From contig NW_021836146.1 in assembly GCF_006345805.1 (NCBI RefSeq), positions 186,001 to 250,000 of the forward strand: a stretch of 64,000 nt of DNA, read 5' to 3'. Positions 1 through 64,000 of the stretch are shown piece after piece (position 1 is the first letter of the stretch; every line of letters begins with the position of its first letter). The translations under genes were made by a program, and so were the position numbers. The notes beneath the pieces were generated by a model, which saw nothing but the letters and a program-made list of their open reading frames with translations, was not told the origin of the DNA and did no database searches. This stretch comes from Octopus sinensis. Taxonomy: Eukaryota.

Positions 1-660
1 TATGGACCCTCAGACTTTGTCAAATTTTAGTCTCAAATTTTACAATTTTCTTTTAAAAAAAAATCACTCATAGCAGTTTTGCCCTTGTGCATTCATCCAA
101 AATGGATTTTCAGCCCAACATGAAAACACCTTTAGTCAAAGAACAGCAATGCTTTGATAGGATGAATTTTTCAGAAATAACCCAATAAATTTCCCATTAA
201 TTCAATGAAATATTCATGGGTTCTGCTAGTGAAAATAAATACACTAAGGAATAGAATAAATGAGGCCTTTAGTAACAGTGTCGTAAGTGCCAACCCAGCC
301 ATTTTCGAGGTTAGTATATCATTTTCTTTGTCTAGATGTCTAGAATCCAAAAAAGTTGGGAGGAAGAACTGGTGAGGCTTGCAATAAGGTTGAAAATCCA
401 ACAGAAAAAAATTGTACCTCGACACTATTGACACGATGCTTGCTCACCCAAACTCAGACTAGAGAGTTTACTAACACACCATCATAAGCACACATACTCA
501 ATTAATGACCTTGGTGTGGTCCCTGTATCATTTTCCAAGGTGTTATGGCTCATTTTCTATTATTCCTCGTTACCATCATAACGATAATAAGCTATTATCT
601 TACTATCTTGTCTTACCTCTTAAAGATACTTAACTTGGTATATTGAAACACAAACAATAC

Positions 661-744
661 CTTTGGGGAGTCTCTGTATGTTTTTTTCAAGGTATTTGGC
701 TAAAATATGCAATGTGATACGCCATTTTGTAATACCAGTATATT
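661..744 (-). CDS. Candidate internal exon of an unidentified gene (EYTGITKWRITLHILAKYLEKNIQRLPK)
   Basis: Acceptor tctttctcattttgtag|, donor AAAG|gtattg. 84 nt, open, phase 1-1, and in frame with the 1068-1120 exon. Confidence 0.6.
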
Positions 745-1067
745 CTACAAAATGAGAAAGATGCAGTCATTGTTTCATCTTTCAGATGCATACGCAAATA
801 GATAATTTTAGATAGGTGGAATGATTAGACGAAGTCTTCACACTCATTTTAAGACCAAAGCTAGCTTTCTAACTTCATTCCTTGTTGAGATATTGCTTTC
901 TGAATGTTGCAAAGCATTGACAGTTTTTTCTCAATTTTTGAGTTGTGGCGCTTATGACAATCTGTTACAAAACGCCTGAAATGAGGGTTTAAACATTTCA
1001 AATTATACCTTTTATCAAAGAAATGAAAAAGTAATTAGAGACACAAGAAAAGGATTAGTTACTATAC

Positions 1068-1120
1068 CAACATGTCTTCCTATAATTTCAGGTTTAGCAT
1101 AAAAATGAAGTTGGCATGGA
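1068..1120 (-). CDS. Candidate internal exon (PCQLHFYAKPEIIGRHV)
   Basis: Long polypyrimidine acceptor ending cctatcag|, donor GTTG|gtatag. 53 nt; joins the 661-744 exon in frame (G+AA=Glu). Confidence 0.55.
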
Positions 1121-1259
1121 CTGATAGGAATGGAAGCGAGGACATTCAGGAGAGTAAGAGGAGAGAAGAGAGAGGAAGAAGCAAGAAAGGAAAGAATAAG
1201 TGAGGAGAGAGAAAAGAAAGCAAGAAATATATTATTAATATAAATTATTGGAAAATTAT

Positions 1260-1660
1260 AGGCGCAGGAATGGCTGTGTGGTAAGTAGCTTACCAACCAC
1301 ATGGTTCCGGGTTCAGTCCCACTGCGTGGCATCTTGGGAAAGTGTCTTCTACTAAAGCCTCGGGCTGACCAAAGCCTTGTGAGTGGATTTGGTAGATGGA
1401 AACTGAAAGAAGCCTGTCGTATATATGTATATATATGTATGTGTGTGTGTGTATGTTTGTGTGTCTGTGTTTGTCCCCCTAGCATTGCTTGACAACCGAT
1501 GCTGGTGTGTTTACGTCACTTAGCGGTTCGGCAAAAGAGACCGATAGAATAAGTACTGGGCTTACAAAGAATAAGTCCCAGGGTCAATTTGCTCGACTAA
1601 AGGCGGTGCTCCAGCATGGCCGCAGTCAAATGACTGAAACAAGTAAAAGAGAAAAAAAAA
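1260..1660 (+). mobile_element. tRNA-derived SINE family A, full length
   Basis: A-box GGCTGTGTGGTAAG, B-box GGTTCAGTCCC, (TA)(TG) linker, 3' module ending GAAACAAGTAAAAGAG; many copies in the window. Confidence 0.9.
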
Positions 1661-1806
1661 GAGAGAACTGCAAAACATGAAAATTCTTCACATAAATAGT
1701 AGCAGAGCCAGTAAAAAAATAAATCAAGAGCTATCCAATTTTCTGCATTATGAAAGTAAACCAAGGCTACAAAATTTTAAATATAATGACAATGACAAGA
1801 AATTAC

Positions 1807-1845
1807 ACAGAGTTCTTCTTGCATTCAAAACAGTAATAATAACCT
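1807..1845 (-). CDS. Candidate short exon (GYYYCFECKKNS)
   Basis: gttgtcttag| acceptor and |gtaatt donor; ends in phase 2, compatible with the 1068-1120 exon. Short, so it could be chance. Confidence 0.3.
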
Positions 1846-3834
1846 CTAAGACAACATTAAAAGATTTGACTTCTGAAATGGTTTAAAATGAAACTTAAAG
1901 GACTAGCTAATAATATGCGAAAACTTTAATGAAAAGGGGAGGAATAGAGCAGTCCTGTTTACAATAGCACAAATATAATTGATTTGTTCCTATATATATA
2001 CAATATGTGAGTGAGTGAGTGAGTGTATGCGTGTATGCATGTGTGTGTGAATATATATAAAATACAATCTGATATATTTTTACCCCTTTACAAAAGTAAG
2101 TGTTAAAAATTAGCCCTGAATTTATTATATTATCATTCTATGAGACATAACTTCTGTAATTTTGGTCACAATTAGCAAAATAGCCAACGGTGAAAATGAT
2201 TACCAAAGATGAAAAAGAAAATTTGATTCTATTATCAAGATAAACTTGAGAAAATAATTAGAAGATTGTAGTAGTTGATATTGACATATATACTTTAAAT
2301 TTTCAGACATTTGCATTATTTTGTTAAGAGAGTGTATCTAAGATATCTTAAGCAACAGAACCTAAAACTCTTCTATATGATGCATCTAATTTCACTATTC
2401 TAGATTGCTATAAATTTCTTAACACTTGCAGATAAACACCTGTACTCAAATAGAACCACTTTATTTTAAATATTTTAATTTTCTTCTGATGAAATGATTT
2501 CCTCTCCAGGTCATTCATACAACATTGAGCCATTTGTCAATTTCATTTGAAAAAACTTCACATGTCAGAATTTGGTTTCAAGGAAATTTAGTCTGTAAAC
2601 CAACATGTAGTAGCTTAAAAATTACAAGTTCAATCCTTGTAAGATTTAAACATTTAACTATTTTCCATACATGGGAAAAGTGTTATTGTATAATATTAGA
2701 GGACAATTTTAAAAGTATTTATTGGCAGCTCTATCAGCTTGTATCACAAGAATTTAATACTGTAAAGTAATGCACATTTCTTTATTTGCTGCAATTTAAT
2801 CAGCTTCAACATAATTTCTAGACACACTTGATGATAAATGAGTTAGCACAATCTAAGATATCCAGTAGTTCAACATTAAACTTGTCAACAAAAGAATTCT
2901 TCTGAAAAAATTGTTCTATTTGCTTCACCATTATAGTATGAGGTGGCTAATTTCTCAAATTTGAATAGTTGCAGCATATCTGCTACAGTTTAAAACACTT
3001 CCTATCTATACTCAAATAAGAAATGCGAGTTGCTTTAGCTTCTACTTACTAAAATAAAATGAATAAAAATACTAGTTTCAAATTTTAGCACAAAGCCATC
3101 AGTTTTGTGAGATAAGTGCTCAACTGGTACTTATTTTATCAACCTTGAACAATGAAAGGCAAAGCCAACTTCGGCAGAATTTGAACTTGGAATGTAAAGA
3201 CGAATGATATACTACTAAGCATTTTGTCCAGCATGATAACTCTTCTGCCAGTTCATGGCCTTAATGAATATAAATATCAAAAAATGAAATAAGCCCAACT
3301 TAATGCCAAGTTTAGAGCAGAGATTAACTCAAGCCTTTTGAATTAATGATTTAGTATGCTAATCCCTTTACCAGAAATATGAGAAACAGCTGGTAGCTAT
3401 TTCACTGTCACAGTGTAAATAGAGTGTGAATAGTTGCAAGTATTTGACAACAGAAAGGGCATTGAACCCCAGAAAACTGCCTCAACAAATCCCAGCTGAG
3501 CCACATAAGCATGTGAAGCAGCAGCAGTCAAGCTTACAATATATAGGTTTATCATTTAACAACAGGTTATCTGAAAAGATGAGGATAAAATACTGGATGA
3601 AATTATCATCACAAACTCACTGATTCACTTTGCTGCAGCAGAACTATTATATTAAACAATAAGACAAGTGAACAGTCTGCAGGTACTAGCAACTTGATTT
3701 TCAAAAATATTAACAATTTCTGAAAATTTGAAAGCCAGGTTGTAGAATGGTAGAATCATCAGAGTATCTGATAAAATGCTCTGCCATATTTGTTCTGGCA
3801 CTTAACATCCTGAGTTTATATCCCTCTAAGATTA

Positions 3835-4334
3835 ACATAAATCTTCGAGTATAATCCGCATTTTTCCCCAAAATTTAAAGGTCAAAATCCCTAGTGTGTA
3901 CTATATATGAGGTTAAATGTGAAAATCATTTTCTAAGCAATGTCCGAGTCTCTATTTGCTGTCCAGCAATGTTTATTCAGACGCATTTTGTGATGTCGGG
4001 CACAAAAATACATTAAGCTAAGCCTGAAAGCAATGAAGTCATTAAAAAATCATCCATAACTTGCAGTAAGCAACATTTATTAAATGTTATTACTGTTATT
4101 TCTTTATTTTCTGCAAACAAAATGCCCCAAAAACTACATGTTTGCATTATGTTATATGTACAATAATAATAAAGGATGTTACCATATACATTTTTACAAA
4201 CCAAGGACATTGTATAGACCTCCTTGAACAGGTGTGCATATTATACACAAGGTTTAGGTTTTTCAGAGGTACAGCCCACTAAAAATCCCCAGTGTATTTA
4301 TACTCAAGGGCGAACTATACTCGAAGATTTACGA
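3835..4334. mobile_element. pogo/Tc1-mariner-type non-autonomous DNA transposon (MITE)
   Basis: TIRs (A)CATAAATCTTCGAGTATAATCCGC and GCGAACTATACTCGAAGATTTACG(A), flanked by TA. Confidence 0.7.
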
Positions 4335-7204
4335 TAGCTTTCCTTTTCAGCATTCAGGGATCAATAAGTATCTGTGAAGTACTAGGGTCGATATAACTGT
4401 TACCTTCTTTACAAATTTCAAGCCTTATGCTTGTGTAAGAAATCAATATTTTTCAGTTCACCACAGATGATAATGATAGCTAAATGTTTGTAATGTTTAG
4501 CTTCAGACATATTTTTTCATATTCTTTCTCAAACATTGTTGGGTTCTGCATACCAGTCACTTAACTGAAAACGATATAGCTACGAAAAGAAATTAAAGGG
4601 ATTTCAGTCTCATTTTATTCTTTAACTGAAAGGCTTGATGATGTCAATGTAGGCTTTTAAAATATAAAAAAACTACAGTAAAAATAAATAACTTTAAATT
4701 AATACCACCCACATTCCTCTTTAATATAATCATCTGCATATATACATGTATGTTAACAGATAGAATCACACACAAACTTATTTTTATAAAAAGGTACAAG
4801 TGAACACACTATTGATTATTTGGGTACTGGTGCAATCTATTTACCAGTAGGAAGAAAAAGAAAACGAATAAATAAAAAAAGCTTTCTTAAAATATTTTGC
4901 AATAAATCTCAGTTCTCTTGGAGATTTCCTGAACATTAAATCAGAGTTCAATAACAGAAATTGGAATCATTTTTTTATTTACTTTTTTCCCTTTTCCTTC
5001 CTTTCTTTTCCATTATCTATTTCACTTTCATTGTATATGATATTTCTACATTTTCAAACAAGCCAAAAAGGATAACATTCTCCAATTTCCTTGGCAGCAA
5101 CATTTTTTCTTTTTTTTTTATAAAACCCATTAAAAAGAATGAATAATGACAACTAATTGTTTTATGTGTATTTTCCAAAATCTAAGATATAAAATACATA
5201 ATATAATAAAGATTTACTTTTGAGTATATATTCTTTTTTGCCACATTATACAGCATCAAAAGAAAATTTAGAAGAGGATGTTAATTCTTTATCACCAACT
5301 AGATTGTAAATAGATATTTAAACATATTTTAAAGTAAAAGAGATAGGGATGACATCAGTGCAACAGGAAATGATCATGAGAACTGGATAATGAAGTCTAA
5401 CGAGTAACGGTAAATGGAACTTGATGGAAGTCAAATTGCGCTTTAGACATAATAAGCCTGGCATATTGAAAGCAATATGACAAAGTATTTGGAGATGGTG
5501 CTAATACATATCTGAGAAACTACTGAAAGTTTCGAGTTTATCTGGCTTTTTAGATACTGGATCCTGCACATCTCTACTGTAGCTATCACTGTAACTTCCA
5601 AGCATACCACAAGGATTCTAATATTTCAAAATTTACAGAAAATACCTCTACAAAGAACTGATAGTGCTCAGCAAACTCATGTTAAGTTGGATCATTCATT
5701 AAAATTCATATAGTCACACGATTATTAGAACAAAAGTACTATTATATATGAGAAGAAATTTAAAAAGGCAGAGCTGGCAAATGATTTGTTGACAGAAAAC
5801 CACTGGTTGTTGCCCAGCTGAACTGGAAACATTTGTAGCCTACAGCACAGTGAAGATTATAAATAATTATGATGACACAATGAATGTCCATCAGATTTTG
5901 TCTATCAAATTTGCTTACATAGCATTGGTTAGCCTGAGGCAATAATAGTAGACACTCACCCAAGATGCTGTGCAGTGGGACTGAACCAGAAGCCACATGA
6001 CTGTGAAACTAAATACTTAACTACATGGTCAAAGTAATTGAAACTGAGAATCAAAACTAAATTGTTGGTTCTACTAACCAAAGATTTTATGTTACATGGA
6101 GTTTATAAATACATCTGCAGTTGGTCTACTGTAATTAATTATAATGAAAATAATGCCAATGAATATAAATCTATTTAAGTATTGTACGTTTACTGTCAAA
6201 ACCTGTAGGTATCATGCATTGATGCGAACTTACAAGACTAATCTTACTTAATAAACTGACAGCCTATCAACAATAACCAAATTGAAAATAAAAACAAATA
6301 ATTATTTAAATCTACTCAATATAACGAAAACATATAGAAAGTATTGAATATAAACGATCATTGATTATGAAAATAAAGTGAGTGCTGTCATTCATTATTC
6401 TCAAAACTTTGTAAAAAAAAATTAATTATTCACATAATATAGCTTACAGTATTTAAAAAAAAAATGATGCTTAAATGTTTTGAATGGAGTAGGTGTATTG
6501 TGGAATCACGTTTTGAATTATTGATATGAAGAGCTTCTAACCAAAGAACAAAACAGCAAAATCTAAGAATTTACTTCAAAACAAAAATGAAATCAATAGA
6601 AATAAGAATCACGTCCACAATACATGCTACTTAGATATATCAATCATCATACATTGATGCTTATAATAACTCCAACAGCACTAACAGTATTACAAATACT
6701 TACTACCATTGCAGCATAACCCTTAACAGGTACTCAGTCCAAGCTATTTTCCTTCTCATAAAGATATCAGATATTTTGTGTATTTTCAACTTCTTGTGCA
6801 ACATAGTTTCACGTAACAGCATTTTCGACATCATATCTTAAATAACTTAGGTACTCTGGTTTCTGCTAATCTCGGGGGGAAACCTTATTAACAAACTATG
6901 TATTAGAGGTGACAGTCTTTTTTTATAAATCTAGTTCATCAATAAAGAATAATGTTAGAACTAAGCAAAACAGGCTAATATGACAAGTCGATTTGACTCT
7001 GGTTGATTAGCGACACTTTCATTTTAAAAGTCTTAACCTTAGTGAGGTAAAAATCTGTTTCCACACCAGCTAAATCTAGACTCAAAATTATGAGAGTTAT
7101 AACTAAGATTTCAACAAATATCCAACCCCAACCAAAGAAGGCTACATATTTATAAGATAAAAGAAAATTGGCATAATTAGTCAAAAACAAATCATCTTTC
7201 TCAC

Positions 7205-7284
7205 TGAATAAGCAGGTGATACTGCCACAATTTTAGGAGTGCCAATTTTATAACTGGTTATCCTTCTTGGTACCAACTTCCCAA
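7205..7284 (-). CDS. Candidate exon ([26 protein letters not shown])
   Basis: 80 nt open with donor TCA|gtgaga, but the acceptor follows a (TA)n tract and is weak. Confidence 0.25.
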
Positions 7285-8066
7285 CTATATATATATATAT
7301 ATATACATACATATATATATAAATATATATATATGCACACTTATATATGCATATATATAAATGCATACATATATATAAATGCATACATATATGTACATAT
7401 ATATGTATATATATATATAATGCATACATAAATATATGTACATATATATGCATATTTACATACACATATATATCTACATATATATACACACACAAGAAAT
7501 TTTGTCTTTTCAACCTCGTTCATCTACTCCTTTATTTCAGTGCAGATCATAAACCCCTTATTAGTTCTTTTCATTATTCTATCAATTTCATTAGCATGTA
7601 AATATAGTATAAATAGTTTCATCTTCCTCGTTGTCGTCTTAAGATCATCACATATTAATTTATTCAAGTTTATCACATCCTCACTTATTTCTCTAATTTT
7701 GTCACAGATTGGCTGGCCGAAAATTCTAAGATTTTTCAATTCTATTTCATTTATTATCAGCATTTGCTGTTTCATTAAATTACGTTACCCAAAATCCAAA
7801 AAGAATATTGTTCTCCCTCGTGTTCTATCCCTGACCACCCTAACTCTGGCCCCCTTTCTCTCTACTTCACTCTGTCTCTCTCTCTGTTTCGTTTACCACT
7901 TTCTTCACCAACACTTCCCCCTCCCCACCCCCACCCCTATATAAACTAGTGCACGCACTTGGATTCCCCTACTCCCCTGAAAGTATACAAATCCATAAGA
8001 TGCTCTCATCTAAACTTGCTAGCTCGTGGTATGCTCATGTAGTGCTCTCGTATATATATGTGTGCA

Positions 8067-8111
<45 letters not shown>

Positions 8112-8269
8112 ATATATATATATGTGTGCGTGTGTATATATATGTGTGCATGTGTGTATATATAAGTGTGCGTGTGTGTGTGTATATATATATAAGAACA
8201 TATTGTATGCTTACATTTTATCAATTTGGCTGATAATTTCTTGCCACTTCTGATGATAATTTTTATAAT

Positions 8270-9400
8270 ACCATCCCTTATATGATGATGGGTGCCGGTG
8301 AGGAGGGTGGTGTTGGAGAGGTAAGGAGAAATGCGGCAGCATGGGCTGGAGCAGAGGAATGAGCCAGTTGGGAGGTTGGGTTAGGGAAGAAGCTGTGGAC
8401 CAAGAGGTCTTGTAGGTTGTGGGCTCATTTGAAGGAGGGGAGGAGTCGGTTAGGGAAGATGTGCAAAGTGGAGGATTCAGACTGGAGTTGCTGGAAGGCT
8501 CAGAGAATGGTGCATTGGAGAGGTAAGGTGGTGGGATGGTAGGTGAGGGAAAACCGGAGATGGTGGGGTGAGTACAGGGGAGAGAGCAGATGCACGGTCT
8601 ATGGAATGTGTTCTGGCAAGTGCGGTGTGGATAGTGGTGAGGGGATATTCACGTAGGATGAAGTGGCGAGCATGAGTTGAGACTGAGTCTCAAAGTCATG
8701 GACGTCACTACAGGGCCTACATAGACGGAGGAATTAGGAATAGGGGATGGAAAGCTTGGTGCGTTTAGGGTGGGAGGAGGAGAAGTTGAAGAATGAGTGT
8801 GAGTCTGTGTGTTTGTAGTGGATGGAGGTGGTGAGAGTGGAGTGATGAATGCTGACTGAAATTTCAAGAAAGGAGACAGAGGTGTCAGAGATAGTAGAGG
8901 AGAAGTGGAGGGCAGAATGAAAAGATTTGACAAAAGAGAGGAAGGAATGTAGATGTTCACGGGTGAGTGAGGTCACACCGATACAGTCGTCAAAATAACG
9001 GCCATATAGTTCGGGAGTGGGACCAGTGAAACTTGAGAATATTTGGGCCTCAGTGTAGCCAACTAACAGGTTCACATAGTTAGGGCCCATTCTCGTTCCC
9101 ATGGCCACTCCCAAGAGCTGCTGGTAAAAATCACCAGTGAACGAGAAGCAGTTGAGTGAGAGGACAGGTTCAGACAGACGAATAAGTGTGAATGTGTCGG
9201 GTGTGGTGTTGGGTCAAAGGTCAAGGAAATGTTGGAGTGCACGCAGCCCCTAGTGGTGAGGGATCACCGTGTAAAGGCTCTGGATGTCGAGAGTGAAGAG
9301 AAGTTTAGAAGGGCCAGGAAGGAAGGAGAAAGAGTTCAACAAACAAAGAGCATGGTTGGTGTCGAGGATGTGAGAGGGGAGGGAAGCCACTGGGGGGGGG
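8270..9400 (-). mobile_element. Penelope-like retroelement remnant (reverse transcriptase and thumb, degenerate)
   Basis: Minus-strand translation gives LFTLDIQSLYTVIP, GVAMGTRMGPNY, YGRYFDDC, SIHYKHTDSHSFFNFSSSHP..TKLSIPYS, LTYHP and HNLQDLLVHS, typical PLE RT and C-terminal motifs; stops and frameshifts present. Confidence 0.85.
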
Positions 9401-9514
9401 GGCAAGGACACAGTCAAGATATCTTATATTGTATGTATATATTTTATTAAATTTGCCTGTACTACTGATAATTTGCTTGCCACTCGTGATATTTTAATAA
9501 TACTATCCCTTCTT

Positions 9515-9553
<39 letters not shown>

Positions 9554-11110
9554 AAGACCCCTTCGGTCATGAGTGACCATGAGTTTTTGCACCTAGAGAG
9601 TTACCCTCTGAGGCACAAGTCTGGGCAAGGTTGTTTTTATGGAATACCAGTAGTCGCCCATGCACACCGGCCTCCCCTCTCCACGCTACCAGTGTTATCT
9701 AAGGGAAAGACAAAGGTCGATACAGTTTGGCACCTGTGACGTCACAACTCATTTCTATATATATATATATGTGTATGTATGTATATATATAATACATGTG
9801 TATGTATATGTATGTGTGAGTATGTATGTGTGTATGTATGTATAACAGCAATAGTGTACATTTCATTTAAAACAAATTCACTGTAAATTAAGTTCTCTCA
9901 GGTGGTTATTAAAAAACAAAAACAAATACAAAATTTTGACATTTTTCCTAAAGATAATGGATATTTGTTTATTATATAATAAATTTGTTGACAATTTGGT
10001 ACTTACTACAGCAACTAACTTTTTCAAAGCTTATATCATTTTTAGTTCTTTTTATTTTGTCAACTAGCATCACATTTACACACTTTATAACTTTTAACAA
10101 AAGATTTAATGGATATTGGTGAGAAGAAGAAAAAAAAGGTTATCAGAAAAGCAAATGGTTACAGTGACAGGCTATGATTATTGTATGTTTTTTATGTTGC
10201 AGTATTTGTTTATTTATTATTTATAATGATTCCATTCAGTAAAACTAACTTCTGTCTCACATTTCTAAAAAGGTATTTATTTTTATTACCAATTAAAAAA
10301 AAAAAATCTAATAAATAAAATTTTGAAAAGAAAATGCTTTATATCAATGTATTTATTGGCTTCTCTGTTGGCAACTCTTCAGTTTTGTAAATATATGTCT
10401 ACACAGTGTGAGGAAGAAGTCATAAAAAGTTGGTAATAATAATATGCTTGAGATAATTTCACAGAGGGAAAATAACAACCTGAATAATAATAATACTAAT
10501 AATTTCCTGACAAAAGAAGACATGACAGGAAAGTAACATCCATTACAATGGAAGGTTCCAGTACCACTTATATGAAAAAAAATTTTTTTATCAAATCTAA
10601 AATAGAATAAATAGCAGCAATGATAACAACAGGAAGAAAAACAGCAATAATAATGATAATAAAAACAGCAATATACATTAATGAACTTAAAGGCTAAAAA
10701 GAAAAAAATGAATGCATGCTGACTTTAATGTCAAAAATTAATTAATGGATTTTTTTTAAATTCCTCACCTACTAATTTTGAGGAAATTTCATTGTGAAAA
10801 ATAAATGATGATTGCATTAATATTCCGTACATTTTTCTAAATGAAAGAAATGTAATTTTCCTGATGAGATATTGATGAATTGTTTAGTAATGCTTAGTAC
10901 TGAGTAAATGCAAATGTTCTGTTAACATGCTTTCACATGTCTGGAACATCAGGCTGGAGTTGATAGATCATTCCATTCTACAAGTGTTAAATTATACCAG
11001 TATGAGTTATATACATCAGCCAAAGTCATGCTAGCATAGAAAAACAGACATTAAACAAACTAAAATATGCATTGTGTATATATGTGTATGTGTGTGTGTG
11101 TGTGTGTGAA

Positions 11111-11443
11111 GGTGCATAGCTCAGTAGTTAGAGCATCAGGCTCACAATCACGAGGTGGTGAGTTCGATTCTCAGACTAGGCCCATGTGTTGTGTTTTTCA
11201 GCAAGACACTTTATTTCACATTATTCCAGTCCACTCGGCTGTAGAAATGAGTTGCAGCATCACTGGTGTCAAGCTGTACCAACCTTTACCTTTCGTTTGG
11301 ATAACTTCAGTAGCATGGTGAGAGGAGGCTGGTAAGCATGGGTGACTGATGGTCTTCCATAAACAAACTTGCCCAGACTTGTGCCTGAGCAGGGAACTTT
11401 CTAGGTGCAAACCCATGGTCATTCATGACCGAAGGGGGTCTTT
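11111..11443 (+). mobile_element. tRNA-derived SINE family D
   Basis: tRNA-like head GGTGCATAGCTCAGTAGTTAGAGC...GAGTTCGATTC; a 5'-truncated minus-strand copy lies at about 9553-9757. Confidence 0.8.
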
Positions 11444-11455
11444 ACAATATTTTAC

Positions 11456-11494
<39 letters not shown>

Positions 11495-12202
11495 ACGCAC
11501 ACGTGTGTTAATGTAAATGTATGTGAGTGCGTGTGGAAGTATGTATGCACACATATATATGTGTATGTGTTATGAATAGGAAAAATTATACTTAGATAAT
11601 TTCTCGTTCACACAACATGAATTAGAACACTGCTCTCTGGTTTTGTAAACAAAGGTAGTGTGATTTTGGCATACATGACTTTTTAAGCATAGGAAATGTG
11701 ATTTTTGGTGCATAGTGAACTATAAAGACTAAAGAATGTGAGGTTGGTGAAGTAACGGCGTTCAGTTGGTGCTGAGAATTAGCTGACACCAAGAAGCCAA
11801 GCTGAACAGAGGGACAGTGTTAAGAGATGGTTCAAAATCTGCTGGAAGACCGTATGCAATGATGAAGTTGGTTTCAGCAATCAATGTGAGGTACACAACA
11901 TAAAGAATGCAGAAGATTTCAGAGGTAAATGAACTCTTTTTAAAAAAAAAAACTCTCTAAAGAACTGTCCATTTGTTGCATAAATGTTTTATTCGCCTCT
12001 TAAATAAATGTTCATTTATTTTGATTATACTTGACAGTTTTGCTTGTTATTTGGAACTCTTCTAATTTCTTTGACTACTGCTTCTTCTGTTCTAAGCAAG
12101 TTGGCTTGCTGAGTATTGCCCACACAGTCTTCTGAGCCATCAGACTACAGATTGTTGTGTTGGCGCCTGTTGGTAATATCAAAAAGCTGCATGCAGCATA
12201 AC

Positions 12203-12244
<42 letters not shown>

Positions 12245-12245
<1 letters not shown>

Positions 12246-12500
12246 CTGTGATACCAGTGGCACGTAAGAGAACCATCCGATCGTGGCCATTGCCAGTGCT
12301 GCCCCGACTGGCCTCGTGCCGGTGGCACATAAAAAGCACCCACTACACTCACTGAGTGATTGGCGTTAGGAAGGGCATCCAGCCGTAGAAACATTGCCAG
12401 ATCAGACTGGGCCTGGTGCAGCCTTCTGGCTTCCCAGACCCCAGTTGAACCATCCAACCTATGCTAGCATGAAAAGCGGACACTAAACGATGATGATATA
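12245..12500 (+). mobile_element. SINE/LINE-tail family B ending in (GAT)n
   Basis: GGCGTTAGGAAGGGCATCCAGCCGTAGAAAC...GCTAGCATGAAAAGCGGAC..ACGATGATGAT; other copies near 15.9, 24.6, 31.9, 34.1, 43.1 and 44.4 kb. Confidence 0.8.
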
Positions 12501-13229
12501 TCAAAAGGATGTGTTAGAATACTATTCCACAGCCATACCAACAATCCAATATACTTCCATTATCAGCTGCCCCAAGGATATAACGGTTTCAACATCTGGG
12601 CAGTGTCAATCTGGTAGTGTCAACAGCGCTAAAATAAGTGTTGTTTGGAAACAAACCAAAGAAACCACAGCTTTCAAACACATTTACCCAACATACAACT
12701 GTATTGATAAATAAATTCTAAAAGTAAATTACAACCTCTCCTAAATACATAACGAAACAGCAACGACTCTATTAAGTCATAAAAAAATTATAAACTCTAC
12801 CGTCTTCCATTGTATAAGATAAAAGTAAGCTTGATAACCACAATATTTCAATCAATCAATATATAGGCAGGAATAAACACTAACCTTACTAAAACTACAA
12901 GAGACATTTAAACCAATGTACTTTGAAACAGTATTAATAGTAAACTGCAATAACTAAATTATATGCTAAATTAAGATCCATCTCTAAGTCCATATAAATA
13001 ATAATCAGACCGGTCTTCAATAGATACTACTATAATGAAAGTTCAAACCTTATAAAATTTTTGCCAAAACAAAATACGATTGAAATTAATTTAACTAATA
13101 CTGGGTTCAATCCCAGTATTTGGCACCATGGGCAAATGTCTTTTACTTTACACCCAGAGCAGTCAAAGCCTTGGGAGTGGAAGAAGCCCAAGGTATATGC
13201 ATGCATGTATGCATGATTTTCTATTTCTT

Positions 13230-13266
<37 letters not shown>

Positions 13267-13491
13267 ATGAATGGCTGGATGAGTAGACATATAGACATTT
13301 CATACTGCTCCAAGCTTCTCAGCCATAATTGAGCAGTAGCTGGTTGTTGGTGCAGCCCTCCCTCCCTATGGCACTCACATTCTGGATGTTCCATTGGAAC
13401 TGACTTGAAATTGCATAGGCATCTAAGGCAGTTAGCAATGACACATGCTATCCTGAGTGCATACATACGTGTATACGTGTGTGTGTGTAAT

Positions 13492-13569
<78 letters not shown>

Positions 13570-14842
13570 TATCTATGCACATACACAGACACATATATAA
13601 AAGTATATAACATTAATGAAGCATATTCACATCTAAGCATTTAACAGCAGGAAGGGCATTCAGCTGTAAAACAATACCTCAAAACATTCATCTAACCCAT
13701 ACTAGTAAGGAAAATGGACATAAAAACAAAGGGATGAATACATATAAACATATGCATATCTGTACGACACACACACACATTCATGTGTGCATGTATATAT
13801 GCCTGTGTATATGCATATATGTGCATACATATGTTTAAAATCTTTTATATATATATATATATATATTCAAGTATATATGCATATTATAAATTTCTAATGT
13901 TAATAGTAATGAGGAACAGTAAAATAATTCAACAAAAATGCGATGTAAATCTAAATCACTATGAAATCTTCTTGTAGTTGTTAACTAAGGATTGAGAATA
14001 TATTATATTTAATGCTTTTGGGAAACAGTAATAGAACAATACTAATGCTGATTTCTTAATTATGCATGAAGCTGTTCTTGGGAGGCAAGTAGTATACTTA
14101 AGTGAAATATTATCACCAACTTGAACTGATAATAATAATAATATCAATAATAATAGTCATTTACTTTGCATGTGTCATCACACGGAAACTGTCAATTTTC
14201 TGTAACTGTGTTTTAATTTCAATTACTAATTAAACTAAAATGACTGATAACAATCTAGTAAGTGACAAAAATGTTCACTAACTTAATTACCAAATATCAT
14301 TGACATTTGAGTTTTAAATTCTGCATTATTTTTAATATTCTTGTATTATATATTTACTACTGTTTTTTCTGTGGTTTCATTTTACTATTTTATTTTCTCC
14401 TTAGACCATTAAGACATTCAAATGTAGCTTTTATTCTATGATTTTCAGTGAAAATTTCATTAAGATTCTTATGAATCTGAAACGCTACACTTTTGAACTT
14501 TTTTTTGATTTTATTTATTTATTTTTTTTAATATTTTTGCTTTTTATAAAATCTATCTTTAGAACTGTATGAAACTCTTCTGAAATGAAGGCAATAAAGA
14601 ATGTAAAGAATGTAATTAATGAGAGGATGTGTATTGTTAAATTAAAGTTCCTTGGTTTCTAGTGTGTACAATGAGAAATAAAAGATTAAAAGATAGGATA
14701 TTGGCTTCCTCTTTGTTTTACATAGCACTCACTGTGAGTATATCCATCATATTAGAATATAACATACTTCTATTTCCCTTTTTCCTTTCTTTAATATCTA
14801 TCAAGAATACCTCATTCCAAATATATGCTATAATAGTTCTCC

Positions 14843-15060
14843 TTGTCTTGTGTGGGGCATTCTCCGTCTGGGTTGCGGATCAGTGGAATAAGCTGCCGGA
14901 TGAGATAGTGAAGATGCCGACGACCGCTCGGTTTAAAGTCTCCCTTGACCACAAATGGCCTGAACTCTTTGCATGAACACCACCCTGTACATAACTCCAT
15001 GTCCCTCTACATGGCCTTGCTTTTTGCTTTTTGAGCCAAAAAATTAACTTAACTTAGCAT
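14843..15060 (+). mobile_element. CR1/L2-clade LINE 3' end fragment
   Basis: GAFSVWVADQWNKLPDEIVKMPTTARFKVSLD* matches the FS.RV..WN.LP..V.....FK..LD C-terminal motif, followed by a 3' UTR-like tail. Confidence 0.75.
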
Positions 15061-17178
15061 AAGTCCCTCTTTTTAAAAGAGTACAAAATTTATATTGAAA
15101 AGTAATATAAAATAGCTGATACTAAGAAAGTTACTGCAATCTTTACTGCAGCTCTGATGCATGAAATGTTAAGACATTCATTATGTGAACATTTTTGAAA
15201 GCTTTGCTGTATACCTACACTATCCTGATGGGTAAATATTTTTCAAAGAAAATATATTTAAAACATGATGGAATGAAAACTGGACTTTGTAATAGATATT
15301 AACAAAGATACTTATAAAGACAACACAGATAATGTATCAAGGCTAGCAACAATGCAAATGACACAAGGGATTGGTGGTAAAAGAAATAAGAGTCAAGAGA
15401 ATACTGAATATAGTGACGGTGGTGTCAAAGCAAATATTGATAATGACAAAGCCTATAACATTGATATTGATAAAAATGGCGCTGACTTTTCCTGCCATTG
15501 CTTCATTGCCATTCTCAGCATCAAACTCCAGAACAAAATATATGGTATGCATCATTTTAAATATACTTAACATGGACTTTTACAATGTCCACTCAGTCGG
15601 TTACTCATGTTTTCACATGTATGAAAATCAATAACAATGCTGAATGTTATTGCTCAATCCTCATTAATATTTCAGTTGTTTCATAGTTATATATAAATAT
15701 ATCTACCTTATGTACAGATATGTCAGTCAAGCATCAATGGCATAAATCCCAGAAGCCAAGATGTTAAATAACTTCAGACCACCTGCCCTAGTATGATATT
15801 TATTTTACTTCATCATCATCATCGTTTAACATCCTTTTTCCATGCTAGCATGGGTTGGACGGTTCAACTGGGATCTGGGAAGCCAGAAGGCTGCACCAGG
15901 CCCCAGTCTGATCTGGCAGTGTTTCTACAGCTGGATGCCCTTCCTAACGCCAGAATTTTTGAAATTAGTGGTGAAATTTTCTCAGGAGATTGTCAATTAT
16001 ATATTTTTCAATGGCACAATCACTGACCTTTCAAATGTACTAAGATGGATTTCTAAGCATGATGGGTTTATGCAAGAATGTAGGACTTTAACCCTTTAGC
16101 ATTCAAACTGACCATATCCAGCCATAATATTCTGCCTCTTTTATATTCAAATTGGCCAAATCCAATATTTCACATCTAATCTATAATGTCACAATAAAAA
16201 TTAAAACAATTGCATCATTGAAATCTTGAAACCACTAGATAATCCACGATTAATTCAAGACAATGTGAATAAATAAGCATTACATTTGACAGAGTAACCT
16301 GAATGCTAAAGGGTTCAAGATATTGTCCAAAAATTTAAGTAAAGATTTATTGAAATGAAAATTTAGTGGTTGTAAAAATAATTTTTTAATATCCTAAACC
16401 TTTTCAGCTTATAAATTTTGTATGAATCAAAACAAAAATATAATTTTAATACAAAAACTTATATTTGAAATATAAAGCACAATAAGCCCCATGATTTAAA
16501 TGTAGACCTGTTTCTCAGAACTACAAGAGAAGTTTATTGCCAAATTTGTTAAAATTATTGTCTACACTCAAAATTAAGTAACAATCTATAATAATAAATG
16601 CAAAATTGTGTCTGTCCATCTGGGACCTTGGTCTATATTTGCTCTACATAGACATAATGTACCTTTTTGGAATCAGGATGATCCTGGGATGGAAAATCTG
16701 CCCTTCATTTGGTTCTTGAACCTCCAGCAGTGGAATCAGGTCTAACTGAGTATTTGTTATACGCTAACAGTTGAAAATTCAAATTTTAAAAGAACTCCCA
16801 AAATTTAAACTGAATTTGAAGTAATGCCATATTGGTAGAGCAATGCCATATTGCTAGGGCACCAATAAATGCTCTATTATCATTGCACTCTATAGTTTTG
16901 AGCTGCAGGCCCAATTAGCCCTCTACAAGAGCTAGCTTGAAAGCCCATATGGAGTTTGGTTTTCAAGTTAGTCTATAATAAAATCAAAATCATTTAAAAA
17001 TAGTTTCATTAATTTGGGAACTTAGTAATTGATTGTTTGACAATATTAATGAAATATGAGATGAAATATTTCAGTTTCAAATATACAGATTATGTCAAGG
17101 AATAAATGATTATCTAATGAACATCACTTGCTTACTGCTGTTTCTGTTATAAGATGCTGTGGAGTCATAGCTGAGTAC

Positions 17179-17275
17179 CTGAGTAACACCTTATAGCTTC
17201 ATCAGAGCTTTGGATATCGAGGCACTCGACTCTATTACATTTCATACCAGAAACAGCTGTAAGCTGGTGAAGTTC
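17179..17275 (-). CDS. Candidate exon (ELHQLTAVSGMKCNRVECLDIQSSDEAIRCYS)
   Basis: gattatcttag|G acceptor and CAG|gtactc donor; only one frame is open over 97 nt. Confidence 0.35.
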
Positions 17276-19487
17276 CTAAGATAATCAGTTATTCTTTTGT
17301 CATCTCATTTTCTTATTAGTGTTCTGCACTTGACTAAAACTTCATTCTGAAACATATGCATATTGAATTCTACACCAGGTTATTAATCTCACAATACTAA
17401 ATCAAAATACTATTAACGCAAACTCCACAGAGTAAAATTTAATTGAAACCATCATACTCATGATGGTCTGAATCAAATGGAACTGGTTGGAAATGCTCTT
17501 AAAGTAGTTCTTAGTCCAATAAGAGCAATGCATCAAAGGTTTATTCATTATCCATTATGCCTTTCACATCAATTTGGATGAGAGAAAAAGAAAGAGACAT
17601 ATTTGTAACAATCTACTGAAATGTAAAGAATGTTCATAAACCGAAAAACAAAAAAACTTGAAAATCAGTTAAATATTCTGTTGTCTTTACAGTAATAATA
17701 AAAGTACTATAACAAATATTACTATGACAACCAGTGTTGGTGTGCTTATGTCCCCTTAAAGTAGCAGCTCAGCAAAAGAGACCAATAGAATAAGTGATAG
17801 GCTTTTAAATAATAAGCACTGGATTCGACAAATTTGACTAAGAATTCTTCAAGTTGGTGCCCCTGTGTTGCCACAGACTAATATATCTGTATGACAGCAT
17901 AATAAAAGGCTTCCCCTCAATAACACAACTCAGTTACTTAAATTTAGTTTAACATACAATAAACAAATGGTACGACATACAAGGAAAGCAAGCTAAACCT
18001 ACACAAAGAATAAAATTCAGTTAAGTTCCTGACATTCATGTTTCTAAATCTATTCATTTAAAATTAGAACAATTAGTGCAGGAATTTTAGGAAAAAGAAA
18101 TTAAAGTATTTTTATTTTTAATACCTTAGTTCTAAATCAATCCATAAATAATATCCAATATCATTTGTAAAAGATCAGGTGTCAAAGTTGTAGATTAATA
18201 GCAGGAAGTTGAAACTAAGTAGGAATTCTAAAGCAATGCAAGATATAATCAAGTATTCAGTCCATTGATCAACATCTTAGCATTTCTAAATGAACATAAA
18301 TTCAATCATGTAGCAAGAAACAGCATCTAATAATCCAATGATTGTATGTTAATACTTTTGTACTGGAAAATAACCTAGTCTACACATAGTAATGAATACA
18401 AGAGCAAGCTAATTTCTCATATCTGGTACAGAATAAAATGAAATGATTAGAAACAAGTACACAGATCAAGGATACAATACCAGTAGATGTATAGAAACAA
18501 TCCAAGTGCCAAACCTGTGCAGCATGGATCTTCATATTCAAAGTTTTCAAAGTCTATTAGTGAATTTATTTTCAATTTTATATCGGTAAGAAATCAACAA
18601 CTTTATTACTTGAGAGGGTAATAAAGTAAACCACTGGTGTTAAAAATAATTTAAAACATAACACTGCAAAATATAACCTATGAGTTATTAACAAGTCATT
18701 AACAGCTTAAAAATTAATTCTGCTGATAATTTACTCATAGATAGCTACTGTTAACTGATTTTCCAGTTTCTTACAACTCCAAAGAGATAACACAAAATCT
18801 ATTATAATAATTAAGATGCCATAGCAGAATACTGGTGATGCGCTCCTAAGAAAAATGATTTATTATTTTGTAGTTGGACATAAAAAAAAAATCAAGTTAG
18901 GTCAGCCATATTTTAGAATATAAGATTAGTTAGCATGTTTGATAGGACCCACTCACCTCTTTCAATTAATGTTCTTTTGCTGGAGGACAATAAAATATTT
19001 ATGAATAACAAAACATTTTTACTTCAATCTGAAACTATATTAACTATTTTGAATTTATGTTACATTATTTTCTTCCTACATGGTAAAGAAATACTAGGAA
19101 GCTACTTTTAATAAAGTGTATTGTAATCATATAAACTCCATCATAAATTTCCTTCTTCTGTTTAAATGTGACAATATGATAAGAAATACTTTCTCAGAAA
19201 ATTGTTTCATTATTTTTATATCCACTTCACACAATATGATTATGAGTTACTAAACTTGAATAATAAAAACTGAACAAAAAATTATATCTTTAAAAATTTT
19301 TTTTTTATCTGAAAGCTCTTGTATGTTTGATAATAAAGCATTGTTCATAATTATATTTGATCAAGCTTTGACAAGTGTGAGGTAAAAAGCTATTATAGCA
19401 ATTGAGTGAATTATCAACCTGTCTTCAAACACAAATAAACTTTGCAACACATTGAAAACTCTTCCATTTGTGTGTATATGTTTGTGC

Positions 19488-19529
<42 letters not shown>

Positions 19530-21639
19530 GCATTATGCTGTAATTTCTCTTTTGGCGTGGTCTCTATGAATGGATGTTAATCTTAATGCCAACCACTTTA
19601 CAGTGTGTACTAAATGCTATTTTCATGGCACCAACACTAGTGAGGTTGCCATGCAGCTTGCAAGACTAAGATTCCCTTCAACTAAGTGGAGATTTTGGTA
19701 GAGAGGGAAGCAACTCTATGGTGAGAGAAGAAGCCAGAGGAGAACAGCTTTCTTGCAAAGGAGACCAGTTGACCAAATATATATCTAAATTTGACATGCA
19801 CAATTCCTTCTTGTCTTGGGATTCACGGTCAAATGGCCAGGTAGAATTGTGCGAAAAATTACACGGATGTATAGAATGATCTGGTGATGATGCTGGGCTT
19901 TGTATTTTTTCATAGCTCCCATGGTTACCAAGATAATCTACTGTAATATTACTCTTGTGTTTATGAATGAGTGGGATGGTTCATCTTTGTTCGCTTAGTA
20001 TTTTGGTTTATTTTTTGATTTGGTTGAATCTTGGTTTTTATTTGGGTTTTTTTTTATGGTTAGTTATTTTTAGTGTTTTGACAGAAAAAAGTCATTCTAA
20101 AATTGTCTTTTAACGTAAGTGTGCCCAAACAAGTCTAATGCTTACACAGAGCAGGTTTTACAGCTACATCATCCAAACCGACCTGGTGAAACTGGGCTTA
20201 GCTGCTAGTATATACATAAACATTATGTTTCCAATATCTTAGTTTCACTAAGGTCATCTTCAGAACTACATATTTCCATTTGTCATCTCCATGAAAGTAA
20301 GATCCTGATATCAGCCAGCACCACTTTGCTCCAGGTCTTCCTGAGTTTCCTTCAACTGGATCAGTATTTCTTTTATTCAATTGTTTTCATCCATAAGTAT
20401 CGCATATCCATACCAATGCAGACTTGTTTCTTGCTGACTACATCAAATTTCTCTTACACCCAGTTTTTCGCTCACCATATTTCTTTTTTGACATCCATGC
20501 ATAGTTACACTGTACATCCCACAAAGCATGCTAGCTTTATTTCCTTTCAGTTTTCTCAGTTTCTCTGTATTCAAAGTTTATGTCTCACTACTAAGCACTA
20601 TCAGAATTCTATACATAAATTCTATACATAAATATTTTACATTAATGTTAGCAACATTAATTGGAACAGATCATGAGTAGGTCTTACTACTAATGATGAC
20701 TAATCTTATATTCTGAAATGTGGCCTACCTAATTTGTTTTTTAATGTCCAACTACAAAATAGTAAGTTATTTTGCCTAATTCTATACATAAATATTTTAC
20801 ATTTACATTGATATATATTTATATGCACATACATACACATACTTATATACATATATACACATATATACATCATACACACATATATACACATATACATATA
20901 CATATATACATCATACACACATCACACATAAATACATAGGTGTATAGGTGGGGTATATACACACGATATGCTTCTTTATTTATTATCTACTAATTTTACT
21001 CACAAGGTATTAGTCAACCTGCTGCTATAGTATAGGTTAAAACTGTATTACAGAATGCCATGCTAAAGTGATGGCACCAAACTATGGCTACAGAGCTGCA
21101 CTTGCTACTGTAGTGAGAGAACACAATAAAGAAAAAGACCTCTGAAGAAGAACAACAGCAATAATGAAAACAATAATATTTCTAAGGAAGGATTAATAAA
21201 CACCAATCCCTACCTACTGAACAAAATAGACAGTAGATACAAATGTTATGCTACAGCCATAAATAATCTCATATATAAGAAGATTTAAAGACTTAAGGAA
21301 GAAACTATTGTCTAAGGGGCCTGCTCTTTACAAGTATGTAATAAAACAATGTGCAAAAGGTCATACAGAAAGGAAGAAAGGTTATAAAGACACATAATGT
21401 ATGGTTAGATGAATACATTGAAATTAAGGAATTGAAATAGAGCAAGGTGACTAATAAATATGTCAGAATGCAACACTCAAGCATGAATAACAAAATCAGA
21501 TACGGTACTATCTTAGCATTCAGATAATATTTAGAAAGGAGGCGAGTATCACACAGTTATCAAACTACTGAAATATACATTGTTATATACATACAGCCTC
21601 CTAAGGTTATGATTTTTTTTTTTTTTTTAATGAAATAAT

Positions 21640-21935
21640 ACATGGACACATTGAAGCTCAGACATCTGGCAACTGACCTGGTAGACACCCACAAGATTAT
21701 CCACCCTCTTTCCAACAACCTTGGGCACCTTTTTGAATTCCATATGTCAAACACTCATGGACATACTCACAAAATCAAAATACAACACAGCACCCATGAC
21801 CTTCGGAAACATATTTTCATGCTCAGAATTCTTGAAGCATAGAATGAACTACTCGCATAAGTCGTTAGCTGTCAAGACATTACATCCTTCAAAACTTACA
21901 GGCTTCCTGAAATCCACCAACAGTACACCTGATGC
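21640..21935 (+). mobile_element. CR1-clade LINE 3' fragment, degenerate
   Basis: MDTLKLRHLATDLVDTHKII...NTHGHTHKIK..HSTHDLRKHIF.LRILEA resembles the L.TLE.RR...DL...YKI / TRGH..K / RK.FF motifs. Confidence 0.7.
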
Positions 21936-23840
21936 CTTTTTTTTCTTAGTTGTAGTGCACCTGAGCACTATATACAACTATTTCTTTCATATAAGTGAAA
22001 TTAATATATCTGTATTAGTAATAAGTTGTATCTTTAATGTTGGAGATGAAGATTACCTTTTGGTATTAATACTGTTTTACTCACAATTAATTACTTTTTA
22101 ATAAGTCCACTGACTATTTGCAACACCAGTGCCTGAATAGACAGTGAGATTCTATATAATGTTGACAAGAAATGTAGCTGTTATTGTGCTGCAAGACATC
22201 TGTCACTAAGGAACCAATAGTAGAGTGAAATCATGTGTTCTGGCAGTTCCAAGCAACTATAGCAAACAATTCTAGTCTATCAACAATATAATTTTGAGTA
22301 TTTTTATGCACCATAAATCCTTAAGAGATATTCTCTTAAGATAAATGATGCAGCATCCTCTGTTCTAACATATCCTCCATGTTATGATGGGGGTCAAAAT
22401 TACCATTTAGTATCAATATTGTTTCTGTCAATATTAATTATGATTTGATATAAAAAAGAATTATGACACTACTATGCATACACCACTCAACAGTTGAAAT
22501 AGTTGTATTTATCCTATACAAGTAGAAAAGTTATAATTAGAAAACTGATATATAAAAATGTATAGAAATATATAGCAAAAATATAATAGAATAAAGTAAA
22601 TAGATAAGAAAAAGGTGAAATGAACCTTTTTATTATCACAGAGTCTAAATAGCATAAATCCCTCTAACATAAGACAAATTTATTGGAAAAAAAAAAAAAT
22701 CAATGAACAATGCATAAAATGTCACAAAATACCCTTAAATAGTACTTCATTAATCCTAAAAGACAGTAGAAACCTGTGAAAATCAGATTATTGGATCCAG
22801 GTTATAAAACGATTTTTTTGATAACTATAGACTAAGTGGATAGCACAATAAGCATTAACTCATCTGTTTCAAGATTTGCAACCTTATCAAATACCAAATA
22901 TATCATTAGGATAATTACGAAGACTAGTCTATCTACAGAAAGTCATCACTTTAAAAATCATATACGATACAGATATAAATGAAGATAAGGAATGGAAATG
23001 TTATGGTAAGTTTTCACAAATGGTTTCTAGATTCCATATAATGCTATTTTTAATCAGTATGTCCTTTCCAATGTATTATTTTTTGATGAGTTCTATTATT
23101 TATTTACAGCTTCTATGCAATTATCGTAATTCTAAAATTACATATTAATGCTACTTGAAGGCAGAATATGCTAAACACACTTATTCTAGTAACACATAGA
23201 TATTATCTGAAATTTCTAACTACTGTAGTCAATATAAAGAATACTGATATCCACGCAAATATTAAATAAAAAATAAAACAAGAGCAGCTTAGATAAGTAG
23301 GAATTTAAAACTTAAATTAATGACTACAAGAAAAAATATGGTTTTTGGAAAAAATGAGTGTAATTATGAAACAATTAGAACACACAGACATGATTCCTTT
23401 AATGTTTGGAGATTAGTATAAAGACTAATCATGATTCCCAGGGGTATATTTGTTTATAAGATTATTGTAATAATGGCTCCAGTGTTTTCTTGCATTCATA
23501 TATGTGCATTCAATAATCATCTTTCAGTTTCCTTCTACCAAATCTTTCGTTTGTCACAAGCTATTATAGTGGACAAATTTTCAAGGTGCCACATAGTGGG
23601 ATTGAACCTGAAACCATGTGAATAGGAAGTAAACTTCTTAAACCATAGGATCATACCTGCTCCTAAATATATATATGTTTACAGGTGTTGTGTCCCTTTA
23701 TGTCAAATACATAATACTGCTATTCAACAAAAACACATCTATAAAATAACTAATGGGAGAAACAATTAACCAAACAGCTTGAAATTAATACCCCAGAATG
23801 GCCACAGTCAATCATGGACTGGAGTGAGCACATTGAAATA

Positions 23841-24223
23841 TCTTTATATATAAAAGTGAAGTTGTGTCTGTCTCCTACGATTTAGATTCCTAACTACTCC
23901 CACATTTTGCAGTGTAACCAAAAGTGGGTATCTTATAGTCGTGATTCATATCAAGCCCTTCTTAGCGCGCATCTACGATGAGTCTACGATTTAAAAAAAA
24001 ATTTACTATAATTTTTTTCCCATTTTGAATGCATTTTTTTGCTATTATATAAGGGAGGTAACTCTCTAAAAATGTATTATTAAATCTCAGAACGTAAAAA
24101 GCTACAGTAACACCCCCCTTTGTGGTTAGCCATATTGAGATGGCTATTATACTTTACATCCCTAAAAATGCTTATATAGTTATTTCCCTTACAAACCCGA
24201 GCAACGCCGGGCGATACTGCTAG
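23841..24223 (+). mobile_element. Non-autonomous Helitron, copy 1
   Basis: A|TCTTTATATATAAAAG...CCCGAGCAACGCCGGG hairpin...CTAG|T; inserted between A and T with no TSD. Confidence 0.85.
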
Positions 24224-26041
24224 TGATTAATACAATTATTTTTAAATCAACACAATCAGGTATTTGTTCTTTTAGTTAAAATATATAAATGCTTTTTATT
24301 TCTTTCAATTTATCTTGATAAATGCTTTTGTTTTATGAATAGTCTTCTTAATGGTTTCTGGTTTCATGGTTCAGACTTTGCTTGATACTTGGGGAGTTAA
24401 ATTTCAAAACTCATAGAATTTCAAGCTTAATAAATAATTTCAACATGTACTCTCTTCCATCTATTGAGGCTATGATAGTATACATCCAAGGGGCTAAACA
24501 GAGAGAACAAATGAGGGATGCTTGAAATGCAAAACTCATAAATACATAGCTACGCTTGCATCCATAATAACATGAAACACACACATACATATCATCATCA
24601 TCATTTAACATCTGCTTTCCATGCTGCCATAGGTTGGATGGTTTGACAGGAGCTGGCTAGACAGAAGACTGCACCAGGCTTCACTGTCTGTTTTGGCATG
24701 GTTTTTAAGGCTGGATGCCCTTCCTAACACCAACCACCAAATTTTAGCATGAGGACAGCAATTTTAGGGCAGGAGGTAATTTGAGGCTCAACTGGTACTT
24801 TTTATCAATCTCAAAAGGATAAAAGGCAAAGTTGACCTTGGTGGTATTTGAACTCACATTGTGAAGATGGACGAAATGTCACTATGCATATGCAGGTGTG
24901 CATGCATACATAAATGCTAAGTGACAATCTGGATAAGCTAGGGTTTTCTGAAAAAGAAATCAACCAACTAACTTGTACATTACAAATACAATCTTTAAGT
25001 AGAACAGTAACAATATGCAGGACTTTTCTCCAGTTTAAAATGTGAAATTGTTTTTCTTATCTACATTCCCAAGACGGATTTTTGTATCTTTGTTAGAAAA
25101 CAACTCCTTCATCAGAGAAAGAAAATATATAATCAAAAACAGAAGAGAACATACATACACACACCACATACATCCTAGATTAAAAAGAGGAAGTGTACAT
25201 GTATCAAATGAGCATAGGCATGCTTTTGCAGTTATGAAGTTCACTTCAGAACTACATCGTTTAGGGTAGAACACAGTGATATGGGTCCTAGTGGAGAATC
25301 CATAACCACTCCATCTCATTAGATGTATAGTGTACCTTGTGATTAGCTCAAGCACACTTTACTTCTTATGCAAAATTCTTCTCAAAGGTAGGTAACATGC
25401 ACAAAAGTTTCTCATGAAAGAACTCAAGACCTCATTCAAAACAGCTATTTTCTCACCTTCTATATGGCTTAATTGAAATGCCAGAAATTAATGATGTCAC
25501 ATTTCAGAATGAAAACATTATTCAATTATAGAGTTTCTTGCAGGCAAATTTTGGCAAAAATTACAGTATCAAGTTGTAAGATATTAAAGTGACTAGTTTA
25601 TCAACTGCAAAACAAGATTTTTTTAAAAATTCAATTTAGAATGTTTTGTATTTTTGTAGTTATCTTCTTTAAAAATTAGGCATGTGACCCTCGCGGTACA
25701 ATAATGACATCAACAAATATAAAGCTCATTCTAATTTAACACTGAAACTTACATTTTTCATAGTTTAAAAGAAAAAAAAAATTTTAAAGGGAGAAAAACG
25801 ATATCTTGAACAACTCAAAATTAGCAACTAAAAAAAGATAAGAAAAATGCATTGCAATTTTAAAACAATACAAAACAAATGGAATAATAATAAATATAAT
25901 TCAACTACACCCATTGAAAATTTTAGAGTTGTTATTAAGGATGTAACTAAAATTAGCTTTTCTCTAAATGAGGTATAATTACACTGAAGGTGTGCCTGCA
26001 ATTACTTTACCAATATTTTTGCGACAAAAGTCATTCGTTAC

Positions 26042-26103
26042 CTTAATGAGCAACAGCAGGCAAACAGCCATTGTTTGAATATTTGTAGTATGTGCAGAGA
26101 TAC
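26042..26103 (-). CDS. Candidate exon (VSLHILQIFKQWLFACCCSL or ISAHTTNIQTMAVCLLLLIK)
   Basis: Strong donor AAG|gtaacg and acceptor gtgtag|G; 62 nt with two open frames, so the frame is unresolved. Confidence 0.35.
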
Positions 26104-26141
26104 CTACACATGCACATATATGCACATTTTTCATCTGCACC

Positions 26142-26196
<55 letters not shown>

Positions 26197-27547
26197 ATAT
26201 GTATGCATGTATGTATGTATGTATTTGACTATGTAGAAGTTAAGGAGTGTAGAAGTATAATGAAATACGAACTTCCATTAGAGTAATATTAGTGTATACA
26301 GAATTGATATTCTCATGCATGCCAATCAACATCTCTTGCTATCTATAACAGTAAATAACTAATTCATCAAAATTTTTAAAGAAGGAACATTAAATGAAAG
26401 CAATCAATTTGAATTTGAGCAAGAAGAATAAAAGAGTAAAAGGCATTCCACTTTTGTGTGTACATCTAAGAAATAATACTTTTAAAGCAGATGAGCGGTG
26501 TATCTTTGTGTGTGTGTGAGGAAGAGAGAGAGTGTATGCATATGTGTGTGTGTGTGTGTATCTCTGTGTGCTTGCATGTGTATCTATATGTCAGTAAATG
26601 TGTCTATGTTTTGATGCGAAAACAGCCTTTTATGCTTGTAAATTCCATGAGTTAAAGTGACTGATGCCAAGTAATTTTGTAATAAAGTGTTCAATGAATA
26701 AACTAATTAAAGAAAGACTAGATTGCACACATTGACCTACTTATTTGAACTGAAGAAAAAGGAAGCAAAGAAGAAGCCCCTGTATTGTTGCAGACTTGCT
26801 AGAAATAATAGTCAAGTATTCCTAAGAACACACCCTATTATTTTCTTTTAGAAAAAAAAAAATAAGGACACTTTGGATGATATAGTTCTAAATATACTAC
26901 TTCTGAAAATAAAACAAGATGGTCATGATTGAACTATCTTTAGTTATAACTCTACTTGATCAAAGCTGATATAGGGCTAGAAACCACTGAAGACAAATAC
27001 ACAGATGTTGTTTTAGAAAATAACCTCATAACACAAAACCCTGATTAAAAACCTTAATGTGCAATTCAAACCCTTTGTTTACAACTCAAAAACCCGAGCA
27101 AATATTTCTAAACTGATAAACTGTTAAAGGTGAACCATCTACTTCATTAAAATCTTTCACATTAACAAAAGGAAAGATAGTAATTCCACAATATGAAATA
27201 TACGTAAAACAAGAAGACAAAAACTAAACTCATTCCTACATGTGGATCTTTACTTTGAGGGGGGAAAGGTGGGTGGGGTTATTAATTTATTTATTTAGTT
27301 TGTAAGTTAGTTATCTATTTAGTTATTTTCTGTTTTAATCTAAAACAAAATTACAGAGCCTTAGTCTGATAGGAGGAAGGCATTTCCAGTCTGAAGATTA
27401 TAGATATGAATGCTTAACACAGAATGTACTATTCTAAAAGCACTCAAGAGACAGGTGATAATGTTAAACCAGACGAACAATTAAGTCTAGAACCTAACAA
27501 AAAAAGAAAAGAAAAAGTAAAAATCATTCTACTATTGACTAATAGTA

Positions 27548-27989
27548 CTACTACTACTATGGCAATCTCTCAAGGTTGAGGATGATGGTCTTCGCGCAAA
27601 TTTATTGGTGAGTCTGCAGGTGACTGATAAGACCAATTCTTGCTCGAAAAGATCGGTCACAGGGCGGACATCTAGTGCTGGAAGGGAGAGTCGCACGTGG
27701 CTGTTGTTGGCGCTCCTTCCGTCGTCGTCTTTTCTCCTCCAGCTCTGCAGACCTTTTCGACTCGAAATTCGCCGTTCCTTCATGGATGGTGGTTTTCCAG
27801 AGTGGTCTGTTTTTTGCCGTTTCCTCCCAGTTGGTGAAGTCAATGTCACACTTTTTGAGGTTCGATTTCAGAGAGTCCTTGTAGCGTTTCTTCTGGCCTC
27901 CTTTTGTACGCTTGTAGACCTCAGTGATGAAATCCAACACCGTCTGAAGTGTGCAGGAACAGCTTTTGGCAAGCTTCAAACAAGAGTTT
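27548..27989 (-). mobile_element. RTE-clade LINE, 5'-truncated, with an inverted 5' segment and 13-bp TSD
   Basis: Minus strand: KRTKGGQKKRYKDSLK...CPPCDRSFRARIGLISHLQTH then an (AGT)n tail. Plus strand 27914-27989: VDLSDEIQHRLKCAGTAFGKLQTRVF, an upstream RTE region. TTGACTAATAGTA at 27535-27547 and 27990-28002. Confidence 0.9.
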
Positions 27990-29606
27990 TTGACTAATAG
28001 TAATATTACAGCTAATATAATTTTTAAAAACCAGCTGAACAGTGTACTCATAAGAATTTATATAAGTCAGTGTATGCATATAAGTTGTATATACATGTTT
28101 GATATGAAAACCACTTTGTATGTGAGTAAAAAAAAAAAGAGAAGAATGCTTATCTTACATTAGCTTTTTGTGGGGGTAGGGTGGTTGTTGTTAAGCAGCA
28201 AAATAAGGACAAAGCTCTTAGGGCCTGCAGACCAATGAAATTGAATTTCTGCTCAGTTTGAATCTGGAAGGCCAATATTTGTGAAGAAAACATAGCTATG
28301 GAAGGTATTTGAGAAGATTGCATTCAAAGAGGTGGGTGAGTTGGTTTTTCTACTATGATACTGAAGATTAGATAGGATGCAGTGTTATAAGTGTGTTTTC
28401 ATGTTTGTCTTAGTATTGATGAATGAAACTAATTTATCACATTCCTATTGCAGAATATTTTCTGAGCCTCCATTTATAGACATTAACCATATTTGGTAGG
28501 AAGCATGTCAACTGCAAGAAAATTATGACTATGCAAGAAGTTAAGGAGTAAACGTGTTATCATATGCACAGAAGTTTGGATAGTTGAAGGTAACAGCAAA
28601 CAGTTGTTGCTATACCCAAGATGTATAGAAATTGTAATTTTGGTTAAAAGAACAAGGACCAGAGTAATGAAACAATGTGAAAAGAAAGCCCAAATACAAA
28701 ACATGAGAAAGATTAAAGTCTGTAGGTAGACAGCTTTGCTACAAGTTTTTCATGGTAGTTATGGTTAAATGTTTGAATTCATGTGAAAAGCAACGTATGT
28801 ACTTTCATCTAAGTTTTCAAGAGTAACAGACCAATTTGTATAATGGGAGAATAGAGACATCAAATGTTTTCTGGCTGCATGTAGACTAAGGTGGCAATAA
28901 CTGAGAATTGAGTGGAAATGAAGCTTGTAAAGATAAACATTTAAGACTATCTTCAACAACTATATAAGTGATTATACTTATGTATAATACATGAATTATG
29001 TTTGGAAAACATTCTTAAAAGTAAATTCATTCATAAATTATATTTTGCATAAAGTCAGAAATATGTTTTATTATAGATTTTGATGGGAGAAAACCCCAAA
29101 TTTTTACATTGCAACTTCTCTCAAAAACTATCTGTAAATTGTTTTAAGAAGTTCCAGTTTTTCAAAGTGTTTTCTAGTCACACACACAATAATATCAGTC
29201 TCCCAAAACCCTCATTGCTTGGATGACTTGAGAAATGATTAAATGATTTTATATAAAAAAAAAAATACTAATGACAATAATAATAAAATTAACAACAATG
29301 ATGATGATGATAACTTCATATTTTTCTCTCTGAATAATCCTAGAGCATTTTGCCGAATCCTATAAAATCATATTGTAAAATCAAAGCTTTAATAATATTA
29401 ATCTTGATTTTAATCATTATCACTTTTACATCCACTTTTTTCATGCTAGCATGGGTTGGATGAATCTTCTTAAAGCTATATTTTACAATCAGATACCTTT
29501 TCTGATGCTAATCTTTGTTTTCAAACAAGATATATCACTCCACATCTTTGCAGCTCATACAACAATATGATTATTTCATTTGATACACATTTTCCCTCAC
29601 CTATAT

Positions 29607-29833
29607 CTCTCTTTTACTTGTTTCAGTCACTTGACTGCGGCCATGCTGGAGCACCGCCTTTTAATCAAGCAACTCGACCCCGGGTCTTATTCTTTTGTAA
29701 GCCCAGTACTTATTCTATCGGTCTCAGTACAGTACTTATTCTATCGCTAAGTAACGGGGACATAAACACACCAGCATCGGTTGTCAAGCAATGCTAGAGG
29801 GACAAACACAGATACACAAACACACATATATAT

Positions 29834-29865
<32 letters not shown>

Positions 29866-30037
29866 CATATATACAACAGGCTTCTTTCAGTTTCCGTCTA
29901 CCAAATCCACTCACAAGGCTTTGGTCGGCCCGAGGCTATAGTAGAAGACACTTGCCCAAGGTGCCACGCAGTGGGACTGAACCCAGAACCATGTGGTTGG
30001 CAGAGAAGCTACTTACCACACAGCCACTCCTGCGCCT
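29607..30037 (-). mobile_element. SINE family A, full length
   Basis: Reverse complement of the 1260-1660 element. Confidence 0.9.
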
Positions 30038-31269
30038 ATCTATACTTGATTCATTTTTCATAACTGGTTTACAGAATGCTATAAACCCAGTCCAGTGTCA
30101 TTTAATACCAACAACATTTCTGATAGCTATAAGTAGAAACTCACTTAAGTTTGAATCCCAACATGTTTAATCAATCTTCTTTTTATCTACTTCATTTTTA
30201 TATATACACTCACACATACATACTAATTTTGTATTTAAAAGGTAACTTAGCCATTCAAAAAGTAGGTAACAATAAAATAAGTCCCAGACTGAAATAAGTT
30301 CATTCACTGATATTATTGACTAGAAAACTAAAAACTAAAAAGATCACTGATTATGATACCCTACCATGGAAGCAGTACATTAACTGAAGTCAATAAAAGA
30401 ATAACAAAATATAAAGGGGAAATAGCATGTTTATATTTTATATGTTTATATATTGTTGTTATCAAAGTTTGACAGAGAGGAAATAAACTTGCACAATGAT
30501 CAAGGATGCTACCAAGGGGAACCTATATGCTTAAACTGTTAGAAACAGGAGTAAGATATCCCTGAGGTCATACCCTACCCTTTAATATAAAAACAGGTAG
30601 AGTTGGCTATAGTCTCAGATAAATGAAAAAAGATGGGCTAGTTGCTGCTTCAAAGCCTTTAATCATTCATCTGCTTGAAAAGGTATACACCTAGAGATAA
30701 ACAGCAATATCATGCAATTAGATCATTCACAATTTAATAACACTTTAATACTTAATGCAAAATAATTTATTCATCAACAAATAGTTGGTAACAGGAAAAT
30801 AATCTGTTGTATATACAGATGTAAACAAATAATATGCCAGGATAGTGTTACAGCATCCAACAGTCAGTCACTTTTTCATATGTCTATCATAAAAGGAATG
30901 TATTTTATGCATGAGCAGCTTAATTACGGCTCATAAAGAGCATACGATCTACTGACAGATTTTCAAACACAAGCAGATTTCATGAAACTGACCTCTGTAA
31001 CCATGAGAGTTGATCATTTCTAATATAAGGCATGAAACTTTGGAACAAAAAATATAAGAAGTTGCGACACACATATATATATAGTTTAAAATTCAAAATT
31101 ATTTTTCAAAAGTAAATCTATAGAAAGTAGACCCAATTGACCAATTTGAGAATGTTGAAATGTGTTAGGTCTAAAGCTGCATAACCCGAAATTTTGTTTT
31201 TATATTTGTACTATAGAAAAATCAGTTTAGTATACAATTCATGTCCAAGGTGTGTGTGTGTGTGTGTGT

Positions 31270-31306
<37 letters not shown>

Positions 31307-31308
<2 letters not shown>

Positions 31309-31608
31309 ACTGTGACTGACCAGGCTATCAGATGTTGCTACACATCGCTGGTCACAATGCGCTTCGCATTGTTTTAGCCTTCAAGTGACGCCACTTCACT
31401 GGCTAAGCGAGCAGGCTAACAGAAGAAAGAGTGAGAGAAAGTTGTGGTGAAAGAGTACAGCAGGGATTGCCAACACTCTCTGCCAGAGCCTTGTGGAGCT
31501 TTAGGTGTTTTCATTCAATAAACACTCACAACGTCTGGTCTGGTAATCAAAACTGTGATCCTACAACCGCGAGTCCGCTGCCCTAACCACTGGGCCATTG
31601 TGCCCTAC
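31307..31608 (-). mobile_element. tRNA-derived SINE family E
   Basis: Minus-strand head GGCACAATGGCCCAGTGGTTAGGGCAGCGGACTCGCGGTTGTAGGATC, tRNA-like. Confidence 0.7.
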
Positions 31609-32466
31609 ATATATATATATATATGTATGACAAGAAATAATTTTTGTCGCTTTTTGTATTTTTATTCACATATATATTTTTACCTTCTGTGTTTTTTGTA
31701 TACGTTTACTTTATATGTTTAAGAACCATGGTGATATTTATATATGATCAAATGTTTGGAGGTATGATGTTATATATAAAGTCGTTGACTCAAATTCAAT
31801 GTTTGTTCTATGATCAATGTTTCTTTATATGCATATGTGTGTATATATATATATATGCCCTTCCTTGGCGTTAGGAAGGGCATCTAACTGTAGAAACTCT
31901 GCCAGATCAAGATTGGAGCCTGGTGCAGCCAGCTGGTTCGCTAGCCCTCAGTCAAAATTGTCCAAACCATGCTAGCATGGAAAGCAGATGTTAAACGATG
32001 ATGGTGATGATATATATATTCATATAAACTACATAGTCATTAATTATATAGTGTTACCAATGTCTACAATAGTAGGTTGGATGTCCACATAGTGTCTAAT
32101 TTGAGCCAGATACACTGCATTATTAAATGTTAAATAATTCTTGGTCATAAATACAGCATAATGTCGGCTTTCAGTCTATAACTTTAAAAATTATAACTAC
32201 TATCTCTGCAGAATTTTTAACAACATACAGAAATTTAAAAATAGAAGACTCACAAACTTTTAACATTTATATTACTCCTAATTTCATAGTCTTCACTTAG
32301 TGAGCATAGATACTCCTAAGTAAAATATAGCATAGTCTACTTAGATATACACTGGATATTGATGCAATTCAAATATTTGTAAAAATTGCTGAAGATTTAT
32401 GGCCTTCAAAAGTAAGAGTTCTATATTTTCTTTATTATCATGAATGATTATTAGAAAAGTTTTTAC

Positions 32467-32571
32467 CTCTATCAAAAATAAAATCTGGTCTTTGCTGTTG
32501 CTAAGGATAAAATTCAAGTGACAAAAAGTTGTTAGATTTTCAATATAGTAGGACAGATGATTAAACAGAAC
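32467..32571 (-). CDS. Candidate exon (VLFNHLSYYIENLTTFCHLNFILSNSKDQILFLIE)
   Basis: Acceptor ttttcactttcttgttgtcag|G, donor GAG|gtaaaa. 105 nt, phase 0-0, single open frame. Confidence 0.55.
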
Positions 32572-35500
32572 CTGACAACAAGAAAGTGAAAACACAATAG
32601 AATTTGTTATTGTTTTTTTTTGTTTTATCTGTAGTTGTTTCAAAATTATAAGCATCCTCTCCACTAAATTTAATGTTTGTAACCAATAGAGTACTGTTGT
32701 ATAAGAGGACTTAAATTTTCAAGTCAGCTAACTATCACGGTCTTGGAAATATAAAAGAAAAGTATTCAGCCTTACTATGATAACAGCCTAAAGAGAATAA
32801 TAATTAAGTCATCTATCTTGATATTTTTCCCTGTTAGATAAAAGAAGTAATAAAATATATGTAGATTAGGTATTAACTTAAGTAGAAATGTCAGATATTA
32901 ATTGCCTTATTAGGTGTTTACAGTAATCATTTGGGTTTTCTGTTTCTTTTGTTGTATGCCTTTTCGTGACAAAAATATGTTTAAAACCCATTAATAGATA
33001 ATTTATCGCTAGTGGATGTCCTTCATAAACAGAAAGGATCATATGGAGTGGGATAGGTAAGGATAGATACTGAGATACTCCAAATTACATATTTATGAAC
33101 TAGTGTAAGTACATTATGAAATGCATGCTGTATAATAATAATAAAGAAATACAGATTTGTAGTTATTCAAGTGAAGAAGACTTTCAGCTTCTCCACTACT
33201 CTGTGCAACATGATATAACTATGAAATTATCACGCAAATGTAGATACACACCGGAATCCCTGATGATGCATTATAAATGGGTAACTAGAAAAACAAGTTT
33301 CAAACAGCAAGGAAAACAACAAAATTTTGAATACCACTGGCAGTCATCAATGTGAATAACATTCCAGAAAAATACAATTAAAGGCTTTTTTTTGTTGAGC
33401 AGCTAACAACAGAAGTAGGAACACATAGCAATTGCCATAGCATCTGCAGTTGTTGTTTTGCTGTTGTTATTATTGTTAATCCTAGAAATTATATAATCAG
33501 ATCTAAATTAGCTACAGGCATACATGCACAAATGTCCAATTATACACATGTACTCTCTTAACAATCATTTACTTTTAAACAAAATTATCAATAGTTTTGA
33601 CACTTCCTTTTCTCAAAGGAATTCTTTTTTTTTTTTTTTTTTCTCAATGAACTCATTTGACTATTTGAGTCACAGATTTATATTTGAAATCAACAAGCAG
33701 AACAGATAAAATTACGAAATGCAACCAGACAATTTCATTTGCAAAACCACTTACTCCACTTATCGTAAACTCTATTCTTGCTACTGCTTGAAGAATTATT
33801 TTATATATGTGTATGTCAAGTGTTCAGAGGTTAAAGTATGACAGAAGGACAGGCATAGCAAGACACCTTGTGCCTGTGCCACTATCATAATTTAGTTTCT
33901 CAGCACTTGGTATAAAGCCGTCTTTCTCTCAGTTCAGGGGTGGTTTACTTTGTCATGTGAGCTACTACGACACCTCACACATACCAGTGCCACAAAAAAA
34001 AAAAAAACACCAGTAAACTCTATGAAGAGGTTGACATTAGGAAGGGTATCCAACCATAGAAAACATGCCAGAGCAGCCAGTTGAACTTGATACACTCTAC
34101 TGGGTTGGTGGATACTGTCAAATTGTCTGACCCATCCAGCATAGAAGAGAGGCATTGAATTACAATGATATACATGTGTGTATGTGTGTATGTATATTGT
34201 CAATTGGAACAAGCATTAAATATAAATTGCCAACTATGTTTTATACTAAATGTATACACACCATCAAAAGACATGATGATACGGTTTTTGAACTTTTCAA
34301 AGACTACTTTAAGTAGTCTGCAATCAAGTGGAATGTGCTATATTCTATATCACAACTGTAACTAGTTATGAACTCAGGTATTCTCTGCATTATAGAGACA
34401 CTGTTTCCTTGAAAATCTAGTCATAATATGGAACACCATAATGTAAAACATATTTCCATGTGATGTGGATGTCTTATTACAGAATGACATGTTATCACAA
34501 GATTTTGGGTTTGCAATGTTTCTATAACAAGGTGGATGCCTATAGTGCAAAAGTGGTTGTTTAGCATTTAGTCAGACATGAGCAAGGAGATCGATTACTT
34601 TCCAACATGAATTATCCTATCTTTTTGTATATTCAGGATGTGTTCCCTTTCTAAGATAGTAGGATATGATTTGGCTGCCAGATCAATAATATCAAATGAC
34701 CATGCAGTGACTCCCTTGTTGGCTAAAAATCGCAATTGTTAGCATGTTGATTATGAGCTAAGTATACAGTAAACAGACATTCTAGTATCTATCAGATAAC
34801 CAATTAACAATTAATAGTTATTGTCATCATTGTTACAATAGTTATATCTGATCTAACAAATTAGTGGTATATGACTAGATGATCAATGAAACACTAGATA
34901 TTGACCTACTGTTAAGCTACTATCAATAAGATCTATTGATAAGCTAGATTAGGTGCTCTTACATAAACTGTAACATTTTATTTTCAGATATATATCAAAA
35001 TCCAACAAATTCACACTGAGGTTCCAAACGGCTAACATCTAAGGCACTGACTGACTGATGCAATTTTAATACAGCTGAAAAATAGACACTTTCTCTTTAC
35101 TTCAGTAGTATTCAGTTATAAATTTCATGTCTAAATCTTCAAATCCATTCAACCTTTACTAACAAGATAGAGCAATGAAAACAAAAATAGTTTGATGAAA
35201 AATAATTAAGAAAAGAAATATCTATAAAGCTGTTGTCTGCAATAAGAACAATATAGTCATTCTGAAATTCTATGTTAGATCTATCAAAGGCTGCTAAATT
35301 TCTCTGGGAATATTTGCTTTAGTTAGTTTTATGATTCTTAGCAGCTAATTCTAAAGTTGGAATATAAAATAAATAATAAATAGAAATCCAGTTTATTGAA
35401 ATCTAAATCTCTTATTTCTAATAAAAACAACTAAATTTAAACTTTCCAAAGCCGGATTAATTAAAAAAGACAAAATTATGAAAATAGATTGAATAAAGGA

Positions 35501-36157
35501 AATACAAAGAAAATCAATGTAAACATAGATATAAGACTACTTTTATATACTCTTACATCTAACATAATTGGCTTGATATACACAGACTGAAACTACGAAT
35601 CACGTAAACATAAGTGTACAAACATATACATTGCTAACCAAATGCAGAAATGTACATATGTGTGAAAAAAGAAACACATATATGTTCATGGAAGACACGT
35701 AGATACACACATGGCCATACTTACAGATGAACACATAACCATGTAGATACATGAATATATGCATGGCCATAGAGAGACAGATACATATATATGTAAATAT
35801 TGTAATGCATAGAAAGAGATCCCCAGAGGTGCAAAAACATGTGCACATATATAATTATGCATTCATAACACACACACACACACACACAATGGAATGTAAA
35901 GTAAGAACTATATAATACACAAGCTAAAGTGTGGCATGTTGTGGATAATCTCCAGAGTATCAGAACTAAAGTGAGAAAGATTTGAAAAAGTAAAGCTAAA
36001 GTGAAAGCAAAGAATAATATAAAATAAACAATGAAACAGAGGGGAGGGGGTATTGTAGAAATTAAGCCAGAAAAGAAAAGTAGAGCAGAAAGAGTAAAAC
36101 CAAGAGAGATACACACATTGATAGTTGAGTGTGTGTAAGAGGGAGAGAGGGAGAGAA

Positions 36158-36189
<32 letters not shown>

Positions 36190-36499
36190 AGAATTTTGGA
36201 GTCATAAAAAGACTGAATCAGAATCAAAGTTAACGAAGCTGAGAAAATAGAAAGAATCTAATTCCATAAAAATTACCAATTTTTAATAAGTGATCTTGAA
36301 AATTTAATATTGTATTCTTCATTGCAGTTTTGGGGAAATGGCTTTAATTGGTTATGAATCAAAAGGTTGCTATTTCAAATGGAGAGTACTCTTCTGTTTA
36401 TAAAAAGTTGCAGGATATTAACCATGATGAATACACAACAGAAGGTGGAGAAATCTGAATGGCAGGTTGATAGATTAAAAAAACTGAGAAAGAGAATGC

Positions 36500-36870
36500 A
36501 TGGCACTGAAAAGATGAAAGGAAAATACCAAAGGAGAAATGACAGTGAAAGAAGCAAAAAAAAAAAAAAAGCAAGACAAAGAGAGGAAAAGGAAGCAAAG
36601 AAGAAGACAACAGTGAAATAGAGCAACAAAGAAAAAGAGCAGAAAAATAAATATGAAGCCAAGAAGAAAAAAAAAACAAGAGGTGAAGTAGTAAAAAGAA
36701 AGGAATTAGAGGAAGAAATAAAGAGGAAGAAGTAAAAGAGAACAAGTGAGGAAAAGCCAAAAGAATGAGAAAATAAGTAAAAAAAAAAAAAAGAAATTGT
36801 GGAAAAAAAAACCAAAGATGGTGAAGAAAATAAATGAGAAAAACAACAAAGAACAAAAGATAGCATTTGT
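36500..36870 (+). repeat. Low-complexity A/G-rich tract
   Basis: Runs of AAG/AAAG/GAAA; accounts for the Phe/Leu-rich minus-strand ORFs. Confidence 0.8.
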
Positions 36871-36976
36871 GTCGAAGGACATGGAATAAGCTAATTTGTC
36901 GTTTGACATTTAAATATGTTGTATTTATGGTACTAATGTCATCCAAATAGAAGGTTGTGATCAATGTTCTAATCTA

Positions 36977-37677
36977 TAGGGGAGTCTGAAAGTCTTGTTA
37001 ATCCCTACCAAAAAGTAATGACAACAATAAAACAAGTAATGCTGAAAGCCAAAGCACGAACTGGATTTAGTTTATTCACTTTGACACTGTCACACATCAA
37101 GAAAGCCTGTATGACCACCATTATTTTCGTCGCACAAAATGAGGTGGTGCCATGTCCTATGTGACATTTTTCGAAGCTGTGCATTGATGATTGCTTCAAA
37201 GGCTCTCTGAACGGTATCCTTCAACAGAAGGGTATTCTGGTATCATTCATGTGAAACTCTCTCCTTGATAATATCCCACAGAGCATTATCGCAAGACGTG
37301 AGGTCTGAACTTCTGGGAGGCCAATCGACAGGTGCTGGAAGTTGTTGAGATCCTTGCCCTATCCATCTATCCTGCAAAACTTCATTTAGGTATTCTTGGA
37401 CAGTGACTAGCATAGTGGGGTAGAGCACCATCTTGTTGAAACCAACAATCATTCAGGTCAATATTCAACCTTGGGAGTTGTGGAACAAGCCACTCCCTTA
37501 ACATGGCTAAGTAAGATTGTTGGTTAACAGTGCCCTCGAAGAAATAGGGTCCTATCAGGTACTTGATGTGATGGCCCAAATCATTACATGTGGGGGTTGT
37601 GCTAGAATAAAAAATAATGATAATAATGACAATAATAAGCAATATGTAGGGAGTATTAAGATTTTTGGACCACCTTG
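36977..37677 (-). mobile_element. Internally deleted Tc1/mariner-superfamily transposon with transposase remnant
   Basis: IGPYFFEGTVNQQSYL, CWFQQDGALPHYA, RWIGQG and WPPRSSDLTSCD motifs; degenerate TIRs flanked by TA at both ends. Confidence 0.85.
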
Positions 37678-38029
37678 TACAATAAGAAATGAATTGCATG
37701 GAGTAATTCAACTGACTCTATAAATCTTGATCAGTTATACTGAAATTAAAGAAGGTCTTGTAATTTAAATATTTACAAGTTAAAAGCTCAGAAAACTTTA
37801 CATTTAGTGGCATTACTTGAAACATGTGAAATCTGCTATCCTTAATATCATCATACAGCCCCTATGCAGCCACATTCTTTCACATGTAAATATGTATGCC
37901 GGAAGACTGTTTCAACATACTCCAAAATTCTATCTCAATTGTGCCCATCCTTTTCTGCTTCTCCTGCATGAGAAAAAAATATTCTGAATACTGCTTCTAT
38001 ATCACATCATTGGAATTTTGATCACAGAA

Positions 38030-38520
38030 GACATAAGATGTGTGAAGGATCTCAAAGACAAATAATGCTGGCAAAATTTGCATTCCCAAAATTGTATAAC
38101 ACCTTGAGAAACTGTACTCTGATCCATATACTGAACTGCTATGCCTATCCTGTGTTAATGGAAGCAAGATCTATAGCATTAAAAACAAGAAGGTGTTTGG
38201 GGAGCTGTGAAATGTGGTTCTTGAGTAGAGTATTGAGGATAGCATAGACAGACAAAGTGTCTAATGAAGTGATGACCTGGGCTGCAGTAAATGGGAAACT
38301 AAGATTTAAGTGAAGGAAGGCCTGGAGAATTTAGCAATGACCAGAAAATTTGAAGATAAAAAAAAGCAGAGGAAGGAGAAAGATGATAAGAATGTCAAGC
38401 TTGACAATTTGGTTGGGAGAAAGAGGCATTAAACTCCAGGAGGGGGAACTGTTACAGAAAATAAAGAAAATCGTGGCAGGACATGATCGCCTATGTCCTA
38501 CATTCTGGACATGGCACCTA
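38030..38520 (+). mobile_element. RTE-type LINE 3' remnant
   Basis: ILNCYAYPVL, CEMWFLSRVLRIA.TDKVSNEV, GLENLAMT.KFE.KKSRGRRK and WQDMIAYV motifs, with frameshifts. Confidence 0.7.
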
Positions 38521-40589
38521 AAGAAAGAAAGGAATATCAAAAACAATCTTTTATAAATGCTGTTTTGTTGTAAGAAACACTATCAAAACTGCCTGGAATC
38601 ATTATCTGCCTTACTGTGCTCTATACAGTACCAATAGCTAATTACAAATCTTTAGAGTGAGCAACAGTATTTGAAGCAAAACTAGACCACCAGACATGTT
38701 GACTACAAATTCTCTCAATAAGTTTAATGATATCACTATGCTATGAGCATACTCAGGAATAGCTTAGTCATTAATAACAAGAATATAGTTCAAGTAATTA
38801 TACATTTTCTCATATAGTAAACATTTCAAATAACCATGCAACTCAAAACATTGTGCCAGAAACATTTTTTTTTTAACTTCAATAAATACCATAGTGTAAT
38901 GGTAATCTTTATACAATTTAGTTTTAATTTCAAGTCATAGTTCTTAATATCATTTACATTGCTAATTCCATGTAAAAATCAACTCATCTTCTCTCTTGTA
39001 TTCCCCGAAGGTCTAACATTCTATGAATAAAAATAAAAATAATACTGTTCAATCAATATAATTGTATAATCTATTTGTAAAATCAGAAGCAAAAATTACT
39101 CAAAGTTTTGAGAAATATGAAATAATAAAAAAAACTAAGAAAATATCAACAATTATCTATGAGTGATGTTATACAGCATATTTGTTTTTATATTATATAT
39201 TACTTGTTTCAATTTATTTAGACTGCCGCCATCCTGGGGCACCATCTTGAGGAATTTTTAGCCAAAGGAATTGATCTCAGCACTTGAAATTTTTTTAAAG
39301 CTTGGTACTTATTCTATTTGTCTCTTCTTGCCAAACTGCTAAGTTATGTGGATGTAAACACACCAACAATGCTTGTCAAGTACTGTGTCTGATGGTACAA
39401 GTCTCCATACTCATTATTATTATTAATACTAATATACACTCACACACACATGCATATATACATATATGTATGTATGTGTATGTATGATGATCTTCTTTCA
39501 GTTTCTGTCAAACATATTCATTCAAGGTCTTGTTTGACTCAAGGCTACAATAGAAGACACTTGCTGAAGGTGCCATGCAGTGGGACTGAACCCAGGACCA
39601 TGTTGTTGGGAAGCAAACTTCTTAAATCAAACAGCCACACCTTCTGAATTTTAAACTAATTTTTTTTAAATCATCTTATACTATAAAGTAACTTAAAATT
39701 TAATATAGGGCACATGCATGCAATATACAATCAGAATATTAAAACAGTAGTATCTTATAAATTCATATTTATGAAGTAAAAAACAAATATTTTACAGAAA
39801 GTGCATTTTTATCTAAATGAAATGATGGCACTCTGAAACAATAACTGAACACTTTCAGCAAATAATTTTCAACAAAATGAAGTTTCACTTGTAACAACCA
39901 ATCAATTCAATTATAAATAATCACTTGATCCATCTCATTACATTCTTCCCAACAATTATAAGAAATTTTGCATTTAAAGAAAGTTAAGAAAAATATTTTT
40001 AGAAAACAATTTAAAGTTGTTTTTTTTTCTTTCACTCTTGATTACACAAACTAATTGTTATTGTTTATTATGCATTATTGCAGGTTTTGATTATTTTTAT
40101 TATTTTAAACTTCACAATTTAAATTTTTCCCTAATTAAAGGTAGTAGCGATAGCTGTGGCAAACGATACTAATTTTGTCTCTTGGTCAATTGTAAAAGAA
40201 ATTAAAATTAATTTCAGTAACTCCAATTCAACGGAGGTGTGTGTATACAGTTAAATGAAGAGAATAACTAACCTAAATAGCATATTGCTGTTTATTTTAT
40301 CAACACCAAGACAACTCTGATTAGTTTTTAAATCAAATCATTGAGACAATGAGCATCAGTTTGAAGGAATATATTTTATCTATAGACAAAGGGATAAAAT
40401 TTACTTCCTAAATAAATTCACCACGAAATTTAACACCACACCAAAGAAACAATTATTAAGAAATAGTCATTTTTATAGTAAATATAAGTAGATAATATAA
40501 CAATATTTACATATTTCAACTGCATCATTATTTCATATAATTTATTCAAATTTAATTCGATATTTCACCAACAACTTGTGCACGTACTA

Positions 40590-40910
40590 AGTGCAATGCT
40601 GCATGACAGTGTGATTCAGGCTTTGAATGTGAAAACATAGTGAAAGGCACAAAAAAGTGTGGTGATATGAATATGAACACCAGCACAAAATAAGCTGAGA
40701 AAAAACTGGATGGATATAAGTAGAATTAGATGTAGTACGCAACAGAGGAGACTGTAATGATAATGATGTGTGATGCATAAAGGGAATGCCAGTCGTATAA
40801 TGCTCTCCAGGTGGATGGAAACGGGGACAAAATGTGAAAACTAACCTTAAGACCTGAATTTCAGCCAGCATGGAAAATGGACACATTACAGGACGACGAT
40901 GATGATGATC
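40590..40910 (+). mobile_element. Highly degenerate RTE-like LINE 3' end with (GAT)n tail
   Basis: Residual IRCSTQQRRL similarity to RTE C-termini; ends CCAGCATGGAAAATGGAC...GATGATGAT like SINE family B. Confidence 0.4.
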
Positions 40911-41096
40911 AAGGATCATGTCTTGTGAAGACCTCCCAACCTATGTAAAAATAGTCCTTTTGTGTTGAGGATAGGACTGTCTATCCAGTGTTGGAGTCAC
41001 AATAAACATGAACTTAGTACACTGTATAGTGGTTGGCATCAAAAAGGGCATCATATATATGTGTGTGTGTATATATAAATGTATAAACACACGCAC

Positions 41097-41299
41097 ACAA
41101 GGGGTGCTGAAAAAATCCTGGCTTTGGGTAAAAGAAAAGACACGAGGACCAGTTAATTATGATTTTATTCAATATATTCACACACTTATTGCAACAATCC
41201 TTCAGTTTTTCTAAGCCTTGTAAAGAATGTCAGAAGGTTGGGCCTCCAACCAGGTCTTTCGCAATATCTTTAAGGCCAGGAACTTTTCAGTACCCATCT

Positions 41300-41302
<3 letters not shown>
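41097..41302. mobile_element. Mariner-like MITE
   Basis: Imperfect TIRs ACAAGGGGTGCTGAAAAAATCCTGGCTT and AGGCCAGGAACTTTTCAGTACCCATCTTGT. Confidence 0.6.
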
Positions 41303-41336
<34 letters not shown>

Positions 41337-41392
41337 AGATGTACTTGCATAGCAAGTGACTTGCTTTAAGATCGTGTGCTGAAATAAAAACA

Positions 41393-41647
41393 ACTGCAGA
41401 GTGGAAGGTGTTTATAAGCCATTTAAAAACACAAAAACCGTTAGATTCACTTCAACATTTAAATTTAATTAGTCATAATATTTTCATCACTTTGAAACTG
41501 CGACCTGCAGCATGGAATTTTGTCCGTGAACAGTTCATGGTTTCAAAATGACAAAAATAGCCTGACAAATTAAATTTAAATGTTGAAGTGAATCTAATGG
41601 TTTTTGCATGTTTTTAAATGGCTTATAAACACCTTCCTCGCTGCAAT
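41393..41647. mobile_element. Foldback MITE with about 75-bp inverted repeats between (TA)n tracts
   Basis: GGAAGGTGTTTATAAGCCATTTAAAAAC...TTAGATTCACTTCAACATTTAAATTTAATT is mirrored at about 41568-41645. Confidence 0.75.
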
Positions 41648-42057
41648 TGCTTATATATATATATATATATATATATTTAATAAATTAAAGGTGGGGGTCT
41701 TGTTAGCAATTAGAACCTAATGCCAAAATTAATAGAGGTCACGATACGGCTATATATGCTGGGGACGTTTTGTTAATTGAACTCTTATTTTAGCATAAGT
41801 GGTGCTAGTCAGCACCCACCATCACTTTTGTGACCTCCATTAATGTGTGTGTGTGTGGGGGGGTATAAATATACACACATATACAAAGGTGCAGATACAT
41901 ATAATTTTATTTAAAGATAAGCATTCACTGTAGACGGATACACTACACACATAGAATGTTACACATTTCTCAAACAAGTTTGGATGATTACATTTCTAAG
42001 TGCAGATGCAAGTGTGTTATCATGCTACACTAATATATAAAAAAATGGACATATTCT

Positions 42058-42116
<59 letters not shown>

Positions 42117-42834
42117 TCATATATATATATATATAGAGAGAGAGTATATAAAGTAATCTCTAGTACAAATTTTACACAAAGATTCATGCCTTCCAGAGTA
42201 TATGTTTTACACACCCACTCAAAACATGTATACTTTTTCTTCACAAACTCAGAAGCAGTCATACATACATACATATGCACTTCTTTTCATGTATATAAGA
42301 TAATTTAATCCAATGGATAGTCATGCATATTTATATACAATGTATAAAAGCAATGGGAAATATATTTCAAAACTATGTCACACTCTGATATATTACATAA
42401 ATGCATATAACTCATCTGGTATTGAAAAACATGTACATCACGACACCTTTAGATTTACTTTTTTTTTTTTTTTTGCTGCCTAAGATATATTTTTAAATAG
42501 TTTGTTTTGCATTGAAAAAAAAAATACATCGAAGTTCTTTTAAATCCAAAATAAGTAAAAAAAATATCATAAGGCTACTTTTAAGAAAGTTTGCAAAAAA
42601 AAAAAAAGGTTTAGAAAAGCTTCCCTAATTTTGATACATCATACATATGCTGCATGTGCATACTGCGTGTACCAATTTGTATTTGAATATGAAAAAAAAA
42701 AAACAAGATGCGAAACTCTGCATAGGGAAATAAGAGTGTCGCAAGTTTGAATAAATGAATGAAGCCTATTACATGTAATCATTTCCTTTGTTTGTAAATC
42801 TGAAAATATCCATAAGTATATCATAAAGACACAC

Positions 42835-43625
42835 AGAGGTGCAGGCATGGCTGTGTGGTAAGAAGCTTGCTTCCCAACCACATGATTAGGTTCAGTCCCA
42901 CTGCATGGGACCTTGGGCAAGTGTCTTCTATTATAGCCTCAGGCTGACGAAAGCCTTGAGTGGATTTGGTAGACAGAAACTGAAAGATGCCCATCGTATG
43001 CATATATATATATATATATATATATCATCATCGTCGTTGTTTAACGTCCGCTTTCCATGCTGGCATGGGTTAGACTGTTTGACTGAGGGCTGGCAAGCTA
43101 GAAGGCTGCACCCGGCTCCAATCCGATCAGGCAAGGTTTCTACAGCTGAATGCCCTTTCTAACACCAACCACTCTGAGAGTGTATATACATGTATATATT
43201 TGTGTCTGTGCCTGTCCCCACCCACCATCACTTGACAACCGATGTTGGTGTGTTTACATCTCCATAACTTAGCAGTTCAGCAATAAAGACCTATAGAATA
43301 AGTACTAGGGTTACAAAGAATAAGTCCCGGGGTCGATTTGTTTTACTAAAGGCAGTGTTCCAGCATGGCCACCGTCATATGACTGAAACAAGTAAAAGAA
43401 TAAAAGAATACACACACATACATACTTATGTATGTGCAAATCTGTGCCTATATATTTGTGTGTGTGTGTGTGTGTGTATATGTATTTAGCGGTTCGGCAA
43501 AAGAGACCGATAGAATAAGTACTGGGCTTACAAAGAATAAGTCCCGGGATCGAGTTGCTCGACTAAAGGCGGTGCTCCAGCATGGCCGCAGTCAAATGAC
43601 TGAAACAAGTAAAAGAGTAAAAGAG
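42835..43625 (+). mobile_element. Nested SINE cluster: family A interrupted by an inverted family B copy, plus a second family A 3' module
   Basis: A 5' half 42835-43010; B on minus strand 43025-43185; A 3' half 43200-43410; CpG-intact A 3' half 43485-43625. Confidence 0.8.
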
Positions 43626-45319
43626 TAGAGAGTATATATATACGTGTGTGTGTGTATGTATATATATATATATATATATATATACATGTGTGTGTGTGTC
43701 TGTGTCTGAGTGTGGCATATTAAAAGCAGCTGACAGCCTAACACTGGTACACCTTTTTGCTTCCGCCTCACCATTAACAAGACTTAAATGCTACTGGTGA
43801 AATAACAAATTAAAAATGAAACCTTTACTAAAAGTTTCTATTTATCTAACAGTAAATTTGTCCTATGTGTGTGTAAGTAAATACGAGCAAATAATTCACT
43901 TACAACAGGAACAAGAAAATATGCAAATTTCCAATGCATTTTATTTTCAACTATAGTATTTAATTATTTACATCTTGAATATAAAGGGAGTTTGCCACTG
44001 AGATGCTCTCTTTCCTAGCGACCCTAAAAACATATTGTTTGAGGTTTGATCCAGGCCTGATTAGATGTTTGGGGTTCATCCGAACCTGCCATTTCTACCA
44101 CCATCTATATATGTGAATATGCATACATAAACCACCAGAAAGCAACTTGGGAAATAATGATGTTGAAGAAAATTCTTTGGTATGTATATGTGTGTAAATA
44201 TACATACAAATATGCACACACATATACACATATAAATATATATATATACATATATATACAGACATACACACACTACACACACACATCTGTATATGCACAT
44301 CCATCATCATCATCATTTAACGTCCGTTTTCCATGCTGGCATGGGTTGGACAATTTGACTGAGGTCTGCAAAGCCAGCGGCTGCACCAGGCTCCAATCTG
44401 TTCTGGCAATGTTTCTATAGCTGGATACCCTTCCTAATGCCAACCACTTCAAGAGTGTAGTGAGTGCTTTTTACGTGCCACTGGCACAGCAGCCAGTCAG
44501 GTGGTCCTGGCATCGACCACATTCGGATGGTACTTTTATGCATATTTCTATTTATTGTTATCGTTGCATTTCTATCTACTACAATCAGAACAAACCAGTA
44601 AATAATGCACCACAGAGCATATGAATTAACTCTATATGATTAGAACAAGGCTAGAAATAATTTCTTACATAGAATTAATGATTTCACTTGGAAAAGAAAA
44701 TGACCACGGATGAACAGCTCCAATCTGATATTATTTTATTAATAACCTCTAGTTCCAGTCAACCATTTCTTTATGTCCAAATTGAAATAAAATCAAGATA
44801 TTCTAATTAGAGGTGTTAGTACACTATCATTTTTAATGATCGATTACAGTGCACAACTAATTTATTGGAATACTTTAATGCTTTAGTCAAATATATTCAT
44901 ATGGTTAAAAACATATGGAAATATTTTGAAATCTATTTATATATTGCCCTGAAGAATTTAGTATTAGTAGTAAGCAAAGTTTATATAAATAGCTACTACT
45001 AGAATATATGGAATTTAAGAAATGATCAACTGCACAGATTCAAAATATTTTAACTTGAAAAAGAAAAAAAAAAGAAAACAGAAAAAATATATGTAAACCA
45101 GTGTTGTTATAACGAAAAGACTTAGGAAAATGTGGATCTATTGCAAGTTTAGCAAAATGAAAGAAATGTAATTGCTAGAGTTACGTCAAAGGTGATTTAA
45201 ACCTCAGATATATCCATTGCTGTTCTACAAGAAAAATATAGGAAGATATATAGATATATAGAAATTTCTTTTTTAATAATGCTTCAAAGAAGAATGTTTC
45301 AAAATAAAAATTCTCAAAG

Positions 45320-45369
<50 letters not shown>

Positions 45370-46929
45370 GTATGTACATACAAATATTAATTATTAAAGA
45401 GGGAAGTAGTAATACCAAAAGGTAATCTTAATAAGGATGTCTTGTTAGCACACCAAATACTGCACTACTAACACACAAACAGATAGGTATTACATAATCT
45501 ATATATATAGTATATATAGATATTACTTAATATATATATTGTATAAAATTTTATATTTATACATGTTCATGCATTTGTTTTGCAAAATTCATACATACAG
45601 ACATATACACACATACACATAATATATATGTACAGATATATATATAAATACACATATACCTGTGAACATACAAACACACACAGAGGAAATTTTATAATTA
45701 GCATATGGACAACCGGTAGTAGTACTTTTAAACCACTAGATAAGAATCTATATTGTTTTTTATTCTTTTACTTTTTACTTCATTAGACTGCAGCATGCTG
45801 GGGCACTGACATGAAAGGTAAAGTTGATTCTAACAACTCCAATTCTTAGTTTTATGCTTGGTACTTATTCATTTTATTGATATCTAGGGTAGTTAAGAAG
45901 CAAAAACAGAAAATGTTCAAAGGTGATAACCTTTGATAACCAGTGAAGCATGAATATCTGTGTGAACAGGCACGCAGAAAACATGCAGTGCTTTTTAAGA
46001 ATATTCCAAACATGACCATCACGTTTTTAAAAATACCTCAAATATGACCATCCTATCCTTTTTTAAAGCATTCCAACTGTGACCATTTTGTATCTTTTTT
46101 AAAGAAAAATACAGATATCCCTAATGTCATGCCTTACCATTTTCTAAAAGACATTGTATAATGGAGCCTGGGTTAAGCAGCCTGAAAATTATGGGGTAGT
46201 CATGGACATAATGCCTTCCATACTGGATCTGCTGGATCAGCACTGACCTGGGCCTAAACAATAACAACTAATAGCATATTCATGTATGTATATGTCCTAG
46301 AAATAGCAGCTACATTGTTCCACACATACTGACATATATGATGTGCTTCTGCATAGTTTCCCTCTACCAAATTTCATTCACAAAACATTGATTACCACAA
46401 GACTACAGCAGAAGATCCTTGTCCAAGATGCCATACCAAGGTCCACTCTTGAATCACAAATATCGTGAAAGGAATTTCTTAACCACAGAGCCATGCCTGT
46501 GTGTATGTGTGTCGCTCCCTCTATCTGTATGTATGTGTGTGTATGTATGTATGTATCTGTGTATGTGTGTGTCGCATGAAGGATGTATTTATCCCACAAA
46601 AATAGATAAGGAAACAAGTTTCTTCTTGCTTTTCAAAAACGTAAAAATAACTAAACAGAATGGCCAAAAACTTTACTGCTTTGAACACAGAAGATAAATT
46701 CAAACAAAAAGAATAAAACTATTCAAACAAACTGTCTTCAATAGCAGTTCATCTTCAGAGAGTGTCGTCTGCATTCTTGTGACAGGTTGTAATATTTCAG
46801 AGTTTCTCTATGTGTATGTCAGAGTTTGTCCTATGTGTGTGTGTAAAGTAGGGGCTGGAATTTTTCCGTTGAAAGTAGACATATACTTTCTTTCTTTCAT
46901 GCCAATTCTAATGAAAAAATATAATAATG

Positions 46930-47260
46930 AATAGCTTCGAAAGGACTGGGCGGGAATCTCGTGTAAATTTACATTCTATTTTAGGTCACGGAATCAGGAA
47001 GTTTGGGAATACCGTGTCGAAGTTATAAATTGTCCGACAGCAAATCAATTGAAGCTTAGTTTAGCTCCAGCTATGTGGTAAAGTTAAATTAAAACGTGTA
47101 TAAATGTTTTCGACAAGCAACACACAAGCTGAAGATGTCAGACGCTTTCATTTTGATTTCTATTTGGAATTGGAAGTGGTTGTCACTACTTGTCGTGGTA
47201 CAATACTAATTTATCTTATTGATTTTGTTCCATAGCCATCACCCCCTCGTGCACGCTAAC
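46930..47260. promoter_or_regulatory. CpG-rich promoter-like patch
   Basis: Abrupt cluster of CpGs in unique sequence, with GGAAGT (ETS-like) and GGGCGGGA motifs, after about 46 kb of CpG-poor unique DNA. Confidence 0.4.
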
Positions 47261-47456
47261 AAACAATGGAATGTAGCAAAGAAAGAGAGTGGAACATAAA
47301 GCTCTGAAGTCTGACATTGTACTGATAAGATGCAATTCTTTCAAATTGGATATGGTTTGCCGAAAGATAGCCAAGTATTAACTTTTAGAAAATGCAACAC
47401 TGATAGTTTTCACATGGCGAGTATTAATCAGATAGAGTAATACGATAAAATCAACT

Positions 47457-47518
<62 letters not shown>

Positions 47519-48178
47519 AATGAGAGAGGCATGAAGCAAGAGTCATGTAACTGAAGTAAAATGACAATTATTTTATACTACTGATAAAAACCAAAAGGTA
47601 TTCCAATCAAAATTAGACAATTTAGCTTAGTTTTTTGACTCTTGGATATTCAATTTGGATTATGAGACAACTTAAGTTTCTAAATTAATCTACAAACTGA
47701 AAAGGTCTAAGCTGCACAACTGCACAAGGGAGGAGAAAGTGAAAGAGCAAAAGATAATATAGGAGAATAAAAGTGCAAGGAGAATAAAAGTGCAAGGGCA
47801 GAAGAAATGACATAAAGCAAGTGTGAGTACTCTCACTTCACATTGTTTCAATTCAAATGGTGACCATGTATATTTTGCTTATGCCTGTTTTTATATTTTC
47901 AACTTCAAAAAGAAAATTAAAACATTTCAAATTTCCAGAAAGTGAAATACTAATACTTTCATTTCTTAATACATATTACTTGCATTGTATTTCTTATCAT
48001 TCGATGTTCAGAACATGAATCCCTACTTTTACTATTGTATACACAATACTTTGCTTATTTTACTTGTGTATGTTCGAACTTTATTAGCATTAGACACTTT
48101 CACCGACACCAGTGACTTTTGCAGTTTCATTTCCCTTTTTTTTTGTGCTTCATTACTGAAATCTGAAAGGTTCCTTAC

Positions 48179-48237
48179 TTTGTCATTGTCAAGTAATATT
48201 TCAAAAGATTTTATAACAGAAAGTGTTATCCAAGATC
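48179..48237 (-). CDS. Candidate exon (GSWITLSVIKSFEILLDNDK), copy 1 within the tandem duplication
   Basis: Acceptor ttttactcttctttactatgcag|G and donor AAA|gtaagg; 59 nt with one open frame. Confidence 0.3.
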
Positions 48238-49527
48238 CTGCATAGTAAAGAAGAGTAAAATCTTGTTTCTAAATAATTATCCTCACATTGCAATGATAAA
48301 TCTCCGAGCGAGATGTAAACAGTAAGCGCTAGTAGACTATCCTCACATTAATTTATCTAAATCACTCGAAACCAAGAACTAACATTTTAATTGTATTGTA
48401 AGGAGAAAAACTCTACATATGTTACAAAAAATGTTGTGTGAAAAAAGTGTAGTAGAATACAGATATATATGTAACACATAGGAATTACATTTTATAATTT
48501 ATATTTAACTACAAAAAGTCAAATGAAGATCTACACAAGAACCATGAAACTTAACAACAAATAAGAAAAAGATATAAAACTGCAGCTTAAATGATGAAAC
48601 AACTGTTTAATTGAAAAAGTGTTATTTCCAATAATGAAACCAAGTAAAGGGTCCAAAATAGGTGCAGGAGTGGCTGTGTGGTAAGTAGCTTGCTTACCAA
48701 CTACATGGTTCCGGGTTCAGTCCCACTGCGTGGCACCTTGGGCAAGTGTCTTCTACTATAGCCTCGGGCTGACCAAAGCCTTGTGAGTGGATTGGTAGAT
48801 AGAAACTGAAAGAAGCCCGTCGTATATATGTATATATATATATATATAATATATATATATATATATAAATGAGAGAGGCATGAAGCAAGAGTCATGTAAC
48901 TGAAGTAAAATGACAATTATTTTATACTACTGATAAAAACCAAAAGGTATTCCAATCAAAATTAGACAATTTAGCTTAGTTTTTTGACTCTTGGATATTC
49001 AATTTGGATTATGAGACAACTTAAGTTTCTAAATTAATCTACAAACTGAAAAGGTCTAAGCTGCACAACTGCACAAGGGAGGAGAAAGTGAAAGAGCAAA
49101 AGATAATATAGGAGAATAAAAGTGCAAGGAGAATAAAAGTGCAAGGGCAGAAGAAATGACATAAAGCAAGTGTGAGTACTCTCACTTCACATTGTTTCAA
49201 TTCAAATGGTGACCATGTATATTTTGCTTATGCCTGTTTTTATATTTTCAACTTCAAAAAGAAAATTAAAACATTTCAAATTTCCAGAAAGTGAAATACT
49301 AATACTTTCATTTCTTAATACATATTACTTGCATTGTATTTCTTATCATTCGATGTTCAGAACATGAATCCCTACTTTTACTATTGTATACACAATACTT
49401 TGCTTATTTTACTTGTGTATGTTCGAACTTTATTAGCATTAGACACTTTCACCGACACCAGTGACTTTTGCAGTTTCATTTCCCTTTTTTTTTGTGCTTC
49501 ATTACTGAAATCTGAAAGGTTCCTTAC

Positions 49528-49586
49528 TTTGTCATTGTCAAGTAATATTTCAAAAGATTTTATAACAGAAAGTGTTATCCAAGATC
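49528..49586 (-). CDS. Candidate exon, identical copy 2 within the tandem duplication
   Basis: Same sequence and splice signals as 48179-48237, offset 1349. Confidence 0.25.
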
Positions 49587-50008
49587 CTGCATAGTAAAGA
49601 AGAGTAAAATCTTGTTTCTAAATAATTATCCTCACATTGCAATGATAAATCTCCGAGCGAGATGTAAACAGTAAGCGCTAGTAGACTATCCTCACATTAA
49701 TTTATCTAAATCACTCGAAACCAAGAACTAACATTTTAATTGTATTGTAAGGAGAAAAACTCTACATATGTTACAAAAAATGTTGTGTGAAAAAAGTGTA
49801 GTAGAATACAGATATATATGTAACACATAGGAATTACATTTTATAATTTATATTTAACTACAAAAAGTCAAATGAAGATCTACACAAGAACCATGAAACT
49901 TAACAACAAATAAGAAAAAGATATAAAACTGCAGCTTAAATGATGAAACAACTGTTTAATTGAAAAAGTGTTATTTCCAATAATGAAACCAAGTAAAGGG
50001 TCCAAAAT

Positions 50009-50173
50009 AGGTGCAGGAGTGGCTGTGTGGTAAGTAGCTTGCTTACCAACTACATGGTTCCGGGTTCAGTCCCACTGCGTGGCACCTTGGGCAAGTGTCT
50101 TCTACTATAGCCTCGGGCTGACCAAAGCCTTGTGAGTGGATTGGTAGATAGAAACTGAAAGAAGCCCGTCGTA

Positions 50174-50228
<55 letters not shown>

Positions 50229-50945
50229 GCATGTATATTTGTGTGTCTGTGCTTATCCCCCTAACATCACTTGACAACCGATGCTGGTGTGTTTATGTCC
50301 CTGTCACATTAGCGATTCAGCAAAAGAGACCGATAGAATAAGTACTGGGCTTACAAAGAATTGCTCAATTAAAGGCGGTGCTCCAGCATGGCCACAGTCA
50401 AATGACTGAAACAAGTAATAGGGTAAAGAGAGTAAATGGGACTATGAAGAGTCAAGAATATCTAGAAACCAGAAGCTTATAATTATATCAACTTTTGTTA
50501 GTAAAAATAAATTTGCAGTATATTTCAAAAATTTTCCACTCCATAGGCAGTGTGCTGTGTGGTAAGATGTTTACTTTCCAACCACAAGGTTCTGGGTTCA
50601 GTCCCCCTGCATGGTACTTTGGGCAAGTGTCTTCTACTAAAGCCTTGGGCTGACCAAAGCTTTGTCAGTAGATTTGATAGATGGAAACTGAAAGAAGCCC
50701 CTCGTACATATATATATATCATATATATATGTGTGTGCCTGTGTTTGTCCCCCACCACTGCTAAACAACCGGTGTTGGTGTCTCTATAGCCCTGTAACTT
50801 AGTGGTTCAGCAAAAGAGACTGATAGAATAAGTCCTAAGCTTAAAAAAAAAAAGATAAGTACTGGAGTCAATTCATTCAGCAAAAATTCTTCAAGACGGT
50901 ACCCCAGCATGGCCACAGTCTAATGACTGAAACAAGTTAAAACAA
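50009..50945 (+). mobile_element. Two adjacent SINE family A copies
   Basis: About 50009-50430 and 50545-50945; the 5' half of the first is also duplicated at about 48660-48840. Confidence 0.85.
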
Positions 50946-51015
50946 GATCCAAAGAGGAATATTCAAAATAGACCGAGTTACTTCGAAGCTCAAAATATTT
51001 AAGCATAAATACTCA

Positions 51016-51377
51016 TCTTTATATATAAAAGTAAGGTTGTGTGTCTGTCTCCTACGATTTAGATTCCTAACTACTCCCACATAGTCGTGATTCATATCGA
51101 GCCCTTCTGGGTATTAGCGCGCGTCTACGATGAGTCTACGATTTAAAAAAAAATTTACCATCATTTTTCTCCATTTTAATGCATTTTTTCGCTATTATAT
51201 AAGGGAAGTAACTCTCTAAAAATGTCTACGATGAGTCAACGATTTAAAAAAAAATTTACCATAATTTTTTTTCCATTTTTAATGCATTTTTTTGCTATTT
51301 TTTGGCTATAACTCTCTAAAAATGCCTATATAGTTATTTCCCTTACAAACCCGAGCAACGCCGGGCGATACTGCTAA
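51016..51377 (+). mobile_element. Non-autonomous Helitron, copy 2
   Basis: A|TCTTTATATATAAAAG start, same subterminal hairpin, CTAA|T end (CTAG variant); internal duplicated block. Confidence 0.8.
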
Positions 51378-51815
51378 TATTATATAAAGTTCTGTATTAA
51401 TTTGAGCTTTTAGCTAACACTGTATGTAATCTAGCTAATTCAAACACACTGGCTTATAGGAAATAACTGCCCTTTTTAGGCAATCTGTTTGTACACAGAA
51501 ATACCAGGATCATATTGACTGGTTTAATGCGTCAGCATTGATTATATTGGAATTATATCTCTTGCTTGATTTCTTTTTCCTTTTTGCTTTCTTTTCTTCA
51601 GATTTTAAACATCCCAGAGTGAGTTTTGTCAACTAATTACCTGGATTATCTCGGTTGATCGAAGTTTTTACACTAAATTACACATGTGAGCCCCAACCAA
51701 TCTTCTGAGGATTTTCCTTCTGCCATATGGTGAATAAAGTATCATACCCGAACCAACACTAGTTGCTCAACCTGCTAGAAATAGCAGCTAAATCGTACTC
51801 ATATCACATATTATC

Positions 51816-52687
51816 AGGCAATCCATCGTTTTTTGGTCTCCGAAAACTGAAACTATTATTTCGGCAAGTTACATATAAAATTTTTATTTCTTCAATGTTT
51901 ATTTTTTTGCAGCTGAACAATGAAAAACACGGTTGTCCGCACGCACGCACACACAACTCTCACACAGTCGTCTTTCATTTGAACGAGCGACTTTTGAACA
52001 GTGACACACGTCAACACACTCGCACACACCTATAGATACACATACATATATAAATATACATATTTTCTTTTCACGAATCGCGTATGTATGTAATGAATGA
52101 ATGAACGAACGTATGTATGTAATGTATGTATGTTTGTATGTATGTAATGAATGAATGTTTGTATGTAATGAATGAATGTATGTATGTAATGAATGTATGT
52201 TTGTATGCATGTATGTATGTAATGAATGAATGAGTGTATGTATGTATGTAATAAATGAGTGTATGTATGTAATGAATGTATGTATGTATGTATGTAATAA
52301 ATGAATGAATGTATGTAATGAATGAATGAATGAATGAATGTATGTATGTATGTAATGAATGTATGTTTGTATGTAATGAATGAATGAATGAATGTATGTA
52401 TGTAATGAATGTATGTTTGTATGTATGTATGTAATGAATGAATGAATGAATGTATGTATGTATGTATGTATGTAATGAATGTATGTTTGTATGTATGTAT
52501 GTATGTAATGAATGAATGAATGTATGTATGTAATGAATAAATGTATTTATGTATCTTTGTATGCATGCATATATGCATTCATGCATGCATGTATGTATGT
52601 AGCGGTCTGTGTGTAAGCTGAAGAAGGAAATAAAGAACTTGCCAAACAAAGTTTTAGTTTTCGGAGACCAAAAACGATGGATTGCCC
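51816..52687. mobile_element. MITE with about 60-bp TIRs, 6-bp TSD and an internal (ATGT/ATGA)n array
   Basis: GGCAATCCATCGTTTTT(T)GGTCTCCGAAAACT at both ends in inverted orientation; ATTATC at 51810-51815 and 52688-52693. Confidence 0.75.
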
Positions 52688-53062
52688 ATTATCTTTAAAA
52701 ACAAGAAAGTATACACTGAATACAGATTAGTCCTAGTGACACTGTATCGAAAAAGAAAGATGGGATTGTCATGAATGGTTTTTGATAGGTATTCCTTCGG
52801 TTTAAATGTTCTATCAAGGATGAACTTTGGCTAAACAAAAGCAAATAGGATATCCACGGAAAATTGATTGAAATGAAATCAATTAGAAGCGAACAGATTT
52901 ATTCATCTTTACAATGATACGAATAGTGAATCCAGGAAATCAAAGACATACAAGCAACAAGTTGTATTTTTCCTAATATAATTGACTCAATATACGACTG
53001 GAACAACTTTATCTTCAGAACCACCAGTACCGTCAAATAAACAGATGTACATATATATAATA

Positions 53063-53461
53063 CTAGCAATATCGCCCGGCGTTGCTCGGGTTTGTAAGGG
53101 AAATAACTATATAAGCATTTTTAGAGAGTTATAGCCAAAAAGTAGCAAAAAAATGCATAAAAAATGGGAAAAAAAATGATGGTAAATTTTTTTTTAAATC
53201 GTTGACTCATTGTAGACATTTTTAGAGAGTTACTTCCCTTATATAATAGCGAAAAAATGAATTAAAATGGAAAAAAATGATGGTAAATTTTTTTTTAAAT
53301 CGTAGACTCATCGTAGACGCGCGCTAATACCCAGAAGGGCTCGATATGAATCACGTCTATAAGATACCCGGTTTTGGTTAAACTGCACCGCAAAATGTGG
53401 GAGTAGTTAGGAATCTAAATCGTAGGAGACAGACACACAACCTCTCTTTTATATATAAAGA
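53063..53461 (-). mobile_element. Non-autonomous Helitron, copy 3
   Basis: Reverse complement of the same family with intact TC start, hairpin and CTAG|T end. Confidence 0.85.
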
Positions 53462-53952
53462 CTAGCGTTGCTCGGGTTTGTAAGGGAAATAACTATATAA
53501 GCATTTTTAGAGAGTTACTTCCCTTATAGATGCCAATTCGGGCTTTCTTAGCCATTTCTGTTTTGGTGTCTTCAAGCCATGAAGTCGTTGTTCTAAAAGA
53601 ACGCTGGTCTCCTTGACAACGCTTTACGACGTTGATTTCTTTACACTCCCTTCCCCACAGCTTCACGAGGAAGGGAAGGGGGAGAAGCAAACAGGTGTAG
53701 CTGTGAGCGTGGACGCCAACTCTGCCGCCATCGACACACGAAAAATTATGCATTAAAATGGAATAAAAAATGATGTTAACTTATTTTTAAAATCGTAGAC
53801 TCATCGTAGACGCGCGCTAATACCCAGAAGGGCTCGATATGAATCACGACTATAAGATACCCGCTTTTGGTTAAACTGCATCGCAAAATGTGGGAGGAGT
53901 TAGGAATCTAAATCGGAGGAGACAGACACTCACACAACTAGAGTTTTATATA
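53462..53952 (-). mobile_element. Non-autonomous Helitron, copy 4, fused head-to-tail to copy 3 and carrying a foreign insert of about 240 bp
   Basis: Its CTAG abuts the TC of copy 3; right arm of the hairpin is deleted; 53525-53750 is absent from the other copies; the 5' TC is missing. Confidence 0.75.
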
Positions 53953-55274
53953 TTCCTAATATAATTGACTCAATATACGCCTCGAACAACTTTATCTTCA
54001 GAACCACCAGTACCGTCAAATAAACAGATGTACATATATAATATATTCGTGTTGTTTTGGGATAGGCAATTATCTCGTCTCATTCCAGCCCGAAATTAAG
54101 CAATAACAGAAATTGTTTTTAAAAAAGAAATGTTTTCGCTAGTGTGATAATATGTTGGTTAACGGCTGACAAATAGTGACCTTTTTGAAAGAGATGTGAC
54201 ATGAAAGTTTAAAACCAGTGGACATATAATGGCATCATAGTTACTGTTCAGTGTTATTTATCGTTACTTGTTTTCTAGTTTTTTGGGGGGGTTTTTTTGT
54301 TAATTTTTTTCTGTATTATCATCATCATCATAGCCGAAACCCCATTTATTGCTAAGATGTGATGCGAACAGGAAATAAACAGCTTATTCAGAAATGTCTT
54401 AAAATAGGTTACCTATAGCTTGAGAATTTTATATAAATATCAGGATTTGTTTTTCTCTAAAGTTATCTTCTTTAGGAAAAATAAAAGAAAATAAATATTT
54501 TAATGCAGCATTGTACTTTTTTTTCTTTTTTCTTCTCGTAGTGATAAAAGAAAAAGAGAGCCAGCGGTGTTTTATTTTAATTTCTTTTCTGCACGATTGT
54601 AAACGACGATAACAACAATAATAGATGCGTTAAAAGTTGACGATAGAAAATGAATTTAAGACACTAGTCAGTAAATTTGCGTGACAGAGAGAAACTTTGA
54701 ATGAGATTCATTTAGTTGATATGAAGTAAAGGTAGATTTATTTAATGTGAGTGAATAAGTGAAAAGAATTAAAACAAAAACAATTTCACATGAAATGTCA
54801 TTATAAATAAAATTGTGAAAGAGTATGCATGTTCAATCCTGCTCTACAACCGAAACAATACATTTTTGCCATGAAAATAATCTAAAAATTCGACTATTAA
54901 ACAAGAGCAGCCTAATTCACAATCAAAAGAAAAAATGGCTATATGAGAAAATATAGGATTACGAACAGGCCACATACACGCGCACACATAATTATTTATT
55001 ACAACATAGGAGAGAGATTACAATCTGTGAGATTTTGCATCGAAAGCATGCAAAGGTAGGGATTGCTTTTATAGCTGTTGGAAGAGTAACTCTTCTTGTT
55101 TTTCTTCATTGCTAGCAAATAATGTATTCTAAAGCAGAAGCAAAGGGCCATCGTTGAGTTTTTTGACGAAGGTAACGTGCTAGTTGTCTGACATACACAA
55201 AAGGTTACGTGCACAAATGGATGTAGTTTAAAAGAAAGGGGGAAGACAACACAGAACACCACGCAGTGGTAAAC

Positions 55275-55508
55275 CTATTTCTTTATTATCCACAAGGGGC
55301 TAAACATAGAGGGGACAAACAAGGACAGACATAGGTATTAAGTCGATTACATCGACCCCAGTGCGCAACTGGTACTTAATTTATCGACCCCGAAAGGATG
55401 AAAGGCAAAGTTGACGTCGGCGGAATTTGAACTCACAACGTAACGACAGACGAAATACGGCTACGCATTTCGCCCGGCGTGCTAACGTTTCTGCCAGCTC
55501 GCCGCCTT
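55275..55508 (-). mobile_element. SINE family C, full length with 9-bp TSD
   Basis: Head GGCGGCGAGCTGGCAGAAACGTTAG, B-box GAGTTCAAATTCC, core GCCTTTCATCCTTTCGGGGTCGATAAATTAAGTACCAG; GTGGTAAAC at 55266-55274 and 55509-55517. Confidence 0.9.
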
Positions 55509-55824
55509 GTGGTAAACAATCAACTACTACCGAGTGGATGCAGTGACTTGCGAGGACAGACAAGTGAGGATCTGTGAGCTTACTAGACAAAACTGGACTA
55601 TAGTAATAATGCATTGCTGAAGAAGGTGGAAAACTTCTGATATGGGAATGTGTGTACAAAGTGGGGAGCTCGGCAGGAGGAAGTACCGAAGCGGTTTGAA
55701 AGAGAAACGGATCAGATTCTGTTCTGATCTGATCTGTAGGAAGAATTTGAAGCCAGCCTGATGAAACGGTATCGTGTTTTTACGAACTCGAAACAAAAGC
55801 TCGGTTCTCGGAATGTACCTCCTG

Positions 55825-56545
55825 CCACGAAGCTGGCTCATCTGGGACACTTGACAGTAAGAGGTCCAGCTTTATTTTGAAGACACCTACATCCACCACA
55901 TGCAGATCCTTCGGGAGGATATTGAAAAGCTGTGGTCCTCTGAAGCCCAGGCTATTGCAGTATCTTGTCCTATATCTTGATGGCAAATTTGGAGTCCTTG
56001 GCACTATGCAGTGGCACCCAGTTCTAGTAGTTGTGTAACTCTTGATGCCAAAGTTTGGGACAAGTCCTTCCAGATGTATATTATGGCATATCTTTCTTGC
56101 CTACACTCTAAGGAATAGAGTCTCAATCTCTTGAGTTTTTCCCAGTAGCTTCTTCGTAGATTGCTTCAAGTTCTAAGATTAATTTGACATTGGTTGGTGA
56201 TCATAGCTGAGAGCAATAGTCAAAGTGGCTTAGGATAGGTGTCCTCCAGAGGACCATCATGGTTTCCTGATCTCTTGTCCTACAAGTTCTAAGAATCCAT
56301 CCGGTCAGCCACCAATTTAGCAACATGCACACGGAAGGATGCATCATTACTCATGTAAATGCCCAGATCTCGCACTGACTGTGCCTCTGGGATTTTTCAA
56401 TCACTCCAGGTCCAGTGTATTTAATGGTTATTGCATTTAGTTTTGCATTCTGATAGCACAAGGCTTGAAACTTTTCAGCATTAAACTGCATGCTATTCTT
56501 TACAGCCGACTTGTATATTTTATCCAGCTCACATTATACATGCAT
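55825..56545 (-). mobile_element. CR1-clade LINE 3' remnant
   Basis: NSMQFNAEKF, VRDLGIYMSND, WILRTCRTRD, FDYCSQL, YWEKLKRLRLYSLE and GPQLFNILPK..FKIKLDLLLSSVPDEP. Confidence 0.85.
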
Positions 56546-57229
56546 ATATATATATATATATATATATAATAATTAATTTTATTTTATCGCATTCTGACTT
56601 TGTTTACATATTTCTCGATAAATTTTGAGCGTTAGACTATATACCAGAAATCCCTAGTTTGTCGGGTACGTTCTGCGTCTGCGCAGTGATCTGATTAGTT
56701 AGAAAGAGAAAATTAGTAGACGCACATGTGTCTATCGAGTTGCGATTTAAGAATAACAGGAATCTTACTGAAGAGCCTACCTGAGTAAATAAATATTATT
56801 TTTATTACTGAAATAGGCGAAACTGCAGTCTAAGAAGAACCGAGTTAGTAAAAGTTTTTATTTTCATTTCACTAAATTTATCAAGCTTCTGTGTTTCTAG
56901 TACATACTTCGCCGGTTAGTGTACTTATATATGAATAATATATGGCCTGTGCTAGAAACACCAGCGATAATAATTAATTTTATTTTATCGCATTCTGACT
57001 TTGTTTATATATATATATATATATATTATAGATGCCTATGCATATATATATAGATGCTTATATATATAGAAGCATATATATAGATGCGTACATATATAGA
57101 TTATTGATGCATATATATATATTATAGATGCATAAATACATATATTATAGATGCATATATATATATATATATATATAAATATATATATAAACATATATTT
57201 TATAAACATATATTTTATAGATGCATCAA

Positions 57230-57330
57230 ATAGGAAAAGGACCACATCATCTTTAAACGGAGTCTGGACAAATTTCTAGGAATACCAGATAAGCCACCTA
57301 TACAACTCACTCAACAAGAACTTTTGAATG
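57230..57330 (+). mobile_element. Short CR1-like LINE 3' fragment inside a TA-rich array
   Basis: IFKRSLDKFLGIPDKPP resembles the FK..LD.FL..IPDEP motif also seen near 55830. Confidence 0.45.
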
Positions 57331-57454
57331 GACCATGATACCACAAAACTTGACTTAAAAAAGGGATTTAGATAATCCTATCAGGTGGTGCTGTTAAGTT
57401 AGATATGGCCTGTACCAATCTTCGGTCGAAACAAAAGTTTGTTTATATATATAT

Positions 57455-57487
<33 letters not shown>

Positions 57488-57623
57488 TACATACATATAT
57501 ACATACATACATATATACATACACACACACACACACACATATGTACATAGATATATATATACACACACACACATATATATATGCATATATATATATATAT
57601 ATATTCATATATATATTATAGAT

Positions 57624-57770
57624 GCCTATATATATTATAGATGTATTATATATTATATATGCCTATATATATTATAGATGTATTATATATTATATATGCC
57701 TATATATATTATAGATGTATTATATATTATATATGCCTATATATATTATAGATGTATTATATATTATAGA
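57624..57770. repeat. 37-bp minisatellite (about 4 units) within a larger (TA)n-TTATAGATGCA array spanning about 57020-59470
   Basis: GCCTATATATATTATAGATGTATTATATATTATATAT starts at 57624, 57661, 57698 and 57735. Confidence 0.85.
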
Positions 57771-57772
57771 TG

Positions 57773-57806
<34 letters not shown>

Positions 57807-58064
57807 TATATATATATATATATAATATATATATAATAGAAATATTAAAATTACTAAGTCTCTCTAAAAGAGAACAGCGGCAGCGTTCCCGGAAAATAAT
57901 AGTTATCGCCATACTAATATGGCATTCTTATAAAAATAAGAATAAAGCTGTCCGCTTATTAGCTCCATGAGGCCATCGCCTAAAGTTAGCTATTTGATAC
58001 ACAAACTGTATCCATATAACCTTCGAACAAGTGAGGTCAGTCGCTCCACACTACTTGACCGGCA

Positions 58065-58106
58065 GCTACAGACGCGTTTCGGGGTATTGCCCCTTTTCAA
58101 TGCAGC
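58065..58106 (-). ncRNA. Type I hammerhead ribozyme, copy 1 (U3-A8 variant core)
   Basis: Minus strand reads GCUGCA UUGAAAA GGGG CAAUA CCCC GAAA CGCG UC UGUAGC: stem I, core, stem II with loop, GAAA, palindromic stem III, GUC cleavage triplet (cut after 58071). Confidence 0.85.
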
Positions 58107-58350
58107 GTAGCCAGCCAGTAGGTGTCGCTTCCGACAATCTCTGTTCGATGGTTTTATTTACCTAGTTTCGGTGGAATACATCCACTTGTTTTCAATAATA
58201 GAAATATTAAAATTACTAAGTCTCTCTAAAAGAGAACAGCGGCAGCGTTCCCGGAAAATAATAGTTATCGCCATACTAATACTTACCGAAACTAGGTAAA
58301 TAAAACCATCGAACAGAGATTGTCGGAAGCGACACCTACTGGCTGGCTAC

Positions 58351-58392
58351 GCTGCATTGAAAAGGGGCAATACCCCGAAACGCGTCTGTAGC
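58351..58392 (+). ncRNA. Type I hammerhead ribozyme, copy 2 (U3-A8 variant core)
   Basis: Same 42-nt motif as copy 1; predicted cleavage after C58386. Stem I extends through a UAC/U internal loop into GGCUGGC/GCCGGUC and CUACU/AGUAG. Confidence 0.87.
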
Positions 58393-58712
58393 TGCCGGTC
58401 AAGTAGTGTGGAGCGACTGACCTCCCTTGTTCGAAGGTTATATGGATACAGTTTGTGTATCAAATAGCTAACTTGAGGCGATGGCCTCATGGAGCTAATA
58501 AGCGGACAGCTTTATTCTTATTTTTATAAGAATGCCATATTAGTATGGCGATAACTATTATTTTCCGGGAACGCTGCCGCTGTTCTCTTTTAGAGAGACT
58601 TAGTAATTTTAATATTTCTATTATTGAAAACAAGTGGATGTATTCCACCGAAACTAGGTAAATAAAACCATCGAACAGAGATTGTCGGAAGCGACACCTA
58701 CTGGCTGGCTAC

Positions 58713-58754
58713 GCTGCATTGAAAAGGGGCAATACCCCGAAACGCGTCTGTAGT
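58713..58754 (+). ncRNA. Type I hammerhead ribozyme, copy 3
   Basis: Same motif; predicted cleavage after C58748, 362 nt after copy 2. One C is missing in the 3' strand of stem I (TGTAGTGCC vs TGTAGCTGCC). Confidence 0.8.
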
Positions 58755-59391
58755 GCCGGTCAAGTAGTGTGGAGCGACTGACCTCCCTTGTTCGAAGGTT
58801 ATATGGATACAGTTTGTGTATCAAATAGCTAACTTGAGGCGATGGCCTCATGGAGCTAATAAGCGGACAGCTTTATTCTTATTTTTATAAGAATGCCATA
58901 TTAGTATGGCGATAACTATTATATATATATATATGTTCATATATATATGTTATAGATGAATATATATAGACATATATATATATGTTATAGATGCATATAA
59001 TATATATTATATATATATATATATATATTCATATATATATTATAGATGCCTATATATATTATACATGTATTATATATTATAGATGCATATATATATATAT
59101 ATTATAGATGCACATATAAATATAGATGCATATATATATATATATATAGATGCACATATAAATATAGATGCATATATATATGTATATATATTATAGATGC
59201 ACATATATATATATATTATAGATGCACACATATATATATTATAGATGCACACACATATATATATATATATATATATTATAGATGCATATATATATATATA
59301 TAGATGCATATATATATTATAGATGCACACATATATATACTATATATATATATATATATATATATAGATGCATATATATATATTATAGATT

Positions 59392-59458
<67 letters not shown>

Positions 59459-60036
59459 TATAGATGCATGTGTGTGTATTTTATGTACGTGCGCATACAC
59501 ACACATACATATATTTTGATTTTGTTCTCAATTTTCTCGTGAAATGTACGTCTGAATTTGCTAAAGTGCAGCCATTTCCACGCGTTCTTCGCAACATGAA
59601 CATAATCGTGTGCGATAAATAACAAAACAAATAACTAATATTAGCAATACAAAATCAAAAAAAAAATCGAGAAACTTACGAAAGCGATTGATTTTAAAAG
59701 TCAATCAAAAAAGAAAAAAAAGTTTCACAGATGTATAAAACGAAGAAAGAATTCTATGTTAATCCGTGTAAAGTAAAGTGGCTGAAGAAGTCGTCTGCAA
59801 CGGCAAGTTCTGGCGGGAGATTAACTTCACGAACAAAACTGTGTTAGAAGAGAAGAAAGAAGCTGCAACGCGTCAAGGCTTTGAAATCGTATTTGGATGT
59901 TAGGAAACTTGTATGTATGGCAACCAGTTTAACTTGTCATATTGACTTCAAAATGATACACGAAGACCGGTCGAAAAATTTGATCGAAACCAAATAATCC
60001 GTTTTAAGTAGAATACTACTAGTAAAATGCATATAT

Positions 60037-60440
60037 GTGGCTGTGTGGTAAGTAGCTTGCTAACCAGCCACATGGTTGCGAGTTCAGTCCCACTGCGTGG
60101 CATCTTGGGCAATTGTCTTCTGCTATAGCCCCGGGCCGACCAATGCCTTGTGAGTGGATTTGGTAGACGGAAACTGAAAGAAGCCTGTCGTATATATGTA
60201 TATATGTGTATTTATGTGTGTGTGTGTGTTTGTGTGTCTGTGTTTGTCCCCTTCGCATTGCTTGACAACCGATGCTGGTGTGTTGACGTCCCCGTCACTT
60301 AGCGGTTCGGCAAAAGAGACCGATAGAATAAGTACTGGGCTTACAAAGCATAAGTCCCGGGGTCGATTTGCTCGACTAAAAGGCGGTGCTCCAGCATGGC
60401 CGCAGTCAAATGACTGAAACAAGTAAAAGAGTAAAAGAGT
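60037..60440 (+). mobile_element. SINE family A, young CpG-intact copy
   Basis: Same consensus, with most CpGs retained. Confidence 0.9.
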
Positions 60441-60676
60441 ATATATATATATATATATATATATGTAATATTAATAAAAATATTTTCTACGTAACATTCT
60501 TCTCAGTTATGTACATAACTGAAACAAAATATATCAATCTGTTGAGAAATTAATGAACTTACTGAATAGAGTAAGGTCAGAATTCATAGAAACCAAATGA
60601 TGGTCTTTTGCATGCTTCTCCTCGAGTCAGCTTAAGCCAGCAGATTTATAATAAAAGGAGTTCAAAGCATTAATCA

Positions 60677-61090
60677 TATCTATTTCTTTATTACCCACAA
60701 GGGGCTAAACACAAAGGGGACAAACAAGGACAGACATAGGTATTAAGTCGATTACATCGACCCCCAGTGCGTAACTGGTACTTAATTTATCGACCCCGAA
60801 AGGATGAAATGCAAAGTCGACCTCCGCGGAATTTGAACTCAAAACGTAACGGCAGACGAAATACCTATTTCTTTATTACACACAAGGGGCTAAACACAGA
60901 GGGGACAAACAAGGACAGACATAGGTATTAAGTCGATTACATCGACCCCCAGTGCGTAACTGGTACTTAATTTATCGACCCCGAAAGGATGAAAGGCAAA
61001 GTCGACCTCGGTGGAATTTGAACTCAGAACGTAACGGCAGACGAAATACCGCTAAGCATTTCGCCCGACGTGCTAACGTTTCTGCCAGCT
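60677..61090 (-). mobile_element. Head-to-tail SINE family C dimer
   Basis: A near-full copy (about 61090-60866) runs directly into a 5'-truncated copy (about 60865-60677). Confidence 0.85.
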
Positions 61091-61516
61091 CATATCGTCT
61101 GCCTTTCCCTCGCAGTTGGTATCCAAAATTACATTATCTAATGTGGTCATTTAAGGATTGAAGGATGGTAGTAGATCGACCTGACAACTATTTCTAGCAC
61201 TATGAGGGACAGCGGAAAGGCTGATTATATATATATATATAAAGGGGTTTGTATGATTGTGTATAGAAGGATATATATTATTCAAAGAAATTCCAACTTT
61301 GCCTGTTTCTTATGTTTTATTCATATTCTTTATAATATTAATGTAGAATATAGAATATATATAGTATAAATAATATATATAGTAAAATGAAATGAAGTAT
61401 TGATTGTCTTATTGAATAGATGGAATATTGAATATCAAATATTAAGGAAATATAAGGAACTATACTTTCTTGCATTAAAGCAGTCTTCAAGGTCCCAGAT
61501 TGTGACAGGAGTGTTA

Positions 61517-61556
<40 letters not shown>

Positions 61557-61606
61557 TCACTCACCCACCCGACTCGTGAAACTGATGTAATAGCAAAAAT
61601 GGGCAA

Positions 61607-61702
61607 AGGTAAAGAATACGCACACCACCCGTTTTCGGTGTTTAGGGATAGATTTAGGGATAGGGTTACGCCGAATACGGGTGGTGTGCGTATTCTTTAC
61701 CT
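61607..61702. repeat. 96-bp hairpin / mini-MITE with a telomere-like loop
   Basis: Perfect 26-bp inverted repeat (61607-61632 / 61677-61702) plus an imperfect inner stem around TTTAGGGATAGATTTAGGGATAGGGTTA. Confidence 0.8.
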
Positions 61703-61929
61703 CCGCTGCAAAAGTGTATCAGAGAAAAACATGGAATTGGGAGGCAAAAAAAGTTAAATTTTTAGGCCAAAAATTCATTAACCGAAGGAAACGGTTTTAA
61801 TTTGCTCGTTTGCTAGTCTACGAGGCAGCGATACCTATTCTGAAGGTTTACCAATTTCAGACGAGTGTAATAGTAAAAGAGAAAAATGAATTTAATATGC
61901 TGAAATGGTGATTTTTTACAGCTTGATAT

Positions 61930-62421
61930 TGTAGCAATATCGTCTCTCATTGCTATCTTCACTGTTTGAGAAGAGTATTAAGAATAACCTCGGTCGAGAT
62001 TACAAACATTTTCGGCTAGTTCAACATTGCTGTAAACACTAATTCGATTGGCTGACACGTTGGTCTCTACGTGTTTCGCGCCACTGGGTGACATGTGACA
62101 CGAGGGTCCCTCCGAAGTCCGCCACTGATTGACACGTGACGCGAATTGTCTCGACTTATTTTCGCGCCATAGTTCCAAGCAGCCAATCACAGCTTTCCAT
62201 TTCTGAAGTTCACTGGGAGCCTGATGAAGCTTATAAAAGAAGGTTTCTCAGACAAATATTCGTCTTAGGTTTCCAGTCCTTCTCAGGGCGAACCTCTGAC
62301 CACACAGAGCTCGTCTTAGGCTTTTAGTTCTTTTAAGAGCTAAGTCTCTGACTACACAGAGCATACTCGACCAAGTTCCAGTTCGAAAGGCAGGCGACCA
62401 CCATTAATACAAGAGGTTACA
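61930..62421 (+). mobile_element. Probable solo LTR
   Basis: TGTAG...TTACA termini, flanks GATAT/GATAC (4 of 5 TSD match), CCAAT at 62183, TATAAAA at 62232, CpG-rich, no ORF. Confidence 0.55.
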
Positions 62422-64000
62422 GATACCTCTTATACTGTTAGTGTGAAATATCACCATGAAGAACGGTTACAGGATATCTATAACTAGAGAAAAATAACCA
62501 AGTAGAAAATAATGAAGAAGCAGGAAGAACCAATCGACAAACATCGAAGATTTAATTTGTACACAAGACGACTACAGATTCAGCTATAGCGGTTAGGTGA
62601 AATTCTCGCCACGGAAAAAACGGCTACAGTAACATATCTGGAAGTATGTTCATTTCAAGAGAAAGATAAACACAACGAGTGATTCAATTAATCTCAACTG
62701 CGATACGCAATATCTTGATATGGAAGTCTGACGCTGTACCTCATAAACGGTAAATCAATTATCTGTTCTTGGGTTCTAGTTTCTTCTAAGAACTACCTTA
62801 AGCCATCTGTTATTACCTGTTACCAGGCCGATACCAACAACATGAACTGTGAATCAAATCCCATCGTCATTTCACTGGTCAGTACCTTTTTACGCCTAAC
62901 GAACACACAGACACAAAAACTTGCTAACGCTTACGAACTCTTAGAATCCACATGATTGTAAAATATGTAAAATAAATAATGTATATATCTTAAAAAGAAA
63001 TCTTGTTGTCATTACAAACTTATGTATATTGCCGCTGCATGTATTATATAGTCAGTAAATAAATTATTAAGAATGGGATCGCGTGCGACTGTCTCTTATA
63101 CGGTACGACCAAGCGTGATCCTATTTTTATAATATCAATGAAATAGTGGAGTTCTAGTTTAAAAAATGATTTGGTCTTTACCTCTTGACAATACTGTCCT
63201 TGGTTCTCGTTGACGTGTACGTGTAAAATCCAAAACATTCCAAAACAAAAACATACCAGTTTGACAATCACTACCAACCAGAAAATTCTTGCTTCGTATT
63301 ATGACGTATAGACATGCGCGCGCATCGTTGAACATCGTTTCTACACAGCAATACGTCAGAATGATATTTAGAGGTCTTTGGCTTGAGTGGTCGTCCGCAC
63401 TTTCATCATGTGTATGTGTGTGTGTAAAATAATGGTCTATTCTTACATTGTAGTGTGTCAACAAACGTTTAGGGGTAGAGATACGGTTAATTTAATCAAA
63501 TTAAAACACAACCTGTTCTGATTTCGTTGGCTGTCAACAATGATCTCTTTATGCTTTATGCTTGTTTACGCCTGCACGCGTTATACAACTAGTACACAGA
63601 GGAAAATAATAAGTACACATAAGGTTTTCAAGAGAAAATCCTTGATTTTTTTTTTTTTAAGATGATTTCTCTGCAAAGGAAAACAAGCAATATTCTGCGC
63701 AAATCCAGTCATAGAAAATAATAGAGGGAACATGGTTGCCTGCTCGAACGAACATTTTTTTTTTCGCTCTTGCTGTTGTTAGCTCAGAGATTACCACCTT
63801 TTATGGGGTCTTTATTCCAGAAATTAGATTAAATACTTATGTCGTTTAAAGGGTTTTTACAAGGCATGGCTTGATGTTATTTGACATTTGACAGAGAGCA
63901 AGGGCAAGGCAAAATTTAAAAAATGCAAATTCTGCCATTGTGAAACCAAAAAAAAGAACAAACCTGGTTTGCAAATAAATTTCAATCATGAAAAATTTTA

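What the first reader, a model, noticed from the sequence alone, without database searches (positions are those of the whole stretch)
57833..58922. Candidate retrozyme: tandem 362-nt repeat with three hammerhead ribozymes
Seen: a non-coding 362-bp unit in 1.24 copies (left) and 1.76 copies (right), each carrying a complete type I hammerhead fold (stem I GCUGCA/UGUAGC, stem II GGGG/CCCC, GAAA, GUC triplet). The two plus-strand cleavage sites (58386, 58748) are exactly one unit apart. Established: tandem repeats of about 170-400 nt with type I hammerheads (metazoan non-LTR retrozymes, and Penelope pseudo-LTRs) are transcribed, self-cleave to monomers and circularise. Inference: this is a self-processing RNA element, possibly yielding a 362-nt circular RNA and mobilised in trans by a Penelope-type RT (a PLE remnant is at 8.3-9.4 kb). 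I do not recall this family being described in cephalopods, but I cannot search to confirm.
Basis: partly seen in the sequence, partly recalled or inferred. Interest (0 to 1): 0.92.

Follow-up and report, generated by a model that had tools for sequence, protein, structure and literature searches.

The report
Hammerhead-ribozyme retrozyme insertion in a TA microsatellite
A 362-bp non-coding repeat carrying a self-cleaving hammerhead RNA motif lies as two head-to-head partial tandems inside a TA-rich microsatellite; it is a new example, probably from an octopus genome, of the known animal "retrozyme" class of small mobile elements.

Summary
A 362-bp unit lies at 57833-58281 (minus orientation, 1.24 copies) and 58285-58922 (plus orientation, 1.76 copies). 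The copies differ at only three positions. Each of the three hammerhead sites has a full type I fold, and the two plus-strand cleavage sites are 362 nt apart.

This is a paired U3-A8 change of the invariant C3-G8 pair. No Rfam hammerhead model detects the motif.

Three results still support a real hammerhead. My own descriptor expects 0.003 chance hits per window. A covariance model built only from the published Schistosoma N79 ribozyme ranks the three sites first (E about 0.01). The 362-nt monomer folds far better than shuffles (z = -7.7).

The locus has the shape of a Penelope-like integration: a partial tandem plus an inverted truncated copy in (TA)n. Both outer ends stop at the same heptamer, CTATTAT.

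The best reading is an animal non-LTR retrozyme copied from a circular or multimeric RNA. Cleavage, circles, copy number and covariation could not be tested, because no other copy was found in any collection. I file it as a new member of a known kind, of moderate interest.

The parts
57833..58281 (-). Left arm: 1.24 copies of the 362-bp unit in minus orientation (unit positions 254-362, then 1-340, read on the minus strand)
58282..58284 (.). 3-nt filler CTT between the 5' ends of the two arms. It matches neither arm's continuation. The centre is asymmetric: unit position 254 faces unit position 1.
58285..58922 (+). Right arm: 1.76 copies of the unit in plus orientation (unit 1-362, then 1-277, with C108 deleted)
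58065..58106 (-). Hammerhead 1 (type I, U3-A8 core). C17 is at 58071, so predicted cleavage lies between 58071 and 58070 on the minus strand.
58351..58392 (+). Hammerhead 2: GCUGCA-UUGAAAA-GGGG-CAAUA-CCCC-GAAA-C-GC-G-UC^UGUAGC. Predicted cleavage follows 58386.
58713..58754 (+). Hammerhead 3: same core, with predicted cleavage after 58748. A 1-nt deletion in the 3' strand of helix I removes either the last G-C pair or the bulged U. The model score falls from 18.1 to 14.9 bits.
58387..58748 (+). Predicted excised 362-nt monomer RNA. Helix I extends into a rod of about 55 bp that holds the two ends together.
57833..57839 (-). Outer (3') end of the left arm: CTATTAT, running straight into (TA)n
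58916..58922 (+). Outer (3') end of the right arm: the same heptamer CTATTAT, running straight into (TA)n
58555..58561 (+). Internal CUAUUAU site 1 (unit 271-277), in a predicted 23-nt unpaired stretch. It corresponds to the end point of the right arm.
58618..58624 (+). Internal CUAUUAU site 2 (unit 334-340), which forms a predicted 7-nt hairpin loop. It corresponds to the end point of the left arm.
57444..57832 (.). Left flank: (TA)n plus a 37-bp minisatellite containing TTATAGATGC. It has the same orientation as the right flank and is the insertion target.
58923..59462 (.). Right flank: the same (TA)n / TTATAGATGC array, in direct orientation

Best explanation
The locus is one insertion of an animal non-LTR retrozyme. 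This is a small non-coding element whose RNA carries a Schistosoma-like type I hammerhead with a covarying U3-A8 core.

Shown by the sequence:
- A 362-bp unit forms two head-to-head partial tandems inside a (TA)n array.
- Each hammerhead site has a 6-bp helix I flanked by UAC on one strand and U on the other.
- Helix II is 4 bp, begins with a G-C pair, and closes with the loop CAAUA.
- GAAA is present. Helix III is minimal and palindromic (ACGCGU). The cleavage triplet is GUC.

Inferred mechanism:
- A multimeric plus-strand transcript folds each hammerhead at the tip of a local rod of about 55 bp.
- Two hammerheads pair through the palindromic helix III and cleave after C17, at 58386 and 58748.
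[quoted passage not shown] Extended helix I holds them together, and a host RtcB-type ligase circularises the RNA.
- A Penelope-like RT/GIY-YIG enzyme nicks a (TA)n target.
- The TA-rich DNA ends anneal to exposed CUAUUAU loops of the RNA and prime reverse transcription from both target strands (twin priming).
- Each cDNA runs for more than one unit, so the template was circular or multimeric. The two cDNAs join head to head with a 3-nt filler.
For: Repeat anatomy.

Hammerhead evidence:
- My descriptor finds exactly these three sites, against 0.003 expected per shuffled window.
- A covariance model built only from the published N79/Sm1 ribozyme (sequence from PMC12550524) was searched unfiltered over both strands of the window. 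It ranks the three sites first, at 18.1, 18.1 and 14.9 bits with E of 0.012 to 0.11. The next hit scores 11 bits with E of 1.5.
- Alignment to N79 shows the same UAC, 6-bp helix, core, 4-bp helix, CA(A)AUA loop and GAAACGCG layout.
- The U3-A8 covariation is documented in Schistosoma PLE hammerheads (PMC4209133). That paper also gives the canonical metazoan architecture: helix I 6 bp, helix II 4 bp, and helix III 1-2 bp with a 2-4-nt palindromic loop.

Folding:
- The hammerhead domain has z = -3.6.
- The monomer folds at -132.7 kcal/mol, z = -7.7.
- The 638-nt arm has z = -13.
- In cofolding, two domains form a 6-bp helix III in trans: -69.7 against 2 x -31.8 kcal/mol.

Insertion evidence:
- Both outer ends lie at the only two CTATTAT heptamers of the unit, and both sites are predicted to be unpaired.
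- PLE insertions are described as partial tandems with an adjacent inverted 5'-truncated copy, and several PLE clades prefer (TA)n (PMC8557442).
- A PLE in locus L002, related to the window's remnant, shows the same inverted-copy layout.
- A 2026 preprint argues that animal retrozymes derive from PLE terminal repeats.
- Size and GC content (42%) fit the class.
Against: - No Rfam hammerhead family matches, even at E<=10 on 86 nt.
- Two of the nucleotides normally invariant in the core are changed, and the activity of this exact variant is unknown.
- My descriptor was written after I had seen the U3-A8 core.
- The independent model gives only a moderate and roughly calibrated E-value.
- Only one locus exists in the window, and no related copy turned up in any collection. 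There is therefore no covariation evidence, no family and no copy number.
- No target-site duplication can be read in the microsatellite.
- No promoter was identified, and there are no pol III A/B boxes.
- The only PLE in the window is a dead fragment.
- G-U pair counts do not clearly favour the plus strand (7 against 5).
Confidence: 0.7

Rival explanations
1. The locus is a fossil. The repeat descends from a hammerhead-bearing element, but the C3U and G8A changes and the tiny helix III leave the ribozyme inactive. Nothing is processed today.
For: Rfam models fail to match. Minimal PLE hammerheads cleave poorly in vitro (PMC4209133). The third copy has a deletion in helix I. There is a single locus and no relatives were found.
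Against: The two core changes restore a Watson-Crick pair, and the other 11 core positions and all helices are intact. Random decay would rarely produce this. The copies are 99-100% identical, so the insertion is young. The monomer fold is far more stable than shuffled controls.
Confidence: 0.17
2. The structure arose at the DNA level. Either it is satellite DNA amplified by unequal crossover and then inverted, or it is the solo terminal repeat of an autonomous Penelope-like element. It is not a retrotransposed independent retrozyme.
For: Hammerhead repeats were first described as satellites. The 2026 preprint proposes local tandem amplification of PLE termini.
Against: A simple inversion would leave inverted flank sequence between the arms, and only 3 nt are there. 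Both outer ends fall on the same heptamer, which recombination does not predict. There is no RT or EN coding sequence in or beside the unit. The period is 362 bp, not the 3-4 kb of a PLE.
Confidence: 0.08
3. The inverted repeat is the functional feature. Transcription across both arms gives a hairpin dsRNA of about 450 bp that feeds small-RNA silencing. The hammerheads are incidental.
For: The arms are 99-100% complementary with a 3-nt spacer. Long-hairpin miRNA models give sub-threshold hits, for example MIR6217 at 80.6 bits against a gathering score of 110.
Against: Those hits reflect only the shape of the hairpin. The inverted layout is the usual by-product of PLE-type integration. This reading does not explain the hammerhead or the fold of the monomer. 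It is also compatible with the main explanation.
Confidence: 0.04
4. The locus is an assembly or library artefact (a fold-back chimera), or the hammerhead-like motif is a chance match.
For: Head-to-head duplications with tiny spacers are typical of fold-back chimeric reads.
Against: The palindrome is not symmetric: unit position 254 faces position 1, and the arms have different lengths and different outer ends. The flanks are in direct, not inverted, orientation. The arms differ at two bases. The chance expectation for the motif is 0.003 per window, before counting the UAC/U loop and the extended rod.
Confidence: 0.01

Closest known systems
Metazoan non-LTR retrozymes (Acropora, Mytilus, axolotl; Cervera and de la Pena 2020, PMC7229834)
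   Same: Non-coding tandem units of 170-400 bp with low GC, one type I hammerhead per unit, and a highly self-paired monomer predicted to circularise. PLEs are the presumed helper.
   Different: The core carries U3-A8 instead of C3-G8 and escapes the Rfam models. Only a 1.76 + 1.24 copy inverted locus was seen, not a long array. Expression and circles are untested. The host is probably a cephalopod, a group the searched papers do not report for this class.
Schistosoma mansoni Sm-alpha / Sm1 hammerhead (and its engineered N79 form)
   Same: A 6-bp helix I flanked by UAC and U, a 4-bp helix II starting with G-C, loop CAAAUA against CAAUA here, and GAAAC...GUC. A model built from N79 alone finds the sites.
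   Different: Here the internal loop of helix I is 3x1, whereas I recall 4x4 in Sm1. Loop 2 is one base shorter. Helix III is 2 bp with a 2-nt loop. The core is U3-A8.
Minimal hammerheads of Penelope-like element pseudo-LTRs, including the Cercyon U3-A8 variant (PMC4209133)
   Same: The U3-A8 covariation, a palindromic helix III that implies action as a dimer, and an association with PLE-type tandem/inverted insertions.
   Different: Those motifs lack helix III and the loop-loop contact nucleotides, and they sit in the terminal repeats of coding PLEs. This one has the canonical architecture and no coding partner.
Newt/salamander satellite 2 hammerheads
   Same: A repeat of about 330 bp and a very weak palindromic helix III, so cleavage needs two copies.
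   Different: The sequence is unrelated. Those repeats form large arrays, and they carry a consensus core.
Plant LTR retrozymes
   Same: The life-cycle logic: hammerhead cleavage, a circular RNA, then reverse transcription by a helper.
   Different: They have type III hammerheads, LTRs, a PBS and a PPT, use Gypsy helpers, and have high GC. None of these features is present here.

Membership tests
Hammerhead ribozyme, type I | Three helices around the core, with helix I open and helices II and III capped | tested here: met
   Helix I is 6 bp and extends further. Helix II is 4 bp plus a 5-nt loop. Helix III is A-U and C-G plus a GC loop.
Hammerhead ribozyme, type I | Consensus core: C3 U4 G5 A6 N7 G8 A9, G12 A13 A14, A15.1-U16.1, H17 | tested here: not met
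   11 of 13 positions are met. C3 is U and G8 is A (UUGAAAA) in all three copies.
Hammerhead ribozyme, type I | A Watson-Crick pair between positions 3 and 8 | tested here: met
   U3-A8 is a covariation reported in natural Schistosoma PLE hammerheads. Tolerance of exchanges at this pair is reported by Przybilski and Hammann 2007. I saw only the title of that paper, and the full text is not held.
Hammerhead ribozyme, type I | A match to the Rfam hammerhead covariance models | tested here: not met
   No hit at gathering score, and none at E<=10 on 1.1 kb or on 86 nt.
Hammerhead ribozyme, type I | Similarity to a proven type I ribozyme by an independent structure-aware model | tested here: met
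   The model built from N79 alone gives 18.1 bits, E about 0.012, over the full model length, and these are the top three hits in the window. The calibration is rough.
Hammerhead ribozyme, type I | Site-specific self-cleavage | not testable with these tools
   This needs in vitro transcription of monomer and dimer constructs.
Metazoan non-LTR retrozyme | Tandem units of about 170-400 bp, each with a type I hammerhead | tested here: met
   The unit is 362 bp, with 1.76 copies direct and 1.24 inverted. The cleavage sites are 362 nt apart.
Metazoan non-LTR retrozyme | Non-coding, with low GC (<45-50%) and no LTR, PBS or PPT | tested here: met
   The longest stop-to-stop frame is 73 codons, with no protein homologue. 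GC is 42%. PBS and PPT were not searched for specifically.
Metazoan non-LTR retrozyme | A stable, highly self-paired monomer RNA | tested here: met
   -132.7 kcal/mol with z = -7.7, and the circular fold is -127.7 kcal/mol.
Metazoan non-LTR retrozyme | A multi-copy dispersed family in the genome | not testable with these tools
   There is one locus in 64 kb. No eukaryotic genome collection is on hand, and four collection scans and one ORF search found nothing.
Metazoan non-LTR retrozyme | Expression as linear and circular RNA | not testable with these tools
   No transcriptome data are available.
Penelope-like element (autonomous) or its pseudo-LTR | The repeats flank an RT plus GIY-YIG ORF | tested here: not met
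   There is no coding sequence in or next to the unit. The nearest PLE RT fragment lies at about 8.3-9.4 kb and is degenerate.
Penelope-like element (autonomous) or its pseudo-LTR | Insertion architecture: a partial tandem plus an adjacent inverted 5'-truncated copy, with a preference for (TA)n | tested here: met
   compared with the descriptions in PMC8557442 and with locus L002.

The most novel reading that the evidence does not exclude
This locus is a preserved record of how animal retrozymes integrate. A circular hammerhead RNA was reverse-transcribed by rolling circle from both strands of a PLE-type break in (TA)n, and each cDNA was primed on an exposed CUAUUAU loop. It would also be the first canonical, tertiary-stabilised type I hammerhead that works naturally with a U3-A8 core. 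If so, whole retrozyme families may be invisible to Rfam and to standard descriptors, in cephalopods and elsewhere.
Probability: 0.3. Interest if true: 0.55.

Novelty: new member of a known kind. Interest (0 to 1): 0.4.

Why it matters
Animal retrozymes are known, but how they integrate and which enzyme moves them are still inferred only from co-occurrence and from sequence similarity to PLE termini.

This single young insertion has three informative features. Both arms are longer than one unit. Both arms end at the same TA-like heptamer, which lies in predicted loops. The layout is the inverted-plus-tandem one typical of PLEs. Together these give structural support for priming by microhomology on a circular or multimeric RNA by a PLE-type enzyme.

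It also shows that a canonical-looking hammerhead with a covarying 3-8 pair escapes the Rfam models. Surveys that rely on the consensus core may therefore undercount such elements. If the source is an octopus, the class extends to cephalopods, whose genomes are rich in repeats and known for heavy RNA-level regulation.

Tried and rejected
- Rfam gave no hammerhead on the whole window, on 1.1 kb or on 86 nt. The only hits were long-hairpin miRNA models below threshold, which reflect the inverted repeat.
- TRF does not report the 362-bp period.
- I searched the 5.8-billion protein collection with all stop-to-stop frames of the unit joined together, hoping that called ORFs would lead to other copies. 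It gave no hit.
- Exact-pattern scans with the helix II bases left free found nothing. I ran two on metagenome contigs, one on prokaryotic genome contigs and one on viral contigs.
- Loci fetched through relatives of the window's transposon proteins (L001-L003) share nothing with the unit or the window. A relaxed minimal-hammerhead scan of L002 found none.
- Looking up a window ORF to identify the source record failed.
- There are no pol III A/B boxes and no tRNA-like sequence.
- The strand asymmetry of G-U pairs was too weak to use (7 against 5).
- I rejected the fold-back artefact, snap-back synthesis and a simple inversion, because the centre is asymmetric and the flanks are direct.
- Two papers that would bear on activity are not held: Przybilski and Hammann 2007, and Lunse et al. 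2017.

Full report
**Observation.** A 362-bp unit occurs as 57833-58281 in minus orientation (449 nt, 1.24 units) and 58285-58922 in plus orientation (638 nt, 1.76 units), with three bases (CTT) between the arms. The copies differ only by C141A and G191T in the left arm and by the loss of C108 in the third copy. No other copy, even a diverged one, lies in the 64-kb window. The unit has 42% GC, against 33% for the window. Its longest stop-to-stop frame is 73 codons, and none of its frames has a homologue in the protein collection.

**The hammerhead.** On the plus strand the motif reads GCUGCA-UUGAAAA-GGGG-CAAUA-CCCC-GAAA-C-GC-G-U-C^UGUAGC, with C17 at 58386 and 58748. The minus-strand copy has C17 at 58071.

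C3 is U and G8 is A, while the other eleven core positions are consensus. In the active structure C3 and G8 form a Watson-Crick pair (stated in PMC3884650). The same U3-A8 covariation has been described in hammerheads of Schistosoma Penelope-like elements (PMC4209133). Two changes that together restore a pair, in a motif otherwise intact, fit a functional variant better than decay.

No Rfam hammerhead family matches, at gathering score or at E<=10 on 1.1 kb or 86 nt. By that test membership fails.

Two other tests support the motif.
- My own type I descriptor allows a C-G or U-A pair at positions 3 and 8. It finds exactly the three sites, and 300 dinucleotide shuffles of the window gave 0.003 hits per window. 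I wrote this descriptor after seeing the sequence.
- I therefore also built a covariance model from the published Schistosoma-derived N79 ribozyme alone (sequence from PMC12550524). Searched without filters over both strands, it places the three sites first: 18.1, 18.1 and 14.9 bits, E of 0.012 to 0.11 with rough calibration, over the full model length. The next hit scores 11 bits with E of 1.5.

The alignment shows the same layout as Sm1/N79: UAC, then a 6-bp helix I, the core, a 4-bp helix II opening with G-C, the loop CA(A)AUA, and GAAACGCG; after the cut comes the 6-bp return strand followed by U. This matches the published description of canonical metazoan type I hammerheads: helix I 6 bp, helix II 4 bp, and helix III 1-2 bp with a 2-4-nt palindromic loop.

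**RNA structure.** The hammerhead domain folds as predicted, with z = -3.6. Helix III is too weak to form alone, but ACGCGU is a palindrome. Two domains cofold with a 6-bp helix III in trans, at -69.7 against 2 x -31.8 kcal/mol. This is the dimer-dependent mode known from newt, axolotl and PLE hammerheads.

The predicted excised monomer, 58387-58748, folds at -132.7 kcal/mol with z = -7.7. The circular form folds at -127.7 kcal/mol. Helix I continues into an imperfect rod of about 55 bp that closes the molecule and holds the two cleavage ends together, and a branched domain lies beyond it. In the 638-nt arm each hammerhead sits at the tip of its own local rod, with z = -13. The minus strand also folds well (z = -6.6), and the G-U counts do not separate the strands. 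The fold alone therefore does not prove selection on the plus-strand RNA.

**Architecture of the locus.** The element interrupts a TA-rich array. The same (TA)n and TTATAGATGC minisatellite lies on both sides in the same orientation. The 5' ends of the two arms meet at the centre, at different unit positions (254 and 1). The palindrome is therefore not symmetric, which excludes a fold-back read artefact and snap-back synthesis. A simple inversion would have left inverted flank sequence between the arms.

Both outer (3') ends stop at CTATTAT and then run into (TA)n. The unit contains only two such heptamers, at unit positions 271-277 and 334-340. Both fall in regions predicted to be unpaired, with P(unpaired) of 0.76 and 0.57 against 0.35 overall.

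PLE insertions are described as partial tandems with an adjacent inverted 5'-truncated copy, and several PLE clades prefer (TA)n (PMC8557442). A PLE fetched as a relative of the window's RT fragment shows the same inverted truncated copy upstream of its RT and GIY-YIG ORF (L002).

My inference is twin priming. Both strands of a break in (TA)n annealed to CUAUUAU loops, and each primed a cDNA longer than one unit. That requires a circular or multimeric template. Neither 5' end coincides with the cleavage site (unit 102/103), so the enzyme did not run off a cleaved linear monomer.

**Context.** The fragment at about 8.3-9.4 kb on the minus strand is a reverse-transcriptase remnant with several stop codons, truncated at both ends. 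Its relatives (up to 67% identity) carry RVT_1 and HTH_animal domains. One of them continues into a GIY-YIG endonuclease with the PLE zinc-finger-like linker.

The best named match to other transposon fragments of the window is an Octopus bimaculoides protein, at 82% identity over about 75 residues. This suggests an octopod or related cephalopod source but does not prove it.

**Limits.** No eukaryotic genome collection was available. One ORF-based search and four pattern scans found no relative, and the fetched loci are unrelated. I could not assess covariation among copies, family size, helper identity or expression.

**Comparison and novelty.** The element works like, and meets the testable criteria of, the animal non-LTR retrozymes described in a coral, a mussel and salamanders (PMC7229834, PMC7761336). 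A recent preprint derives these from PLE terminal repeats.

It differs in three ways: the U3-A8 core in an otherwise canonical hammerhead, its invisibility to Rfam, and a probable cephalopod host. No paper in the searched library reports hammerheads or retrozymes in cephalopods.

It is not a coding PLE, it is not one of the minimal pLTR hammerheads (helix III and the loop nucleotides are present), and it is not a plant LTR retrozyme. I file it as a new member of a known kind. Interest is moderate (0.4), mainly for the clean integration signature and the core variant.

Noticed in passing
window 8300-9400 (minus strand): A degenerate Penelope-like RT fragment with several in-frame stops, truncated before the GIY-YIG domain and bounded by microsatellites. 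Its relatives carry RVT_1 and HTH_animal domains.
   Followed up: yes
window 60676-61050; also 55275-55454: A 185-bp unit in two tandem copies (96% identical), with a third copy about 5 kb upstream (94%). It looks like an interspersed SINE-like repeat and carries no hammerhead.
   Followed up: partly
window 1258-1485, 29791-30039, 39441-39614, 42837-43019, 48658-48843, 50007-50192, 50554-50748, 60038-60258: At least eight copies of an interspersed repeat of about 230 bp, 73-92% identical, on both strands. It is probably the dominant SINE-like element of this genome. ARAGORN finds no tRNA in the window.
   Followed up: partly
window 48300-48700 and 49649-50049: A 100% identical direct duplication with a 1349-bp offset, which is either a recent segmental duplication or an assembly duplicate. 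It surfaced as two equal-scoring noise hits of the hammerhead model.
   Followed up: partly
window 52082-52601: A minisatellite of (GTAT)n/(GAAT)n with 25-29-bp periods. It produces long spurious ORFs rich in His, Thr, Tyr and Ile.
   Followed up: no
window 27602-28051 (minus), 37382-37711 (minus), 14662-14976 (plus): Other transposon remnants: a retrotransposon ORF tail with a weak C2H2 finger match, a mariner/Tc1-like transposase C-terminus, and an RTE-like tail. The family names are my own reading of the sequences. The best named relative is an Octopus bimaculoides protein at 82% identity.
   Followed up: partly
window 58108-58349, both strands: Sub-threshold Rfam hits to plant miRNA precursor families, for example MIR6217 at 80.6 bits against a gathering score of 110. 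They are caused only by the long inverted repeat and are false positives.
   Followed up: yes
L002 9644-9919 (minus) against 11169-11463 (plus): In an unrelated ENA contig, a PLE with an RT and GIY-YIG ORF has an inverted 5'-truncated copy of its endonuclease end immediately upstream. This is the same head-to-head layout as the window's element.
   Followed up: partly
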